DNA of 64,000 nucleotides from an uncultured Gemmatimonadales bacterium (GTDB lineage: Bacteria; Gemmatimonadota; Gemmatimonadetes; Gemmatimonadales; GWC2-71-9). The notes beneath the pieces were generated by a model. The model was not told the origin of the DNA, did not search any database, and was given only the letters and a program-made list of their open reading frames with translations. The translations under genes and the position numbers were made by a program. Location: the NCBI GenBank assembly GCA_963841505.1, contig CAWJCZ010000005.1, positions 245,333-309,332 of the forward strand, read 5' to 3'. Positions 1-64,000 of this stretch are shown here, piece after piece; within the stretch, counting starts at the first letter, position 1, and the number at the start of each line of letters is the position of its first letter.

Positions 1-170
1 ACGCCCCGCCGCCACGCCAGTCCCGGACGCGGTGGCAGCCCGATATTCTCCTCGAGCGGCGGCGGCGGGCCCCGTTCCACGTAGAGTACCGTGGAAGGGG
101 CTTCCGGTGCCGGCACGCACGCCATCCCCAGCACCACGAGCACGGCCGCTGTCCTCGAGCTCAACGACAT
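1..170 (-). CDS. Partial (runs off left edge) small exported/lipoprotein, probably YXWGXW-repeat type
   Basis: Not in ORF track. Manual minus-strand translation from ATG 170: MSLSSRTAAVLVVLGMAC-VPAPEAPSTVLYVERGPPPPLEENIGLPPRPGLAWRRG, i.e. hydrophobic signal plus Cys, then the PPPP..E...P.PG..W..G pattern. Confidence 0.55.
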   Translation of the reverse strand, partial: MSLSSRTAAVLVVLGMACVPAPEAPSTVLYVERGPPPPLEENIGLPPRPGLAWRRG

Positions 171-289
171 GTTCCGTTTCCTATCCCTTCCTCAAAAGAG
201 GGGACGCTGGCGTGCCGAGCCCCCGCACGAACGTCTCCCTATCATCCCCCAGATCGGGAACGAGTCCTTTGCATGAGGCCTGACACGCC

Positions 290-1234
290 GTGTGGCCCCT
301 GAGCTGGATTGGTCTACTGCCGCTCCTGTTTCAATCGAGTCCTCCCGCTGCCGGAGGACCACCGGCTGGCGCGGTCGAGACCCAGATGGAGGGGGTGGAC
401 TTCCGTTTCGACCCGGAAGTGATCCTGGGGATCGCCTATTTGCGAGGCAGGCTGGTTCCAGCGCGGAGCGGTGAGCCGCCCTGGTTCGACGACAAGCAGA
501 GCTTTGCGTTCCAGATCGACTCGGCGCGCGTCTCGGTACGGAGCGAGGCCATGGCGGCGTTGCTCAATCGATATCTGTTTCCGACCGGACCTACCCCCCT
601 CCGGGGGCTCCGCGTTGCCATCCACCCGACCGATTCGAGCGGCAGGACGGCGATCGTCGAGCTGCATGGCCGGCTGTACGGATTCCCGTTTCGCACCCGC
701 GGGGTCGCCGAGCTGACGGAAGGGGAGATCCGGATCCGAACGACCTCGGTACATGTGATCGGAATGCCGGCAAAAGGCGTGATGAACCTGGTCGGGCTGT
801 CGCTCGAGAAGCTGGTGGACTGGAAGAAGGCACGGGGAGTTCGTGCCCTGCACAATGACCTGGTGCTCTCACCCGCGGCGATGCTTCCGGCCCCGGCGGT
901 GGAGGGTCGCCTGGTGGCGGTCGAGTTCACCGAAGGAGGGATGACCCAGATCTTCCGGTCATCCGCGCGGGTGGTGACGCCCCTCGCGGTGCCGGACTCA
1001 ACCGGGCCGAACTACATGTATTACCAGGGCGGTACCCTGCGCTTTGGCCGGCTCACCATGCAACCGGCGGATCTTCTGGTTCGCGATCTGACCCCGTCCA
1101 CGCCGCTGGATTTTTTCCTGGATCACTATCGTGAACAGCTCGATCGTGGCTACGCGCGGGCGACTGCGGACGGCCGGTTGATCACCTATCTGCCCGATTT
1201 CGGCGATATCTCGAGAGACCATCCCCGGAAGTAA
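290..1234 (+). CDS. Hypothetical exported protein
   Basis: 314-aa ORF with N-terminal signal-like segment ([14 protein letters not shown]) and normal composition; no family recognised. Confidence 0.7.
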
Positions 1235-1326
1235 AGCGCCAGCGGCCCAGGGGTAAAATCGGGCGGGGTAGCGAGCCCTGTGGTCCGCGATACATTTCCG
1301 TCTCTCTCCTCTGGGAGCGCAGACCC

Positions 1327-2866
1327 ATGGCCCGCCGAAAAATCACCCGACGCTCCTTCGTTGCCGGCGCTGGCCAGGCCGCCCTCGGCGCGATGGTTCT
1401 TCCCCGACGCATCCTTGGGGGCCCCGGCTATCAGGCTCCGAGTGATACGCTGCATGTGGCAGTGGTGGGGGCCGGCGGGATGGGAATGAACAACGCAGAA
1501 GCACTGGTCAGCGAGAACATCGTCGCGGTGTGCGACATCGACTTCGGCTACGTCGAGCGCGGTCTCACAGGGAGAGAGAAGAACCGCGAAGGCCAGCCCA
1601 GGCCGGAAGGCATCCGCCTTCAGGAACAACTCGGCAAGGCCACCCGATACGCCGACTTGCGCGAGATGCTCGACAGGCAGAAAGACATCGACGCGGTGGT
1701 GATCGCCACGCCCGATCACAACCATGCGGTCATCGCCAAGAGCGCCATGCAGCTCGGCAAGCACGTCTACGTGCAGAAGCCCCTCACCTATTCGGTCCAC
1801 GAGGCCCGCATGCTGCGCGAGCTCGCGATCGGGAATCCGAAGCTCGCCACCCAGATGGGCAACCAGGGCCATTCCCGGGACGGCGCCCGGCTCATCAACG
1901 AGTGGATCCAGGCCGGCGTGATCGGGCCGGTGCGCGAGGTCCACGTCTGGACCAACCGGCCGATGGGTATTGGCCCCAGGGCATCCCGCGCCCCGCGACC
2001 ACGGCCACCGATGGCAATGGATCGACCGCCTTCGGCACTTCGTGGGGCATGCGGCGGGTCAACGAAACCCTCGCCGCCGCCATGGGGGCGGCACCGATCG
2101 AAATCCCGGAGGGTCTGCACTGGGACCTCTTCCTCGGCCCGGTCGCCGAGGACATCGCCTACCATCCGATCTATCACCCATTCAACTGGCGGGGGTGGCT
2201 GGACTTCGGCGTGGGCGCCCTGGGCGACATGGGGGCCCATCTCATCGATCATCCGTTCTGGGCGCTCGGGCTCGAGTATCCGGTGAGCATCGAGGCCACC
2301 TCAACGCCGTGGGGGACGAGCCTATTCCCGCGTCGGAGCCGGGCGGGCGGCCGCGCTCCAAGCCGGTCACCTACCCGGTGGCGACTACGGTCCACTATCA
2401 GTTCCCCGCCCGGGGCAGTCAGCCGCCGGTCAAGATGACCTGGTTCGACGGGGGGCTTTATCCGCCGCGGCCCGATGTGCTGCCCGACGATGTGGTGCTC
2501 AAGAGCGAAGGCGGGGTGATCTGCTATGGCGACAAGGGTGTGCTGATGCACGACACCTACGGCGACAACCCGCGGCTCTTCCCGCAATCGCTCATGGACG
2601 GCACCGCCTCGGTGCCGCAGAAATACCCCCGAATCACCACCTCGCACGAGATGAACTGGGTGAACGCCGCCAAGGGCATGAACAAGACCACTTGTCCATT
2701 CGAATATGCCGCGCAGCTGACCGAGACCATGCTGCTCGGCATCGTCGCGCTGCGAACCGGTCAGGGCCGCAAGCTGCTCTATGACGGCGCGAAGGGCCAG
2801 GTCACCAACATTCCCGATGCGAACCAGTACCTCACCCGGGAGTACCGGAAGGGATGGGAAGTCTAG
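1327..2866 (+). CDS. Tat-exported Gfo/Idh/MocA family oxidoreductase (2 apparent frameshifts)
   Basis: TRRSFV Tat motif, VGAGGMG Rossmann, ATPDHNH, YVQKPL, QMGNQG, LGDMGAH. Continues across three frames with single missing G in G-runs at about 1966 and 2313. Confidence 0.9.
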
Positions 2867-2871
2867 GACCT

Positions 2872-3599
2872 ATGCGATCACTCGGCGCGGTGGTGCTGCT
2901 GGGCGGGACCCTGGCCGGCTGTGCTTCGGGTTCCCAGAAGGTGCAGGCGATGCCGGACAGCCAGGCCGCCCCTAACACGCTTACCGCCGCTGAGCAGCGG
3001 GTCGGCTGGCGGCTCCTCTTCGACGGGCGGACCCTGGCCGGCTGGCGGCGCTACGATGCCGATTCGGCGCCGACCGGATGGCAGGCGGTGGATGGCGCGC
3101 TGACCCGGGTGAGCCGGGCGCGGGCGACATCATCACCCGCGACAGCTTCCGCAACTTCGAGCTGGTGGCTGACTGGAAGATCAGTCCCAACGGCAACAGC
3201 GGAATCCTGTATCGCGCGGCACTGGGCTCCGGCGCGATCTATTTCAGCGCCCCGGAATTCCAGGTCCTCGATGACGGCGGGCACGCCGACGGCAAGTCGC
3301 TGCTGACGTCGGCGGGATCGGTCTACGGGCTCTATCCCGCGGTGCCCGGCGTGGTCAGGCCGGTGGGCGAGTGGAACACCGCCCGAATCGTGGTGAGGGG
3401 GAACCACGTGGAGCACTGGCTCAACGGCACGCACATCGCGAGCTATGAGCTGGGAAGCCCGGAATGGAAAGCCAAAGTTGCGGCGAGCAAGTTCGCGCAG
3501 TGGCCCGAGTATGGCCAGGCGTCAGAGGGGCATATCGGGGTTCAGGACCATGGCGATGCGGTCGCGTTCCGGAACATCAAGGTCCGGGTGCTGCCCTAG
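2872..3599 (+). CDS. DUF1080 (3-keto-glycoside hydrolase/hydratase family) lipoprotein, frameshift at about 3114
   Basis: Lipobox LAGC; GWRLLFDGRTLAGW, NFEL..DWKI..NGNSGI, EFQVLD, GEWN, GHIGVQDHG..V.FRNIK. Confidence 0.9.
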
Positions 3600-3961
3600 G
3601 AAACCGGTTCGACCACCACTGCCGTGCCGTAACAGAGGACTTCGGTCACGCCCTTCATGACCTCGTTGGCGTCGTAGCGTACCCCGACGACCGCGTTTCC
3701 GCCGGTCTGTTCGGCGTGCTGGAGCATCAGCTCGAAGGCTTCCTGCCGGGCTTTCTCGCACAGCGAAACGAACGCCTCGATCCGGCCGCCAAACACGGTC
3801 TGAACGCTCGCTCCCATAAGCCCGAAGACCGATCGGGAACGCACGGTTATCCCCATCACGACCCCGAGCGATTGCACCACCTGAAATCCTTCAAAACCGA
3901 AAGTGGTGGTGGTCATGGGGTGCAGAATGCGCTGAGTGGTGGCAGAAGCGGGAAGCGGCAT
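3596..3961 (-). CDS. YbjQ / UPF0145 family protein
   Basis: LGVVMGITVRSRS, AR.EAF..M..HA...GGNAVVGVRYD, EVLCYGTAV. Start may be ATG 3916. Confidence 0.9.
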   Translation of the reverse strand: MPLPASATTQRILHPMTTTTFGFEGFQVVQSLGVVMGITVRSRSVFGLMGASVQTVFGGRIEAFVSLCEKARQEAFELMLQHAEQTGGNAVVGVRYDANEVMKGVTEVLCYGTAVVVEPVS

Positions 3962-4026
3962 GGGGGCGTCCGGTCGCTGGGAAACAGACCATCGGGAGGC
4001 CGGAATATAGGCCGTTCTGCCGGGAC

Positions 4027-4917
4027 TCAGTCGGGACGGCCCGAGGAGCGCTTTCCCAATCGGGCGGCGAATTCGTCCGGCCGCAGCAGGTAGATGCTCC
4101 CGGAGAACGCGTCGAGATCCACCACGGCGCTGCCATTGCCGAGCCGGAAGGTCTGAGAGCGCTGCCCTTTGCGCTCGCTGGTGGTGAGAGGAAAGCGAGT
4201 CTCCACGTGTCCGCTGAACAGTGATGCGGTGATGGACGCGTTGGTGCCGTCGGGAATGCCCACGAGCAAGTCTCCGCTGTGGGCCGAGAGAGCATACCGG
4301 CCGCCATCACGAATGGTTCCGCTGAACCAGATCGATCCGCTCACGGTTTCGACCTCCACCGACTTCGAATCCACGTTTCGGAGGATGACGTCCCCGCTCA
4401 CCGCTTCGACCACGACGTCGCCCTGGAGATCGGTTCCAACCACTTCCCTGGCGGTCGTGCTGAGCTCGATGCGACCCCGTGCGCCGGTCACGGTAACCTT
4501 GCCGGCCGTGGACGAGAGCTGCACCAGCTCAGTGCCCCCGTTCACCGTGATGTCGCCGTTCAGGGTTTCGACTTCGATCGGGGCGCGGACCCCATCCACC
4601 TTGATGTCGGCGTTCATGCCTTCGAGGCTCAACCCCATCCAGACCGGGACGGTCAGGGTGAAATCGGCGCGGGCCGGCATGCCATAGTCGCTCTCCACTT
4701 CGATGGAGATCACGCTCCCCGACCGGCGAATCCGTACCTCGTTCTTGCGGGAGGTCACCGCCTGAACCCGGATCTCATTCCGGTCCCACGCGCTCACCGC
4801 GATGGTGCCGGTCATCAGCTCGAGCTTGAGACGGGTGCCGGCCGAGACCGCGAACGTGGTATCGGGCGGAAGGGGGCCGGCCGTGGCGGCCAGAATCAGG
4901 AGAGCAACTGGGCTCAT
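4027..4917 (-). CDS. DUF4097 beta-strand repeat (adhesin-like) exported protein
   Basis: Signal peptide; repeated ETLNGDI / EAVSGDV / ETVSGSI / AFSGSI units; last gene of the ECF operon. Confidence 0.85.
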   Translation of the reverse strand: MSPVALLILAATAGPLPPDTTFAVSAGTRLKLELMTGTIAVSAWDRNEIRVQAVTSRKNEVRIRRSGSVISIEVESDYGMPARADFTLTVPVWMGLSLEGMNADIKVDGVRAPIEVETLNGDITVNGGTELVQLSSTAGKVTVTGARGRIELSTTAREVVGTDLQGDVVVEAVSGDVILRNVDSKSVEVETVSGSIWFSGTIRDGGRYALSAHSGDLLVGIPDGTNASITASLFSGHVETRFPLTTSERKGQRSQTFRLGNGSAVVDLDAFSGSIYLLRPDEFAARLGKRSSGRPD

Positions 4918-4927
4918 GACGTCCTCG

Positions 4928-5599
4928 TCAGGTTCGGGCGAGCGCGCCGGCAACGGCGCGGAGCAGGGTGAGCTTCCGCCGCATGTTCGCGGTCACCTGG
5001 CGGCTCAGAAACGCGTTATTCGAATCCTTCGCGATGGCGACCCGCGCCTCCGCGATCGCCGCATCGATCTTCAGGAGACTCTCATCGATCACCCGGACCG
5101 TCGCAGTATCGAGACGGTCCCGATTTTCCTCGAGGACCCGTTCGAGGTCGGTCACCGCCGACTCGTATTCGCGGTCGGCAAAAGCAGCGAGGCGAGCCGC
5201 GCTCGCCCTCGACGGCTGCACCACGTTGGGGGTCCGGTGGGTCGCCACCCAGACCGTCCCACCACTCAGAGCAGCCAGGAGCAACGACGCCGCGAGCAAC
5301 ACCGGCCAGCGGCGCCGCGACACCGGCGCCGCCGGTCGCACCAGGGCGGCTGCGTCCTGCCAGACCGCCGAGGGACGCGGCTTCGCTCCGGTGCCGAGGT
5401 GCGCCTTGATGCCGGGCCAGAGATCGCGCCCCGGGACCCGTCCCGCGTAGTTGGGAGCCGCGTCGATGATCAGCCGGAGATCGGCGAGAACCGCGCGACA
5501 CTCATCGCAGCTTTCCAGGTGAGACTCCAGGCGATTCCGCTCGAGCTCGTTGAGCTCGCGATCGAGATAGGCGGAGAGCTTCGCAGTGTACTGGTCCAT
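4928..5599 (-). CDS. Zinc-finger (zf-HC2) membrane anti-sigma factor
   Basis: LSAYLD.EL...HLESCDEC (HxxxCxxC), one TM segment, downstream of ECF sigma; ATG 5599. Confidence 0.9.
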   Translation of the reverse strand: MDQYTAKLSAYLDRELNELERNRLESHLESCDECRAVLADLRLIIDAAPNYAGRVPGRDLWPGIKAHLGTGAKPRPSAVWQDAAALVRPAAPVSRRRWPVLLAASLLLAALSGGTVWVATHRTPNVVQPSRASAARLAAFADREYESAVTDLERVLEENRDRLDTATVRVIDESLLKIDAAIAEARVAIAKDSNNAFLSRQVTANMRRKLTLLRAVAGALART

Positions 5600-5612
5600 G
5601 ATCAGCGCCTCC

Positions 5613-6158
5613 TCATCCCGCCAGGAGCTGCCGGAGCAGCATGCGGGCCCGATGAAGCTGGGAGCGGGAGGTGCCGGCATCGACGCCGAGCAACTGCCCG
5701 ATCTCCTCGTGCTTGTACCCTTCCATGTCGTGCAGCACGAAGACCTCGCGGGCACCGGCGGGCAGCCGGTCCATCGCCCGTTCGATGGCGATCCGGAGGT
5801 CGGGCCGCTCCACCCGTCCAGCCACGCTCCCGAGGTCGTCTTCGCTGCCGGAGTGTCGCTGCTGCATCAGTCGGAGGGTGCGTCGGCGCCGGAGCATGAG
5901 ATTCACCGCCACCCGGTGAAGCCAGGTGCCGAAGCTCGACTGCCCCGCGAAGGTGTGCAGCTTCTGCCAGACCCGAATGAACACTTCCTGGACCGCATCA
6001 TCGACGTCCCCTCCATCGATCAGCCAGCTCCCCAGCCGGGTGACCCGCGCCACGTGGCGACGGTAGATCCGCTCGAACGCGTCCTGGTCGCCGGACTGGG
6101 CCAGCGACACGTCGGCGCGATCGAGATCGGCGCTGTTCGGAGCGGACTGAACGGTCAG
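5613..6158 (-). CDS. ECF RNA polymerase sigma-70 factor
   Basis: GDQDAFERIY, DAVQEVFIRVW, SSFGTWLHRVAVN, LHDMEGYKHEEI, GTSRSQLHRAR. Start is either CTG 6158 (after GAGGAGG) or GTG 6110. Confidence 0.92.
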   Translation of the reverse strand: MTVQSAPNSADLDRADVSLAQSGDQDAFERIYRRHVARVTRLGSWLIDGGDVDDAVQEVFIRVWQKLHTFAGQSSFGTWLHRVAVNLMLRRRRTLRLMQQRHSGSEDDLGSVAGRVERPDLRIAIERAMDRLPAGAREVFVLHDMEGYKHEEIGQLLGVDAGTSRSQLHRARMLLRQLLAG

Positions 6159-6199
6159 GCTTCCTCCTCACGGAACGGCGCCCCATCTCGCTTGTTTGG

Positions 6200-6225
6200 A
6201 GACTTCGGCATCCGCGAACGTTGGA
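6200..6225 (-). promoter_or_regulatory. Candidate ECF-type autoregulatory promoter
   Basis: Minus strand TCCAAC-N16-GTCT about 40 nt upstream of the sigma gene, resembling the ECF AAC/GTC pattern. Confidence 0.35.
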
Positions 6226-6275
6226 ACGAAGACCCCCGAAACGGGCGATCGGAGGATAGGCGAATCCTGGGAGCA

Positions 6276-6316
6276 TTGACGGCCATCTATCAATGTGATA
6301 TCATACCAGTATCACA
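6276..6316 (+). promoter_or_regulatory. Sigma70 promoter with overlapping inverted-repeat operator
   Basis: TTGACG(6276)-N17-TATCAT(6299) with extended TG; TGTGATA-N9-TATCACA at 6294-6316. Confidence 0.7.
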
Positions 6317-6335
6317 CTAGCGGAGTCACATCGTC

Positions 6336-7208
6336 ATGGTACGAGAGCAGGTGCGGCGACCGGCGAGCGGATTTCTGATGCTCATCGTCTTCCTCGCGGG
6401 GCTGGCGCTCGTGGGGTGGTTCTTTGTGGGGCAGCTGCAGACCCAGTCACCCCCGGGGCTGATCGTCAGCGTGGTGCTGCTCCTGCTGCTGATGCTGATT
6501 CCTTCCGGCCTCATCGTCATCCAACCCAATGAGGCCAAGGTCCTGGTCCTGTTTGGCAAGTATCACGGGTCGGTCAAGGAAGCCGGGTTCTGGTACGTGA
6601 ATCCCTTTGCGACCAAGCGCCGGATCACCCTGCGGGTGCGGAACTTCGAGACCGCCAGGCTCAAGGTCAACGACGCGCACAGCAACCCGATCGAAGTGGC
6701 GGCGATCGTGGTCTGGCGGGTGGTCGAGACGGCGGAGGCCCTCTTCGAAGTGGACGACTACGAGAACTACGTGAAAGTCCAGAGCGAGTCGGCGGTGCGC
6801 GCCATGGCCTCGAGCTATCCCTACGACTCCCATACGCCGAATGAGCCGGCCCTCTCGACCCACGCCGACGAGGTCGCCGAGAACCTGATGCGGCAGCTCT
6901 CCGAGCGGCTCGCCAAGGCCGGGGTCGAGGTCAAGGAGGCTCGGCTCTCCCACCTGGCCTATTCGCCCGAGATCGCCCAGGCGATGCTGCAGCGGCAGCA
7001 GGCCGGAGCGATCATCGCAGCGCGAAGCCGGATCGTGGAGGGCGCGGTCGGCATGGTCGAGAACGCGCTCGAGCTGCTGGCCCAGAAACAGATTCTCCAC
7101 CTGGACGACGAGCGGCGGGCGGCGATGGTGTCGAATCTGCTGGTGGTGCTCTGCGGAGAGCGGGGGACCCAGCCGGTGCTGAATACCGGCACCCTCTACG
7201 CCGGCTGA
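6336..7208 (+). CDS. SPFH / band-7 domain membrane protein
   Basis: Two N-terminal TMs, [55 protein letters not shown]. Confidence 0.93.
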
Positions 7209-7218
7209 CCGACCCGCC

Positions 7219-7389
7219 GTGCCGGAACGCAAAGCGCTCCTGCTCCGGCTCGATCCGGCGCTGCACGAAGCTCTGCAGCGCTGGGCCGGGTCGGAGCTTC
7301 GTTCGCTCAACGCCCAGATCGAGTTTCTGCTCCGCAAGGCCGCCAAGGATGCCGGACGGCTGCGGGAAGGAGGGAGCGGCCGGGGCTAG
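7219..7389 (+). CDS. Small Arc/ribbon-helix-helix DNA-binding protein (56 aa)
   Basis: Below the ORF-track cutoff. Manual translation MPERKALLLRLDPALHEALQRWAGSELRSLNAQIEFLLRKAAKDAGRL..., typical RHH partner of this SPFH subfamily. Confidence 0.85.
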   Translation: MPERKALLLRLDPALHEALQRWAGSELRSLNAQIEFLLRKAAKDAGRLREGGSGRG

Positions 7390-8291
7390 GGCTTCTTCAT
7401 GCTGTCGAAGGCAAATCCGACCAGCACATCGCCCTTGATGTTGCCCAGGCCGAGGGTGGCGTCCCAGTCGGCCGAAGGTTTCGCCGCGAGCACCTGCTCG
7501 CGGGTTTTGCCCTGCCGCAGCAGCGCGGCGACCCGATCCCGGATGGTGGACAGCATGTCGCGGTATTTCACCAGATCGGCGCGGGTGGCCATGGGCCCGT
7601 GCCCCGGGATGATCCGGGTGCTGTCGTTCACGAAGCGAAGCCCGGTGTTCACCGCCGCGATCATCCCTTCGAACGACCCTCCGGTCGAGAGATCGACCAG
7701 CGGGTATCGTCCGTTGAAGAACACATCGCCCATGTGAAGCACGTTGGCCCGGGTGAAGTGGATGATGGCGTCGGTGTCGGTGTGGGCCGGCCCGACGTGC
7801 AGCACGTGAATGTCATCGCCGTTCAGGTGGAACGCGACGCCATCGCCGAAGGTCACGATGGGCAGGGCCTTCGCCGGTGAGGCGGGGCTCCGGGTATTGA
7901 GCGCCGCGATGAACTGCTCGCTGCTCATCCGGATCCGGACATTGTCATGGGCCACGATGATGACCCCCGCATTGGCGAGGTTCTCGTTTCCGCCGGTGTG
8001 ATCCCCGTGCCAGTGGGTATTCACCACGAAGCGGATCGGCTTGTCGGTGAGCGCGCGCACCGCGGCGATCAGCTTGTCGCTGAGCTGGGCATACTGATCA
8101 TCCACCAGAAAGGCGCCATCGGACCCGATCGACAACCCGATGTTCCCCCCCACGCCCGTCAGCATGTACACCCCGGTCCCCGCCGGGATGGCGCGCACCT
8201 GGACCGTGTCGTAGTTGACCTGGGCCCGCGCCGCCGGGGCCAGTCCGGCAAGCAGAACGAGACCAGGCAGGATCCGCTGGAACCGCATCAT
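7386..8291 (-). CDS. Exported MBL-fold metallo-hydrolase (cyclase-like)
   Basis: Signal peptide (ARA/Q), THWHGDHTGG, AHTDTD, HMGD, IIPGHG. Confidence 0.92.
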   Translation of the reverse strand: MMRFQRILPGLVLLAGLAPAARAQVNYDTVQVRAIPAGTGVYMLTGVGGNIGLSIGSDGAFLVDDQYAQLSDKLIAAVRALTDKPIRFVVNTHWHGDHTGGNENLANAGVIIVAHDNVRIRMSSEQFIAALNTRSPASPAKALPIVTFGDGVAFHLNGDDIHVLHVGPAHTDTDAIIHFTRANVLHMGDVFFNGRYPLVDLSTGGSFEGMIAAVNTGLRFVNDSTRIIPGHGPMATRADLVKYRDMLSTIRDRVAALLRQGKTREQVLAAKPSADWDATLGLGNIKGDVLVGFAFDSMKKP

Positions 8292-10286
8292 GGAGGTCCT
8301 CCTGAAGTAGTCATAACCCGCAGCACCGTGCTTCGAACCCCGTCCGATGCGGTGGCCTCGAGGGCGACCGGCCCCCGCGGGATGAGGGCGTTGCCGTCCC
8401 GGGCGAACTGAATGACGTGGCCATCGGCGGGGTCGCGCAGCACCAGGAGGGGAAACGCCTCCCCGTCCCAGCGAAGCCGCAGGGTGCTGGCACCGGACGT
8501 TTCCACCCTGACCTCGGGGGCAAGTCGCGGGGCACCCGCGCGGCGCTCGGCGCGCTTCCCTTCCCCCCGGATGGTCACCGAGGTCAGGCGGGACAGATCA
8601 TTCGGGCTGAGCGGGATGGCGAACAGGAAGTGGCGCAGGTCCGGCGCGTGGTCGATCTCCGCCGGGGTGAATCGGAAGCGGGTGATGGACAGCCCGTTCG
8701 GCCCCAACAGCTCGAGCTCGAGCGGGCCGGTCCCATCGGCCAGCGGAATCGAGGGCGAGGCGGGCGCCGGGGCGACGAAGGCGGGCTCCAGGTGAATGGA
8801 GTCCTCGCGCACACTCCCCCACACGATCAGGCAGGGACAGGATCCGTTGCCGGGACGAAGCTGGGACGTCACCGGCCCGCCCCGGGCGGCCAGCAGGCCG
8901 GCGTAGGTGTAATCGCTGATCCAGGCCGGCACGCAATACGACATGATGTCTCCGCTCGAGGCGGGCTGCGCGACCGGGAGGCCGGTGTTGGTCTGGCTCC
9001 AGGTGGAGAGGTCGTATCCAATGAGCCCGGTGGAACCGGACGGATAGGGATAGAGGGGATCCGGACTCGCGGCCCCGCCACAGGGCGAATGCCGCCGCCC
9101 CAGGTTGTGGCCGAGCTCGTGCGCGACCAGCTCGGTGGTCTGCCGGGTCCGGTTGAACCAGCCGACCCCGACCAGCACCGTGGTGCGGGTGGAGGGACCG
9201 GTACTCTGGATATTCGACGGGATATACCCGAAGCCACCGAACTGGGTATTGGTGACCCCGGGGGGCGGACGGAGCGCGCCCACATAGTAGCGCGAGGATC
9301 CTTCCATAACCCGCAGGGCGTCGAGCTGCTGCAGAATGGTGGTCCAGGCCTGTTCGGTCCCGGTCCCGAAAGCCACGTCGGTCGTGAACGTCGCCCCGAT
9401 GTCGGCGTCGATGGTCGACACCGGATGCATCTGGCGGGTCGCGGTGAGATACTCGGTCAGGCTTCCCGCCGTCACCGTCCCGATGGACCCGCCGTTGGTG
9501 AGCAGGATCGGCACAAAATGGAGCGGCAGCGCGGGCATCGACTGCACCGGAACCGCGAGGGTGCCGCTCCGGGGCCAGGAATTGTCGCCGATCGAGGCCT
9601 CCGACACCGTCCCTCCCGGATTGATGGTGGCTTTGACCCGGAGCCCCGGCTGCACGATCGACGCGGGCAGCACGACCTGATGCACCGGAAGCGAGGGATC
9701 GACCTGGGGGGCGGCACTGCCGGTCATGGCGCGTTCATCGGTCTGGATCAGCGTGGCGCCAGCATACACTTCGACCCTGACCGTCGGCACCTGGCTTCCC
9801 GCGGGGAATGGCCGATCGAGGGTACCGAAGACGTTGACCAGCACCGGATTCCCGCCGATCACGAGGGGAATCCCGCCGTCGTAGCGCTGCACCGCCTGGG
9901 TGAGGTTCAGATTGTCGAGGGTGAGGTTGGGCGCGCTGGTGAACACGTCGAGCCGGGCCGAGCCGGACACTCCCTCGGAGCTGGCCACGACGTCGGTCGA
10001 ACCGGCGGCCAGCGCAGTCACCAGTCCGGACCCATTCACGCTCGCGACCGCGGAGCTCGAGGAGCTCCAGGTCACGGTGCGGCCCGCCAGGATCTGCCCC
10101 CCGGCATCGCGCACCGTTGCGGCGGCCTGACTGGTCTGACCGATCGCAATCCCCGTGGGGGACAGGTTCACCGCCACGGACCCGACCGGGGCGGGTGGCG
10201 GCGGAGGTGGTGGCGCCGGCCCGGTCCCGCCGGAGCAGGCCGACAGCACCGTGAGCCAGGCGAGCCGGCGGACCGGCCGGGGTCAT
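8288..10286 (-). CDS. Lipoprotein with Ig-like (Big_2) domain and zinc metallopeptidase (M66-like) domain
   Basis: AHELGHNLGRRH zinc motif, Met-turn DIMSYC, TVTWSSS..AVASV...GLVTA Ig repeat. Removing one C at about 10280 restores signal MTRPVRRLAWLTVLSAC from ATG 10286, which overlaps the upstream stop. Confidence 0.82.
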
Positions 10287-10651
10287 CGAGAGCCTCCTTC
10301 GGTCACACCCCTGCCTCGCGCGGCCCCGCCTAACCCGGCTCCGATGTACCCGGCCGACACGGCCAGCAGCATCGGAATGACCAGGGTGACCGCCAGCAGG
10401 AGCGGAAAGGGCGCGTGGAGCACCGGCCCGAGGCGGGCTCCCAGCCGCCCTAACCCGCCGTGGCCGGCCACCCCATCATACACCAGCCATCCTCCCCAGC
10501 CGAGTCCGGCCGCGATCGTAACGGCGGAGAGACGCCGGCCCGGGGCAATGAGTCCCCACAGGAAACCGATGAGGGGAACCAGCCACCACCCGACCGGAGT
10601 GGCCAGGGCAATTGCCAGGGCCAGGAGCAGGATCGTGAGCAGTCGCCGCAT
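10283..10651 (-). CDS. Small integral membrane protein
   Basis: 122 aa, 3-4 hydrophobic segments, overlapping start/stop with both neighbours. Confidence 0.7.
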   Translation of the reverse strand: MRRLLTILLLALAIALATPVGWWLVPLIGFLWGLIAPGRRLSAVTIAAGLGWGGWLVYDGVAGHGGLGRLGARLGPVLHAPFPLLLAVTLVIPMLLAVSAGYIGAGLGGAARGRGVTEGGSR

Positions 10652-13143
10652 CAGGACTCCGGGAGCAAGGTCAGGGTGGATCGGACCCGGCCTTCAGCCA
10701 GCGCGTCGGGCCGGGAAGGAAACAGAATGGAATCGAGCGCGCCACCGAGCCACCGGGCGATCCGGTCATCGTACCGGGTGCTGGCGGGATTGCCCGATTG
10801 CCCTCCGGGATAGATACCCCTAACCCGGAGATCACGGCCCACCTCCGCCACCATGCGCCAGCTCGCGCCGTGGGTGCCTGACCCGGGAGACGGATTCAGC
10901 GTCCCGGTGCCCGCCGCGACCGGTAGATCCAGGGCGGAGAGACCGGGAAGATGCAGCAGATGCCAGATGTTGGCGTGATGGACCCGACCCCATCGCCACC
11001 CGGCTCCCGGTGGCCCCCACCGCTCCACCATTCTCACCCATCCCCGATGCAGGCTCTCGGCGAGAATGGCATCCCTCCGCTCGATCTCCGGAGTCCCCCG
11101 CCGGTCCCACCAGAGACTGCTGGGGTCGGCCAGAAGCTCCAGCAACACTTCGTCCTGGGGAACCGCGACCGGGTCCGCGGTCCCAGAACCGGAGTGACCC
11201 GCACCGGGAGGAATCAGCTCATCCCAGGTGAGCCGGGCAAGCTCGGACATGGTGGCCTCGAAAAGCCCGGCGGCTTGGCTCTCGAGAGCGTAGGTGTGAT
11301 CCCAGGACCCGAGAAGCGCACCCGCCGCGCGGGTCAGGCTGTCGGTCGCCGATGCCGCCGCCGCAAGGAAGTACGGCACGAAACGGTCGGCCCGCACGCT
11401 CCGGTCATCGCCTTGATAGCGGCGCATCGCCTCGGGGGTCACCGCGGAATCGGCCCGGAGCAGCTCATTGATGCGCATCGCTCGCCAGGGAGACGGCCAG
11501 TCGGCCCCCAGGTACCCTGGAGCCAGGCGCGGGTCCACCGGTTGCTGGTTGGCAGAGGCGAGAAAGCCCTGCGGCGGATTGAGCGCCGAGGGGTATCGCG
11601 CCGGCGGAAGGGTTCCAGTCCAGTCGCTGGCGCTCACGCTCCCGTCGAAGATCCGGTCGCCCCGCCCACCCCCGGGTCGCAGCGGAAATTTTCCGGTCGA
11701 GCGAATGGCGATGGTTCCGTTTCGATCGGCCACGATCCCATTCTGGGCCGGTCCCACGAACCCTTCCCAACCCGTCAGCCACTCCTCAACCGAGTGGGCC
11801 CGATCGAGCCGAAGGAATTCCTCGCCATTCGCTTTCGCGTCCCAGATCGTCCAGCGGATCGAGAGCCATTGCCCGTTCACCGAAACCAGCGGACCCCGGT
11901 GGGTAAACCGGACCGTGTCCACCGCGAGCACCTCACCCGCCCTCCCCCGCACGACTTCTTCGCGGAGCTCCAGCGGTTTCCACTCCCCGTCGAGCTGGTA
12001 GCGGGCGGGATGAGCCGGATCGTCGACCACTTCCCGATAGTGATCGCGAACGTCTGCCCCGGTATTCGTGAAGGACCACGCCAGGTCGCGATTGAACCCG
12101 ATGATCACGCCCGGAGAGCCCGCGAATGTCACTCCGGCCACATCGGTCCCGCCATCCACATGGAGATGGACCTCATACCAGATGGACGGGAGCGAAAGAT
12201 CGAGATGGGGGTCTCCGGCCAGGAGCGCAGCCCCATCGGCGGTGCGCCGTGGCGAAACCGCCCAGTTGTTGCTGCCGATGGCGTCGCCCCCCGGTCGGGG
12301 GACGATCCCCATCCTGGAGTTGACCGAGTCGAAGGCGTGGAGCGCAATCAGGGCAGACGTGTCAGGAGATCCCGGCGGAGCGAGCGGAACGAAGTCGAAC
12401 CGCGGCGCACTCTGACCATTCGGCTGGATCGGCTCCTGGATCGGACTGTTCACCGGGAAAAGGGCGTCGGCGGCGGCGGTGCCGACCAGCGCCCGGGCCT
12501 CGAGTTTCTCCAGGGTAGGATCGTCCCAGCCGAGGGTCAGTGACATCTGGAGAAAGAGGTAGAACGTGTTGATCGGTTCCCAGCGGGCCGGCCGGGCGTG
12601 CAGCAGGCGATACTCGATGGGAAGATCGGCCGGCGCGATGGTCGCGATGAACGCGTTCACCCCGTTCGCGTAGGCCTGGGCGGCGCGCAATCCGAGCGAA
12701 GTCGAATCGAGTCCCTGGAAGCTCCGGGTCGCCGCCCACGGAAATCCCCGGCGCCGGGTCGCCAGGTCAACGTCCCGGGCGCGAGGACCGACCAGCTCCG
12801 ACAGGGTTCCCGAGGCCGCGCGGGCCTGAAGCTCCATCTGAAACAGCCGGTCGCGGGCCAGCACGTAGCCCTGGGCACGCCAGGCATCCGTTTCGTTCGC
12901 CGCGAAGATGTGGGGCACTCCCCGATCGTCGTACAGCACCGACACCGGGGCCGAGAGGCCGGGGATCCGCGTCTCGAGGTGAGCGGGAAGCTCGGCGTGC
13001 CGTGCCAGAGCCCAGACTCCCGTTGCCGGGTTGAGGAAGCTGCCCAGGGGCGGAGCCGGCCCCGCGCCGCGGGCGCCGAGGACGAGGAGGCCGCCCAGCA
13101 CGGCGGCGGCAAGGAAGAGGCGAAACGCCGAGATCCGCATCAA
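10651..13143 (-). CDS. Penicillin acylase family protein (peptidase S45, Ntn hydrolase)
   Basis: DDRGVPHIFA, DRLFQMEL, GSNNWAV (nucleophile Ser), LLAGDPHL, SANQ, PGGQSG; N-terminal anchor. Confidence 0.95.
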   Translation of the reverse strand: MMRISAFRLFLAAAVLGGLLVLGARGAGPAPPLGSFLNPATGVWALARHAELPAHLETRIPGLSAPVSVLYDDRGVPHIFAANETDAWRAQGYVLARDRLFQMELQARAASGTLSELVGPRARDVDLATRRRGFPWAATRSFQGLDSTSLGLRAAQAYANGVNAFIATIAPADLPIEYRLLHARPARWEPINTFYLFLQMSLTLGWDDPTLEKLEARALVGTAAADALFPVNSPIQEPIQPNGQSAPRFDFVPLAPPGSPDTSALIALHAFDSVNSRMGIVPRPGGDAIGSNNWAVSPRRTADGAALLAGDPHLDLSLPSIWYEVHLHVDGGTDVAGVTFAGSPGVIIGFNRDLAWSFTNTGADVRDHYREVVDDPAHPARYQLDGEWKPLELREEVVRGRAGEVLAVDTVRFTHRGPLVSVNGQWLSIRWTIWDAKANGEEFLRLDRAHSVEEWLTGWEGFVGPAQNGIVADRNGTIAIRSTGKFPLRPGGGRGDRIFDGSVSASDWTGTLPPARYPSALNPPQGFLASANQQPVDPRLAPGYLGADWPSPWRAMRINELLRADSAVTPEAMRRYQGDDRSVRADRFVPYFLAAAASATDSLTRAAGALLGSWDHTYALESQAAGLFEATMSELARLTWDELIPPGAGHSGSGTADPVAVPQDEVLLELLADPSSLWWDRRGTPEIERRDAILAESLHRGWVRMVERWGPPGAGWRWGRVHHANIWHLLHLPGLSALDLPVAAGTGTLNPSPGSGTHGASWRMVAEVGRDLRVRGIYPGGQSGNPASTRYDDRIARWLGGALDSILFPSRPDALAEGRVRSTLTLLPES

Positions 13144-13667
13144 CGGGAGAGATGCATCGAGACCGGGAGAAGCGCAATCCGGTGGCGGGGTCGTACCGCG
13201 CGGCGGTCGTCATCCAGCCCGAAGTAATCCACGATCGCGTCCTCCAGGTCTTCCAGCAAGTCGAGGCCGGTGTGAAACTCCTCGGCATAACCCGGGTCGA
13301 TGAGCAGGAAGCCGTACGGGTAATCGAGCCCGGTCAGCATGATGCTACGCTGCACGCCTCCACCGAGCTGGACCACGACGGTGTCGGTTTCGACCCGGGC
13401 AAACTGGATGTCGGTATCCTGGAGGTACCGGGCGACCCCCTCGGCCAGCCGGAGGTATTCGGTGCGCGCGGCGCGGGCTTCCTCGCGGGGCAGCGTGTCG
13501 GTCCCCCGGAGCCAGAACCCCACCACGGTGGGCTGGACCACCACGGGCACCGCGGTCATCACCGCCGGAGCGCGATCGGTGCGGCCGGGGGGAACCGGCG
13601 CGGAACCGTCCCCGCACCCCGCCAGAAACAACAGGGTCCCGAGACCGGCCAGCGAGGCGGCGCGCAT
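13140..13667 (-). CDS. Hypothetical lipoprotein
   Basis: Lipobox LAGC; first gene of the coupled operon; TAGGTT 6 nt before ATG. Confidence 0.7.
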   Translation of the reverse strand: MRAASLAGLGTLLFLAGCGDGSAPVPPGRTDRAPAVMTAVPVVVQPTVVGFWLRGTDTLPREEARAARTEYLRLAEGVARYLQDTDIQFARVETDTVVVQLGGGVQRSIMLTGLDYPYGFLLIDPGYAEEFHTGLDLLEDLEDAIVDYFGLDDDRRAVRPRHRIALLPVSMHLSR

Positions 13668-13679
13668 CCGCCAAACCTA

Positions 13680-13726
13680 ACCGATGCAAGCGAATGCTTG
13701 CATCGGTCCCGAGCCCCGGCTAGTTT
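13680..13726. promoter_or_regulatory. Perfect 12-bp inverted repeat (likely TetR operator) over divergent promoters
   Basis: ACCGATGCAAGC-GAAT-GCTTGCATCGGT (13680-13707); overlaps TTGCAT-N17-TAGTTT upstream of tetR. Confidence 0.7.
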
Positions 13727-13735
13727 GGCTGCGAC

Positions 13736-14344
13736 ATGATTTCCCGCGACAAACTCCTGCGCGCCGCCACCGAGCTCTATGCCGAAACCGGGTTCCGGGG
13801 CACCACCACCCGGCGGATCGCCCGGCGCGCGGGGGTCAACGAGGTCACCCTGTTTCGCCAGTTCGGCTCCAAGAGTGCGTTGCTCCAGGAGGCGATTCGG
13901 TGCGCCTGTCTGCATGGTGAGGCCCCCAGCCTGCCGGCCCGACCGGGCCCGGATGTCGCTGGGGAACTCCTGACCTGGTCCCGGATGGTCTGGGAAGGAC
14001 TCTGGCGCCACCGGGGCGTGATCCGCACCTCACTCTGCGAGCTGGAAACCTTCCCCGAGCTTTCTCCCCGGGAGAACGCCGCCACGGTGCGCGCGGCCCG
14101 CGAGCTCACCGGGTATCTCCGCCGGCTGAAGTCCCGCGGAAGGATCTCGGCCTCGGCCGATGTCACCAGTGCGGCGGCGCTCTTCCTTGGCGCCCTGTTC
14201 ACCGACGCCATGAGCCGCGATGTGCTGTCGTTCCTCTACCGCCGGGCGCCGTCCGATTCGATCGCACAGTACGTCGATCTGTTCGTGCACGCGATCCGGC
14301 TTACCTCTGCCAGGAGCCGGGCCGCCAGCCCGGAGTCACGATGA
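13736..14344 (+). CDS. TetR/AcrR family regulator
   Basis: GFRGTTTRRIARRAGVNEVTLFRQFGSK helix-turn-helix. Confidence 0.95.
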   Translation: MISRDKLLRAATELYAETGFRGTTTRRIARRAGVNEVTLFRQFGSKSALLQEAIRCACLHGEAPSLPARPGPDVAGELLTWSRMVWEGLWRHRGVIRTSLCELETFPELSPRENAATVRAARELTGYLRRLKSRGRISASADVTSAAALFLGALFTDAMSRDVLSFLYRRAPSDSIAQYVDLFVHAIRLTSARSRAASPESR

Positions 14345-14821
14345 CCGGCATGCCGATTCCCCGGATCCGGGAGGCCTCGATCAAGAGCGCCCCGGACCAT
14401 CACGACGCCGAACTGATCCTGCGGCTGTATGAGCTCCGCCGCGAGCCGGTGCATCCGGGAGTCCCGCCGCGCCATGGTCGCCTTCCAGCCCGCCTCCTTG
14501 GAGGCGGCCCTGGCCATCACCAAGAGCGACCATCCGGACAATGCCGCCTATCGCCAGGTGGTGGGCTACTGGGAAATGGCGTACGGCATGGCGCGGCACG
14601 GCATCGTCAACCCCGATTACCTGGTCGAATCGAATGGCGAAGGCCTGCTGATCTTCGCGGCGTTCCATCCCTGGCTTGCCGAGTTCCGCGGGGCGGTTTC
14701 TCCCCGCGCGTTCCGGCATGCCGAATGGATCGCGACCAGTTGCGACGAAGGCCGCACCCTGTTCGGGGTCTTTCGCCAGCGGGTGGAAGCCCGGCTGGCG
14801 CCCCAGCCGAAAGGACGTTGA
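14341..14821 (+). CDS. DUF4760-like hypothetical protein (frameshift at about 14450)
   Basis: DAELILRLYELRRE joins RESR...NAAYRQVVGYWEMA...ESNGE in the next frame; TGA overlaps the ABC gene ATG. Confidence 0.7.
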
Positions 14822-16693
14822 TGGCGGAGCCTCCCAAGCAGAAAAAGAAAATCAGCTTCTCCGTCGCGTGGCGGGAAGCCCGCGAGCTGGTCTGGCGCTA
14901 TCGGAGCCGCCTGCTTCTCGGGTTCGTGATCATGCTGATCAGCCGGGTCGCCGGCCTGGTCCTCCCCATGAGTTCCAAGTACGTGGTGGACCACGTCTTC
15001 ATCGAGCACCGCACCGAGCTGCTCACCCCCATCGCGCTGGCCATCCTGGGCGCGGCGGTGGTCCAGGCCGCGACCTCGTTCGCCCTGGTCCGGGTGCTCG
15101 GCATCGCGGCGCAGCGGGCCATCACCGACATGCGCCGGTCGGTGGAAGAGCACGTGCTCCGGCTGCCGATCCAGTTCTTCGACCAGACCCAGACCGGGAT
15201 TCTGCTGTCGCGGGTTATGAACGACGCCGACGGGATCAGGAACCTGGTCGGCACCGGGCTGGTCCAGCTGGTGGGTGGATTGCTCACCGCGGCGATCGCC
15301 ATGGGCGTGCTCCTGGCCACCAACTGGCGGCTCACCGTCGGCACCCTGTTGGTGCTGCTTCGTGTTCGGCGGCGGAATGGCCTTCGCCTTCAGCAAGCTC
15401 CGCCCGATCTTCCGGGAGCGCCAGAAGCTCACCGCCGCGGTGAGCGGCCGGCTCACCGAATCCCTCGGCGGCATCCGGATCGTCAAGTCGTACGTCGCGG
15501 AGCGCCGGGAGGACTACGTCTTCACCAAGGGCGTCAACAAGATGTTCCGGAACGTCGCGACCACCATGACCGGGATCGGCGGAGTGACCGCCCTGTCAGG
15601 TATCGTGGTGGGCAGCATCGGCGCGATCATGCTGTGGATCGGCGGGCACGACATCATCGCGGGCCGGATGACCCTGGGCGACCTGGTGCGCTACGTGTTC
15701 TTCACCGGCCTCATGGCCGCGCCGCTGATCCAGATCGCCTCGATCGGGACCCAGATTACCGAGGCGTTCGCGGGGCTCGACCGGATCCGGGAAATCCGTT
15801 CGATGCCGACCGAAGACGACGAGGACGTGGATCGCAAGCCGATCGCCGATGTCCGGGGCGACGTGGAGTTCCGGAACGTGTCGTTCGAGTACGTGACGGG
15901 GGTCCCGGTCATCCGCAACGTCTCCTTCCGCGCGCCGGCAGGAACCACAACCGCCCTGGTCGGCTCGAGCGGCTCGGGCAAGAGCACCTTGATGAGCCTG
16001 GTCATGGCGTTCAACCGCCCTCAGGAAGGCAGTGTGATGATCGACGGCCGGGACCTGAACACTCTTCGACTCCGCGATTATCGGGGCCGCCTGGGCATCG
16101 TCCTCCAGGACAACTTCCTGTTCGACGGCACCGTCGCCGACAACATCCGTTTCAGCCGGCCCGAGGCCAGCCGTGCCGACGTGGAGGCGGTCAGCCGGAT
16201 CGCCCACTGCGACGAGTTCATCCAGGGATTCCCCGAGAAATACGACACCATCGTGGGCGAGCGCGGGGTCAAGCTGTCGGGAGGCCAGCGACAGCGGGTC
16301 GCGATCGCCCGCGCCATCCTGGCCAATCCGGCCATCCTGCTCCTCGACGAGGCGACCTCGAGCCTCGACAGCGAAAGCGAGGGTCTGATTCAGGATGGTC
16401 TGCGATCCTTGCGGAAGGGGCGCACCACGTTCGTCATCGCGCACCGGCTCTCGACCATCATGAGCGCCGATCAGATCCTGGTCCTGGAGGGCGGGCAGAT
16501 CGTGGAGCGCGGCACCCACCGCGAGCTGCTCGCGGTGGGCGGGCGGTACCGTCAGCTGTATGACAAGCAGTTCAAACTGGAGCGGGACCGCTTCATCAAC
16601 CCGGGCGAGGACTTCACTCCGGAGCCCGAGGCCTCCCCGGTCCCGGTGAGGGGCGGCGGAGCGCCGCCCATCGTTCCGGGCCGTCGAGACTAA
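14821..16693 (+). CDS. ABC exporter, fused permease/ATPase (frameshift at about 15360)
   Basis: TM domain then GSSGSGKST, LSGGQRQR, LLLDEATSSLD, IAHRLST. Confidence 0.93.
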
Positions 16694-16694
16694 G

Positions 16695-16719
16695 GAAAAT
16701 GGGGTCAGACTCCATTTTC
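16695..16719. terminator. Palindrome between convergent genes (bidirectional terminator or REP-like element)
   Basis: GAAAATGGGGT-CAG-ACTCCATTTTC: 11-bp stem with one G-U pair, 3-nt loop. Confidence 0.55.
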
Positions 16720-17219
16720 TACTTCATCGGCATCGCGGGGAGATCGCTGTTCCAGATGTCCTGCGCCAGCATCCACTTCCCGTCGACCTGGCGCCAGACC
16801 ACAACATACTTCCCGGTATCGGTCATCGGCGCCTTGGCGCCCGGCGGCGTCATGGTGACTGAGTAGGTCCCTCGCTCCACCGCCATGGGCCCGTCGGCCG
16901 AAACCGATTGCGCGGTCAGGGTCAGCTGGGCCTTCATCCCGGTGAACTCTCCGAACAGCGCCTTGATGGCGTCCCTGGTGGTCGCCGCCGGCATGTTGGG
17001 CGCCATCACGACGGCATCGTCGGTGTACATCCCCGCCACCACGTCGCCATGGCCCATATTGAGATGGGTGGTGAACTCACGGTTGAGTGAGTCGATGGCG
17101 GTGTGAGCCGCCGCAGATTCGTTCTGCATTCGCATCTGGGCCTGCTCGGCGGTCTCCGCCTTGGGCTGACAGGCCGCCACCGCGAGTACTACCATGGGAA
17201 CCAGCGCCGGAAACCGCAT
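16719..17219 (-). CDS. NTF2-like / DUF4440 lipoprotein
   Basis: Lipobox VAAC; YTDDAVVMAPN, AVERGTY, DTGKYVVVWRQ.DGKW...DIWNSD; GGAGG before ATG 17219. Confidence 0.88.
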   Translation of the reverse strand: MRFPALVPMVVLAVAACQPKAETAEQAQMRMQNESAAAHTAIDSLNREFTTHLNMGHGDVVAGMYTDDAVVMAPNMPAATTRDAIKALFGEFTGMKAQLTLTAQSVSADGPMAVERGTYSVTMTPPGAKAPMTDTGKYVVVWRQVDGKWMLAQDIWNSDLPAMPMK

Positions 17220-17251
17220 GTTGCCTCCGTTCAGTGAGCGTGGGTGACGAG

Positions 17252-19405
17252 TCAGGCGGAGACCGCCCGGATGGGAAGCCGGCGGACCCGCTGTTTGGTC
17301 AAGGCATACACCGCGTTGCACACCGCAGGAGCGATGGGGGGAGTTCCCGGTTCGCCGATGCCGGTCGGCGCTTCGGTGCTGGGAACCAGATGCACCTCGA
17401 TCACCGGCATCTCGCGCATCCGAAGCAGCGGGTAATCGTGGAAGTTGCTCTGGGCGACCCGGCCGTTGTCGATGGTGATCTCTCCATGCAGCGCCGCGGT
17501 CAGGCCGAATACGATGGCGCCTTCGACCTGGGCGCGCACCGTGTCCGGATTCACCACCGTTCCGCAATCCACCGCCGCGACCACCCGATGGACCTTCACG
17601 GTGCGGTCCGGATTGAGCGAAATTTCGGCGACTTCCGCGACGTAGCTGTTGAACGACTCCACCACAGCTATCCCGCGCGCCGAGCCGTCGGGTAAGGGGG
17701 ATCCCCAGCCGGCCTTCTCCGCGGCCAGCTTGAGCACGCCGAGGTGACGCGGCTTGCTGGCGAGCATGGCCTCGCGGAAGGCCACCGGGTCCTTTCCGGC
17801 GGCCCAGGCAAGCTCGTCAATGAAGGATTCGGTGACGAACCCGTTCTGCGAGGACCCCACCGAGCGCCAGAACCCTACCGGGATCTGCCAGCCGGGGTGG
17901 ACTGCGTCGATCAGAATATTGGGAATCTCATATGGCAGGTTCTTGACCCCTTCGACCGCATCGTTGTCCACCGCCGTGCGAGGCGCCCCGAAGAGGGACG
18001 CGCTGATCGAGGGGCAGACGATGCGCGCGGTCAGTCCGCTCGCGGTGCCGTCGCCCGCCAGGGAACCGGCGAACTCGACCCGGGTCGAGGGCCGGTAGAA
18101 ATCGTGCTGAATATCGTCTTCGCGCGACCAGAGCACCTTGACCGGAGCTCCGGCGAGCTTCGAGGCCTCGACCGCCTCGGCCACGAAATCCTGCATGAAC
18201 CGGCGGCCGAATCCGCCGCCCAGATAGGTGGTGTGGACCGTCACCTTGGATGGGTCGAGACCGGTGATCTTCGCCGCAGTCTCCAGGACTCCGCCGCCGA
18301 AGGCAGCGCCACTCTGGTATTGGGTCGGCGCCCAGACCGTGCAACGATCCGCCTCGACATGCGCCGTCGCGTTCATCGGCTCCATGCAGGCGTGGGCCAG
18401 GTAAGGCGCTTCATAGGTCGCGCTGACCTGTTTGTCGCTCCGGACCAGGCCTCCGCTTCCTTCCTTGCGGGCAACCATGCCGGCGCGCTTCGCCAGTCCG
18501 GTGGCATCGGTCCGCATGGTTTCTGTGGTCGCGGCGGCACCGGCGCCGTCATCCCACACCACCTTGAGCGCTTCGCGGCCCTGGTGGGCCGGCCAGTAGC
18601 CATCGGCCAGAACCGCAATACCGGTGGAAATGTGAACCACTTTCCGAACCCCCGGGACGGCGAGCGCGGCCTGTTCATCCCACCCCTTCGCCTTTCCACC
18701 AAACACCGGTGATCGAGCGACCACGCCGACCAGCATCCCGGCCACCTCGACATCAATTCCGAACTGAGCCTGGCCGGTCACCTTGTCCTGAAGGTCGAGC
18801 CGGGGCACCGGAGTCCCGATGAGCCGGTAGGTCTTGGGATCCTTGAGGGAGACCTTGTCGGGCACCGGAACCTGGGCGGCGCGCTCGGCGACCTCGCCGT
18901 AGCGCATGCGCCGACGACTTCCCGCATGAACCACCGAACCCATCTCGGTAGTGCATTCGGTGGGATCCACGCCCCACGCCTGGGATGCGGCGGTGATGAG
19001 CATCGCCCGCGCCTTGGCTCCCGCTTCGCGGAGCGGAACCCAGGCCTGCGCCACGCTGGTGCTGCCCCCGGTGGCCTGAACCGGGAATAGATGATTGTTG
19101 TATTCGGCGCCGGCGGGCGCCGGCTCGATCCGCACCTGTTCCCACGGCACGTCGAGCTCTTCGGCCACCAGCATCGGCAGGGAGGTGTAAGTCCCCTGCC
19201 CCATCTCGGAGCGATCGACCACCAGAGTCACGGTGTCATCGGTGGAAACCCGGATCCAGGCGTTCGGCAGGAACGGCGTGGTGACCGGCCCCTTGGGGGC
19301 GGAGCAACCGGGCAGGTGAATTGCGATCGTGAGACCGGCACCCGCCGCCGCGCCGACCTTGAGGAAGTCTCGCCGGGAAACCGGACTGCGCTGGGAGGTG
19401 GTCAT
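17252..19405 (-). CDS. iorB: Xanthine dehydrogenase family molybdopterin subunit (isoquinoline 1-oxidoreductase beta-like), Tat-exported
   Basis: SRRDFLK Tat motif, [37 protein letters not shown]. Confidence 0.92.
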
Positions 19406-19860
19406 GCCGACACCTGCCCTGCGGCCCGATGGATGGCCCGCCGGATCCGTTGATAGGTTCCGCACCGGCACAGGTTCTCCGACATGACGTCGTCGATATC
19501 CTGGTCGGTCGGCTTGGGGTGCTTCTGCAGCAGCGACGCGGCCCGCATGATCTGGCCCGACTGACAGTATCCACATTGGGGAACCTGCTCCGCGACCCAG
19601 GCGCGCTGCACCGGGTGATTCCCGCTGGAGGACAGCCCCTCGATGGTCAGCACCTTTTTCCCGTCCACCGCGCTGGCGGGGAGCTGGCAGGACTTCTGGG
19701 CTTCGCCGTCCAGGTGCACCGTGCAGGCGCCGCACTGGCCGATGCCGCATCCGAATTTGGTCCCATGCAGATGCAGGTTGTCGCGGAGGATCCAGAGCAG
19801 GGGCGTGTCGGGCGGAACGTCCACCGAAATGGATTTTCCGTTGATGGTGAATGACACCAT
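19402..19860 (-). CDS. iorA: (2Fe-2S)-binding small subunit
   Basis: [33 protein letters not shown]; coupled to the large subunit. Confidence 0.95.
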
Positions 19861-19982
19861 GATGGGCCTCGGTGAGGTGGGGGCGGACAAAATGTACTCC
19901 GATGCAACCCAAGGTGCTGGCTCGAGCATCAAAGCAGGTATTACCTTCGAGGTTTCCTGGCATGCCATCCGGAGCTTCATCT

Positions 19983-22900
19983 ATGTCCTGGTTCCGATCC
20001 TGGGCGTTGGGGCTGCTCGCCTCGCCGCTCTTCCTGGTCCCGTCCGCCCTCCGACAATCTGAGCAGCCCGCCCCGGCCGACACCGGCAGCAACGGGCTTC
20101 CGCTCCAGCCGGCGCGCTGGGCCAAATTCACCACCTCCAAAGGGACCTGGATCTCGCTGGATGTGAGCCCCGACGGCCAGACCATCGCCTTCGATCTCCT
20201 GGGCGATCTGTACACCATGCCCATCACCGGGGGAACGGCGACCCGCCTCACCGGCGGGCTCGCCCACGACATGCAGCCGCGCTGGAGCCCGGACGGGAAG
20301 CAGATCGTGTTCGTCTCCGACCGGAGCGGCGACGAGAACGTCTGGCTGGTCGGCGCCACCGGCGGCGAGCCTCGCCCGGTCACCACCGGCGACGACATGG
20401 CCTACCTCTCGCCCGACTGGACCCCCGACGGGAGCTACATCGTGGTCTCGAAGGAGACCCCCACCAGCCTCGGCAAGCTGTGGCTGTACCACGTGAAGGG
20501 CGGCCGGGGCCTCGAGCTCACCGCGGCGCCGCCCGCGGTCCGGATGACCGGACCGGCGATGGGTCCTAACCCGCGCTACGTCTGGTACGACCAGCGCCTG
20601 GGTTCCTGGCAGTACAACGCGATTTTCCCCCAGTATCAGGTCGCGGTCTACGACCGGGAGAGCGGCACCCGCACCACGATGACCTCACGCTATGGATCGG
20701 CCTTCCGTCCCGCTCTCTCCCCCGACGGCAAGTGGCTCAGCTACGGCTCCCGCCACGACGCCGAGACCGGACTGGTGCTTCGGGAGCTGGCGACCGGGGA
20801 GGAGCACTGGGTGGCCTATCCGATCCAGCGGGACGACCAGGAATCGCTGGCCAACATGGATGTCCTGCCGGGGTACAGCTTTACCCCGGATTCCCGCGCC
20901 ATCGTCATCTCCTATGGCGGCGAGATCTGGCGGGTCCCGGTGGAAGGCGGCGACGCCACCAAGGTTCCCTTCACCGTGAACGCCGATGTGGCGGTTGGCC
21001 CCGAAGTGCATTTCGAGTACCCGGTGGACACCGCCGCGACCTTCACGGTCCGCCAGATCCGGGACGCGGTGCCCTCGCCCGACGGGAAGCGGCTGGCGTT
21101 CACCGCGCTCGACCGGCTCTACGTCGCCGACCTGCCGGGCGGCACCCCGCGCCGGGTGACCAGCCAGGATGCCGGCGAATACTTCCCGGCCTGGTCTCCC
21201 GACGGAACCGCGCTGGCCTACGTCGGATGGGACGACCGGAACGGCGCCATCATGCGGGTTACGGTCTCGGATCGGGGTCCGGCGGCCCCGGTCGCCCTGA
21301 CCCGCGCCTCCGGCTACTACCGCCAGCTGGCCTGGTCGCCCGACGGGCAGCGGATCGTGGCGATCCGGTCCACCACGCAGGAGCTTCGTGACGCGTTCGA
21401 TCCCTTCGTGGCCGGCCTGGGCTCGGAGTTCGTCTGGGTTCCCGCGGCGGGCGGCGATCTCACCGTGATTGCCCCCACCGCGGGCAAGAACCGGCCCCAT
21501 TTCACCACCGATCCGACCCGGATCTATATGTATGGGCTCGCCGAGCCCGACCCCCTGGTGCAGGGCCAGACCGCGACCGTCGCGCTGAGCTCGATGCGGT
21601 GGGATGGCACCGATCTGCGGCGCCATCTCAGAGTGACCTGGCGCCTCCCCTTCAGTGCAATGGCGTATCGGATGTCGGAGAACGCCGACGTCCCGATGCC
21701 GCGCGATTTCGAAAAGGAGCCGTCGATCCCCACGACCAGCGCCGCGGTGGTCATGATGGCGCCCCGGGGAGACCAGGCCATCGCCGTGGTGAACCGTGAC
21801 GTGTACGTCGTCACGGTGCCCGTGACCGGCGGCAACGTGCCTACCGTCATGGTGACCGCGCCGGACAGCGCAGCCATGCCGGTCAAGAAGCTCACCGATA
21901 TCGGCGGAGAGTTCGCCACCTGGAGCGCCGACGGACGCTCGGTGCACTGGTCCATCGGAAACGCGTTCGTCACCTATCGGCTGGACCGGGGCGACGCCGA
22001 CAGCACCTATCGCCCGGAAGAAGTCCGGGTCCGGGTCTCCGCGAATCGGGACATTCCCCGGGGAACCTCGGTGCTCCGGGGCGCGCGGGTCGTCACCATG
22101 CGCGGCAACGAGGTCATCGAAAACGCCGACCTCCTGATCCGCGACAGCCGTATCGTTGCGGTCGGCGCGAGAGGCAGCGTCACCATTCCCGACGGCGCCA
22201 AGGTGATCGACGTCGCCGGCAAGACGATCATTCCCGGGTTCGTGGACACCCACTCCCACATGTGGAACCTGTGGGGCCTCCACTGGACCCGGCCCTGGAT
22301 CTACCAGGCCAACCTGGCCTACGGTGTCACGACGACGCGGGATCCTCAGACCGCCACCACCGACGTCTTCAGCTACCAGGACCGGGTCGAGGCCGGCATG
22401 ATGCCGGGTCCCCGGATCTACTCCACCGGCCCGGGGGTCTTCTGGGCCGAAGGAATCAAGAGCCTCGATCAGGCCCGCACCGTGCTGAGGCGCTACAGCG
22501 ACTACTGGGATACCAAGACATTCAAGATGTATCTGTCGGGAAACCGTCGTCAGCGTGAATGGCTGATCATGGCGGCTCGGGAGCTCAAGCTCATGCCGAC
22601 CACGGAAGGTGGGCTCGACTATCGCCTCAACATGACCCACGCGATGGACGGGTATCCCGGTGTCGAGCATACCATGCCGATCACCCCCGCCTTCGGCGAC
22701 GTGGTCGAGCTCTTCAAGACCTCCGGCACCACCAATACCCCGACCCTGCTGGTCAACTACGGCGGACCCTGGGCCGAGGACTACTACTACACCCGCGAGA
22801 ACGTGGTGGGGGATCAGAAGCTCAATCACTTCACCCCGAAGGAAGAGATCGACAGCAAGGCGCGCCGGTTGGAGTCACGCCCCGGTCCGGGCGCCTGGTT

Positions 22901-23330
22901 CCGGGAAGACGAATACGCCTGGCCCAAACACGCGGCCTGGACCAGGCAGCTGGTCGAGGCGGGAGGCCATGCCGGGATCGGAAGTCACGGGCAGCTTCAG
23001 GGCCTGGGTTACCACTGGGAGCTCTGGTCGGTCCAGCGGGGAGGGATGAGCACCCACGACGCGTTGCGGGTTGCCACGCTCCTCGGAGCTCAAGCACTCG
23101 GCCTGAGCGGCGACGTCGGTTCGCTCGAGCCCGGCAAGCTGGCGGACCTGATCGTGCTCGATGCCAATCCGTTGGAGAACATCCGGAACAGCAACACCAT
23201 CAAATACGTGATGAAGAACGGCAGGCTCTACGACGGCAACACGCTCGATGAGATCTGGCCCACCCCACGCCCGGCGCCGGATGAGCCGTGGCGTCACCCG
23301 GCCCCCGTCGTGTCAGCGGGGATCAGATAA
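19983..23330 (+). CDS. Exported PD40/TolB-like beta-propeller plus amidohydrolase protein (paralog 1)
   Basis: Signal peptide; many (W/F)SPDG repeats; [31 protein letters not shown]. Confidence 0.92.
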
Positions 23331-23400
23331 AGGTGAGAGGTGAGAGGTGAGAGGTGAGAGGTGAGAGTGAAGAGGTGAGAGGTGAGAGGTGAGAAGTGAG
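23331..23400 (+). repeat. Heptamer tandem repeat (AGGTGAG) x10
   Basis: 8 perfect plus 2 variant units starting at the base after the TAA stop and filling almost the whole intergenic space. Confidence 0.95.
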
Positions 23401-23410
23401 AGAAGAGGAC

Positions 23411-26400
23411 ATGGGCAAAACACTGGAGCCACCTATGGTGAACCGCATAGCACGAACAACCCTGGTGATGGGACTGATCGCTCTCACCTCTCACTTCTCA
23501 CCTCTCACCGCCCAGGGGCCGCAGCCCGGCGGGCCTCGGCCTCGCCCCCTGCCCCTTCCCGCTGCCCGCAAGGCAACCTTCACGGCGACCAAGGGGACCT
23601 GGATGTCCCTCGACGTGAGTCCTGACGGCAAGACGGTCGTCTTCGACCTGCTCGGTGACCTCTACACTCTGCCGATCGGCGGTGGAAAGGCGACCCGGAT
23701 CACCGAGGGCATGGCGTTCGACGCCCAGCCCCGGTTCAGTCCGGATGGCGAATCCATCGTGTTCATCTCCGACCGGAGCGGTGGCGACAACGTCTGGACC
23801 ATGCGGCTCGACTTCACCGATACCACCCAGGTCACCCTCGGCAACAACAACCTGTACCTCTCTCCCGAGTGGATGCCGGACGGACAGAACGTCGTGGTCA
23901 GCCGGTCAGGCGGACTGGGCGGCGCGGCCAAGCTCGAGATGTACAACGTGAAGCGGCACAGCGGAGTGCCGATCATTCGAGGCGGCCCGACCTTCAAGAC
24001 CGTCGGTGCGGCGCCCACTCCGGACGGCCGCCAGATCTGGTTTGCCGGCCGGTTCGGCGACTGGCAGTACAACGCCCAGTTCCCCCAGTACGAGCTCTAC
24101 GTGTACGACCGGGAGCGGGGCAGCTCGACCCTCATGTCGAGCCACTATGGCTCCGGCTTCCGCCCCGCGGTCTCTCCCGACGGGAAGTATCTGGCCTATG
24201 GCAGCCGGTACAACACCCAGACCGGACTCAAGCTGCGGGACCTCTCGAGTGGCGATGAGCGCTGGCTCGCCTACCCGATTCAGCGGGATGACCAGGAATC
24301 GCGGGCGACCCTCGACGTGCTGCCGGGGTACAGCTTCACTCCCGATTCCAAATCGGTGGTGATCTCCTACGGTGGTGAGATCTGGCGGGTGCCGGTCGAG
24401 GGTGGCGCGGCCGAAAAGATCCCATTCGAAGCCGCGGTCTCCACCGACATCGGCCCCGAAGTCCGCTTCAGGTATCGGGTGGATACCAGCGCGATGGTGA
24501 TCGCGCGGCAGATTCGAAGCCCGGTGACTTCGCCCGACGGGAAGAAGCTCGCCTACACCGCCTTCGATCGGATGTACATCACCGATCTCGCGACTGGCGT
24601 GGCGCGCCGGGTCACCAAGGCGGACATCGGCGAGTATCACCCGGTCTGGTCTCCCGACGGGCTCTGGCTCGCCTTCGTGACGTGGGACGATTCGGCCGGC
24701 GGCAACATCATCAGGGTGCGAGGCGATGGAACAGGCCAGCCCCAGCAGCTCACCCGGGTCGCCGCGCTCTATTACAACCTGGCATGGTCACCGGACGGGC
24801 AGCGGATCGTCGCGACCCGCGGAGCGGCGCGCGATCTCAAACGTGCGCCCGACACCTTCTTCGGTCCGCAGGGCGGCGAATTCGTCTGGGTCCCTTCGGC
24901 AGGCGGCGCGGTCAACCCCATCGCGCCGACCGGATCGCGGGACTTTGCCCACTTCCGCAAGGACCAGCCAACCCGGATCTACGCCTACAGCCCCCTCGAG
25001 GGACTGGTCTCGTTCCGGTGGGACGGGACCGACGTGAAGCAGCACGTCATCGTGCGCGGCCCGCCTTCTCCGGTGGGTGGCGTTTTCGGCGACATGCTAC
25101 ACCCCGGGGAGCTGACCGTCCTGCCGCGGCGGGTCTTCCCGCTCATCGCCGACCCCTTCGAGAGTCAGCCCGCCGAAGCCGGCGGGCCGCCCACCGCCGA
25201 CCTGGTGGTGATGTCGCCCCAGGGAAATCGCGCCCTGGCCCAGGTGGGAAGCCACATCTACATGGTGGATATCCCGACCGTGGGCGGGCCGGTACCGAAC
25301 GTGTCGGTGACGTCGGGCGGGGGCCCGGTCCGGGTGCGTCAGCTTACCGATATCGGGGGAGAATTCCCGAGCTGGAGCGCCGATGGGAGCCACATCACCT
25401 GGGCGATCGGCAATGCCTACGTCTCCTATGACTTGAGCAGAGTCGAAGCACTCGAGGACAGCGTGGCGCGGGAGAATCGCGGTACCATCGGCCGGGCCAT
25501 CCGGATCCGGCAGCTTCTCGACACGTTGCGAATGACCCGGCGAACGGTGGACAGCCTCAACCGGATTCCGTCGCCGATTGCAGACTCTCTGCTGGCAAAG
25601 CTCAACCGACTGCTGGCGGATTCGGTGCAGGCTCGAGCCGACTCCCTGCTCCGGGCCGCCGATATCATCCGGGCCCGGGCATTCGCCGCGCACAACAACG
25701 CCGATTCGGTGCGGGCCGGCCTCGACAGCGTGCGCCCCGACACGGTGACGTACAAGCCGGTCGAACGCCGGATCATGGTGCAGCTCCCGCGCGACGTTCC
25801 CAGAGGTACCGTGGTGCTTCGGGGCGGCCGGGTGCTCACGATGCGGGGCAATGAGATCCTGGAGAACGCCGACATCGTGGTGACCGACAACCGGATCGTC
25901 GCCGTCGGCAAGCGTGATTCAGTGAGTATCCCCGCGGGGGCGCGCATCATCGACGTCACCGGCAAGACGCTCACGCCCGGGTTCGTCGATACCCACTACC
26001 ACACCCAGTGGCTGGTGCCGGAAATCCATCCCCGGCAAGCCTGGCAGTACCTCGCGACGCTCGCCTACGGGGTGACCACGACCCGCGACCCGCAGACCGG
26101 CTCGACCGACGTGCTGAGCTATCAGGATCGGGTTGCGATCGGGGCGATGGTGGGCCCCCGGATCTACTCGACCGGCCCGGGTGTCTTCATCGACGAGAAC
26201 ATCCGAGACTCGGCGCACGCCGTCAGCGTGCTCAAGCGCTACAGTCAGTACTACGGCACCAACACCCTCAAGATGTACATGGCGGGCAACCGGCAGCAGC
26301 GCCAGTGGATCGTGCAGGCGGCCCGGATTCTCGGCATCATGCCGACCACCGAAGGCGGTCTCGACTACAAGCTCGACATGACCCACGTGGAAGACGGGTA

Positions 26401-27061
26401 TTCCGGGGTGGAGCACGCCCTGCCGATCGTGCCGAAATTCGAGGACGTGGTGAAGTTCTTCAAGGCCGCCGGCACCACCAACACACCGACCCTCATCGTG
26501 TCGTACGGCGGGCCGTTCGCGGAGAATTATTTCTACGAGAAGGAGGAAGTCCACGACAACGCCAAGCTCCGCCGGTTCGTGCCGGAGGAGAGCCTCGATT
26601 CACGGACTCGCCGGCGGGCCTTCTGGGCGCTCGATGAAGAACAGGTCTTCCCCAAGCACGCCGAATTCGTGAAGATGATGCTGGCCGACTCGGCCCGAGT
26701 GGGGGTGGGCAGCCACGGCCAGATCCAGGGGGTGGGCTACGACTGGGAGCTCTGGGCCATGGCATCGGGCGGCGCGCCGACCCACGACTTGCTGCGCGCG
26801 GCGACCATCCTCGGCGCCGAGGCGATCGGACTGGGAACCGATATCGGAACCATCGAAAAGGGCAAGCTGGCCGACATTCTGGTATTCGACGCCGACCCGC
26901 TCCAGGACATCAGGAACGTGGCGCGGATCAAATATGTGATGAAGGACGGCCGGGTCTACGAAGGCGAGACGCTGAACGAAGTGTGGCCGATGGAGCGTCC
27001 GCTGCCGACCCCACCATGGCGAAAGCTCGGTCCCGACGGGGTCCGCGCAGGAGTGCGCTAA
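23411..27061 (+). CDS. Exported PD40 beta-propeller plus amidohydrolase protein (paralog 2, with about 100-aa insertion)
   Basis: Collinear with paralog 1 ([34 protein letters not shown]); extra helical segment at about 25430-25750. Confidence 0.92.
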   Translation: MGKTLEPPMVNRIARTTLVMGLIALTSHFSPLTAQGPQPGGPRPRPLPLPAARKATFTATKGTWMSLDVSPDGKTVVFDLLGDLYTLPIGGGKATRITEGMAFDAQPRFSPDGESIVFISDRSGGDNVWTMRLDFTDTTQVTLGNNNLYLSPEWMPDGQNVVVSRSGGLGGAAKLEMYNVKRHSGVPIIRGGPTFKTVGAAPTPDGRQIWFAGRFGDWQYNAQFPQYELYVYDRERGSSTLMSSHYGSGFRPAVSPDGKYLAYGSRYNTQTGLKLRDLSSGDERWLAYPIQRDDQESRATLDVLPGYSFTPDSKSVVISYGGEIWRVPVEGGAAEKIPFEAAVSTDIGPEVRFRYRVDTSAMVIARQIRSPVTSPDGKKLAYTAFDRMYITDLATGVARRVTKADIGEYHPVWSPDGLWLAFVTWDDSAGGNIIRVRGDGTGQPQQLTRVAALYYNLAWSPDGQRIVATRGAARDLKRAPDTFFGPQGGEFVWVPSAGGAVNPIAPTGSRDFAHFRKDQPTRIYAYSPLEGLVSFRWDGTDVKQHVIVRGPPSPVGGVFGDMLHPGELTVLPRRVFPLIADPFESQPAEAGGPPTADLVVMSPQGNRALAQVGSHIYMVDIPTVGGPVPNVSVTSGGGPVRVRQLTDIGGEFPSWSADGSHITWAIGNAYVSYDLSRVEALEDSVARENRGTIGRAIRIRQLLDTLRMTRRTVDSLNRIPSPIADSLLAKLNRLLADSVQARADSLLRAADIIRARAFAAHNNADSVRAGLDSVRPDTVTYKPVERRIMVQLPRDVPRGTVVLRGGRVLTMRGNEILENADIVVTDNRIVAVGKRDSVSIPAGARIIDVTGKTLTPGFVDTHYHTQWLVPEIHPRQAWQYLATLAYGVTTTRDPQTGSTDVLSYQDRVAIGAMVGPRIYSTGPGVFIDENIRDSAHAVSVLKRYSQYYGTNTLKMYMAGNRQQRQWIVQAARILGIMPTTEGGLDYKLDMTHVEDGYSGVEHALPIVPKFEDVVKFFKAAGTTNTPTLIVSYGGPFAENYFYEKEEVHDNAKLRRFVPEESLDSRTRRRAFWALDEEQVFPKHAEFVKMMLADSARVGVGSHGQIQGVGYDWELWAMASGGAPTHDLLRAATILGAEAIGLGTDIGTIEKGKLADILVFDADPLQDIRNVARIKYVMKDGRVYEGETLNEVWPMERPLPTPPWRKLGPDGVRAGVR
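23483..23510 (-). repeat. Inverted copy of the heptamer repeat (CTCACCT x4) inside signal-peptide coding sequence
   Basis: ctcacct-ctcactt-ctcacct-ctcaccg, encoding LTSHFSPLT. Confidence 0.9.
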
Positions 27062-27435
27062 CGGTGTACTGACAAGGTGTGCCGGGTCGGATCGATCAGC
27101 GCAAAGGTCGTCCGGTCCGCCACCTGGTCGGGATGAACGGAGTATTTGGCGACCTGAGACACATCCGGAACCCGGATGCGAAGCAGGTCGCCGTTCGTTG
27201 TCTCTCCGAGGATGACCACCCGGGTCGTCGTCGAGTAGGGACTGATGAAGGAAACCTGCTGGCTGCCGATCGCGGTGACCGCTTCAACCGGTCCGCCGCT
27301 GATGGTGAGCACCATCGCACCGGCATCCCCGGTTCCCGAGTAGGACACCACCAGGTCTCCCGCGCCGCTCGGATTCTGGCCCGAGTCGCCGCAGCCGAGC
27401 GCGAACAGAAGGAGTCCCGCAACGATTCGCTTCAT
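27058..27435 (-). CDS. Small hypothetical lipoprotein
   Basis: MKRIVAGLLLFALGC lipobox; start overlaps the M6 protease stop. Confidence 0.75.
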   Translation of the reverse strand: MKRIVAGLLLFALGCGDSGQNPSGAGDLVVSYSGTGDAGAMVLTISGGPVEAVTAIGSQQVSFISPYSTTTRVVILGETTNGDLLRIRVPDVSQVAKYSVHPDQVADRTTFALIDPTRHTLSVHR

Positions 27436-29846
27436 CACCGATTCTCCGGCTTCCTGGCGGTCTTGACCGGGGACGCCTCGAGGGCGGCCTGGAGCGCCTG
27501 CGCGGGCACCGCGAGACCCTGGCGCCGATAGAGGGCGAGCAGGTCGCCCACGTCGAACACCCCGTTCCGGTTGCCCAGCTCGTCGAGATAGTTCCGCTGA
27601 TCGACCGACAACGTGGTCGTGCCAAGGACGTCCTGGAGGGCTTCCTGGACCGCCACGGTGACCACCGGGACGAATCGCGCCTCCAGGTCGTAGCCTTTCT
27701 GCAGGGTGAGGGTAAGCGTGGTGCCGGTCGCCACCGTGTCGCCGCGCCAGCCGGTGAACAGGTAACCCGCACCGGCCGTCGCGGTCAGGGTCACCGAGGC
27801 TCCCTGGTCGAAGAACACTCCCTGGCTCAGATCGCCTTCCGCGCTCGAGGTGACGGTGCCCGCACCGGTCCGGGTGACCAGGATGCGGTGCTGGGTGGAG
27901 AAGGTCGCGGAGATGGTATCGGGCCTGTTGGGATTGCTGATCACGGTCTGTTCCCGCGGCCCCCCAATGCTCCACGCGAGAAAGCGCGACTGGGTCTTTC
28001 CCCCCGCGAGGGTCTGGATCGAGTCGGCGCCGAGCTGGATGGGATCTCCAGCGGGAATCACGTCATCGTATCGGGTCCAGAGCTCTCCGTTCACCCGCAC
28101 CTGGGCGCCGCCCAGCGCCGCGATGACCGACGGCTGGCGCCGGCTGAACCGGAACCGCATCATGCCGCCGGGCAGCTGGGTGATCTGATCGATCGCGAAT
28201 CCGATGAAGCCCCCCGAGTTGCTCCGTGCACTGGGCGCAGCCTGGAGACTGAAGTGGGTATTGTTGGTGCTGCCGGGGAAGGCGTCACCCCGGTCGCCCC
28301 GATTGGTGCCGCCCGGCGCCCGAAGCTGATTGAGACCATCGGCCTGGAGCAGGGCCACCCCCTGGATCACCCCGGTATTCACCGAATTGCTGAACAGGCT
28401 CGCATTCACCCTGGGCTGATTGATCAGCCAGAGCAGGAGCCCGGGCGATTTGGCGCAGAAGCCTAACCCGCCGATCGAGGAGCCGGCCGGGGGCGGGCAG
28501 CCATCGGGGAGCGACGGGTTCATCTGGGCGGTGTCGCTCAGGACCGCCTGGCGATTTTCGACCAGGAGGAAATCGTCGGGGTTGTCGGTCCGGGCGTAGA
28601 AGATGGTGTCGGTCAGAAGCCGCGGCCCGGTCGTGACGGTGCGACTCGACCCCAGCGTATCCACCGTGGCCCACCCGAGGACCAGCAGCGACCAGGCGTC
28701 GTAGGACGAGGGACTGTAGGGCCGGGCATAATTCCCGGATCCCATGATCCCCCACCCACCGATGCCCTGGGTCCCGCCGCTCGTATCGTACAGGTCGGGC
28801 AGCCCGAAGGCGTGCCCGGTTTCGTGCGCGATGGTCCCGATCGCCATGATGGTGCCGGACTCGCAGGCGGTGGCACCGCCGAGCTGGGACTGGATGGTGT
28901 AATCGTTCACCTTGAGGTACTGCACCGCCCCGTTGATGACCAGGGGCTGTCCGTTGGGGCCCCGCCGGGGGGTGCGGGTTACGAACATCCCGTCGGACCC
29001 GATGCTCGCCGGTCGCTGGTTCGCGGGCACGCTGCCCATCCAGCCACTCACCACGAACCGGTGGCTCCAGATCCCGGTGGGCGGAGGGTCCAGCCGCACG
29101 CATTCCCCGCCGATTTCCGGCTGCAGGAATCCCACGAAATCCACGATCCCGTCGTCGTCCCCGCTGTTGGGGACGCCGTCGGGGCCGTCATTGTCGAACT
29201 GGGACCAGAGGGTATCGCCGCCGGGACGATTGCTGACCGAATCGAGCGCCGTCACCAGCATGAGCGCCATCCGGTTGATCGGTCGGGAGGGACAGTTGGT
29301 GCGCCCGCCGATCGTGAAGCCGTTGCATCCGTCGGTGTAGAACGCGGCGTTCGAATCGACCCGGACCTGGGGCAGGACCACCCCGTCGAGGGAAATCCGC
29401 TGCTGGGACAGCTCTTCGTAGTAGGTGGTCACCGAGTAGGGACGGTCGCCCGGATTCCCGCAGGCGATGGGAAAACGGCTGAACAACAGACACTGGAACG
29501 CCTGGACCGGGTACTGGACCGCCTTGTCTCGATATCCGACGACGATGACCGGCACGTGGAAGGCGCCGGTCACCGCGCTCTGGGGCAGCGCGCCCATAAC
29601 CCGGGTAAGCGGACCTCCGGTACGGGACCCGCTCACCGCATTGAGGCGATCCAGGCTGCCCTGGCGGAGCAGCTGCATCCGCTCGGTCCGGATGTCGGCG
29701 GAACGGCGGCGCCAGGCGGCGTTGGGACCCCAGTCCAGCGGCTCGAGAAGGAGCGGCGCGGTGTGGGAGCCCTGGGCGTGAACCGGAAGGGGGCGAGCAG
29801 CGAGGCCGGCCAGCACGGCGGCCGCAAGAAGGACGAGACGTTTCAT
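27435..29846 (-). CDS. M6 family (immune inhibitor A-like) metalloprotease, exported
   Basis: AHETGHAFGLPDLYD, WGIMGSG, IWSHR, Ca-loop DNDGPDG..NSGDDDG; C-terminal B-repeat-like (V.LTA..G.GY.FTGW.GD) and EF-hand/dockerin-like GNRNGVFDVGD. Confidence 0.9.
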   Translation of the reverse strand: MKRLVLLAAAVLAGLAARPLPVHAQGSHTAPLLLEPLDWGPNAAWRRRSADIRTERMQLLRQGSLDRLNAVSGSRTGGPLTRVMGALPQSAVTGAFHVPVIVVGYRDKAVQYPVQAFQCLLFSRFPIACGNPGDRPYSVTTYYEELSQQRISLDGVVLPQVRVDSNAAFYTDGCNGFTIGGRTNCPSRPINRMALMLVTALDSVSNRPGGDTLWSQFDNDGPDGVPNSGDDDGIVDFVGFLQPEIGGECVRLDPPPTGIWSHRFVVSGWMGSVPANQRPASIGSDGMFVTRTPRRGPNGQPLVINGAVQYLKVNDYTIQSQLGGATACESGTIMAIGTIAHETGHAFGLPDLYDTSGGTQGIGGWGIMGSGNYARPYSPSSYDAWSLLVLGWATVDTLGSSRTVTTGPRLLTDTIFYARTDNPDDFLLVENRQAVLSDTAQMNPSLPDGCPPPAGSSIGGLGFCAKSPGLLLWLINQPRVNASLFSNSVNTGVIQGVALLQADGLNQLRAPGGTNRGDRGDAFPGSTNNTHFSLQAAPSARSNSGGFIGFAIDQITQLPGGMMRFRFSRRQPSVIAALGGAQVRVNGELWTRYDDVIPAGDPIQLGADSIQTLAGGKTQSRFLAWSIGGPREQTVISNPNRPDTISATFSTQHRILVTRTGAGTVTSSAEGDLSQGVFFDQGASVTLTATAGAGYLFTGWRGDTVATGTTLTLTLQKGYDLEARFVPVVTVAVQEALQDVLGTTTLSVDQRNYLDELGNRNGVFDVGDLLALYRRQGLAVPAQALQAALEASPVKTARKPENR

Positions 29847-30012
29847 CGAGCGTTCGTGGGCAATCTAATCTGGTGACCCGGTTGACCGGAGGCGCAGCAG
29901 ACGCCAGAATTGAGACACGCGCTTGTCCCGGTACCCCCGTGAACTTACTTTAAGCCATTATCCTGCATGGGGATGAAGAAGCGCACATCCCCCCTCCGCG
30001 ACGCGAGGTTAC

Positions 30013-31218
30013 GTGCCGACCAAGGCCGTCCACACCGACATCGCGCTCTTCGAAAAGTGTCGGCAGTACACCCGGGCCGACGAGGTCAAGGCCGCCGGGC
30101 TGTATCCGTATTTCCGCCCCATCTCCGAATCGGAAGACACCGTCGTTGTCATCGAGGGCCAGCGCCGCATCATGCTGGGCTCGAACAATTATCTCGGCCT
30201 GACCCACCACCCCCGGGTGATCGAGGCGGCCCGCAATGCCCTGGAGCGATATGGGTCCGGTTGCACCGGCAGCCGTTTTCTGAACGGCACCCTGGATCTG
30301 CATCTCCAGCTCGAGGCGGCCCTCGCCGAGTTTCTCGGCAAGGAAGACTGCATCGTGTTTTCGACCGGATACAATGCCAACGTCGGACTCATCTCCGGTT
30401 TGATCGGCCGCAAGGATGTCGTGTTTCTCGACAAGCTCGACCACGCCTCCATCGTGGATGGCGCCAAGATGTCGGACGGGCAGACCATCCGCTTCAATCA
30501 CGGCGACCTGGCCGCGCTCGACCGGAAGCTCGAGGAGCACCCGGATGCTGGCAAGATGGTGATCGTGGACGGCATCTACTCGATGGAAGGGGACATCGCC
30601 GACGTGGCCGGGCTGCTCAAGGCCTGCCGGAAGCATGGGGCTGCCCTGGCCATCGACGATGCCCACTCGATCGGGGTGCTCGGGCCCCGGGGTGACGGCA
30701 CCGCGGCGCACTTCGGACTGAGCGACGACGTGGATATCATCGCGGGAACATTTTCCAAGTCGCTCGCGTCCATTGGCGGGTTCGTCACCGCCTCCCGCTC
30801 GATCATCAACTACCTGCGGCACCACAGCCGCGCGCTGATCTTCACCGCCTCCCTGCCTCCCGCCAACACCGCGGGCGTGCTGGCGGCCTTGCAGGTGCTC
30901 CAGGAAGACGGGGAGCGGCGGGAGCAGCTCTGGGCCAACACCCGACGGCTGCTGGACGGGTTCCGCGCGTTCGGGTTCGATACCGGTCCTTCCGAAACTC
31001 CCATTGTCCCGATTCTGATCGGCCCGCTGGAGCGCACCCTGATCATGTGGCGCCAGGTGTTCGACGCGGGAATCTTCACCAACCCGGTCGTTCCTCCCGC
31101 GGTACCGCCCTCGATGTGCCGCCTCCGGACCAGTGTCATGGCCACCCATACCCCGGACCAGATCGATTTCGCGGTCGAGACGATCGGCACCATCGGGAAA
31201 CAGCTCGGCGTCATCTAG
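30013..31218 (+). CDS. spt: Serine palmitoyltransferase-like PLP alpha-oxoamine synthase
   Basis: GSNNYLGL, GSRFLNGT, DHASIVDG, DDAH, GTFSKS (SPT-type PLP-lysine motif rather than GKA of KBL/BioF); no bio genes adjacent. Confidence 0.8.
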   Translation: MPTKAVHTDIALFEKCRQYTRADEVKAAGLYPYFRPISESEDTVVVIEGQRRIMLGSNNYLGLTHHPRVIEAARNALERYGSGCTGSRFLNGTLDLHLQLEAALAEFLGKEDCIVFSTGYNANVGLISGLIGRKDVVFLDKLDHASIVDGAKMSDGQTIRFNHGDLAALDRKLEEHPDAGKMVIVDGIYSMEGDIADVAGLLKACRKHGAALAIDDAHSIGVLGPRGDGTAAHFGLSDDVDIIAGTFSKSLASIGGFVTASRSIINYLRHHSRALIFTASLPPANTAGVLAALQVLQEDGERREQLWANTRRLLDGFRAFGFDTGPSETPIVPILIGPLERTLIMWRQVFDAGIFTNPVVPPAVPPSMCRLRTSVMATHTPDQIDFAVETIGTIGKQLGVI

Positions 31219-31253
31219 GCGCGGCGAACCGGGAACCCGGCAGAGGGGGTTGA

Positions 31254-32390
31254 GTGCACGGTGAGGTAACGGTCGGACCGGTTCGCTCTTCGCTCGATCT
31301 CCGCCAGTTCATCGATCTTCCTTATCGGCTCTACGCCAACGATCCCCTGTGGGCCGCACCCCTCCGGCGCGACGTCCACACCCTGCTCTCCCCCCGCAAG
31401 AACCCGTTTTTCGAGCACGCCGAAGCCGAGTATTTCCTGGCCCGCCGCGACGGCAGGGTGGTCGGACGGGTCGCGGCGATCGCGAACCGCCTGCACAACG
31501 AATTCCACGGGGACCAGGTCGGGTTCTTCGGGTTTTTCGAGACCGAACCCGACCAGAGGATCGCCGCCGCCCTGCTGGACACCGCGGCCGGGTGGCTCCG
31601 GAGCCGGGGATTCGACACCATGAGGGGGCCCGCGTCCTTCTCCACCAACGATGAGTGCGGCCTCCTGGTGGACGGGTTCGACACCCCGCCGGTCATCATG
31701 ATGCCCCATAACCCGCGGGGCTATGTGGCCCTGCTGGAAGGCGCCGGGTTTCACAAGGCCAAGGATCTGCTGGTCTACCAGGGCGGCAGCATGGAGCGGG
31801 AGGTCCCGATGCCGGAGCGGCTCACCCGTGCGGTGGAGCTGATCCGGAAGCGGATGGGGCTCACCCTCCGGAAGCTCAACCTCAAGGACTTCGCCGGCGA
31901 GGTGGACCGGATCAAGGGACTCTACAATCGGAGCTGGGAGCGCAACTGGGGATTCATTCCGCTCACCGACCACGAAATTGATCACCTGGCCACCCAGTTC
32001 AAGCCGGTGGTGGTGCCTGACTACGCCCCGTTTCTCGAGAAGGACGGCGAACCGATCGGCTTCGCCCTCGCGCTCCCCGACCTCAACGTGTCGTTCCGGC
32101 GGAATCGCCAGGGACGCTTCCTGCCCGGCCTCGCGCGGCTGCTCTTCGATCTCAAAACCGGCCGGATCAACCGGATGCGGATCCTCCTTCTCGGAATTCT
32201 GCCGGAGTACCGCGGCAAGGGCCTCGATGCCCTGCTCTACCACTGGATCTGGGAGAACGGGAACCGGAAGGGCATCCATTGGGGAGAAGCGGGCTGGATC
32301 CTGGAGGACAATCCCGCCATGAACTCGGCCCTCCTCAAGATCGGCTTCACCGTCTACAAGACCTACCGGCTGTACGATCGCGGGTTATGA
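31254..32390 (+). CDS. GNAT-fold acyltransferase, bacterial ceramide synthase (bCerS)-like
   Basis: NPFFEHAE..FLA.R.G.VVGR.AAI, GFFGFFE, GLLVDGFD, MMPHNP, NWGFIP, LPDLN, WILEDN; directly after spt. Confidence 0.78.
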   Translation: MHGEVTVGPVRSSLDLRQFIDLPYRLYANDPLWAAPLRRDVHTLLSPRKNPFFEHAEAEYFLARRDGRVVGRVAAIANRLHNEFHGDQVGFFGFFETEPDQRIAAALLDTAAGWLRSRGFDTMRGPASFSTNDECGLLVDGFDTPPVIMMPHNPRGYVALLEGAGFHKAKDLLVYQGGSMEREVPMPERLTRAVELIRKRMGLTLRKLNLKDFAGEVDRIKGLYNRSWERNWGFIPLTDHEIDHLATQFKPVVVPDYAPFLEKDGEPIGFALALPDLNVSFRRNRQGRFLPGLARLLFDLKTGRINRMRILLLGILPEYRGKGLDALLYHWIWENGNRKGIHWGEAGWILEDNPAMNSALLKIGFTVYKTYRLYDRGL

Positions 32391-33361
32391 GGGCTCTGGT
32401 CACTGGCGCGACCGGGTTCGTGGGAAGCCATCTCATCGATACGCTCCTCGAGGCGGGGGACCAGGTGACCGCCCTGGTCCGGACCCCGAAGAAGGCGGAG
32501 GGCCTTGCCGAGCGCGGGGTGACCCTCATTTCCGGCGACCTCCATGACGACGCGGCGCTGGAACGGTCGGTGGGCGGCCAGGACGTCATCTACCATTCTG
32601 CCGGGCTGGTTGCGGCGCGTGACGATGCGACCTTCCTGGCCATCAACCGGGAAGGCACCGCCCGGATCCGGAAAGCAGCCGAGCAATCCGGCTCCCCCCG
32701 CTTCGTTTTCGTCTCCTCGCTCGCCGCCGCGGGGCCGGCTCCCCGGGGGGGCCGGCGCCGCGACGACGAGCCAGCGGAGCCGATTACCGGATACGGACGC
32801 AGCAAGCTTGCCGGAGAGGTGGTGGTCCGGCAGAGCAGGCTCCCCTGGATCATCGTGCGCCCGCCCGCGGTCTATGGCCCGCGCGATGCCGAGTTCTTCC
32901 GGCTCTTCAAGGCAGCACGACGGGGGATGCTGCCGGTCTTTGGAGACGGCGGCCAGGAGCTTTCGCTGGTGTACGTGAAGGACCTGGCCCGCGCCCTGGC
33001 CGCCCTGGCGCGGAGCGAAGAGGCCTTGGGAGGCACCTGGTACCCGTGCCATCGGGAAGTCCTCACCAGCCGCGATGTCGCACTCACGATCGGACGGGCA
33101 ATGGGGCGCGCCGTCCGCATCCTCCCGCTCCCGGTCTGGATCGGAGGCGCCGCGCTGTCACTGACCGGGCTCGCCGCGCGTCTTATCGGGGGCACCACGC
33201 TGCTGACCCCCGACAAGGGGAAGGAGCTCTTCGCCCCAGCGTGGACCTGCGATCCCGCTCCGCTCGAGCGGGTAACCGGAGGCGCCTGGAGCGCGGAATA
33301 CGATCTGGCCGAGGGAACCCGGGTGACTGCCGGATGGTACCGGGAGGCCGGGTGGCTTTAG
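32387..33361 (+). CDS. Extended SDR / NAD-dependent epimerase family, ceramide reductase (CerR)-like by context
   Basis: VTGATGFVG, VSSLAA, YGRSK, RPPAVYGP; ATGA overlap with the GNAT gene. Confidence 0.8.
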   Translation: MRALVTGATGFVGSHLIDTLLEAGDQVTALVRTPKKAEGLAERGVTLISGDLHDDAALERSVGGQDVIYHSAGLVAARDDATFLAINREGTARIRKAAEQSGSPRFVFVSSLAAAGPAPRGGRRRDDEPAEPITGYGRSKLAGEVVVRQSRLPWIIVRPPAVYGPRDAEFFRLFKAARRGMLPVFGDGGQELSLVYVKDLARALAALARSEEALGGTWYPCHREVLTSRDVALTIGRAMGRAVRILPLPVWIGGAALSLTGLAARLIGGTTLLTPDKGKELFAPAWTCDPAPLERVTGGAWSAEYDLAEGTRVTAGWYREAGWL

Positions 33362-34245
33362 CCCCCCAGGACCGGCTCCGCCCACTCGACTGGGGCGTGC
33401 TAGGCTACGTGGCAATCGCCTCCGTGGTTGCGATCGCCCGGCTGGGGCGGATCCCCGGAGTCGGATGGTCGCTGGTTGCCAATGGTTTCGCGGTGGCGCT
33501 GGTCCTGCTGGTCCGGAGTCCCGGGTTAGGACGGTTCGGCCGCGGGTTCCGGGAGGTCTATCCCCTGATCCTGGTGGTGATCTTCTACGGGGCGCTCGAC
33601 CTCCTGACCGGCCATGGAGGGATTCCCACCCACGAGTCCACCATCCAGCATTGGGAGCTGGTGGTGTTCGGCGGGCAGGTCAGTCATACCTGGTGGGAAC
33701 GGTATCCGAGCCCCTTCTGGAGCACGCTCCTCCACGCGGTGTATGCGAGCTATTACCTGGTGGTGGCCGCCGGACCGATCTGGTTTCTCTTGAAGCGGGA
33801 CTCTCCCAATCTGCGCCGCACCGTGGCCGCCATCTCGGCGACCTACGGGATCTGCTTCGTCATTTTTCTGCTGTACCCCGTGGCCGGGCCGAACTATGAG
33901 TTCCCCCGCCCCGCGGCCGAATTCATCGCCAACCTGCCGGCACGGCTGGTGTACAGCCTGCTCCAGCGAGGGAGCTCCTACGGTGCCGCCTTTCCCTCAT
34001 CCCACGTGGCCGCCGCGCTGACCGCTGCCCTGATCACCCTGAAAGGGGCGCCCCGGCTCGGCCTGGTGCTGCTGGTGCCGGCTGTCCTCCTGCCGTTCGC
34101 GGTGGTCTATACCCAGATGCACTACGCCATGGATGCCATCGGCGGGGTGATCCTGGGCCTCGCGGTGTTTGGGGCGGCGGAACTGATCGATCGGTCGACC
34201 AAGGCAGAACGAAAACGGGCAGGGACCGAAGCCCCTGCCCGCTGA
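33352..34245 (+). CDS. PAP2-family membrane phosphotransferase, Aur1/IPT1-like
   Basis: Multiple TMs, YPVAGP, AAFPSSHV, MHYAMDAIGG; GTG 33352 after GGGAGG, overlapping the SDR stop. Confidence 0.85.
   Translation: MALAPQDRLRPLDWGVLGYVAIASVVAIARLGRIPGVGWSLVANGFAVALVLLVRSPGLGRFGRGFREVYPLILVVIFYGALDLLTGHGGIPTHESTIQHWELVVFGGQVSHTWWERYPSPFWSTLLHAVYASYYLVVAAGPIWFLLKRDSPNLRRTVAAISATYGICFVIFLLYPVAGPNYEFPRPAAEFIANLPARLVYSLLQRGSSYGAAFPSSHVAAALTAALITLKGAPRLGLVLLVPAVLLPFAVVYTQMHYAMDAIGGVILGLAVFGAAELIDRSTKAERKRAGTEAPAR
34212..34241 (-). terminator. Intrinsic terminator for the blue-copper genes
   Basis: CGGGCAGGG...CCCTGCCCG 9-bp stem followed by TTTT on the minus strand, 20 nt after the stop. Confidence 0.7.
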
Positions 34246-34262
34246 GATCGTGGAATCGGCGC

Positions 34263-34727
34263 TTAGGGCGCGACAGTGATCTTGCCGTGCATCCCCATCG
34301 CCATATGGGGAGTGCAGGTGAACTTGTACTCGCCGGCGGGGGCGTTCGCGAAGCTGATCGCGAGGGTTGCGCCGGGATCGAGCAGGAGCTCGGAGCTCAG
34401 CGGACCGATCGGATTCGGCATCTGCGGCTCGATCAATTCCTTGGCCCCGGCTGGAATGCTGTCGGCCCAGAACGCGACGTTGTGCGGACCCCCACTCACG
34501 TTATGGAACACGACTCGGTCTCCCGGCTTCACCGTGACTTCCGCGGGGTCGAACTTGTAGGTCGAGGCCCCTTCGAGAACCATGTTGATATCGTGGGTGG
34601 TGCCTCCGGACGGATTCGCCGGGGCGGACGCCTGGGCGGTGTCCCCGGGTGCCGCTTCGGCCTGCTTCTCGCCACCGCCACACGCCACCATCACCGCCAA
34701 CCCAACCAATGCCGAAATCGTCCTCAT
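34263..34727 (-). CDS. Plastocyanin-type blue copper lipoprotein (copy A)
   Basis: Lipobox MVAC, low-complexity linker, PHNV, CTPHMAMGM (H...C-x2-H-x4-M). Confidence 0.93.
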   Translation of the reverse strand: MRTISALVGLAVMVACGGGEKQAEAAPGDTAQASAPANPSGGTTHDINMVLEGASTYKFDPAEVTVKPGDRVVFHNVSGGPHNVAFWADSIPAGAKELIEPQMPNPIGPLSSELLLDPGATLAISFANAPAGEYKFTCTPHMAMGMHGKITVAP

Positions 34728-34809
34728 GCCAAATGGCCTCCAGCCAGGAAGTGATCGAGAATGACACCAGGGAAGACGGGACGAAAATACACGGGGTCAC
34801 TGTCAAGAA

Positions 34810-35283
34810 CTAGGGAGAAACCGTGATGGTCCCCCGCATCCCCATCGCCAGGTGGGGAGTACAGTAGAACTTGTAGGTCCCCGCCGGGGCCCCCGCAAAT
34901 GAAAGGGTGACCGTGCGCCCGGGATCGGTCAGAAGCTCACTCTGGAGCGGACCGATCGGATTGGGAATTTGCGGTTCCAGCACCTGCTGGGCGCCCGCCG
35001 GAATACTGTCGGGCCAGAATGAAATATTATGGGGGAATCCGCTCATGTTGTGAAAGACGACCCGGTCCCCGACTTTGATATCCAGGGTTGACGGGACGTA
35101 TTTGTAGTCCGTCGCACCCTCCAGGACCATGTTCACGTCATGCGTTGCTCCCCCTCCACCCGCGGGAACGCTCGTGGTGTCACGAGTCGCGGCGGTTGAA
35201 TCCCCTCCCACCCCTGGGGTCTTCTCGCCACCGCCGCAACCAGCGAGGAGTCCCACACCGAGCACTGCGCTGAGCAACCGCAT
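34810..35283 (-). CDS. Plastocyanin-type blue copper lipoprotein (copy B)
   Basis: Lipobox LAGC, PHNI, CTPHLAMGM; shares WxDSIPAGA and PNPIGPL with copy A. Confidence 0.93.
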   Translation of the reverse strand: MRLLSAVLGVGLLAGCGGGEKTPGVGGDSTAATRDTTSVPAGGGGATHDVNMVLEGATDYKYVPSTLDIKVGDRVVFHNMSGFPHNISFWPDSIPAGAQQVLEPQIPNPIGPLQSELLTDPGRTVTLSFAGAPAGTYKFYCTPHLAMGMRGTITVSP

Positions 35284-35351
35284 GGGCCAATCTCCGTTCA
35301 AGACGTCCTTGGGGACGAAGCTCGGGGCGGTACGATCACTATCTTTGCTCG

Positions 35352-36140
35352 ATGGGCGCTTCCGGCCACCTGCCTCCCCCGTGCCGCTCGATGGGGTCCC
35401 ACTGCGACCGCCTCAGGGTCGTGCTCCGGGTCGCGACCCTGGAAGGGGATGGCCGCGGCGACCCGGTCTCCGGAGACCACGAAGCGACCTTCCTCCTCGG
35501 CCATACCCAACGGATCACCTTCCTCGGCGATCTCTGGCGGGACGATCGGGACCTCTACCACGAGGCCGTCCTCCAGGTGCCCTGCCGTTTTCTCGTCAGG
35601 GATGGAGCGACCGATCGTTGCGGGGCGCACGGGCATCACCGTAAGGCCCGAGCCTCCGATCCGGATCCCGCCGAGCCCCGGCAGTTCCCGGGAGATCAAT
35701 TTCGAATTGTGGAGCGAGGCCGGTCGGTCACCCGGAAGCTTCCACCTCCACCGGTCCGCCCCAAGGAACTTCCCCTTCACGCCAGCGCGAACCCTTGCGC
35801 CACTGCACCGTGTCGAACCGCCGATAACACCCGCGGAGCGGCCTGTTGCCGGGACCTTCAGGTCGAGATCATGTGCACCAGCAAACAGGAAACGCTGGAG
35901 GCTCTGGTGCGCTCCCGAAAGTCTCCGTATCTCTGCAAGGTGGACCGGGAAAACCCCTACTCGCTTGGCGCGGAGATGATCTCCGCGTGTGCCTTCCTGA
36001 TGGACGATCGGGTGAGCTGCGGGCTCCATGGCAGGACGCGGTCGGATGGAAGACCCGCCAAGCCGGATCTCTGCAGCGACTGGCCCGATTCTCGAGACCT
36101 CATGCACCCCGGCTGTGTCTTCAAGGGTCAGGGGGCCTAA
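35352..36140 (+). CDS. YkgJ-like cysteine-cluster (Zn/Fe-S) protein with internal duplication
   Basis: PCRFL...CGAHG and GAACC...CAFL...CGLHG...KPDLCSDWP; TATCTT 6 nt before ATG. Confidence 0.7.
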   Translation: MGASGHLPPPCRSMGSHCDRLRVVLRVATLEGDGRGDPVSGDHEATFLLGHTQRITFLGDLWRDDRDLYHEAVLQVPCRFLVRDGATDRCGAHGHHRKARASDPDPAEPRQFPGDQFRIVERGRSVTRKLPPPPVRPKELPLHASANPCATAPCRTADNTRGAACCRDLQVEIMCTSKQETLEALVRSRKSPYLCKVDRENPYSLGAEMISACAFLMDDRVSCGLHGRTRSDGRPAKPDLCSDWPDSRDLMHPGCVFKGQGA

Positions 36141-36270
36141 ATCATTGCCCCTGATCGACATGGAGAGCCTGTGAAAGGCCGGCTGGATCCCAGGATTGTG
36201 CAAGCCCGGGCAGCGATGGACGTCAATATCGCGTCGGGGAATGCACAGCTGCAAAGGAGGTTGCCAGCCC

Positions 36271-36780
36271 ATGGATGATCTGGAGCGGCTGTATAAGACA
36301 CACTATCCGGCAGTGGTCCGGTTCCTGTATCGGAAAATCTGGGACCCGGATCGAGCCGAAGACCTGGCGCAAGAGGTGTTCATTCGCGCCATGGCACACC
36401 GGCCCGAAAAGCCCCGGGCCTGGATCTTTGCGGTCGCCGCAAATCTGGCACGGGATGAGGCGCGAGCGGCGATTCGCCGCAAGAAGCACCTCACCCTGTT
36501 GAAGGATGACCCGATCCCGCTGTCCACGCCGGAACCTTCGGCGGACGAGGCAGTCGATCGGGAAGAACGATGGGAGAAGGTCACCGAGGCACTCGCCGAG
36601 TTGACGGAGCGGGACCGCGAAGTGCTGTTGCTGTGGGACGCGGGGCTCAGCTATCCGGAGATCGCGGCGCATACGGGGCTTGCCGTCGGGGCGGTCGGGA
36701 CGACGCTGGCGCGGGCCCGGAAACGGTTGATAGAGGCGCATGACAGAATGGATCAACAGGTCCGAGCGGCACGTTCCTGA
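36271..36780 (+). CDS. ECF RNA polymerase sigma factor
   Basis: RAEDLAQEVF, AWIFAVAANLARD, GLSYPEIA, VGTTLARAR; AAAGGAGG RBS. Confidence 0.93.
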   Translation: MDDLERLYKTHYPAVVRFLYRKIWDPDRAEDLAQEVFIRAMAHRPEKPRAWIFAVAANLARDEARAAIRRKKHLTLLKDDPIPLSTPEPSADEAVDREERWEKVTEALAELTERDREVLLLWDAGLSYPEIAAHTGLAVGAVGTTLARARKRLIEAHDRMDQQVRAARS

Positions 36781-37777
36781 AGAGGAGCACCACGCGTATT
36801 TCGACCAGGCCCTGAGCCGGTCGCAGTGCGCTGAAATCGAAACCCATCTCTCCCACTGCCCGAAATGCCAGGCGCAGCGGGCTGAGGTGGCGATGTTGCG
36901 TGATCGGACGACCGCATTGCTGGCACGGTTGAGTCCCCACCCTGTCATCGTTCCACCGCCCTTCCAGACCCTCCTCGATCGTCGAAGCCGGCAACTCCGG
37001 TTCGCGATGTGGCGGGTCAGGCTCGAGCGGGCTGGACTGTGGGCGGCGGGGATCGCGGCCGCGACGGGCATCGGCTGGATGGCCCGGACCGTTCTCGATC
37101 CTCATCGCACGGCGAGCGCCTCGGCGCCCATCGTCGAGGTGCAGCCGCCGGCCGCCCCTGCTCCCAGGGTGCTGGCCATGACGCCGGTGGACAGCGAACA
37201 CGCCAACCTGGACCGAGCCAGGCCTGCCCCGATTCCGGAAACCGAGCCCCCAGTGAGCGGGGGCGGCCGGCGCTCCAGTGGGCCTTCTGCGGCCGCGCTG
37301 CCGAGCAACCAGCTGGCGGCCTCGGTGGTCGATCTCGGTATCGCTCCCGCGGAATCCACGGCGGTTCGCTCGAACGCCGCCGAGTCGGGCGACTTCTTTG
37401 ATCGGGTCTGGCGAGTCATCCAGTGGGATGACGCGGTGAAGACGCTCGCCGGAGGGCTTCCCTACGTTGAGGGCCTCCCGGTGAGAGGGGTACAAATCCG
37501 GCCGGGCGAGCGGGGTGAGCGCCCCACCGTGATCGTGACTCAGGAAGTTTCCGGCGGAGAGCTCATTTCGGCGATCGAGGGCCCGGTGGATCAGGTCAAC
37601 CAGGTCCTCCGTCGTCAGGCGAAGGACGTGCATAACAGTGACGCCACCCGGACTCCGCCCGACTACGTGGACGATCCGGCGGGTGGGCTCCGGCGGACCC
37701 TTCGAGTGCTCACGATCGCGGGCAAGTTGTCGGTGGATTCCTTGAACGCACTGGCGAGAGTCGCGACGATTCGCTGA
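36740..37777 (+). CDS. zf-HC2 anti-sigma factor
   Basis: HAYFDQAL...HLSHCPKC, single TM, Pro-rich linker. Confidence 0.85.
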   Translation: MTEWINRSERHVPEEEHHAYFDQALSRSQCAEIETHLSHCPKCQAQRAEVAMLRDRTTALLARLSPHPVIVPPPFQTLLDRRSRQLRFAMWRVRLERAGLWAAGIAAATGIGWMARTVLDPHRTASASAPIVEVQPPAAPAPRVLAMTPVDSEHANLDRARPAPIPETEPPVSGGGRRSSGPSAAALPSNQLAASVVDLGIAPAESTAVRSNAAESGDFFDRVWRVIQWDDAVKTLAGGLPYVEGLPVRGVQIRPGERGERPTVIVTQEVSGGELISAIEGPVDQVNQVLRRQAKDVHNSDATRTPPDYVDDPAGGLRRTLRVLTIAGKLSVDSLNALARVATIR

Positions 37778-37873
37778 TCCTCTCCGTTTTCACGGACGGT
37801 TCAGGCCCGGCGGTTCCAGGATCGCCGGGCCTGATGCGTTGCGCTAGCTTTCATCTTCTTCGACCCCACAACG

Positions 37874-39478
37874 ATGCAATTCTCCCGAGTGCTTCCAGCC
37901 GCCTTGCTGGCTACCGCCAGTGTCGTCGCTTCTGCCTCCGGGCAGGCCCGTCCAGATCGATACGAGGATCTGGTCTCGTTCTTCCAGGAGTGGCGCGCGC
38001 TCCAGCGCCCTCCCGTGGTCAACGGGGTCCCCGACTACCGCGCCACCGCCATGACGGCGCAGCAACGTCAGCTCGTCGCGATGCAGAAGCGGCTGGCCAG
38101 CTTCGACACGGCGAGCTGGACGGTTCCCCAGCGGGTGGACTATCGCCTGGTGCAGGCCGAAATGAACGGCCTGGACTTCGACCATCGCGTGCTCCGTCCC
38201 TGGGCCCGCAATCCGGCCTTCTACGTGACGGTATTCCTCGAGCAGAGTGATCAGCCCGCCCGCGAAGGACCGGTCGCCCTCGGGGCGATCGAAGTCTGGA
38301 AGTACCGTTTCCCGCTCAATCAACGCGATGCGGATGAGCTCCGGGACGGGCTCCGCGCCATACCCGGGCTGCTGGCGCAGGCCCGGCAGAACCTCACCGG
38401 CGATGCCAGGGACCTCTGGCTCTATGGAAGCCGGAGCATCAAGCAGCAAAGCTCGGGACTCGCCGAGCTGGAGAGCCGGGTCAAGTCGGCGACACCCGCG
38501 CTGGTTTCCGACGTTCGTCGGGCCCAGGCCGCGACCGATTCTCTCGCCGAGTGGCTCGATGCCCGGCTCGATTCGAAGAAAGGCCCCTCGGGAATCGGGG
38601 TCGAGAACTACGACTGGTACGCCCGGAACGTGCAGCTGCTCCCCTATACCTGGGCCGACGAAGTGGCCATGATGCAGCGCGAGCTGGCCCGGGCCCACAC
38701 CGCCCTCCGGATGGAAGAGGAAAAGAACCGGAAGCTGCCGCCACTGGCTCCCATCGCGGGGGCGCAGGAGCACACCCGCCGGTTCGGCCTCGCGGTGACC
38801 GAGTACATGAACTACCTCCGGAATCACGACCTGCTCACGGTGACACCCGGGATGGACTCGGCGCTCCGGCTCAGGACCGGTTCCTTTGTGGCGGGGCCGC
38901 GGGATTTCTTCACCGAAATCGACTACCGCGACCCGGTCATCATGCGGACCCATGGCTACCACTGGTTCGACCTGCTCCGCATGGCGCGGGACCCGCATCC
39001 CAGTGCGATCCGGAAAGGGCCCCTGCTCTACAACATCTTCAACACCCGCACCGAAGGACTGGCGACCGCCTGGGAGGAGCTGATGCTCCAGGCGATGATG
39101 TTCGACTCGCGACCGAGGAGCCGGGAGCTGGTCTACATTCTGCTGGCGCAGCGGGCCGCCCGCGCGTTAGGGGAGCTGATGCAGCACGCCAATCGCATGA
39201 CCCTGGAGCAGGCGGTCGAGTTCGCCTCGGCGAATACCCCGCGAGGCTGGCTCCGTTCCGACATGGCGACCGTCTGGGGAGAGCAGCACCTCTATCTCCA
39301 GCAGCCCGGCTACGGCACCAGCTACCTGGTGGGGAAGATCGAGTTCGAGCGGTTGCTCGCGAGCCGGGCCCGGGAGATGGGGGCGGACTACACCCTGCGC
39401 CGGCTGATGGACGAGGTCAATGCGGTCGGGTTGATTCCGATGTCGATGGTGCGCCGGGAGCTGACCGGGGACTGGTGA
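37874..39478 (+). CDS. DUF885 family exported protein
   Basis: Signal peptide; PWARNPAFY, EGLATAWEE, YLQQPGYGTSYLVGK. Confidence 0.75.
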   Translation: MQFSRVLPAALLATASVVASASGQARPDRYEDLVSFFQEWRALQRPPVVNGVPDYRATAMTAQQRQLVAMQKRLASFDTASWTVPQRVDYRLVQAEMNGLDFDHRVLRPWARNPAFYVTVFLEQSDQPAREGPVALGAIEVWKYRFPLNQRDADELRDGLRAIPGLLAQARQNLTGDARDLWLYGSRSIKQQSSGLAELESRVKSATPALVSDVRRAQAATDSLAEWLDARLDSKKGPSGIGVENYDWYARNVQLLPYTWADEVAMMQRELARAHTALRMEEEKNRKLPPLAPIAGAQEHTRRFGLAVTEYMNYLRNHDLLTVTPGMDSALRLRTGSFVAGPRDFFTEIDYRDPVIMRTHGYHWFDLLRMARDPHPSAIRKGPLLYNIFNTRTEGLATAWEELMLQAMMFDSRPRSRELVYILLAQRAARALGELMQHANRMTLEQAVEFASANTPRGWLRSDMATVWGEQHLYLQQPGYGTSYLVGKIEFERLLASRAREMGADYTLRRLMDEVNAVGLIPMSMVRRELTGDW

Positions 39479-39479
39479 G

Positions 39480-40841
39480 CTAGCGGGGGTGGTCGCGCCG
39501 GTCCATTTCGGGCGGCAGGGCAAAGTCCTTCGGCGTTTCGTCGTGGAGGTATTCGTCCTCGTGGCCGTGCTTCCGCTCCTGCCGCAAGGTGATGGTGGCG
39601 AGCGCGGGAGAGACCATCGGGAACATCCGCGCGAAGAGCGCGTAGCAGACCAGGAAAGCGCCCAGAAACGCCAGCAAGGGACCCGCTTCCGGCAGCCCGA
39701 AGATCGGGTGCTCGACCGGAGAAACGGTCGGGGTGACCAGCAGGTACCGCTCCAGCCAGAGGGCAACCAGGCTGAGCGACGCGATGAACCCGAGCACCAG
39801 CGGTGATTTCTTCGCCGCCACGAACAGCAGCCCCCAGAAGGGGATCAGGAACATTCCCAGGAACACCCAGCGAGCCACCGGCACCCACGGTCCCCACAGC
39901 CGCGCGAAGACGAACCCGGTCTCTTCCGGCAGGTTCCCATACCAGATCACCAGGTACTGGGCCCACATGAGGTAGGCCCAGAACACCGTGAATCCGAAAC
40001 ACATCTTGCCGAGGTCGTGACGCTGCTTCGGGCTCACCAGGTCGGCGATCCCGAGGTGGCGACGGCCGTACAGCATGAGCAGGGCAAGCAGCATGTGCGC
40101 GCCCAGGAATGACCCCATGAAGTAGAAGCCGCCGAGCAGGTTGGAGTACCAGTGCGGCTGAAGCGCCATGATCCCGTCGAAGGCCACCAGTGTCATCACC
40201 AGCGCGTACACCACCGCATAGAGCGGGGCGAGCCGGTGGGTTCGCGCTTCGCTCCGCAGCACCCCCTCGGGCGACACGTCGCGCCCGGCGGTCCACTGAT
40301 CGTACATCGCCTGCCGGGTCTGCCCCACGGTCGAGCGGACCGCCGCCATGTCGCGCAGCAGATCGCCGCGCACCAGCATCCATCCGATCGTGAAGAGGAG
40401 GGCCAGCCCGGCCAGCAGCCGGCCCATCATGAACCCGTGGGAGAGCCAGAGCTGCTTCCCGGGCGACATGGTGACAAGCTGTTCCTGCATCGGGCCGTAC
40501 ACCGCATCGTAGCCGAACGTGAAGATCAGCAGGCAACCCAGAATCGAGACACCAGCGAAAAAGACGGTGGCCTGGGAGAACCGGATCATCACCCCGGTCC
40601 ACTTGGCCTTCCCGATCTTGTAGGCGGCATTGAGCGCGAGGCTTCCGGCTGCCAGGCCGGTGAAATACACCCAGTTCACCTGGAACGCCTGCCAGGCACG
40701 CGCGCCGTTCTCGCCCATCAGGGCGATGACGAACAGGGCGATGCCGATGACCAGGAGCAGGGCACCCAGTCCGAGGAAGACCCCGTAACGCGCTCCCACG
40801 GCGTTGGTGATCAGGCGCTGCTGGAGATCGCGCTCGGTCAT
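39480..40841 (-). CDS. actF: Alternative complex III membrane subunit F
   Basis: About 10 TMs, D.IMALQPHWYS, HDLGK..FGF..FWAY..WAQYLVIWYGNLPEE; last gene of the operon. Confidence 0.9.
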   Translation of the reverse strand: MTERDLQQRLITNAVGARYGVFLGLGALLLVIGIALFVIALMGENGARAWQAFQVNWVYFTGLAAGSLALNAAYKIGKAKWTGVMIRFSQATVFFAGVSILGCLLIFTFGYDAVYGPMQEQLVTMSPGKQLWLSHGFMMGRLLAGLALLFTIGWMLVRGDLLRDMAAVRSTVGQTRQAMYDQWTAGRDVSPEGVLRSEARTHRLAPLYAVVYALVMTLVAFDGIMALQPHWYSNLLGGFYFMGSFLGAHMLLALLMLYGRRHLGIADLVSPKQRHDLGKMCFGFTVFWAYLMWAQYLVIWYGNLPEETGFVFARLWGPWVPVARWVFLGMFLIPFWGLLFVAAKKSPLVLGFIASLSLVALWLERYLLVTPTVSPVEHPIFGLPEAGPLLAFLGAFLVCYALFARMFPMVSPALATITLRQERKHGHEDEYLHDETPKDFALPPEMDRRDHPR

Positions 40842-41392
40842 TGCGGAGGGACCCCCTGGAGGTGCCGCACGTAGTTCACCACCGCCCAGCGGTCTTCCGG
40901 ACGGTAGATCTTGTCGCCATAGCGCGGCATGATGGTCTGCCCGCCGTAGCGGATGTAGCTGTAGAGGTAGCCGTCGGAAAAGGCCCGGGCTCGATCGGTA
41001 ACGAGCGCCGGGGCGCCCATCCTGAGGCCAACCGGGCCATTCCCGGTTCCCGCCCCGCCGTGGCACACCGCGCAGAAGAAGTGATAGAGCGTATCCCCGC
41101 GGGCCAGCGTTTCCTGGGGCGAGGTCGGGTTGCGCAGGCTGTTCGCCGTGGTGAACACCCCTCGCTTGAACTCGGCTCCCCATTCCGCTTCGGCGCCGGT
41201 GATCGGGACGATGCCTTCCGGGGTTCGTCGTGGAACCCCCGCCGTCTCGTAGGGAAAGACCGCCCGGGATCCGAGCATATGATCGAACCAGGGGATCCGG
41301 TACCACAGCTGGTCGGGCGACGGCACTTTGTCATACCACCAGTTGCACCCGGTGAGCAGCAGGAGGGCGCCGAGGAGCAGGTTACGCCGCAT
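40838..41392 (-). CDS. actE: ACIII monoheme cytochrome c lipoprotein
   Basis: Lipobox LTGC, CAVCHG, MP.YG, DRWAVVNYVR.LQ. Confidence 0.9.
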   Translation of the reverse strand: MRRNLLLGALLLLTGCNWWYDKVPSPDQLWYRIPWFDHMLGSRAVFPYETAGVPRRTPEGIVPITGAEAEWGAEFKRGVFTTANSLRNPTSPQETLARGDTLYHFFCAVCHGGAGTGNGPVGLRMGAPALVTDRARAFSDGYLYSYIRYGGQTIMPRYGDKIYRPEDRWAVVNYVRHLQGVPPQ

Positions 41393-41906
41393 GGACGGTC
41401 ACCTCCTCCGAGCCCGCCTCGGCGAACAAGGTTCGGACGCCTTCGGTCTGGTCCGGCCCGCAGGGCACGAAGATGCCGATGCGATCGTCGGTGAAGCGGG
41501 GATCGAACGCCCGTCCCCGGAGCGACTTCCGGAGCGAGAGAATCAGCATGCCCGCCACGGTGCAGAGCGACCCGTAGAGGATGGTGAGCTCGAAGGCGAT
41601 CGCCACGTATGGCGGCACCGTCGCGATGGGCTTGCCGCCTACCAGCAGGGGCCAGTCGTAGGACATCCAGTAGGTCATGGCGAAGCCGGACGTCACTCCG
41701 ATCAGGCCACCGATCAGGGTGAAGGCGCGAACCCAGCTGACCGGCTCGTCGAGCGCTTCCTCGATCTCATGGTTCGGCGAAGGGGTATACACGGTCAGGT
41801 CGCGAAAGCCCCGAGCCTTGAGCCCGCGGATTGCCTCGGTCGCGGCATCCACCTGGAGAAACGAGGCCAACACCCCGGGCACCGTCTTCTTCCGGCGCCC
41901 GATCAA
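41382..41906 (-). CDS. actD: ACIII subunit D (DUF3341)
   Basis: VYTP.P.H, two TMs, DWPLLVGGKP, FELTIL, DPRFTDDR. Start TTG 41906 or GTG 41882. Confidence 0.9.
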   Translation of the reverse strand: MIGRRKKTVPGVLASFLQVDAATEAIRGLKARGFRDLTVYTPSPNHEIEEALDEPVSWVRAFTLIGGLIGVTSGFAMTYWMSYDWPLLVGGKPIATVPPYVAIAFELTILYGSLCTVAGMLILSLRKSLRGRAFDPRFTDDRIGIFVPCGPDQTEGVRTLFAEAGSEEVTVHAA

Positions 41907-43273
41907 TGGGCACCTCGCCCGACCTGCTTCCGCGGATAGGGAATCATCTCCTTGACCTCCTGGATCGCCACGACCGGGAAGGTCCGGGCAAACAGGAGGA
42001 AGTACATCAGGAACCACCCGAAGGACCCGATCAGGATGCCCCAATCGGCCCAGCTGACCCGGGCGTTGGCCCAGGCGTAGGGAAGGAAGTCATTGCTGAG
42101 CGATGAGGAGATGATCACGAACCGTTCGAACCACATGCCGAGGTTGATGAACAGGGAGATCACGAACATCGCGGTGGTGTTGATCCGGATTTTCCGGAAC
42201 CAGAGCAGCTGGCTCACTCCGGCGTTGCAGAGGATCATGGTCCAGCCGGCCCACCACAGCGGACCGAACGCCCGCCGGAAAAAGCTGGTCTGCTCGTAGG
42301 CGTTGCCGCTGTACCACGCGACGAAATATTCCATCGCGTAGGCGTAGAACAGGATCGAGCCGGTGAGCAGGGTCAGCTTGCCGAGGTTGTCGAAGTGGTA
42401 CTCGGTCAGCATGTGCTCCAGCTTGAGCGCCTTGCGGAGCGGGATCAGGAGGGTGAGCACCATCCCGATGCCCGAATAGATGGCCCCCGCCACGAAGTAC
42501 GGCGCGAAGATGGTCCCGTGCCACCCGGGCACGATGGACATCGCGAAGTCCCAGGACACGACGGAATGGACCGAGAGCACCAGCGGCGTGGCCAGGGCCG
42601 CGAGGTACAGGTAGCCCCGGCCGTAGTGGCGCCACTGGCTGTTGGCGCCGGTCCAGCCCAGCGACAGCATCCCGTAGATCTGCTTGCGCCACCCGGTCAC
42701 CTTGTCGCGGATCGCCGCCACGTCGGGGATGAGCCCGACGATCAGGAAGGTCGTGGAAACGGTGAAGTAGGTGGTGATCGCGAAGACGTCCCACAACAGG
42801 GGCGACTTGAAGTTGGGCCAGAGGAACCGCTGGTTCGGATAGGGGAGCAGCCAGTAGAAAACCCACTGCCGGCCGATGTGGATGATCGGAAAGAGCGCCG
42901 CGGTCATGACCGCGAACACTGTCATCGCTTCGGTCGAGCGGTAGACCACGGTGCGCCAGGGCGAACGGAACAGGAAGAGAATCGCCGAGATCAGGGTGCC
43001 GGCGTGTCCGATACCGATCCAGAACACGAAGTTGGTGATGTAGACGTTCCACATCACCGGCGGCTGGTATCCCGCGAGGCCTAACCCGTTTTTGAGGAGC
43101 AGGACGAAAGTGACCGCGCCCACCAGGAACATCGCGACCGCGCCGAACAGGGCCATGTAGTAGCCCCGGCTGGGCGTCGCCAGCGTCCCGAGGACGTCCC
43201 GGGTGACCTCGGCATGGGTCTGGGTCGGGGTGTGGGGCTCCCGGTGCCGGGGCGTCTCGGCGACGGCCGTCAT
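41903..43273 (-). CDS. actC: ACIII NrfD/PsrC-like quinol-binding subunit
   Basis: FVFWIGIGHAGTLISA, H.GR.W, SPLLWDVFAI, PLVLSVHSVVSWDFA, GMWFERFVII. Confidence 0.95.
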   Translation of the reverse strand: MTAVAETPRHREPHTPTQTHAEVTRDVLGTLATPSRGYYMALFGAVAMFLVGAVTFVLLLKNGLGLAGYQPPVMWNVYITNFVFWIGIGHAGTLISAILFLFRSPWRTVVYRSTEAMTVFAVMTAALFPIIHIGRQWVFYWLLPYPNQRFLWPNFKSPLLWDVFAITTYFTVSTTFLIVGLIPDVAAIRDKVTGWRKQIYGMLSLGWTGANSQWRHYGRGYLYLAALATPLVLSVHSVVSWDFAMSIVPGWHGTIFAPYFVAGAIYSGIGMVLTLLIPLRKALKLEHMLTEYHFDNLGKLTLLTGSILFYAYAMEYFVAWYSGNAYEQTSFFRRAFGPLWWAGWTMILCNAGVSQLLWFRKIRINTTAMFVISLFINLGMWFERFVIISSSLSNDFLPYAWANARVSWADWGILIGSFGWFLMYFLLFARTFPVVAIQEVKEMIPYPRKQVGRGAH

Positions 43274-46200
43274 GGGTCCACCTTGGCGAGGTAGGTGATG
43301 CTCGACCGGGTATTCAGGTCTTCCAGCACCCGATAGCCGCGCCGATCCTGCTTGGCCTGGACCACCCGGCTCGACGGATCATTGACGTTGCCGAACTCGA
43401 TGGCGCCCGACGGACAGGCCTGCTGGCAGGCGGTCTGGATTTCTCCATCGGCGAGGCCCCGTCCTTCCATCCGGGCCTCGTGCTGGGCACCCCGGATCCG
43501 CTGGATGCAGAAGGTGCACTTCTCCATCACCCCGCGGGCCCGCACCGTGACGTCGGGATTGAGCTGGAGGTGGAGCGGCGCCTGGAAGGCGCGCTTGGCA
43601 AAGGGGAACCAGTTGAAGTACCGCACCTTGTAGGGGCAGTTGTTGCTGCAGTAGCGGGTCCCCACGCAGCGGTTGTAGACCTGGCCGTTGAGGCCATCCG
43701 GGGTGTGGTAGGCCGCATACACCGGACAGACCGGCTCGCAGGGTGCGTTGTCGCAGTGCTGGCACAGCATCGGGACGACCTGGGTCTTGAAGGGCTCGGC
43801 CGGATCGTCTCCGCCCTCGAAGTACCGCTCGATCCGGAGCCAGCTCATCTCCCGCCCGATCGCCACCTGGTCGCGGCCGACCCAGGGAATATTGTTCTCC
43901 GCATAACACGCAGTGACGCAGGCCGAGCATCCGGTACAGCGGGACAGATCGATGGCCATGCCCCAGCGGGGATGCTCCTCGGCGTAGGCGCCGTGCTTCC
44001 GCTTCTCCAGCACCGACTCGCGGAACCCGGCGATCGCCTCGACTTCGCGCTCCGGGTTGGCCTCGGGCTCGGCCTCGCCGAGCTGGCGCAGGGATTCCTC
44101 GAGGGTCATTCCCCGGGCCGCATCGGCGGCCGGCATCCGCATGGCGATATGGCGGCCCAGCTGGCGGGGGTTGCCTTCGGTCTTGGAGAGCTTGCGATAT
44201 CCCCGGGTCGTGGTGAGGGAGACTTTCACCGAGACATAGGGAAGGAACCCCTGACCATCGGCGCCGGAGAGCAGGTCGAGCGGATTCACCCCGAGGCCCC
44301 TGGCATACTGGCCGTACTCGGTGTGGCCGAGTCCGAGCGGCATCGCGACGGTATCGGGACGGATACCGGGATAGACGTACACCGGAACCTCGAGCATCCC
44401 GTGGGGAGAACGGACCTCGACGATTTCGCCCTCCCGCACGTCGAGCCGGCGGGCGGTCTCGGGATGGATCTCGACCCAGGAGTCCCAGGTGATCTTGGTC
44501 ACCGGATCGGGGTTTTCGAGCAGCCAAGGCTTGTTGGCGCCCCGGCCGTCATGGTACATCGAGCTGGGGACCGGGAGCAGAACGAATTCGCCGTCGCCGT
44601 CGAAGGCCGGAGCCGCCGTGGCGGCCGGGACCGCGGCGGCGGCGAGCCGCACCGCCGGCCCACTGCCCGCGGCAGAGGCGTCATCGAACAGCCCGCCGTG
44701 CTGGAGCGCCTCGCGCCAGAACTGGTCAGGATCGGCCCCGCGCGGCGCGAGCCCGGCCCACTGCTGCTTCAGGTGGGCTTCGTAGCTGGGCGCGGCGAAG
44801 GCCGGGTTAGGACCGAGCTTCTTCCCCACCGCGAGCAGGACGTCGCCGGTGGGCCGGGTGTCGAAGACCGGGGTCATCACCGGCTGCATGAGCCCGCGGA
44901 CCCCGTGGCGCGGGGTGGCGTCATCCCACCGCTCCAGGGCATGGTGCCCCGGCAGCAGCATGTCACAGCGCGCTGCGGTCTCGTCCAGAAACAGCGAGGT
45001 GCTCACCTTGAAGGGCACCTTCGCCATGGCTTCGGCGAATCCGGTCTTGGCCGGCAGCGAATACGCCGGGTTGGCCTCGTGCACCAGCAGCACCTGGATC
45101 TCTCCCGCGTTCATCCGGGCGATGAGCCGCTCCATCGCGCCGTAGTCGTCCCACGACGGGAGCCCGCCCCCGAACCGGACCGTCTGGCCCACGTTGCCGG
45201 CGACGTAGTTCAGGATCGCGACGGCGGCGCAGAGATCGACCGCGCCCCGGTGCTGAGACCCGACGCCCCCGGCCACCGCGAGGCTGGGCGAGGCCGAAAC
45301 GAACTCCCGCGCCAGCTTCCGGACCAGGTCCGGCGTCAGGCTGGTTTCGGTGGCCACCCGCTCGGGGGTGTAGGCGGCCAGCGCGGCGCGGAACCCGAGG
45401 GCATCCTGGGGAACCGTGCTCCGCTCCGAGAGGATCACGTTCGCCATCCCGAGCGCCAGCATGGTCTCGGTGCCGGGAACCACCGGATGCCACTCGTCGG
45501 CATTCATCCCGGTGAGATCCATCCGGGGCCCGACGAAGACATGGCGTGCCATCCCGCCGTTGTTCCAGCCGTGGGACTGGGCGAATCCGCGCTGATTCTC
45601 GACAACCGAGCCCCAGGTTTCCAGGAAATCGGCGCCGAGCGAGAGGATGTAGCGGGCCCGGCCGAAGTCATACACCGGCAGCTCATCCAGACCGAACGCC
45701 CGCCGATACCCCATCCGCTCCGCCGCCCGGTCGAACGCCTGGTACCGAAGCATCGTGCCGCCCACCGATTCGGTCAGCGTGGCAAGGAGGGAATCGAAGG
45801 TTCCCGACCCGGCGCCGCTGATGACCGCTACGGCGCCGCGGTGCTGGCGGAGCTGTTCAGCGAGCCGGTCGATGCCTTCGTTCCAGAGAATGCCCTGGAG
45901 ATCGCTCCCGATCCGCTGGCGCGGCGCCGGGATGCGATCCGGGTTATACAGTCCCTGGAGGGCCGCCTGGCCCCGCTGACAGAGCTTCCCGGCGTTGACA
46001 GGGTGCTCCGGATTTCCCTCGAGCTTGATGGCGCGGGCTTCCCGGGTCTTGACGTGGATGCCGCACCCCGCGGAGCACTCGGTGCAGGTCGAGGCGTACC
46101 AGGTCGGAATGCCCGGGACCTGTTCTTCGGACTGGACCAGGTAGGGCACCAGCTTCTCGATCCGGCCGGTGTCGCACCCGGACAGAGCCGCGGTACCCGC

Positions 46201-46332
46201 CGTGGTAACCCCAAGCACCTGGAGAAACCGCCGACGATCGAACGATTCCCGGGCCTCGGGAGCGAGAGGAGCGCTCACCGCCGCGGCGGCTTCTCGCTCA
46301 TCGCCCCCCTGCCGATCCCTCTCACGTGTCAC
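43270..46332 (-). CDS. actB: ACIII subunit B (molybdopterin-oxidoreductase fold fused to Fe-S domain)
   Basis: DRRRFL Tat motif and LSGC; CTGCSACVTAC, CQHC..APC..VCP, CVGTRYCSNNCP, RGVMEKCTFC, ACQQACP. True start may be ATG 46301 (after AGGGGG) with a 1-nt deletion. Confidence 0.93.
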   Translation of the reverse strand: MTRERDRQGGDEREAAAAVSAPLAPEARESFDRRRFLQVLGVTTAGTAALSGCDTGRIEKLVPYLVQSEEQVPGIPTWYASTCTECSAGCGIHVKTREARAIKLEGNPEHPVNAGKLCQRGQAALQGLYNPDRIPAPRQRIGSDLQGILWNEGIDRLAEQLRQHRGAVAVISGAGSGTFDSLLATLTESVGGTMLRYQAFDRAAERMGYRRAFGLDELPVYDFGRARYILSLGADFLETWGSVVENQRGFAQSHGWNNGGMARHVFVGPRMDLTGMNADEWHPVVPGTETMLALGMANVILSERSTVPQDALGFRAALAAYTPERVATETSLTPDLVRKLAREFVSASPSLAVAGGVGSQHRGAVDLCAAVAILNYVAGNVGQTVRFGGGLPSWDDYGAMERLIARMNAGEIQVLLVHEANPAYSLPAKTGFAEAMAKVPFKVSTSLFLDETAARCDMLLPGHHALERWDDATPRHGVRGLMQPVMTPVFDTRPTGDVLLAVGKKLGPNPAFAAPSYEAHLKQQWAGLAPRGADPDQFWREALQHGGLFDDASAAGSGPAVRLAAAAVPAATAAPAFDGDGEFVLLPVPSSMYHDGRGANKPWLLENPDPVTKITWDSWVEIHPETARRLDVREGEIVEVRSPHGMLEVPVYVYPGIRPDTVAMPLGLGHTEYGQYARGLGVNPLDLLSGADGQGFLPYVSVKVSLTTTRGYRKLSKTEGNPRQLGRHIAMRMPAADAARGMTLEESLRQLGEAEPEANPEREVEAIAGFRESVLEKRKHGAYAEEHPRWGMAIDLSRCTGCSACVTACYAENNIPWVGRDQVAIGREMSWLRIERYFEGGDDPAEPFKTQVVPMLCQHCDNAPCEPVCPVYAAYHTPDGLNGQVYNRCVGTRYCSNNCPYKVRYFNWFPFAKRAFQAPLHLQLNPDVTVRARGVMEKCTFCIQRIRGAQHEARMEGRGLADGEIQTACQQACPSGAIEFGNVNDPSSRVVQAKQDRRGYRVLEDLNTRSSITYLAKVDP

Positions 46333-46348
46333 CTCTGACCTCTCACCG
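46321..46348 (-). repeat. Degenerate AGGTGAG heptamer x4 right after the actA stop
   Basis: Minus strand cggtgag-aggtcag-aggtgac-acgtgag. Confidence 0.7.
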
Positions 46349-46963
46349 TTAGTAGTGGCATGCGGTGCAGTCCCGGTTCACGTTGCGTTGCAGGTGGCAG
46401 GTGATGCAGAAGCCCATGTTGGTCACGGTATTCACCCGGAACACCTGCGGCATCCGGGCGATGTCGCCGTGACAGGTCTGGCACGCGTTCACGCCGAGCA
46501 CCTTGATGTGTCGCATGTGAGGGAAGTGGGCGAATCGGGCCAGCGCGTGGATCCGGACCCATTCGAGCCGCGGGGCCTGGGTGTTGGCGCTGTCGCTCCA
46601 GAACTGGCGCAGCTTCTGGATCTCTTTCCGGTCGGTGCTGTCGGTTCCCGAAATCACCGCGTGGCACCCCATACAGGTCTGAACCGACGGGATGCCAGGC
46701 TCGGTGGAAGCGTCGACCGAGTAGTGGCAATACTGGCAGGGGATCTTGAACTGTCCCGCATGGATGTCGTGGCGAAAGAAAATCGGCTGGCGGGGTCCCT
46801 TGAGCATGCCGGAATCGGCCGTGGTGAGCTTCGGCGCGAGAACCGAATCAGGCCGCGCCGGCGCGGCAGGCTGCTGTTGGGCGGTGGATCGACGAAGCGA
46901 TGGCACGAGCAGGACCAGGGCGGCCAGGCTCGTAATCCCTCCGGCGACTACCAGCTTCCGCAT
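46349..46963 (-). CDS. actA: ACIII pentaheme cytochrome c
   Basis: Five CxxCH (CQYCH, CMGCH, CQTCH, CITCH, CTACH), N-terminal TM, QPI.F.H..HAG. Confidence 0.93.
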   Translation of the reverse strand: MRKLVVAGGITSLAALVLLVPSLRRSTAQQQPAAPARPDSVLAPKLTTADSGMLKGPRQPIFFRHDIHAGQFKIPCQYCHYSVDASTEPGIPSVQTCMGCHAVISGTDSTDRKEIQKLRQFWSDSANTQAPRLEWVRIHALARFAHFPHMRHIKVLGVNACQTCHGDIARMPQVFRVNTVTNMGFCITCHLQRNVNRDCTACHY

Positions 46964-47042
46964 GCGTAAGTTCCGGAGCAAGAAGGAGAAAGGGACGAGC
47001 GAAAATATACGGAACGCAGGGTGGGTGGAAGTAGCGGACCGC

Positions 47043-47897
47043 TCATTCCCTCCCCACGTCACGCAGGTGCTCGGGAAGCTCGAAGGGGGTTTCCTTGCGC
47101 TCCAGGTACCGCACCGTCTCCAGGGCCATCGCGCGAAGCAGCGAGGCCTCTCGCCAGTCCAGGTCGGCGCGGAAGAAGGCCTCCCGAACCGATCGCATCA
47201 CGATGTCGGGCTGCCGGGTCTTGAAGAATTCGATCGCCCAGAGGCTCCGTTCCCAATCCCGAAACAAAAGTTCGAGTTTCGCCGCGGGTGCCCGGGGAGC
47301 GGCTCGGCGGGGCGGCTTGAGGGCGCCGGCTTCCCCGCCCCAGGCGAGCCACGTCTCGTAGACCATGATCCCGACCGCCTGCGCCAGGTTGAGCGAGCGA
47401 TGGTCGGGCGCGGTGGGAATGGTGACCAGGGCGTGACAGCGGTCCAGCTCGTCGTTGGTGAGCCCGCTGTCCTCCCGCCCCGCGACGATGGCCACCGGGC
47501 CGTCGGCGGAGCGTTCCAGGAGCTCGGCGGCCGCTGCCCGGGGCCTCAAGGTCTGTCGCTTGGCGGTGCGTTCCCGGGCGGTGAGCCCGGCGATGAACAC
47601 GCAATCGGTGCTGGCGTCCTCGAGCGAATCGTGGACCGTGATGCGGGAGACGAAGTCCGCCGTGTTATGGGCGATCCCTTCGATCCGCCAGGGATCGAAG
47701 ATCCGGGGGTCGACCAGCCGCATGGTCGCGAGACCGAAATTGCGGGCCAACCGCACCGCCCCGGCAATATTGACGATATCCTGGGTCCCAACGAGTACGA
47801 GAACAGGCGGTCGGGCGGACGCGCGGAAGGGCCGACCGGTCGGCGTGGCCTCTTCCTGTCCGTCTGTCCGCCTGTCCGACTGTCCGTCCGTAGTCAC
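47043..47897 (-). CDS. TrmH/TrmJ family SPOUT RNA methyltransferase
   Basis: NIAGAVRLARNFG, GREDSGLTNDEL, SLNLAQAV; N-terminal 30 aa come from octamer repeats. Confidence 0.9.
   Translation of the reverse strand: MTTDGQSDRRTDGQEEATPTGRPFRASARPPVLVLVGTQDIVNIAGAVRLARNFGLATMRLVDPRIFDPWRIEGIAHNTADFVSRITVHDSLEDASTDCVFIAGLTARERTAKRQTLRPRAAAAELLERSADGPVAIVAGREDSGLTNDELDRCHALVTIPTAPDHRSLNLAQAVGIMVYETWLAWGGEAGALKPPRRAAPRAPAAKLELLFRDWERSLWAIEFFKTRQPDIVMRSVREAFFRADLDWREASLLRAMALETVRYLERKETPFELPEHLRDVGRE
47856..47887 (-). repeat. Octamer tandem repeat (NCGGACAG) x4
   Basis: Plus strand ctgtccgt-ctgtccgc-ctgtccga-ctgtccgt, just after the upstream gene's stop on the coding strand. Confidence 0.8.
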
Positions 47898-48782
47898 CCC
47901 CGGATTTCCACCCCGGTACGGCGTTCCTGAGCCCGAATCGGCTCCAGGTAGTCGGCCGATTCCCCGAGCTCCAGACGGGCCCGATGCAGCACCTCGGCGG
48001 CCCGTTCCAGGACCGGCGCCGGAATGCCCAGCTCGGCGAGCTGTCCGAGACAGATACCCACATCCTTGTCGAGCAAGGCAAGCCGGAAGGTCACCGGCCA
48101 GGTCCCGGTGAGCACCCGCTCGGGGATCAAGCTCTCACTCACGAAGGACCGCCCGCTCGAGGCATTGAGGGTCTCCACCGCGACGCGCGAGGGCACTCCG
48201 GCCTTCGCGAGTCCGGTGAGTCCTTCCGCCAGCGCGAGGATATTCACGGCGAGCAGGGTGTTGTTCAGGGCTTTCATCGCGTCGCCGGAACCCAGGGGCC
48301 CCAGGTGAACGATCCGCTTGCCGAACGCTTCCAGGAGGGGGAGGGCCCGCTGCGAACACCCGCGGCTCCCCGCCGACCATCACCGTGAGCACACCAGCCG
48401 CCGCTCCATTGGTGCCGCCGCTCACCGGGGCATCCGCGAAGTCCACGCCCCGCGTCGCGAGCCGCTCCGCAATCCGGCGGGTGGTGGTGGCATCGCCCGA
48501 GGTACAATCGAGGAAAAGCGCCCCCTTGCCGAGACCCGACTCAAGGCCGTCGGGCCCATCGAGCAGTCGCTCCACATCGGCGGAGGTGGGAAGACAGGTG
48601 ATGACCGCCTCGGCGCCCTTCGCCGCCTCGCGGGGCGTGGCGGCGACCCGAGCCGGGTGCTCCGCGGCAAACGCGCGGGCTCGTTCGGCGGTACGGTTCC
48701 AGACGGTGAGATCGTGGCGGGCGGCGACGCGCGCCGCCATGGGCGTTCCAATGGCGCCCAGGCCGAGAAAGGAAACGCGCAT
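47894..48782 (-). CDS. 3-hydroxyisobutyrate dehydrogenase-family NAD(P) oxidoreductase (frameshift at about 48352)
   Basis: FLGLGAIGTPMA, WNRT, DAPVSGG, TVMVGG, then G.G.AMKALNN, F...LLDKD in the adjacent frame. Confidence 0.9.
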
Positions 48783-48798
48783 GGTAGAATATACCGCC

Positions 48799-49593
48799 AT
48801 GAATCGACGCGGCGTTCCGTCTCCCGGTGCGGTGGTGGTCTGGATTCTCGCCGCGATCCTGGTCCTGTTCGTCGCGGGGCCGCTGGCGCGGCTGCTCCTG
48901 CAGTCGAGCCCGGCAAGCCTGCTCTCGGCCCTGGGCGATCGCGAGCTGGTCCAATCGATCTGGCTCACCGTGCTGACCGCGACGGCGGCCGCGCTCCTCT
49001 CGCTCGGTCTCGGTGTTCCGCTCGCATATCTGCTCGCCCGCCGCCGATTCCCCGGCTCGCGGGTCCTTGCCGGCATCGTCGAACTTCCCGTGGTGGTTCC
49101 CCACCCGGTCGCGGGGATCGCCCTCCTCCTGTTCCTGGGGAGGCAATCGCCGCTCGGCTCGGTGCTCGCCCGGATCGGCCTCGACGTGGTCAATCACGTT
49201 CCCGGCATCGTCGCGGGGATGCTGTTCGTGTCGGCGCCCATCGTGGTAAGTGCGGCGCGGGAATCTTTCCGGAGCATCGATCCCAAGCTGGAGCGGGTCG
49301 CTCGGACCCTGGGGGACACCGGATGGAAAGCGTTTCGCCACGTGACCCTTCCGCTCGCGGGACGCGGGGTCCTGGCCGGCGCGGTGCTCGGGTGGGCCCG
49401 GAGCATCAGCGAGTTCGGCTCGATCGTGATCCTCACCTACAATCCCAAGGTCGCCAGTGTGCTCATCTACGACCGGTTCACCCTGTTCGGGTTGCCGGCG
49501 GCGGTCCCGGCAGCCGCGGTGCTTCTGCTCCTCGCGCTTCTGATCTTCCTGGTGGTCCAGTTTCTCGCGCCGGGGCGGGAACACCGCTCGTGA
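48799..49593 (+). CDS. Molybdate/tungstate ABC transporter permease (ModB/WtpB-like)
   Basis: GVPLAYLLAR..FPG, LPVVVPHPVAGIALL, ARTLG, WARSISEFG. Confidence 0.85.
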   Translation: MNRRGVPSPGAVVVWILAAILVLFVAGPLARLLLQSSPASLLSALGDRELVQSIWLTVLTATAAALLSLGLGVPLAYLLARRRFPGSRVLAGIVELPVVVPHPVAGIALLLFLGRQSPLGSVLARIGLDVVNHVPGIVAGMLFVSAPIVVSAARESFRSIDPKLERVARTLGDTGWKAFRHVTLPLAGRGVLAGAVLGWARSISEFGSIVILTYNPKVASVLIYDRFTLFGLPAAVPAAAVLLLLALLIFLVVQFLAPGREHRS

Positions 49594-50657
49594 TCCGACT
49601 CGACAACGTCTCGGTGATGCGGGGACGGTTCGCGCTCACCGGCATCACGCTCGAGGTCCCGGCGGGCGGGTACGGCCTGATCATCGGACCGACCGGCTCG
49701 GGCAAGACCACCCTGCTCGAGGCGATCGCGGGACATTCGCCGTTGCAGGGCGGGCGGATCCTGCTCCGCAAGGAGGACGTGACCTACCGCCCGCCGGAGC
49801 ACCGGCGCATCGGCTTTGTCTATCAGCAGTACCACCTGTTCCCCCACCTGTCGGTGGCCGAGAACATCGGGTACGGGCTCCGGGGAGATTCACCACAGGT
49901 CCGCGCCGAACGGGTGCGGGAGCTGGCCGGGCTGCTCGGCGTCTCCGGTCTCCTGGACCGCGGGGTCCACGGGCTGTCCGGGGGAGAGCAGCAACGCATT
50001 GCCCTGGCCCGGGCGCTCGCGCCCCGCCCCTCGATCCTGCTCCTCGATGAGCCGTTCGCGGCAGTGGATCCGGCCACCCGCCGCGGGTTACGGCGCGAGC
50101 TCCGCGCCCTGCACGAGCGGGAGCACATCACCACGCTCCAGGTCACCCACGACTTCGAGGACGCCATGCGGCTGGGGGACGTGGTCGCGGTGCTGGCAGA
50201 AGGCACCGTGGCCCAGTCGGGAACCCCGGAGCAGGTCTTCCGGTTCCCGAACTCCCGGTTCGTCGCCGAGTTCATCGGCACCGGCACCGTGTTACGAGGC
50301 GTGGTGACGCGGCAGTCCGCGCCGGATCCGGGCTCCGGCCGCTTCGCCGCCCGGTTCCAGTGCGACAACCTGGCGCTCGATGTGGTCGCCGAGCGCGAGG
50401 GTGAGGCCTTCGCGGTGCTCCGTCCCGCCGACCTCAGTCTGAGCCTGACTCCGATCGAAGGTCCGGCCCCCCGGAACCGGTTTCTCGCGACGGTCACCCG
50501 GGTCGAGCGGGAAACCGCCGTGGCGCTGGTTCACCTCGACGCCGGAGGCATCGCGCTGGTGGCCGCGGTCATGACGGTGACCGCCGACCAGATGGCGCTT
50601 GGGCCCGGCCTGACGGTGAGCGTCGCCGTCAAAGCAACCGCGATTCATCTCATCTGA
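49590..50657 (+). CDS. Molybdate/tungstate ABC ATPase with TOBE domain (ModC/WtpC-like)
   Basis: GPTGSGKT, LSGGEQQR, LLLDEP; C-terminal TOBE (L..G..V..AVKATAIH); GTGA overlap. No binding-protein gene adjacent. Confidence 0.88.
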   Translation: MIRLDNVSVMRGRFALTGITLEVPAGGYGLIIGPTGSGKTTLLEAIAGHSPLQGGRILLRKEDVTYRPPEHRRIGFVYQQYHLFPHLSVAENIGYGLRGDSPQVRAERVRELAGLLGVSGLLDRGVHGLSGGEQQRIALARALAPRPSILLLDEPFAAVDPATRRGLRRELRALHEREHITTLQVTHDFEDAMRLGDVVAVLAEGTVAQSGTPEQVFRFPNSRFVAEFIGTGTVLRGVVTRQSAPDPGSGRFAARFQCDNLALDVVAEREGEAFAVLRPADLSLSLTPIEGPAPRNRFLATVTRVERETAVALVHLDAGGIALVAAVMTVTADQMALGPGLTVSVAVKATAIHLI

Positions 50658-50711
50658 GACCGCACCACCGCCCGTTATACTTGAGCCTCCTCCGCCGGAG
50701 GGAAGCCCCGA

Positions 50712-51632
50712 GTGAGTGCCGTGGTCCTGTGCGAGTGCTTTGCCCGCGACGGGCTCCAGCACGAGGCGCAATTCGTCCCGACCGACCAGAAGCGGACGCT
50801 GCTGGAGTCGTTCCTCGGGCTCGGTTTTCGGCGCATCGAGGCCACGTCGTACGCCAATCCCCAGGTCATCCCCCAGTTTCGAGATGCCACCGACGTGCTG
50901 CGAGGATTGCCGCGGCGGCCCGGCGTCGCCTGGATTGCCACCTGCCCGAACCCGCGGGGGGTCGAGCGCGCGGTGGCCGATCGGGCCGGCGGCGCGGGAG
51001 TGGACGAGCTGAGCCTGCTGGTCTCGGCAACCGATGCTCATTCCGAGCGCAATCTCAAGCGAGACCGGAAGGCCCAGTGGGACAATGTGGAAGCCATGGT
51101 GGCGGCCGCCTCGGGAGCGTTCGGGCTCGGCGGGGTCATCTCGGTGGCGTTCGGATGCCCATTCGAAGGCGCGGTCGATCCGGCGGTGGTCCACCAGGAC
51201 ATCGAGCGGTTCGCGGCACTCGGAATCACCCGGGTTACGCTCGCCGATACGGTGGGAATGGCTACCCCGGTCACCACCCGCGCGATGTTCCAGCGAGTCA
51301 TCCGCGACTACCCCGACATCACGTTCGTGGCCCACGCGCACGACACCCGGGGAACCGGGCTGGTGAATTACGTCGCGGCGCTCGAATCGGGTATCGTGAA
51401 CTTCGATTCGTCCTTCGGCGGTGCCGGGGGTCACCCCGCCACGATTCAGTACGGCGGGGGATACACCGGCAACGTGGTCACCGAAGACTGGATCGATCTG
51501 CTGGAGAGCATGGGGGTTGCGACCGGCATCGATCTCGAGCGCCTCATTCCAGTAGCCCGGGCCTGTGAAACCCTGCTTGGGCGTGAGCTGTTCGGTCGGG
51601 TGACGAGGAGCGGTCTCAACCCCTCGGCCTAG
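50712..51632 (+). CDS. Hydroxymethylglutaryl-CoA lyase family protein
   Basis: RDGLQ, AFGCPFEG, LADTVG, HAHDTRG, GNV.TED; TATACT and GGAGG upstream. Confidence 0.9.
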   Translation: MSAVVLCECFARDGLQHEAQFVPTDQKRTLLESFLGLGFRRIEATSYANPQVIPQFRDATDVLRGLPRRPGVAWIATCPNPRGVERAVADRAGGAGVDELSLLVSATDAHSERNLKRDRKAQWDNVEAMVAAASGAFGLGGVISVAFGCPFEGAVDPAVVHQDIERFAALGITRVTLADTVGMATPVTTRAMFQRVIRDYPDITFVAHAHDTRGTGLVNYVAALESGIVNFDSSFGGAGGHPATIQYGGGYTGNVVTEDWIDLLESMGVATGIDLERLIPVARACETLLGRELFGRVTRSGLNPSA

Positions 51633-52900
51633 CGATCCCTGGGCGGGGGGAAGCTGAAATGGATCCGCGAGGGGGGTGCACCCGCCAGCCGGGCAGGACC
51701 GATCGCCTTTCGCCCGATCTTCTCCGAGATCCGATCGACTGCTTCCGCCAGGCGACGATCTCGCGGCGTTTCCCCAGCGCCGGCGCCGGACATCAAATCG
51801 AGCTGGTCGGCTCCATCGATGGACTGAAGCGCCGAGAAATTGACCCCCACCAACCGGGCCGGGGCGCGGCGCCGCTGACGCAGGGTGCGGAGGAGGTCCC
51901 GGGCGACCTCGAACAGGGCCCGGTCGGTACTCAATGCTTCGGGCAGGGTTCGCCCTGCCTGTCGGGTCCGGAAATCGTGATCGCGGAGCTTCACGGTCAC
52001 GCAGCGGGTCGCCAGCCGGTCTCGGCGAAGCTCCGCGGCAAGCTCGGTGAGCAGTCGGAGGAGGCGCGCTTCGACTGCCTCGTCGCTCGCCAGATCACGG
52101 GAGAACGTGGTTTCCCGGCTGATCGACTTGTTGGCGGGCTCGATCTGGATTTCCGCCGAACCCTGGCCTCGGATGCAGTGATAGAGCCAGCCGGCGGTCC
52201 CCCGCCCGAGCCACTGGGAGAGGATCTTCTCCTCGATCCGGAGGGCGTCACTGACCCGCACCAGAGCGCGCTTCCTGAGCTCGGCCTGGAGTTTGGGGCC
52301 GACGCCGGGGATCTCGGCGAGGTCACGATCCGCCATGAATGCGGCCTCCTGTCCCGGCGGCACCACCAGCACGCCACTGGCGCCCGATCCCTGGCGGGGC
52401 TTGGCCCGTTCAGCCGCCATCTTGGCCACCATCCGGTTGGTTCCGCCCCCGATCGAGAGGGTGAATCCGGTGGCCTCCAGCACAGAAGCCCTAACCCGCG
52501 CGGCGGTGAGGGTCAGCGGCTCGTCGCGGTAGAGCCGCTCGGTGCCGGTGAGATCGAGGTAGAACTCATCGATGCTGGCCGGCTGGACCGCAGGGGTCCA
52601 CTGCTCGAGCACCTGACGGATCGCGCGGTGGGCCAGCTGGCATTCCCGCCCCGGCACCGGGACGAACATCGCTGCGGGGCAGAGGCGAACCGCGCGGGAG
52701 ATCGGCATGCCGGCCCGGAGACCGAATTCCCGGGCCTCCCAGGAGGCCGAGCACACGACACCACGACTCCTGGCACTGCCACCGACGACCAGGAGTCGTG
52801 CCTTGCCGGCCCCTTCCGGATCGGCCCGGCGAGCCACTGCGACGAACATCTGGTCGCAATCAGCCAGCAGGATCCGGGGTGTTGGCGGGGCGTCGGTCAT
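51629..52900 (-). CDS. dinB: DNA polymerase IV (Y-family)
   Basis: D.D..F.AV, RGVVCSAS.EAR.FG, ASIDEFYLD, AK.A....KP, IPGVG, KSISRETTF. Confidence 0.92.
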   Translation of the reverse strand: MTDAPPTPRILLADCDQMFVAVARRADPEGAGKARLLVVGGSARSRGVVCSASWEAREFGLRAGMPISRAVRLCPAAMFVPVPGRECQLAHRAIRQVLEQWTPAVQPASIDEFYLDLTGTERLYRDEPLTLTAARVRASVLEATGFTLSIGGGTNRMVAKMAAERAKPRQGSGASGVLVVPPGQEAAFMADRDLAEIPGVGPKLQAELRKRALVRVSDALRIEEKILSQWLGRGTAGWLYHCIRGQGSAEIQIEPANKSISRETTFSRDLASDEAVEARLLRLLTELAAELRRDRLATRCVTVKLRDHDFRTRQAGRTLPEALSTDRALFEVARDLLRTLRQRRRAPARLVGVNFSALQSIDGADQLDLMSGAGAGETPRDRRLAEAVDRISEKIGRKAIGPARLAGAPPSRIHFSFPPPRDR

Positions 52901-53007
52901 GGCGCTCTGGGCTTCGGGCGAGCGCGAAACATAGGTGCGCCCACTACTGAGGTCGGCCTTCCGGATGAGGGCGGAAGCTCGGTTGCGTTGCGGCGCTACG
53001 CAGGATA

Positions 53008-53029
53008 ACTTGCTAGCTGGCTAGCAAGT
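53008..53029. promoter_or_regulatory. Perfect inverted repeat, likely TetR operator
   Basis: ACTTGCTAGC-TG-GCTAGCAAGT, about 35 nt upstream of the tetR ATG. Confidence 0.75.
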
Positions 53030-53063
53030 ATTGAAGACCCCCCAGCGATTGGGGTTACTCCAA

Positions 53064-53735
53064 ATGACCCGACCAGCAAAACCCAAATCCCGCGACCAGG
53101 GTCGAAACCCCGCGCGAACCCGCGCCATCATCCTCGACGCCGCCGAGCGACTCTTCGCGGAACAGGGATTCGAAGAAACCAGCCTCGCCGAAGTCGGGCG
53201 CACTGCCGGCGTTTCCCGGGCAACTCCCGGCTACTTCTTCGGATCGAAAGCCGCGCTCCATCGTGCTGTGCTGGAGCGCTGCTTCGAGGACGTCCGCCGG
53301 GCGGTGCGGGAAGGCAAGGAACGCGCGCTCGCCAGCGGGGAAGGCTCCGAGGTCATCCTGGCCGGCGCGGTCGCCGACTATGCCGATTTCGTGGCGGCCC
53401 GTCCCAACTTCGTCCGGCTGATCGAGCGGGAGGCGCTCTCGGATCGCAAGGTGCTCGAGGACATGCCCCTCCGTTCGGCCGTCTGGCAGGAGGCGCTCGC
53501 TGCGTTTCAGCAGGAGCTGGGCTTCGACACCGACAGCGCCGAGGCCGCGCATCTGCTGCTCTCGCTGGTCGCCTTGACCTGGTTTCCCCTGGTCCATGGA
53601 CGGACCTTCCTCAAGACGGTCGGTCTCGACCCGCAGGCTGCCGACTTCGCGGACCAACGCAAACGTCATATCACCACGATGCTGCTCGGCGCCCTGCACC
53701 AGCGGGCCGCTTCTCCCGATGGGTATCCCCAATGA
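53064..53735 (+). CDS. TetR/AcrR family regulator
   Basis: ILDAAERLFAEQGF..TSL.EV...AGVS.A...YFFGSK. Confidence 0.93.
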   Translation: MTRPAKPKSRDQGRNPARTRAIILDAAERLFAEQGFEETSLAEVGRTAGVSRATPGYFFGSKAALHRAVLERCFEDVRRAVREGKERALASGEGSEVILAGAVADYADFVAARPNFVRLIEREALSDRKVLEDMPLRSAVWQEALAAFQQELGFDTDSAEAAHLLLSLVALTWFPLVHGRTFLKTVGLDPQAADFADQRKRHITTMLLGALHQRAASPDGYPQ

Positions 53736-55587
53736 CCGACGTTCTGACCCGCCCACCCAGCCGTCCCCCCGAGTTTCCGACTTCCCAGGATGCCCGCGAA
53801 GTCGCCGAGGCGGCCCGCGAGCAGGAATGGCGCGACAGCTTCGTCAAGGAGCTGTTCGAAGGCCGGCTCCGGCTCGATCTGATCCATCCGTTTCCCGAGC
53901 CGACCGCCGAGGACGTCGCCAAGGCCCAACCGTTCCTGGACCGGCTGGAGCGGTTTCTGCGCGAGAAGGTGGACGGGGACCAGATCGACCGGGACGGCCA
54001 GATTCCCGCCCCGGTGGTGCGTGGCCTCCAGGAGATGGGGGCTTTCGGGATCAAGATCTCGGAGGAATACGGCGGGTTAGGGCTCTCCCAGCTCATGTAC
54101 GCCCGCGCCATCGGCCTGGTGACGAGCTGGGATGGCAGCCTGACCGCGCTGCTCTCCGCCAGCCAGTCCATCGGGGTACCGGTGCCCCTCAAGCTGTTCG
54201 GCACCGAGGAGCAGAAGCGGAAGTACCTCCCCAGGATCGCCAAGGGTGCGATCACCGCCTTTGCCCTGACCGAGGCCCAGGTCGGGAGTGATCCCGCCGG
54301 CCTCTCGACCTCCGCGGTGCTGAGCCAGGATGGCCGTCACTGGATCCTCAACGGCGAAAAGCTCTGGTGCACCAACGGAACCGTCGCCGAGCTCATGGTG
54401 GTCATGGCCCGCACCGGGCCCAAACGGATCACCGCGTTCATCGTGGAAGACCGCCTGGCCGGGCGTCGAGGTGGTGCAGCGGCTCCATTTCATGGGACTC
54501 CGCGCGATCGAGAACGGCATCCTGCGATTCACCAACGTCAAAGTCCCGGTCGAGAACGTCCTGTGGGAGGAGGGCAAGGGACTCAAGCTCGCCCTCATCA
54601 CCCTCAATACCGGGCGGCTCACCATTCCCGCGGGCTGCGCCGCCGGCGCCAAGCGCGCGCTGGAGATCGCCCGCACCTGGGCGGCGGAACGGGTGCAGTG
54701 GGGCGCTCCCATCGGCAAGCACGACGCGATCGCTCAGAAGCTGGGCCAGATGGCCGCCGAAGTCTTTGCCATGCAATCCATCGCCGATCTCGGCTGTCTC
54801 CTGGCCGATCGACCCGGTGCGGATATCCGGCTCGAAGCGGCAATCGCCAAGCTGTGGAACACCGAAGTGCGGATGGCGGATCGTGGACGATGCCTCCAGA
54901 TCAAGGGTGGACGCGGTTACGAGACCGCCGATTCGCTCCGCTCCCACGGGGAACGTCCCGACCCGGTGGAGCGGATGCTCCGGGACTGGCGGATCAACCG
55001 GCTGTTCGAGGGATCCACCGAGATCATGCGGTTGTTCATCGCGCGGGAAGCGGTGGACACCCATCTGCGCATTGCCGGCGATCTGATCAATCCCAAAGCG
55101 ACTCTGGGCACCAAGCTCAAGGCGGGCCTCCGCGCCGCGGGATTCTACGCAGCCTGGTATCCGCGACAGTGGGTCGGCTGGGGCTGGTGGCCTTCCTACC
55201 GGGAATTCGGGACGCTGGCGCACTCACCTGCGTTTCGTGGACCGGGCATCGAGGAAGCTGGCCCGCACCCTCTTCCACGCCATGGTGCGTTTCGGGCCGC
55301 GGCTCGAGCAGAAGCAGTCGGTGCTGTTCCGCCTGGTGGACGTCGGCGCGGAGCTGCTCGCGATCAGCGCGTCCTGCAGCCGCGCGCTGATGATGGTGCG
55401 GTCCGATCCGGACAATACCGGACCGGTTCGCATGGCGGACCTGCTGAGCCGCGAGGCCCGGCGCCGGGTCGCGAGTCTCTTTGCCTCGGTGTTCGACAAC
55501 GACGACGACCGCACCTACCGCGTGGCGCAGCAGGTGCTCGCCGGCGAGGAGAATTGGCTCGAAGACGGGCTGGTGTCCCGCGATTAG
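53732..55587 (+). CDS. Acyl-CoA dehydrogenase (VLCAD/ACAD9-like); several indels
   Basis: [50 protein letters not shown]; frame changes at about 54450, 54870, 54893, 55225. Confidence 0.9.
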
Positions 55588-55621
55588 ATTGGCACGGGTC
55601 AGGTGATCCGAGGATGGCATC

Positions 55622-56017
55622 ATGGCAACCGCTGAAGGCAAAACCATTCCGTTCGGGGGCCCTGAGCACATCGATGCTCAGGTGCTGGAGACGTTCGAGT
55701 ACGATGGTCCCGCTCAGGAAATCGTCACCGAGACGAGTGAGTTTTCGGCGGTGTGCCCCTACAGCGGTCTGCCGGACTATGCCAGGCTGGTCATCCGGTA
55801 CGTTCCCCACCAGAAGTGCGTCGAGCTCAAGAGTCTCAAGTACTACATCGTGAGTTATCGCAACGTGGGGATTTTTCAGGAGCACGCCACCGCGCGTCTC
55901 GCGGAAGATCTGTTTCACTGTCTCGCGCCGCGGTCGCTGACCGTGAGCACCGTCTACAACGTGCGGGGGGGATTCGAAACCACCTGCACCGTCACCCTGC
56001 CCAGCGCCCATGCCTAA
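55622..56017 (+). CDS. queF: NADPH-dependent preQ0 reductase (type I)
   Basis: [28 protein letters not shown]. Confidence 0.95.
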
Positions 56018-56051
56018 AACCGCCCCGCGCCCCGAACCGGAGAAGGTCGCG

Positions 56052-57335
56052 ATGACCTCCGAGACGCTGACCGTCACCGACAACCGGACCGGCCAGCACT
56101 ACCAGCTGCCGATCCGCGACGGGACCGTCAACGCGATCGACCTCCGCCAGATCAAGACCGGTCCGGACGACTTCGGGCTGATGACCTACGACCCGGCGTT
56201 CATGAACACCGCGGCGTGCCGGAGCGCGATCACCTACATCGACGGGGACAAGGGCATCCTCCGCTACCGGGGATATCCGATCGAGCAGCTCGCCGAACAG
56301 GCCACCTTTCTGGAGGTGGCCTACCTGCTGGCCCAGGGCGAGCTGCCCGACCGCCATGAGCTGGACAAGTGGGTGCACGACATCACCTACCACACCTACG
56401 TCCACACCAACATCATCAAGTTCCTGGAAGGGTTCCGCTACGACGCCCATCCGATGGGCATGATGCTGAGCGCGATCGGCGCCCTCTCCACTTTCTACCC
56501 GGAAGCCAAGAACATCGGCGACGCCGCCAACCGCTACGTGCAGCGGATCCGGCTGATGGCCAAGCTGCCGACGATCGCGGCGTTCGTGTTCCGGCATTCC
56601 CGCGGGCTCCCGTACGAATTCCCCCGGAACGACCTCGATTACATCGGCAACTACGTCAACATGATGTTCTCGATCGGCGGCAAGCACGAGCCGAACAAGG
56701 TGCTCCAGCGGGCCCTCGAGATCCTGTTCATTCTCCATGCCGATCACGAGCAGAACTGTTCGACCAGCGCGGTCCGCTCGGTCGGCTCGTCCCACGTGGA
56801 TCCGTTCTCGGCGGTGTCGGCGGGCATCGCGGCGCTCTACGGCCCGTTGCACGGCGGGGCCAACGAGGCCGTGCTGCGGATGCTCGATGAGATCGGCACC
56901 GTGAAGCAGGTTCCCGGGTACATCGAGAAGACCAAGAAGGGCGAGGGGCGCCTGATGGGCTTCGGGCACCGGGTCTACAAGTCCTACGACCCGCGGGCCA
57001 AGCTGATCAAGCGGGTCGCGGACGATGTGTTCAAGCAGACCGGCCTCAACCCGAAGCTCGAAATTGCCCTGGAGCTCGAGCGGATCGCCCTCTCGGACGA
57101 CTATTTCATTTCCCGGAAGCTCTACCCCAACGTGGACTTCTATTCCGGCCTGATCTACCAGGCCATGGGATATCCCACCGATTACTTCACGGTGCTCTTT
57201 ACGGTGGGACGCCTGCCGGGCTGGCTGGCGCAGTGGGAAGAGATGCTCAAAGACAAGGACCAGAAGATCGCCCGGCCCCGTCAGATCTACACTGGGCCGG
57301 AGGAACGGGAGTTCGTGCCGATGGAAAGCAGATAG
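56052..57335 (+). CDS. gltA: Citrate synthase
   Basis: YDP.F.NTA, GILRYRGY, HADHEQNCST, GPLHGGANE, LMGFGHRVYK, YPNVDFYSG. Alternative start 56010. Confidence 0.97.
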   Translation: MTSETLTVTDNRTGQHYQLPIRDGTVNAIDLRQIKTGPDDFGLMTYDPAFMNTAACRSAITYIDGDKGILRYRGYPIEQLAEQATFLEVAYLLAQGELPDRHELDKWVHDITYHTYVHTNIIKFLEGFRYDAHPMGMMLSAIGALSTFYPEAKNIGDAANRYVQRIRLMAKLPTIAAFVFRHSRGLPYEFPRNDLDYIGNYVNMMFSIGGKHEPNKVLQRALEILFILHADHEQNCSTSAVRSVGSSHVDPFSAVSAGIAALYGPLHGGANEAVLRMLDEIGTVKQVPGYIEKTKKGEGRLMGFGHRVYKSYDPRAKLIKRVADDVFKQTGLNPKLEIALELERIALSDDYFISRKLYPNVDFYSGLIYQAMGYPTDYFTVLFTVGRLPGWLAQWEEMLKDKDQKIARPRQIYTGPEEREFVPMESR

Positions 57336-57341
57336 AGCGGA

Positions 57342-57373
57342 GCGGACGGGCGGACAGACGGACGGGCGGCTAG
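57342..57373 (+). repeat. Octamer repeat (RCGGACRG) x3-4 after the gltA stop
   Basis: gcggacgg-gcggacag-acggacgg-gcggctag between convergent genes. Confidence 0.7.
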
Positions 57374-58239
57374 TGATGGCCGCCCGTTTCCATTTCGACC
57401 AGGAATCTCTCGGCCCGGACCCGGATCTCGTCGCGGTGGATGGCGGCGAGGTAGGTCCGGCGCATCCCGCCCCAGCGATCGGCAAGCTGGGCGACAATCG
57501 CGCTCCACCGGGTCCAATCCCCCGCCTTCTGGGCCCGATCCAGCTCGGGCACCAGGGTCCGGATCTCCGCCCGCGGCGGTGCCAGCTCGCTCTGCACCGC
57601 GGCACGCTGGGCCAGACGGGGAAAGAGTCCCGCGCTGTCCACCACTTCACTGAGCGCGATCGCGGCCGCACGAATCCGCGGTCCTTCGACCGGGTCATGG
57701 AGCCGCGCCACGTCGGGCGGGGTGAGGCCGAGGGCCCAGAACGGCAGCCAGGGGTTGTGCCCCGCGAAGGGCCCGTCCGGCGAATCGACAAACCAGACGT
57801 GGAGCATCACCAGGGTCAAACCCGGCGGCGCGAGATCGGGATGCTCGTGCCAGGGCGGATTTCCCGAGAAGGTCTCGGGGCGGGTGGAATCGTTCTCGGT
57901 GGCGAGATAGGCAAAAGCGGCGCCGACCAGCTTCTCTTTCCCGTCCACCGGACTGAACATGAGCTGGGGCGGATCTGAGGGATCGAATCGTTTGCCGGCA
58001 AGCATCTTCCCGGCATTCACCCAGTGGGTGCCCATCGTGGGAATCCAGCCGAACACCGGATTGAATCCCGCCGCCTGGGCCGACGCGGTGGTCGAGACGC
58101 CTTCGACCGCGTGCGCCACCTGACGGATTTCGGCCAAGGTGGCGGGAGAGGCGGGCTCGTCCCGGTGCATGGCATGCTGGGCCCAGACCGGAGGGGCCAG
58201 AATGGCCAGAGTGGCCAAGGTGGCCAGCGTCGATCTCAT
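57370..58239 (-). CDS. Exported hypothetical protein with conserved-looking His/Met motifs
   Basis: Signal peptide (TLA repeats); MGTHW, PPQLMF, WHEH, MLHVW, PDGPFAGHNP. Confidence 0.75.
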   Translation of the reverse strand: MRSTLATLATLAILAPPVWAQHAMHRDEPASPATLAEIRQVAHAVEGVSTTASAQAAGFNPVFGWIPTMGTHWVNAGKMLAGKRFDPSDPPQLMFSPVDGKEKLVGAAFAYLATENDSTRPETFSGNPPWHEHPDLAPPGLTLVMLHVWFVDSPDGPFAGHNPWLPFWALGLTPPDVARLHDPVEGPRIRAAAIALSEVVDSAGLFPRLAQRAAVQSELAPPRAEIRTLVPELDRAQKAGDWTRWSAIVAQLADRWGGMRRTYLAAIHRDEIRVRAERFLVEMETGGHH

Positions 58240-60237
58240 GATTCCGTCCGGGAGGTCGAGGCCAGCGCCGGCGAGGGCTCGGGGGCCGCGCTGGGTGCCG
58301 GCGCGGCTCCGTTGGCGGCGGGAGCCGCCGGCTCGATCGGCAGCTCGCCTTCCAGGTAGGTGTAGCCCTCGAGACCGGCCACGTAGTCGGCGATGAACGC
58401 GTTGGCCTCGGGCCGGGACAGGGCGATCGCGCGCCCGACCTTGCGCCGGAAGGTCTGGAGCAGATCGGGGCTCTGGAACTGGACGTAGTTGAGCACTTCG
58501 GTGACGGTGTCGCCGTGGACCAGGTCGGTGATCTCATAACCCGCGTCGGTCAGCTTGATGTGCACCGCGTTGGTATCGCCGAACAGGTTGTGGAGGTCGC
58601 CCAGGATTTCCTGGTAGGCGCCGGTGAGGAAGATCCCCAGGATGTAGGGCTCCCCATGCCGGTAGGGGTGGAGCTCCAGGCAGGGCTTGCCCTTCCGGCC
58701 CCCGGCGAACCGGTCGATGACGCCATCGGAATCGCAGGTGATGTCCTGCAGGGTGCCTCGCCGGATCGGCTCTTCGAGCAGCCGGTGGACCGGCATGATC
58801 GGGAAGATCTGGTCGATGGCCCAGTTGTCGGGGAGCGACTGGAACACCGAGAAGTTGCAGAAGTACCGGTCCACCAGGGTCGCTTCGAGGTGGTTCACAG
58901 ATCTCGGGGTAATTCTGCCGGTCGCTGGCGATCAGGGCCGCGATCGCGTTCAGGGTGGCGAGGTAGAACTGCTCGATGTCGGCCATGTCGCGCAGGGTGA
59001 TCGCATCGCTGGCGAAGAGCTCCTGCACCCGCTCCTTGGCGAACACCGCGTCGTGGAACACCTCTTCCACCCGGTCCAGGGTCAGGGCCTCGAGGTTCTC
59101 CTTGAGCTCGACCAGCACCGCGGGCGGCTCCTCCCGGAGCGCCGGCACCACCGGTTCGGTGAGGGCCTCCACCCCGGTCACGTTGAGGAGCAGCAGCGCG
59201 TGGTGGGCGGTAAGGGCCCGGCCCGACTCCGAGATGAGGTGGGGCATCGGCTGGCCGAACTGGCGGCACACGGTGCCCAGGTTGTAGACCACGTCGTTGG
59301 CGTATTCCCGGGTGGTGTAGTTCATGCTCGCCGAGCGGGTGGTCTTGGAGCCCTCGTAGTCCACCCCTAACCCGCCGCCCACGTCCACGTGGGAAATGTC
59401 GAAGCCCATCTCCCGGATCTCGACGTAGTAGCGTCCGATCTCCTCCAGGCCGGCCTTGATGTACCGGATGTCGGTGATCTGGCTGCCCAGATGGAAATGG
59501 ACCAGCTTGAGGGCGTCCTTGCGGCCGGCCTGGGCGAGCCGGTCCAGCAGCCTGGAGAGCTCCACCGCGCTCAAGCCGAACTTGGAGCGTTCGCCGCCCG
59601 ACTTGGCCCAGCGGCCGGAGCCCTCGGTGGCGAGCTTGATCCGGACCCCCAGGGTCGGGGTCACGCCCATCTCATCGGCCACCCGCAGCACGGTCTCCAG
59701 CTCGCCGACCTGCTCCAGCACGATGAACACCTGGTGGCCGAGGCGCTGGCCCATGAGGGCGAACCGCATGAACTCCTCGTCCTTGTAGCCGTTGCAGACG
59801 ATGAGATGGTCGGTGCGGTCGGTGAGCCCCAGCACCGCCTGGAGCTCGGGCTTGCTGCCGCACTCCAGTCCGACCCCGTAGCCCGCGCCGAAGTGCACGA
59901 TCTCCTGGATGACGTGGCGCTGCTGATTCACCTTGACCGGGTAGACCGTCGTGTAGGTCCCCTCGTAGGCGGTTTCGTCGATGGCGCGGCGGAACTCGTG
60001 CGCGAGGGCGGCGATCCGCGCCTTGAGGATGTCGGAAAACCGGATCAGCAGGGGAAGCCCGATACCCTGGGCGTTGGCATCGAGGGCCAGGCGGTAGAGG
60101 TCGATGGCCCGGTCGGCGGTCTGATCCGGGTGCACCGAGACGTGCCCTTCGCCGTTGATCCGGAAGAACCCGAGACCCCAGCCCCGCATGTTGTAGAGCC
60201 GCTCGGCGTCCTTGATCGTCCAGGTCGAGTTTGCGAT
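58236..60237 (-). CDS. speA: Biosynthetic arginine decarboxylase (frameshift at about 58899; start uncertain)
   Basis: VYPVKVNQ, GLECGSKPE, SKFGL, HFHLGSQ, DVGGGLGVDY, ESGR, NFSVFQSLPD.W, DITCDSDG, GAYQEILG..HNLFG. Confidence 0.95.
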
Positions 60238-60327
60238 GACTGGCCCCCGGTGCGTGATCGAGATGGTGGGTCTCAAAACTAACGTCCGCAACGGCGGCAC
60301 AGAAGCGGCGCGGGTAGATTCGCGACC

Positions 60328-61233
60328 ATGCGCATCGGCCTCACCGGCGGGTCCGGATTGCTGGGATCCCTCCTCGCGCCACGCCTCGCGATGGAGGGGC
60401 ACCAGGTCATCCCCCTGGTGCGCCACCAGCCCGGACCCGGTGAGATCCAGTGGCTCAGTGGATCCGAGGTGGTTCTTCGGGACACCGACCTGGCGCGCAT
60501 GGATGCCATCGTGCACCTCGCCGGCGAAAACATCGGACACCGCTGGACCCCGGCGCGAAGACGAAGGATCAGGGAAAGCCGGACCCTGGGCACCGCCGGG
60601 CTGGCGCGCCGGCTGGCGGCCGCGGGCCCTTCGCGAGGTCCTTCCGTCCTCGTGGCGGCGTCCGCGATCGGCTACTACGGGAGCCGCGGCGACCTGGTCC
60701 TCACCGAAGCGAGCTCATCGGGCGCAGGGTTCCTTGCGGACGTCTGCCGGGAATGGGAATCGGCCACGCAACCCGCAGAGGACGCCGGTCTGCGCGTGGT
60801 CCGGCTCCGGATGGGTCTCCCTCTCACCGCAGACGGCGGCGTTCTGGGCCGCATGCTGCTTCCGTTCCGCCTCGGCGTGGGTGGCCGCATGGGAAGCGGA
60901 AGACAGTGGATGAGCTGGATCGCCGTCGACGATCTCGCGATGGTATACGCGCGAGTCCTGTCCCAGGACGGTTTCCGGGGGCCGATCAACGCGGTTGCCC
61001 CGCATCCGGTCCGAAACAGTGAATTCACCCGCGTGCTGGGACGGGTCCTGCACCGCCCCGCTTTCCTCCCGATTCCGGCACTCGCACTGGAGACTCTGTT
61101 TGGCCAGATGGCGAGGGAGACGATTCTTTCGAGCGCGCGGGTATTGCCGGAGCGACTGCTGGTCGAGGGATTCGAATTCAGATACCCCGAGCTCGAGGCG
61201 GCGCTCCGACACGAGCTCCGAGGAGAAGCATGA
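60328..61233 (+). CDS. TIGR01777 / YfcH-like NAD-dependent epimerase
   Basis: [42 protein letters not shown]. Confidence 0.93.
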
Positions 61234-61922
61234 AACGCGCGGTGGTGCTGCTCTCCGGCGGGCTCGACTCCGCAACCACCCTCGCGATCGCCCGGTCTGC
61301 GGGCTACGAGGTCGCGGCGCTGAGTTTCCGGTACGGGCAGCGACACGCGATCGAGCTCGAGGCAGCCCGGGCGGTCGCGGCGCACCTGGGCTCGTGGCGC
61401 CACGAGGTCATCGACATCGACCTCCGACGCATCGGGGGCTCGGCGCTGACCGCGGACCTGCCGGTTCCTCATGGCCGCACTGCTGCGGAACGAGAGTCGG
61501 GCATCCCGATTACCTACGTGCCCGCCCGCAATACCATCTTTCTCTCGTTCGGCCTGGCGTGGTGCGAGGTGCTCGAGACCGGCGACCTGTTCCTCGGAGT
61601 GAACGCGCTCGACTACAGTGGCTATCCCGACTGCCGGCCGGAGTACATCCGGGCCTTCGAAACGATGGCGAATCTGGCCACCAGGGCCGGCGTCGAAGGC
61701 CGCATCAGCTACCGCATCCGCGCCCCGCTCATCGCGCTCACCAAGGCCGAGATCATTCGGAAGGGACTGGCGCTGGGCGTCGATTATTCCCTCACCCGAA
61801 GCTGCTACGACCCGGACGACCAGGGCCGGGCCTGTGGCGAGTGCGATTCGTGCCTGCTGCGTCTCAAGGGGTTCGAGGAGGCCGGCATGCAGGATCCCGC
61901 GTCGTACCGGCGGGAGCCCTAG
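61230..61922 (+). CDS. queC: 7-cyano-7-deazaguanine synthase
   Basis: [30 protein letters not shown]...CGECDSC. Confidence 0.97.
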
Positions 61923-61970
61923 AGGTGAGAGTTACCTCTCACCTCTTACCTGTTACCTCTTACTTTATTC
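61921..61970. repeat. Heptamer-derived hairpin plus trailing CTYACCT units between queC and queE
   Basis: AGAGGTGAGAG-TTAC-CTCTCACCTCT perfect 11-bp stem (61921-61946), then cttacct/gttacct/cttactt. Confidence 0.85.
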
Positions 61971-61973
61971 CTC

Positions 61974-62609
61974 ATGTACGCCGTCAAGGAGATCTTCTAC
62001 ACCCTCCAGGGAGAGGGCGCCAATTCCGGCCGCCCGGCGGTGTTCTGCCGGTTTGCCGGCTGCAACCTCTGGACCGGGCGTGAGAAGGACCGGGCCGACG
62101 CGGTGTGCCAGTTTTGCGACACCGATTTCGTGGGGACCGACGGACCGGGCGGAGGCAGCTTCGCGACCGCGGACGCGCTGGCCGATGCGATCCAGTGCTG
62201 CTGGCCGATCGAGAGCGAGTCGAAGGACCGTTTCGTGGTGTGCACGGGGGGAGAGCCGGTGCTTCAGCTCGACGGCGCGCTGGTGGATGCGCTGCACGCG
62301 CGGGGCTTCACGATCGCCCTCGAGACCAACGGCACCCTTCTTCCACCCGACGGCATTGACTGGCTCTGCCTGAGTCCCAAGGCGCGGGCCACGCTGGTGG
62401 TCCAGGCGGGGGACGAGCTCAAGCTGGTGTACCCGCAGGAAGGCGGCGACCCGGAGCAGTACCGGGGGCTCGGGTTCCGGCACTTCTTTCTTCAGCCGAT
62501 GGACGGACCCGACCTGGCCGAGAACACCCGGCGCGCGGTGGCCTACTGCCTGGCCCATCCCGGGTGGCGGCTTTCGCTCCAGACCCACAAGCTGCTGGGG
62601 ATTCCGTAA
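61974..62609 (+). CDS. queE: 7-carboxy-7-deazaguanine synthase (radical SAM)
   Basis: EIFYTLQGEG, CX14CX2C motif, TGGEP, ETNG, SPK, LSLQTHK. Confidence 0.96.
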   Translation: MYAVKEIFYTLQGEGANSGRPAVFCRFAGCNLWTGREKDRADAVCQFCDTDFVGTDGPGGGSFATADALADAIQCCWPIESESKDRFVVCTGGEPVLQLDGALVDALHARGFTIALETNGTLLPPDGIDWLCLSPKARATLVVQAGDELKLVYPQEGGDPEQYRGLGFRHFFLQPMDGPDLAENTRRAVAYCLAHPGWRLSLQTHKLLGIP

Positions 62610-62614
62610 CCCGC

Positions 62615-63229
62615 ATGCATCCACGCGGCTTCAGCGACGCGATCCATCACGCCCTGTCCTTCGCGGCCAAGCACCACCCCGGGCCGGTGTCCCGGAACGA
62701 CCGCCATAACCCGCTGCTCGGCACCGCGAACATCGCGATCATCCTGGCCCATCATCGGGCCGACGAAACCACCATCGTGTCGGCCATCCTCAAACAGCTG
62801 GTGGACGTGACCCCCCAGGACCGGCTCCCCGCGCTCCGCACCGGCATCGCGATGCGCTTCGGCGGCCTGGTCTCGGCGGCGGTGGAGGCGTCGATGGACC
62901 CCCGATTCGATCCTTCGGGACGGGAGCGGGCCTGGAAGGTCACCCGGTTCGAGGTGCTCTCCCATCTCTCGTCCTGCTCCTGGCGGGTGGCCCAGATCTG
63001 GATCGCGACCGAGATCCACGGCTGCGGCCTGGCCCTGACCGACGTCCGGCGGCTGGGCGCCGAATACGCTCGCAGCGTGTCGCCGGCGCCTCCCGAAGAG
63101 CTGCTCTGGTGGTATCGCGCCATGCTGGAAGTCCTGGATTTCCGGGGGGCGGAATTCCAGGGCGGCCTCCTCACCGAGTTCAAGGACCTGAGCCAGCAGG
63201 TCGGGATGTATCTGGGAGCCACGGGGTGA
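62615..63229 (+). CDS. Degenerate HD-domain protein (RelA/SpoT hydrolase / Mesh1-like fold)
   Basis: AL.FAA.HH...A.IL....DE.TI..AIL pattern, but KQLVDVT where HDxxEDT is expected. Confidence 0.65.
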   Translation: MHPRGFSDAIHHALSFAAKHHPGPVSRNDRHNPLLGTANIAIILAHHRADETTIVSAILKQLVDVTPQDRLPALRTGIAMRFGGLVSAAVEASMDPRFDPSGRERAWKVTRFEVLSHLSSCSWRVAQIWIATEIHGCGLALTDVRRLGAEYARSVSPAPPEELLWWYRAMLEVLDFRGAEFQGGLLTEFKDLSQQVGMYLGATG

Positions 63230-63245
63230 GGACTATATTTTCGCG

Positions 63246-64000
63246 ATGTCCTCAGCCTCCATCGATGGCTCTCTGAACCTCCCGAGTGTCTTCGCGGCGG
63301 CGTGCCGGATGGCGCGCTCCGAATCGGAGCTGTTCGAGCGCTGCCGTCAGGTGCTGACCAAGCGATTCGAGACCGAGCACATCTGGCTCAGCGTCGCTCG
63401 GGAGGGCGGTCGCCCCGATCGGGTGGGTGGGTCGGAGGGCTTCGAGGAGTCGGTCGAGGTCAGCCGGTGTCAGACCGGGCCGACCCATATCGCGGTCCAC
63501 ACCTCGCCCGAGCTGGCCGCCACGGTGGAACCGGAAGCGGGGCTGGTGGCGCTGGGACTCGCCATCGTGCTCGAGCTCCGCGCGGTGATCCACGATCGGC
63601 AGATCCAGCTCGACGATTCGGTCTTTCAGCTGAGCGCACTCCGCCAGGTGGCGCGGCTCCTCTCCTCGGTCCACTCCACCGAAGAAACCGAGCGCCTGGT
63701 CCTCGATTTCATGTCGGAGGTCTTCTTTGCCTGGTGGGCGTGCCTCTACCGCCCGGCCGACGGGAAGTACCACCCGCGCCAGTACCGGGCCCAGGATCCG
63801 GGGCTTTCGCCGGAGCCGATCGACATGGATCTGATGGACAGGATCCTGCCCCTGGGAAGCCTGGTGACCGAAGCCAAGGACTCGCCGCTGATCGGAAGCT
63901 TTCCCGCCGGCGCCTCCCTGCTCATCCCGCTGGACACCAGCGAGCAGCGGCATGCCGTGCTGGTTCTGGGGCCTCGTCTCAACCGGGAAGGCTATGGCCA
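63246..64000 (+). CDS. Partial GAF-domain signalling protein (runs off right edge)
   Basis: Open frame from ATG 63246 to the window end (MSSASIDG...QLSALRQVARLLSSVHS...LLIPL...VLVLGPR); TATATT 6 nt upstream; absent from the ORF track because it has no stop. Confidence 0.7.
   Translation, partial: MSSASIDGSLNLPSVFAAACRMARSESELFERCRQVLTKRFETEHIWLSVAREGGRPDRVGGSEGFEESVEVSRCQTGPTHIAVHTSPELAATVEPEAGLVALGLAIVLELRAVIHDRQIQLDDSVFQLSALRQVARLLSSVHSTEETERLVLDFMSEVFFAWWACLYRPADGKYHPRQYRAQDPGLSPEPIDMDLMDRILPLGSLVTEAKDSPLIGSFPAGASLLIPLDTSEQRHAVLVLGPRLNREGYG

Follow-up and report, generated by a model that had tools for sequence, protein, structure and literature searches.

Can an uncultured soil bacterium of the order Gemmatimonadales make phosphosphingolipids from a single cluster of four genes, and does the last of these genes encode an enzyme that transfers a phospho-head group to ceramide or one that removes a phosphate? 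The cluster lies in a 64,000-nucleotide stretch of DNA (the window), and a sequence-only reading of that stretch had assigned its genes to an Spt, a bCerS-type GNAT, a CerR-type SDR and an Aur1-like PAP2_3 protein. Every computational test that we ran agrees with these assignments. Our best explanation, to which we give a probability of about 0.6 on the strength of homology, gene linkage and predicted structure, is that the four genes form an operon sufficient in itself to make a phosphosphingolipid de novo.

The genes occupy positions 30013-34245 on the + strand, in the order spt-GNAT-SDR-PAP2 (Table 1). As the first reading had described, all four are co-oriented and the last three overlap at their starts and stops. 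The spt stop codon is separated from the GNAT start by 35 nt, the GNAT TGA and SDR ATG overlap as ATGA, and the GTG start of the PAP2 gene at 33352, preceded by a GGGAGG Shine-Dalgarno-like run, overlaps the SDR stop by 10 nt. An ATG at 33334 is an alternative start for this gene; the GTG-start form of 297 aa is P0001 in our protein collection. The flanking genes are unrelated and lie on the opposite strand; an M6 peptidase is encoded on the upstream side and two cupredoxins on the downstream side, so that, as noted earlier from the letters, neither an ACP nor an acyl-ACP synthetase gene adjoins the operon. A Pfam search of the neighbourhood found no kinase or cytidylyltransferase gene within the operon. 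Upstream of spt, a consensus scan gave a promoter match at 9 of 12 hexamer positions; the region as a whole contained 2 such sites, compared with 0.3 expected from shuffled sequence. At the other end of the operon, a terminator-like scan called a hairpin on the − strand, followed by a T-rich tail. This hairpin may serve as the terminator of the cupredoxin genes, which are transcribed towards it; that it acts for the + strand operon is only inferred.

Table 1. Features of the four-gene locus, in window coordinates
Feature	Position	Strand	Description
sigma-70-like promoter match	29882..29910	+	~100 nt 5' of spt; consensus match only
spt	30013..31218	+	serine palmitoyltransferase-type alpha-oxoamine synthase, 401 aa, GTG start
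bCerS/CerS-type GNAT	31254..32390	+	YghO-like N-acyltransferase family, 378 aa
cerR-type SDR	32387..33361	+	extended SDR reductase, 324 aa
PAP2_3/LPT-fold membrane enzyme	33352..34245	+	297 aa; candidate ceramide phospho-head-group transferase
GC-rich hairpin, 13 pairs	34214..34243	.	PAP2 gene 3' end, between convergent PAP2 and cupredoxin genes

The product of the first gene matches Aminotran_1_2 in Pfam (5.4e-56) and contains the Schiff-base lysine motif GTFSKS, which is identical in the aligned stretch of the Sphingobacterium SPT. The same Sphingobacterium enzyme (3a2b/8guh) is its top PDB match at 423 bits (E 1.1e-125), as compared with 307 bits for the Sphingomonas SPT, 271-295 for KBL, 221 for cysteate acyltransferase, 208 for BioF, 191-202 for ALAS and 140 for CqsA. 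Among NCBIfam models, Spt-CFB (NF047600) scores highest with 523.6 bits, short of the 640 bits that it requires, and NF047599 gave 418 bits against a cut-off of 500; these Spt equivalog models are lineage-specific (CFB, beta-/alpha-proteobacteria), and there is none for Gemmatimonadota. BioF and KBL models scored 389 and 376 bits, and a separate KBL is encoded elsewhere in the same genome (454.5 bits). The outcome that the first reading had named as refuting, a synthase grouping with BioF or KBL, was thus not seen, and the scores, which side with characterised SPTs and not with KBL, BioF or ALAS, support an Spt-type enzyme as the probable product of gene 1.

For genes 2 and 3, the informative comparisons were with sphingolipid loci of Sphingomonas and E. 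coli, in which the alpha-oxoamine synthases exceed NCBI Spt cut-offs (833.4 vs 670 and 599.9 vs 500 bits, respectively). The order of these loci is SDR-ACP-Spt ... lptF-lptG ... GNAT, and that of Caulobacter is given in two sources as cerR-acpR-spt ... lptF2/G2-cerS (PMC11324152; bioRxiv 10.64898/2026.04.12.717747). Since the one order mirrors the other, the Sphingomonas and E. coli GNAT and SDR genes hold the cerS/bcerS and cerR positions.

The gene 2 product has GNAT matches in both halves of the protein, to Acetyltransf_1 at residues 48-122 (Pfam, 2.7e-08) and to Acetyltransf_7 at residues 281-366 (0.0011), and its atlas neighbourhood consists of GNAT clusters, about 375-385 aa in length. 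[quoted passage not shown] Natural Spt-GNAT fusion proteins also occur (P0135, 780 aa, and P0217). These data support a putative bCerS/CerS-type GNAT, with the connection to Caulobacter made by locus position through the published gene orders; a single scan of genome contigs yielded Gemmatimonadales-type MAGs alone. The SDR matches Epimerase (1e-37) and NAD_binding_10 (1.5e-29) in Pfam and carries GATGFVG and a Y-x3-K motif (YGRSK), the latter aligning with the corresponding stretch of the Sphingomonas SDR. It shares 37% identity (E 1e-45) with that protein, whose gene adjoins ACP and Spt genes, and 33% with its E. coli equivalent (E 3e-35), supporting a probable CerR-type extended SDR. The protein begins directly at the Rossmann motif with no signal peptide obvious by eye, in contrast to Caulobacter CerR, which is reported to be periplasmic (PMC11087976).

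The locus therefore shares three enzyme families with the Caulobacter pathway, which consists of Spt, bCerS/CerS (CC_1154 = CCNA_01212) and CerR (CC_1164), and as in Caulobacter-type loci its GNAT and SDR genes are clustered with spt; the two proteins show 33-37% full-length identity to those of the Sphingomonas and E. coli UTI89-type loci. It differs in being a single tight four-gene operon and in lacking acpR, aasR and the LptF2/G2 paralogues, whereas for the alpha-, beta- and gamma-Proteobacteria dedicated ACP and acyl-CoA synthetase genes are reported to co-occur with spt (PMC9386255). Its Spt most resembles the Bacteroidota type, unlike those of Caulobacter-pathway systems, and its head group would not be added by the kinase/cytidylyl route of cpgA-D.

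Linkage of the four genes extends well beyond this genome. Of 80 related loci, 65 have all four in order and the remaining 15 break off at contig ends upstream of the PAP2 gene, a recurrence far beyond chance; the four-gene operon is conserved across the class. PAP2 lies downstream of Spt in 99/125 of the Spt-bearing genomes sampled. When 201 genomes of the phylum were sampled, 109 had both Spt and PAP2, 11 had Spt only, 3 had PAP2 only and 78 had neither. A rearranged order, SDR-Spt-GNAT-PAP2, also occurs, with PAP2 still attached. The PAP2 gene is thus syntenic in relatives; the first reading had named a lack of such synteny as refuting. Eleven of the 120 genomes with strong Spt matches gave no PAP2 with this PAP2 query, indicating that the head-group step is not obligatory. 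myo-Inositol-phosphate synthase was present in 190 of these 201 genomes, irrespective of the presence of the operon; in this assembly its gene is divided between two frames.

We then come to the fourth gene. Its product matched PAP2_3, as anticipated, scoring 71.6 bits where 27 are required (Pfam, 9.6e-20), and 29/29 aligned relatives matched as well, although the model is unspecific and a six-frame genome search with it was also positive in 11 of 14 control genomes, including E. coli. The relatives gave weak secondary matches to transferase families, the SMS-type PAP2_C and AtPDCT1_2 (5/29 each; best E for the latter 0.003). The motifs reported from the sequence as YP.AGP, AFPSSH and HY..D..GG are present as YPVAGP, AFPSSH and MHYAMDAIGG and are largely conserved among 29 relatives, with P176, V177, A178, G179, P180, A213, F214, P215, S216, S217, H218, M256, H257 and Y258 invariant or nearly so. 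All 29 sequences have H218 and H257, and at least 90% have D261; the three align to H255, H294 and D298 of Aur1, a triad reported to be essential by mutagenesis (PMC13133130).

The likeness to Aur1 that had been claimed for this protein stands on its fold, its triad and Pfam PAP2_3, and not on sequence similarity: when the PDB was searched with a profile built from 29 sequences, Aur1 came first but with E = 0.13, which is not significant, and a PDB search with the single PAP2 sequence did not find it. An AlphaFold model (pLDDT 88.2) gave yeast Aur1 as the top structural match (Foldseek E 3.2e-4, TM 0.60/0.63). By VIA-align, Aur1 9vj4_A aligned with Z 16.9 over 254 residues, spanning residues 8-283 of the model, and 9ivc_A with Z 16.7 over 275 residues, at 14-17% identity in the structural alignments. 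For LpxE, PgpB and G6PC1 the match is confined to the core (residues 92-287), and the three N-terminal helices of the model are matched by Aur1 only. The SMS family (8ijq) gave Z 11.0 over 201 residues and a Foldseek TM of 0.40; SMS1/2 and SMSr have the LPT fold and transfer a head group to ceramide but are weaker structural matches than Aur1, and SMSr is reported to use extra catalytic residues absent from Aur1 (PMC13133130). The model thus supports a predicted Aur1-like PAP2_3 enzyme with whole-chain Aur1 architecture. The whole-chain fold, the Pfam PAP2_3 assignment, the triad and the absence of a C3 arginine are common to this protein and the catalytic subunit of Saccharomyces cerevisiae IPC synthase (Aur1; 9vj4, 9ivc), which differs as a Golgi protein from a bacterial inner-membrane protein.

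Could the fourth protein instead be a hydrolase? Genes 1-3 would then make ceramide, and the PAP2_3 protein would act as a ceramide-1-phosphate or sphingoid-base phosphate phosphatase, or as a generic C55-PP/PGP phosphatase that is merely carried along in the operon. Most PAP2 proteins are hydrolases, and the core fold of the model matches LpxE and PgpB with Z 14-14.5, leaving Aur1 a margin of only about 2.4 over the phosphatase LpxE (16.9 vs 14.5). Nor can the triad separate transfer from hydrolysis, because the His-His-Asp arrangement is reported as common to hydrolases and transferases (PMC13133130). Other features of the protein point away from a phosphatase. In LpxE and B. subtilis PgpB the C3 motif (SRxxxxxHxxxD) has an arginine six residues before the His; it aligns to V251, which is invariant in the 29 relatives, and Aur1 has threonine at the aligned position. 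The PAP2 C1 motif is KxxxxxxRP, and in the loop that joins helices 3 and 4 (residues ~87-120) the 29-sequence alignment contains no invariant or near-invariant Lys/Arg. Two undecaprenyl-diphosphatase models in NCBIfam were matched, but weakly and far below their cut-offs (NF008813, 29.7 vs 229 bits; NF047884, 22.9 vs 250). Of three marks of the PgpB/LpxE/undecaprenyl-diphosphatase class, the C3 arginine, the C1 motif and a score above the NCBIfam cut-offs, the protein shows none. An operon that lacks a kinase would not itself make a phosphomonoester substrate, the three N-terminal helices match Aur1 only, and tight class-wide linkage to Spt that persists through rearrangement would be unexpected for a housekeeping phosphatase. 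We regard a hydrolase as unlikely, at something over one chance in five; of the two roles proposed in the first reading, head-group transfer is better supported than dephosphorylation.

A transferase with another acceptor or direction, such as a PDCT-type exchanger or a phospholipase-C-like enzyme for which ceramide is not a substrate, is less probable again. The weak AtPDCT1_2 matches of the relatives would fit such an enzyme, as would the PAP2 paralogues found away from Spt, and SMS-family enzymes are reported to be able to hydrolyse glycerophospholipids without ceramide (PMC7988496). Against this stand the rarity of genomes with PAP2 but no Spt, the fixed position of the gene at the end of the presumed ceramide operon and a top structural match that is a ceramide-bound IPC synthase. 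Finally, a product other than a sphingolipid, in which the synthase would use glycine, alanine or cysteate to give another N-acylated amino-alcohol or a sulfonolipid-type lipid, is very improbable: the sub-cut-off Spt scores, a cysteate acyltransferase among the PDB matches and the difficulty of reading substrate choice reliably from an alpha-oxoamine synthase sequence leave room for it, but the characterised SPT scores almost twice as high as the cysteate enzyme, with KBL and BioF also far behind it, and the GNAT and SDR are homologous to partners in proven Spt loci.

In the phosphosphingolipid pathway that we prefer, Spt would condense serine with acyl-CoA to form 3-ketosphinganine, acyl-CoA being suggested as the donor because the closest relative is a Bacteroidota-type Spt and there is no dedicated ACP gene. 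The YghO-like GNAT, as the counterpart of Caulobacter bCerS/CerS, would add the N-acyl chain, and the extended SDR, as the CerR counterpart, would reduce the 3-keto group to yield dihydroceramide. The PAP2_3 enzyme, with eight predicted helices and its triad H218/H257/D261 on the periplasmic face, would remove the phospho-head group of a glycerophospholipid (PI, PE or PG), forming a phospho-histidine intermediate with release of diacylglycerol, and would then pass it to the C1 hydroxyl of ceramide by the mechanism proposed for yeast Aur1.

The suggestion that such a step differs from known bacterial routes was overstated, as a published Aur1-type IPC synthase exists in Bacteroides. B. thetaiotaomicron BT_1522 is reported as an AUR1 homologue shown by genetics to be needed for inositol-phosphoceramide (PMC9246714, PMC8791184), and like the enzyme considered here it is a bacterial LPT/PAP2-type protein proposed to supply dihydroceramide with a phospho-head group taken from a glycerophospholipid. 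The eukaryote-like route thus already has a bacterial precedent. BT_1522 lies in an inositol-lipid cluster (MIPS, PIP synthase) and not with spt, whereas the gene of the Gemmatimonadales enzyme ends a probable ceramide operon; the two are compared here by published description. A tblastn search of a plasmid collection, including a Prevotella replicon, with the PAP2 protein gave no match, BT_1522 itself being outside that search. If our reading is correct, the operon predicts sphingolipids in a phylum from which none have been reported.

The four genes of the candidate ceramide operon, an alpha-oxoamine synthase (AOS) gene of the spt type, a GNAT gene, an SDR gene and a PAP2_3 gene, are open reading frames running head to tail, as the sequence-only reading had placed them. 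Genes 2 and 3 share an ATGA overlap, and gene 4 can start at a GTG 10 nt, or at an ATG 28 nt, before the gene 3 stop codon; the GTG start has GGGAGG just 5′ of it and fits the 297-aa form entered in our protein collection (P0001). Since its neighbors on either side, an M6 peptidase gene and a pair of cupredoxin genes, lie on the opposite strand, we regard the group as a stand-alone unit, and the earlier remark that no ACP or acyl-ACP synthetase gene adjoins it was also correct. The source assembly (G000) comprises 3.28 Mb in 13 contigs and is 84% complete, with the window, of ~65–69% GC, corresponding to bases 245333–309332 of contig 5. No RNA dataset was found listed for this stretch; among the runs listed, small shares of it occur only in four DNA runs on soil, all of a single study.

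Positions and properties of the operon and of neighboring features in the window
Feature	Position	Strand	Remarks
ORF of 1221 aa	23396–27061	+	PD40/WD40-like beta-propeller repeats and a C-terminal amidohydrolase domain
Sigma-70-like match	29882–29910		upstream of operon; consensus match only
Gene 1 (AOS/Spt)	30013–31218	+	ORF, 401 aa
Gene 2 (GNAT)	31254–32390	+	ORF, 378 aa
Gene 3 (SDR)	32387–33361	+	ORF, 324 aa
Gene 4 (PAP2_3)	33352 (or 33334)–34245	+	ORF, 297 (or 303) aa
13-pair hairpin	end of PAP2 gene		consensus match only
Two tandem cupredoxin genes (plastocyanin/azurin-type)	34263–35301	-	convergent with operon
M6 peptidase gene	upstream flank of operon	opposite
ORF with zf-HC2	36740–37777	+	anti-sigma-type zinc finger at N-terminus
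Long ORFs	overlapping 36740–37777	-	without Pfam match

By sequence comparison, gene 1 is assigned as an Spt-type enzyme. Its top NCBIfam model is the Bacteroidota-type serine palmitoyltransferase, at 523.6 bits and under the model cut-off of 640, with scores of 389 for BioF and 376 for KBL. Among solved structures, Sphingobacterium SPT ranked first (423 bits, E 1.1e-125, residues 12–398 aligned) and has the GTFSKS lysine motif in common with gene 1; lower scores were obtained for Sphingomonas SPT (307), KBL-type enzymes (271–295), cysteate acyltransferase (221) and BioF (208). The possibility that gene 1 is a housekeeping KBL or BioF was rejected because G000 has its own KBL (454.5 bits), which is its one further alpha-oxoamine synthase. 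Grouping of the synthase with BioF or KBL, named in the sequence-only reading as the outcome that would overturn it, is thus not what these scores indicate.

Gene 2 was less readily placed by general-purpose models. Pfam GNAT matches are weak and fall in both halves of the protein, a comparison with NCBIfam assigned no family, and a sequence search of the PDB returned nothing under E = 0.69. The family to which it belongs, of ~375 aa, is nonetheless very large (1638 representatives at E ≤ 1e-30 among 1.84 billion), and a tblastn search of plasmid records recovered named members, at 35–44% identity, that align to no less than 98% of the query; two of them reside in sphingolipid loci. The Sphingomonas parapaucimobilis locus runs SDR, ACP, AOS, ATP-binding protein, lptF, lptG, desaturase and N-acetyltransferase. 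An E. coli record carries lptF and lptG, followed on the other strand by AOS, ACP, SDR and fatty acyl-AMP ligase, and then yghO. The AOS proteins of the two loci score above the NCBI curated Spt cut-offs (833.4 vs 670; 599.9 vs 500). Gene 2 is 37% identical to the Sphingomonas GNAT over its full length (E 1e-79). Gene 3 shares 37% identity with the SDR of Sphingomonas (E 1e-45) and 33% with that of E. coli.

These two loci have the same layout as the published Caulobacter sphingolipid locus. There, CC_1165, CC_1164, CC_1163 and CC_1162 are aasR, cerR, acpR and spt, CC_1156 and CC_1155 are lptF2 and lptG2, and CC_1154 is cerS (PMC11324152); a 2026 preprint delimits the locus as ccna_01212 to ccna_01226 and sets beside it those of S. 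wittichii and E. coli UTI89 (bioRxiv 10.64898/2026.04.12.717747). Through their homologues in the Sphingomonas and E. coli loci, genes 2 and 3 correspond by position to Caulobacter bCerS/CerS and CerR, respectively. Independent support for the assignment of gene 2 comes from natural Spt-GNAT fusion proteins. P0135, a 780-aa protein, matches the Spt-CFB model with 470 bits at residues 16–398 and the GNAT at residues 420–780, and its cluster includes three full-length members from separate sources; a second fusion, P0217, has 648 aa.

Two observations on the gene 2 family are recorded here in their own right. E. coli YghO, a 35%-identical homologue of gene 2 (NZ_MG591698.1, 4525–10122; L010), adjoins genes for an Spt that exceeds the NCBI cut-off and for ACP, SDR and fatty acyl-AMP ligase, as well as duplicate lptF and lptG genes, and the locus agrees with the sphingolipid locus that the preprint shows for E. 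coli UTI89. P0122, a protein of 784 aa, contains two GNAT-like stretches that match gene 2 (38% identity, the best at residues 413–781) and was assigned no NCBIfam family at E ≤ 1e-5; it may represent a tandem duplication of a bCerS-like unit.

In Pfam, gene 4 matches PAP2_3 (9.6e-20) more strongly than generic PAP2 (1.4e-07), and all 29 of its aligned relatives match PAP2_3, with weak additional matches to PAP2_C, the sphingomyelin-synthase-type family, in 5/29 and to the PDCT transferase family in 5/29. When a profile of the 29 sequences was compared with the PDB, yeast Aur1 was the top match, yet at an E value of 0.13 that is not significant; with the single sequence, only LpxE and PgpB appeared (E 0.056–0.11), and tblastn with the protein against plasmid records gave no match.

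A confident AlphaFold model built from the 29-sequence alignment (pLDDT 88.2, pTM 0.87) has eight long helices, and Foldseek placed Aur1 first (9vj4_A; E 3.2e-4, TM 0.60/0.63, 283 columns) and second (9ivc_A; E 2.3e-3), followed by B. subtilis PgpB (TM 0.43), SMSr (0.40) and LpxE (0.40). VIA-align gave Z scores of 16.9 (254 residues, rmsd 3.9, model residues 8–283) and 16.7 (275 residues) for Aur1, a modest margin over LpxE (14.5; 162 residues, model residues 92–279), with PgpB at 14.0 and SMSr at 11.0. Among the structures compared, Aur1 alone covers the three N-terminal helices of the model. The Aur1 triad of H255, H294 and D298, essential by mutagenesis (PMC13133130), aligns to H218, H257 and D261 of gene 4. 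At the position of the arginine that lies six residues before the C3 histidine in LpxE and PgpB, Aur1 has a threonine and gene 4 a family-invariant valine (V251). Phosphotransferases of this superfamily are not known to carry the C1 motif, and the 29-sequence alignment has no invariant basic residue at the expected C1 site. The positive-inside rule would place the termini and the short Arg-rich loops in the cytoplasm and the catalytic loops in the periplasm. Gene 4 is thus placed as an Aur1-like enzyme of the LPT fold by its PAP2_3 match, modeled fold and triad; its direct profile match to Aur1 does not reach significance.

Linkage was surveyed in a sample of 201 genomes of the phylum, which are related rather than independent, so that all counts are descriptive and do not constitute a test; the tallies include four unpublished genomes (G057, G182, G097 and G157), on which alone no claim hangs. 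A PAP2 relative was detected at E ≤ 1e-10 in 112/201 genomes, including 89/96 from the window's own family vs 3/38 from the next family, and Spt at E ≤ 1e-90 in 125/201. In 99 of the latter 125, PAP2 lies downstream of Spt on the same strand, at a gap of ~2.1–2.3 kb in 95 and 1.2–1.5 kb in 4. After five weak, KBL-like Spt matches were dropped, both genes were found in 109 genomes, PAP2 only in 3, Spt only in 11 and neither in 78. A contig search with a profile from the PAP2 alignment identified relatives in species genomes, numbering at least 598, and the best 80 loci, from GTDB species representatives, were examined, a synteny survey that the sequence-only reading had called for. All four genes occur in order at 65/80; at the other 15, the distance from PAP2 back to the contig end is shorter than the operon, and none of the 80 contradicts the four-gene arrangement. 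The window's gene order is kept in two further families, the order SDR-Spt-GNAT-PAP2 is found in three genomes of another family (L093–L095; G180, G167 and G027), and one locus reads Spt-SDR-PAP2 (L092, G155), with GNAT not found in the 8 kb available, which ends at the contig end. PAP2 paralogues away from Spt occur in some genomes, several of which have two or three. L099 (G176 contig 5, 3018–5439) contains a second SDR-PAP2 pair at a distance from Spt; its proteins are 37% and 30% identical to those of the window, and a partial match to another SDR comes after it.

The best 80 loci belong to Gemmatimonadales-type MAGs, with one exception. This record, labelled 'Bacillota bacterium' (JBLMWC010000126.1; L025), contains the same four-gene operon, with 79% identity in Spt and 49% in PAP2; mis-binning or mislabelling of the contig is a more probable explanation than transfer. 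The alternative that the operon is a mobile or recently transferred cassette was rejected; 73/80 of the same loci retain the convergent cupredoxin genes on the downstream side, which favors vertical inheritance.

With regard to the head-group donor, G000 has a myo-inositol-phosphate synthase gene next to a CDP-alcohol phosphatidyltransferase gene, making phosphatidylinositol a possible donor. The synthase was rejected as a tracker of the operon: it is present in 190/201 sampled genomes, with or without Spt and PAP2, and its distribution therefore says nothing on the donor. In G000 the myo-inositol-1-phosphate synthase gene (contig 10, L009 3976–5991, minus strand) is split between two frames, with NAD_binding_5 positions 1–239 in ORF 4028–5566 and the remainder plus Inos-1-P_synth in ORF 3976–4629, directly downstream of the gene for the 224-aa CDP-alcohol phosphatidyltransferase. 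The open frame is at least ~370 aa in other genomes of the phylum; here the gene is either a pseudogene or broken by an error in the assembly.

The ceramide triad (genes 1–3) is the published bacterial pathway, and Ding et al. 2024 extended Spt-like genes to 38–40 phyla (PMC11334938). The word 'gemmatimonad' is absent from its main text, and our literature search found no report of Gemmatimonadota sphingolipids, although the supplements of Ding 2024 and Stankeviciute 2022 may list the phylum among those with Spt, bCerS and CerR. The sequence-only reading had further considered gene 4 to carry out a step unlike known bacterial routes. That premise was overstated, since BT_1522 of B. thetaiotaomicron, identified by AUR1 homology, is a published Aur1-type inositol-phosphoceramide synthase whose deletion (nearly) abolishes the lipid (PMC9246714 and PMC8791184). 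No PAP2-type bacterial ceramide-phosphoethanolamine synthase, and no paper on this lineage, PAP2_3 clade or operon placement, came up in our literature searches, one of which yielded the Aur1 structure paper alone. What appears to be new is the lineage, the distinct PAP2_3 clade to which the 598 or more relatives belong, and the fixed place of its gene at the end of the ceramide operon. The nearest neighbors of the clade are from Gemmatimonadota and Acidobacteriota, with Acidobacteriota PAP2_3 clusters the nearest outside the phylum.

Taken together, the sequence and model data support the gene assignments of the sequence-only reading, if not its claim to novelty, and head-group transfer is the favored prediction for gene 4. 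To the fuller proposition, that gene 4 founds a clade of ceramide phospho-head-group transferases separate from BT_1522 and hard-wired to a ceramide operon, we assign a probability of about 0.45. If true, the periplasmic face of the inner membrane would be the site at which most Gemmatimonadales, a group abundant in soil, and possibly some Acidobacteriota form phosphoceramides with inositol, ethanolamine or glycerol head groups, and neither a kinase nor a CDP-alcohol step would be involved. Since almost the whole phylum has myo-inositol-phosphate synthase and the CDP-alcohol transferase beside it, inositol-phosphoceramide is a possible product, and this would then be a second bacterial lineage with that lipid. 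Aur1-type head-group transfer in bacteria would also extend beyond host-associated Bacteroidota. No Kei1-like partner is known for the gene 4 enzyme, a small bacterial protein that would lend itself to modeling Aur1, the antifungal target. Four genes would be enough to complete a phosphosphingolipid, with no need for a dedicated ACP, kinase or cytidylyltransferase, and so compact an operon would be a handy cassette for reconstituting the pathway in another host and for tracing sphingolipid signals in the environment to their producers. Gemmatimonadota are one of the more abundant soil phyla and, if the prediction holds, would join the sphingolipid producers.
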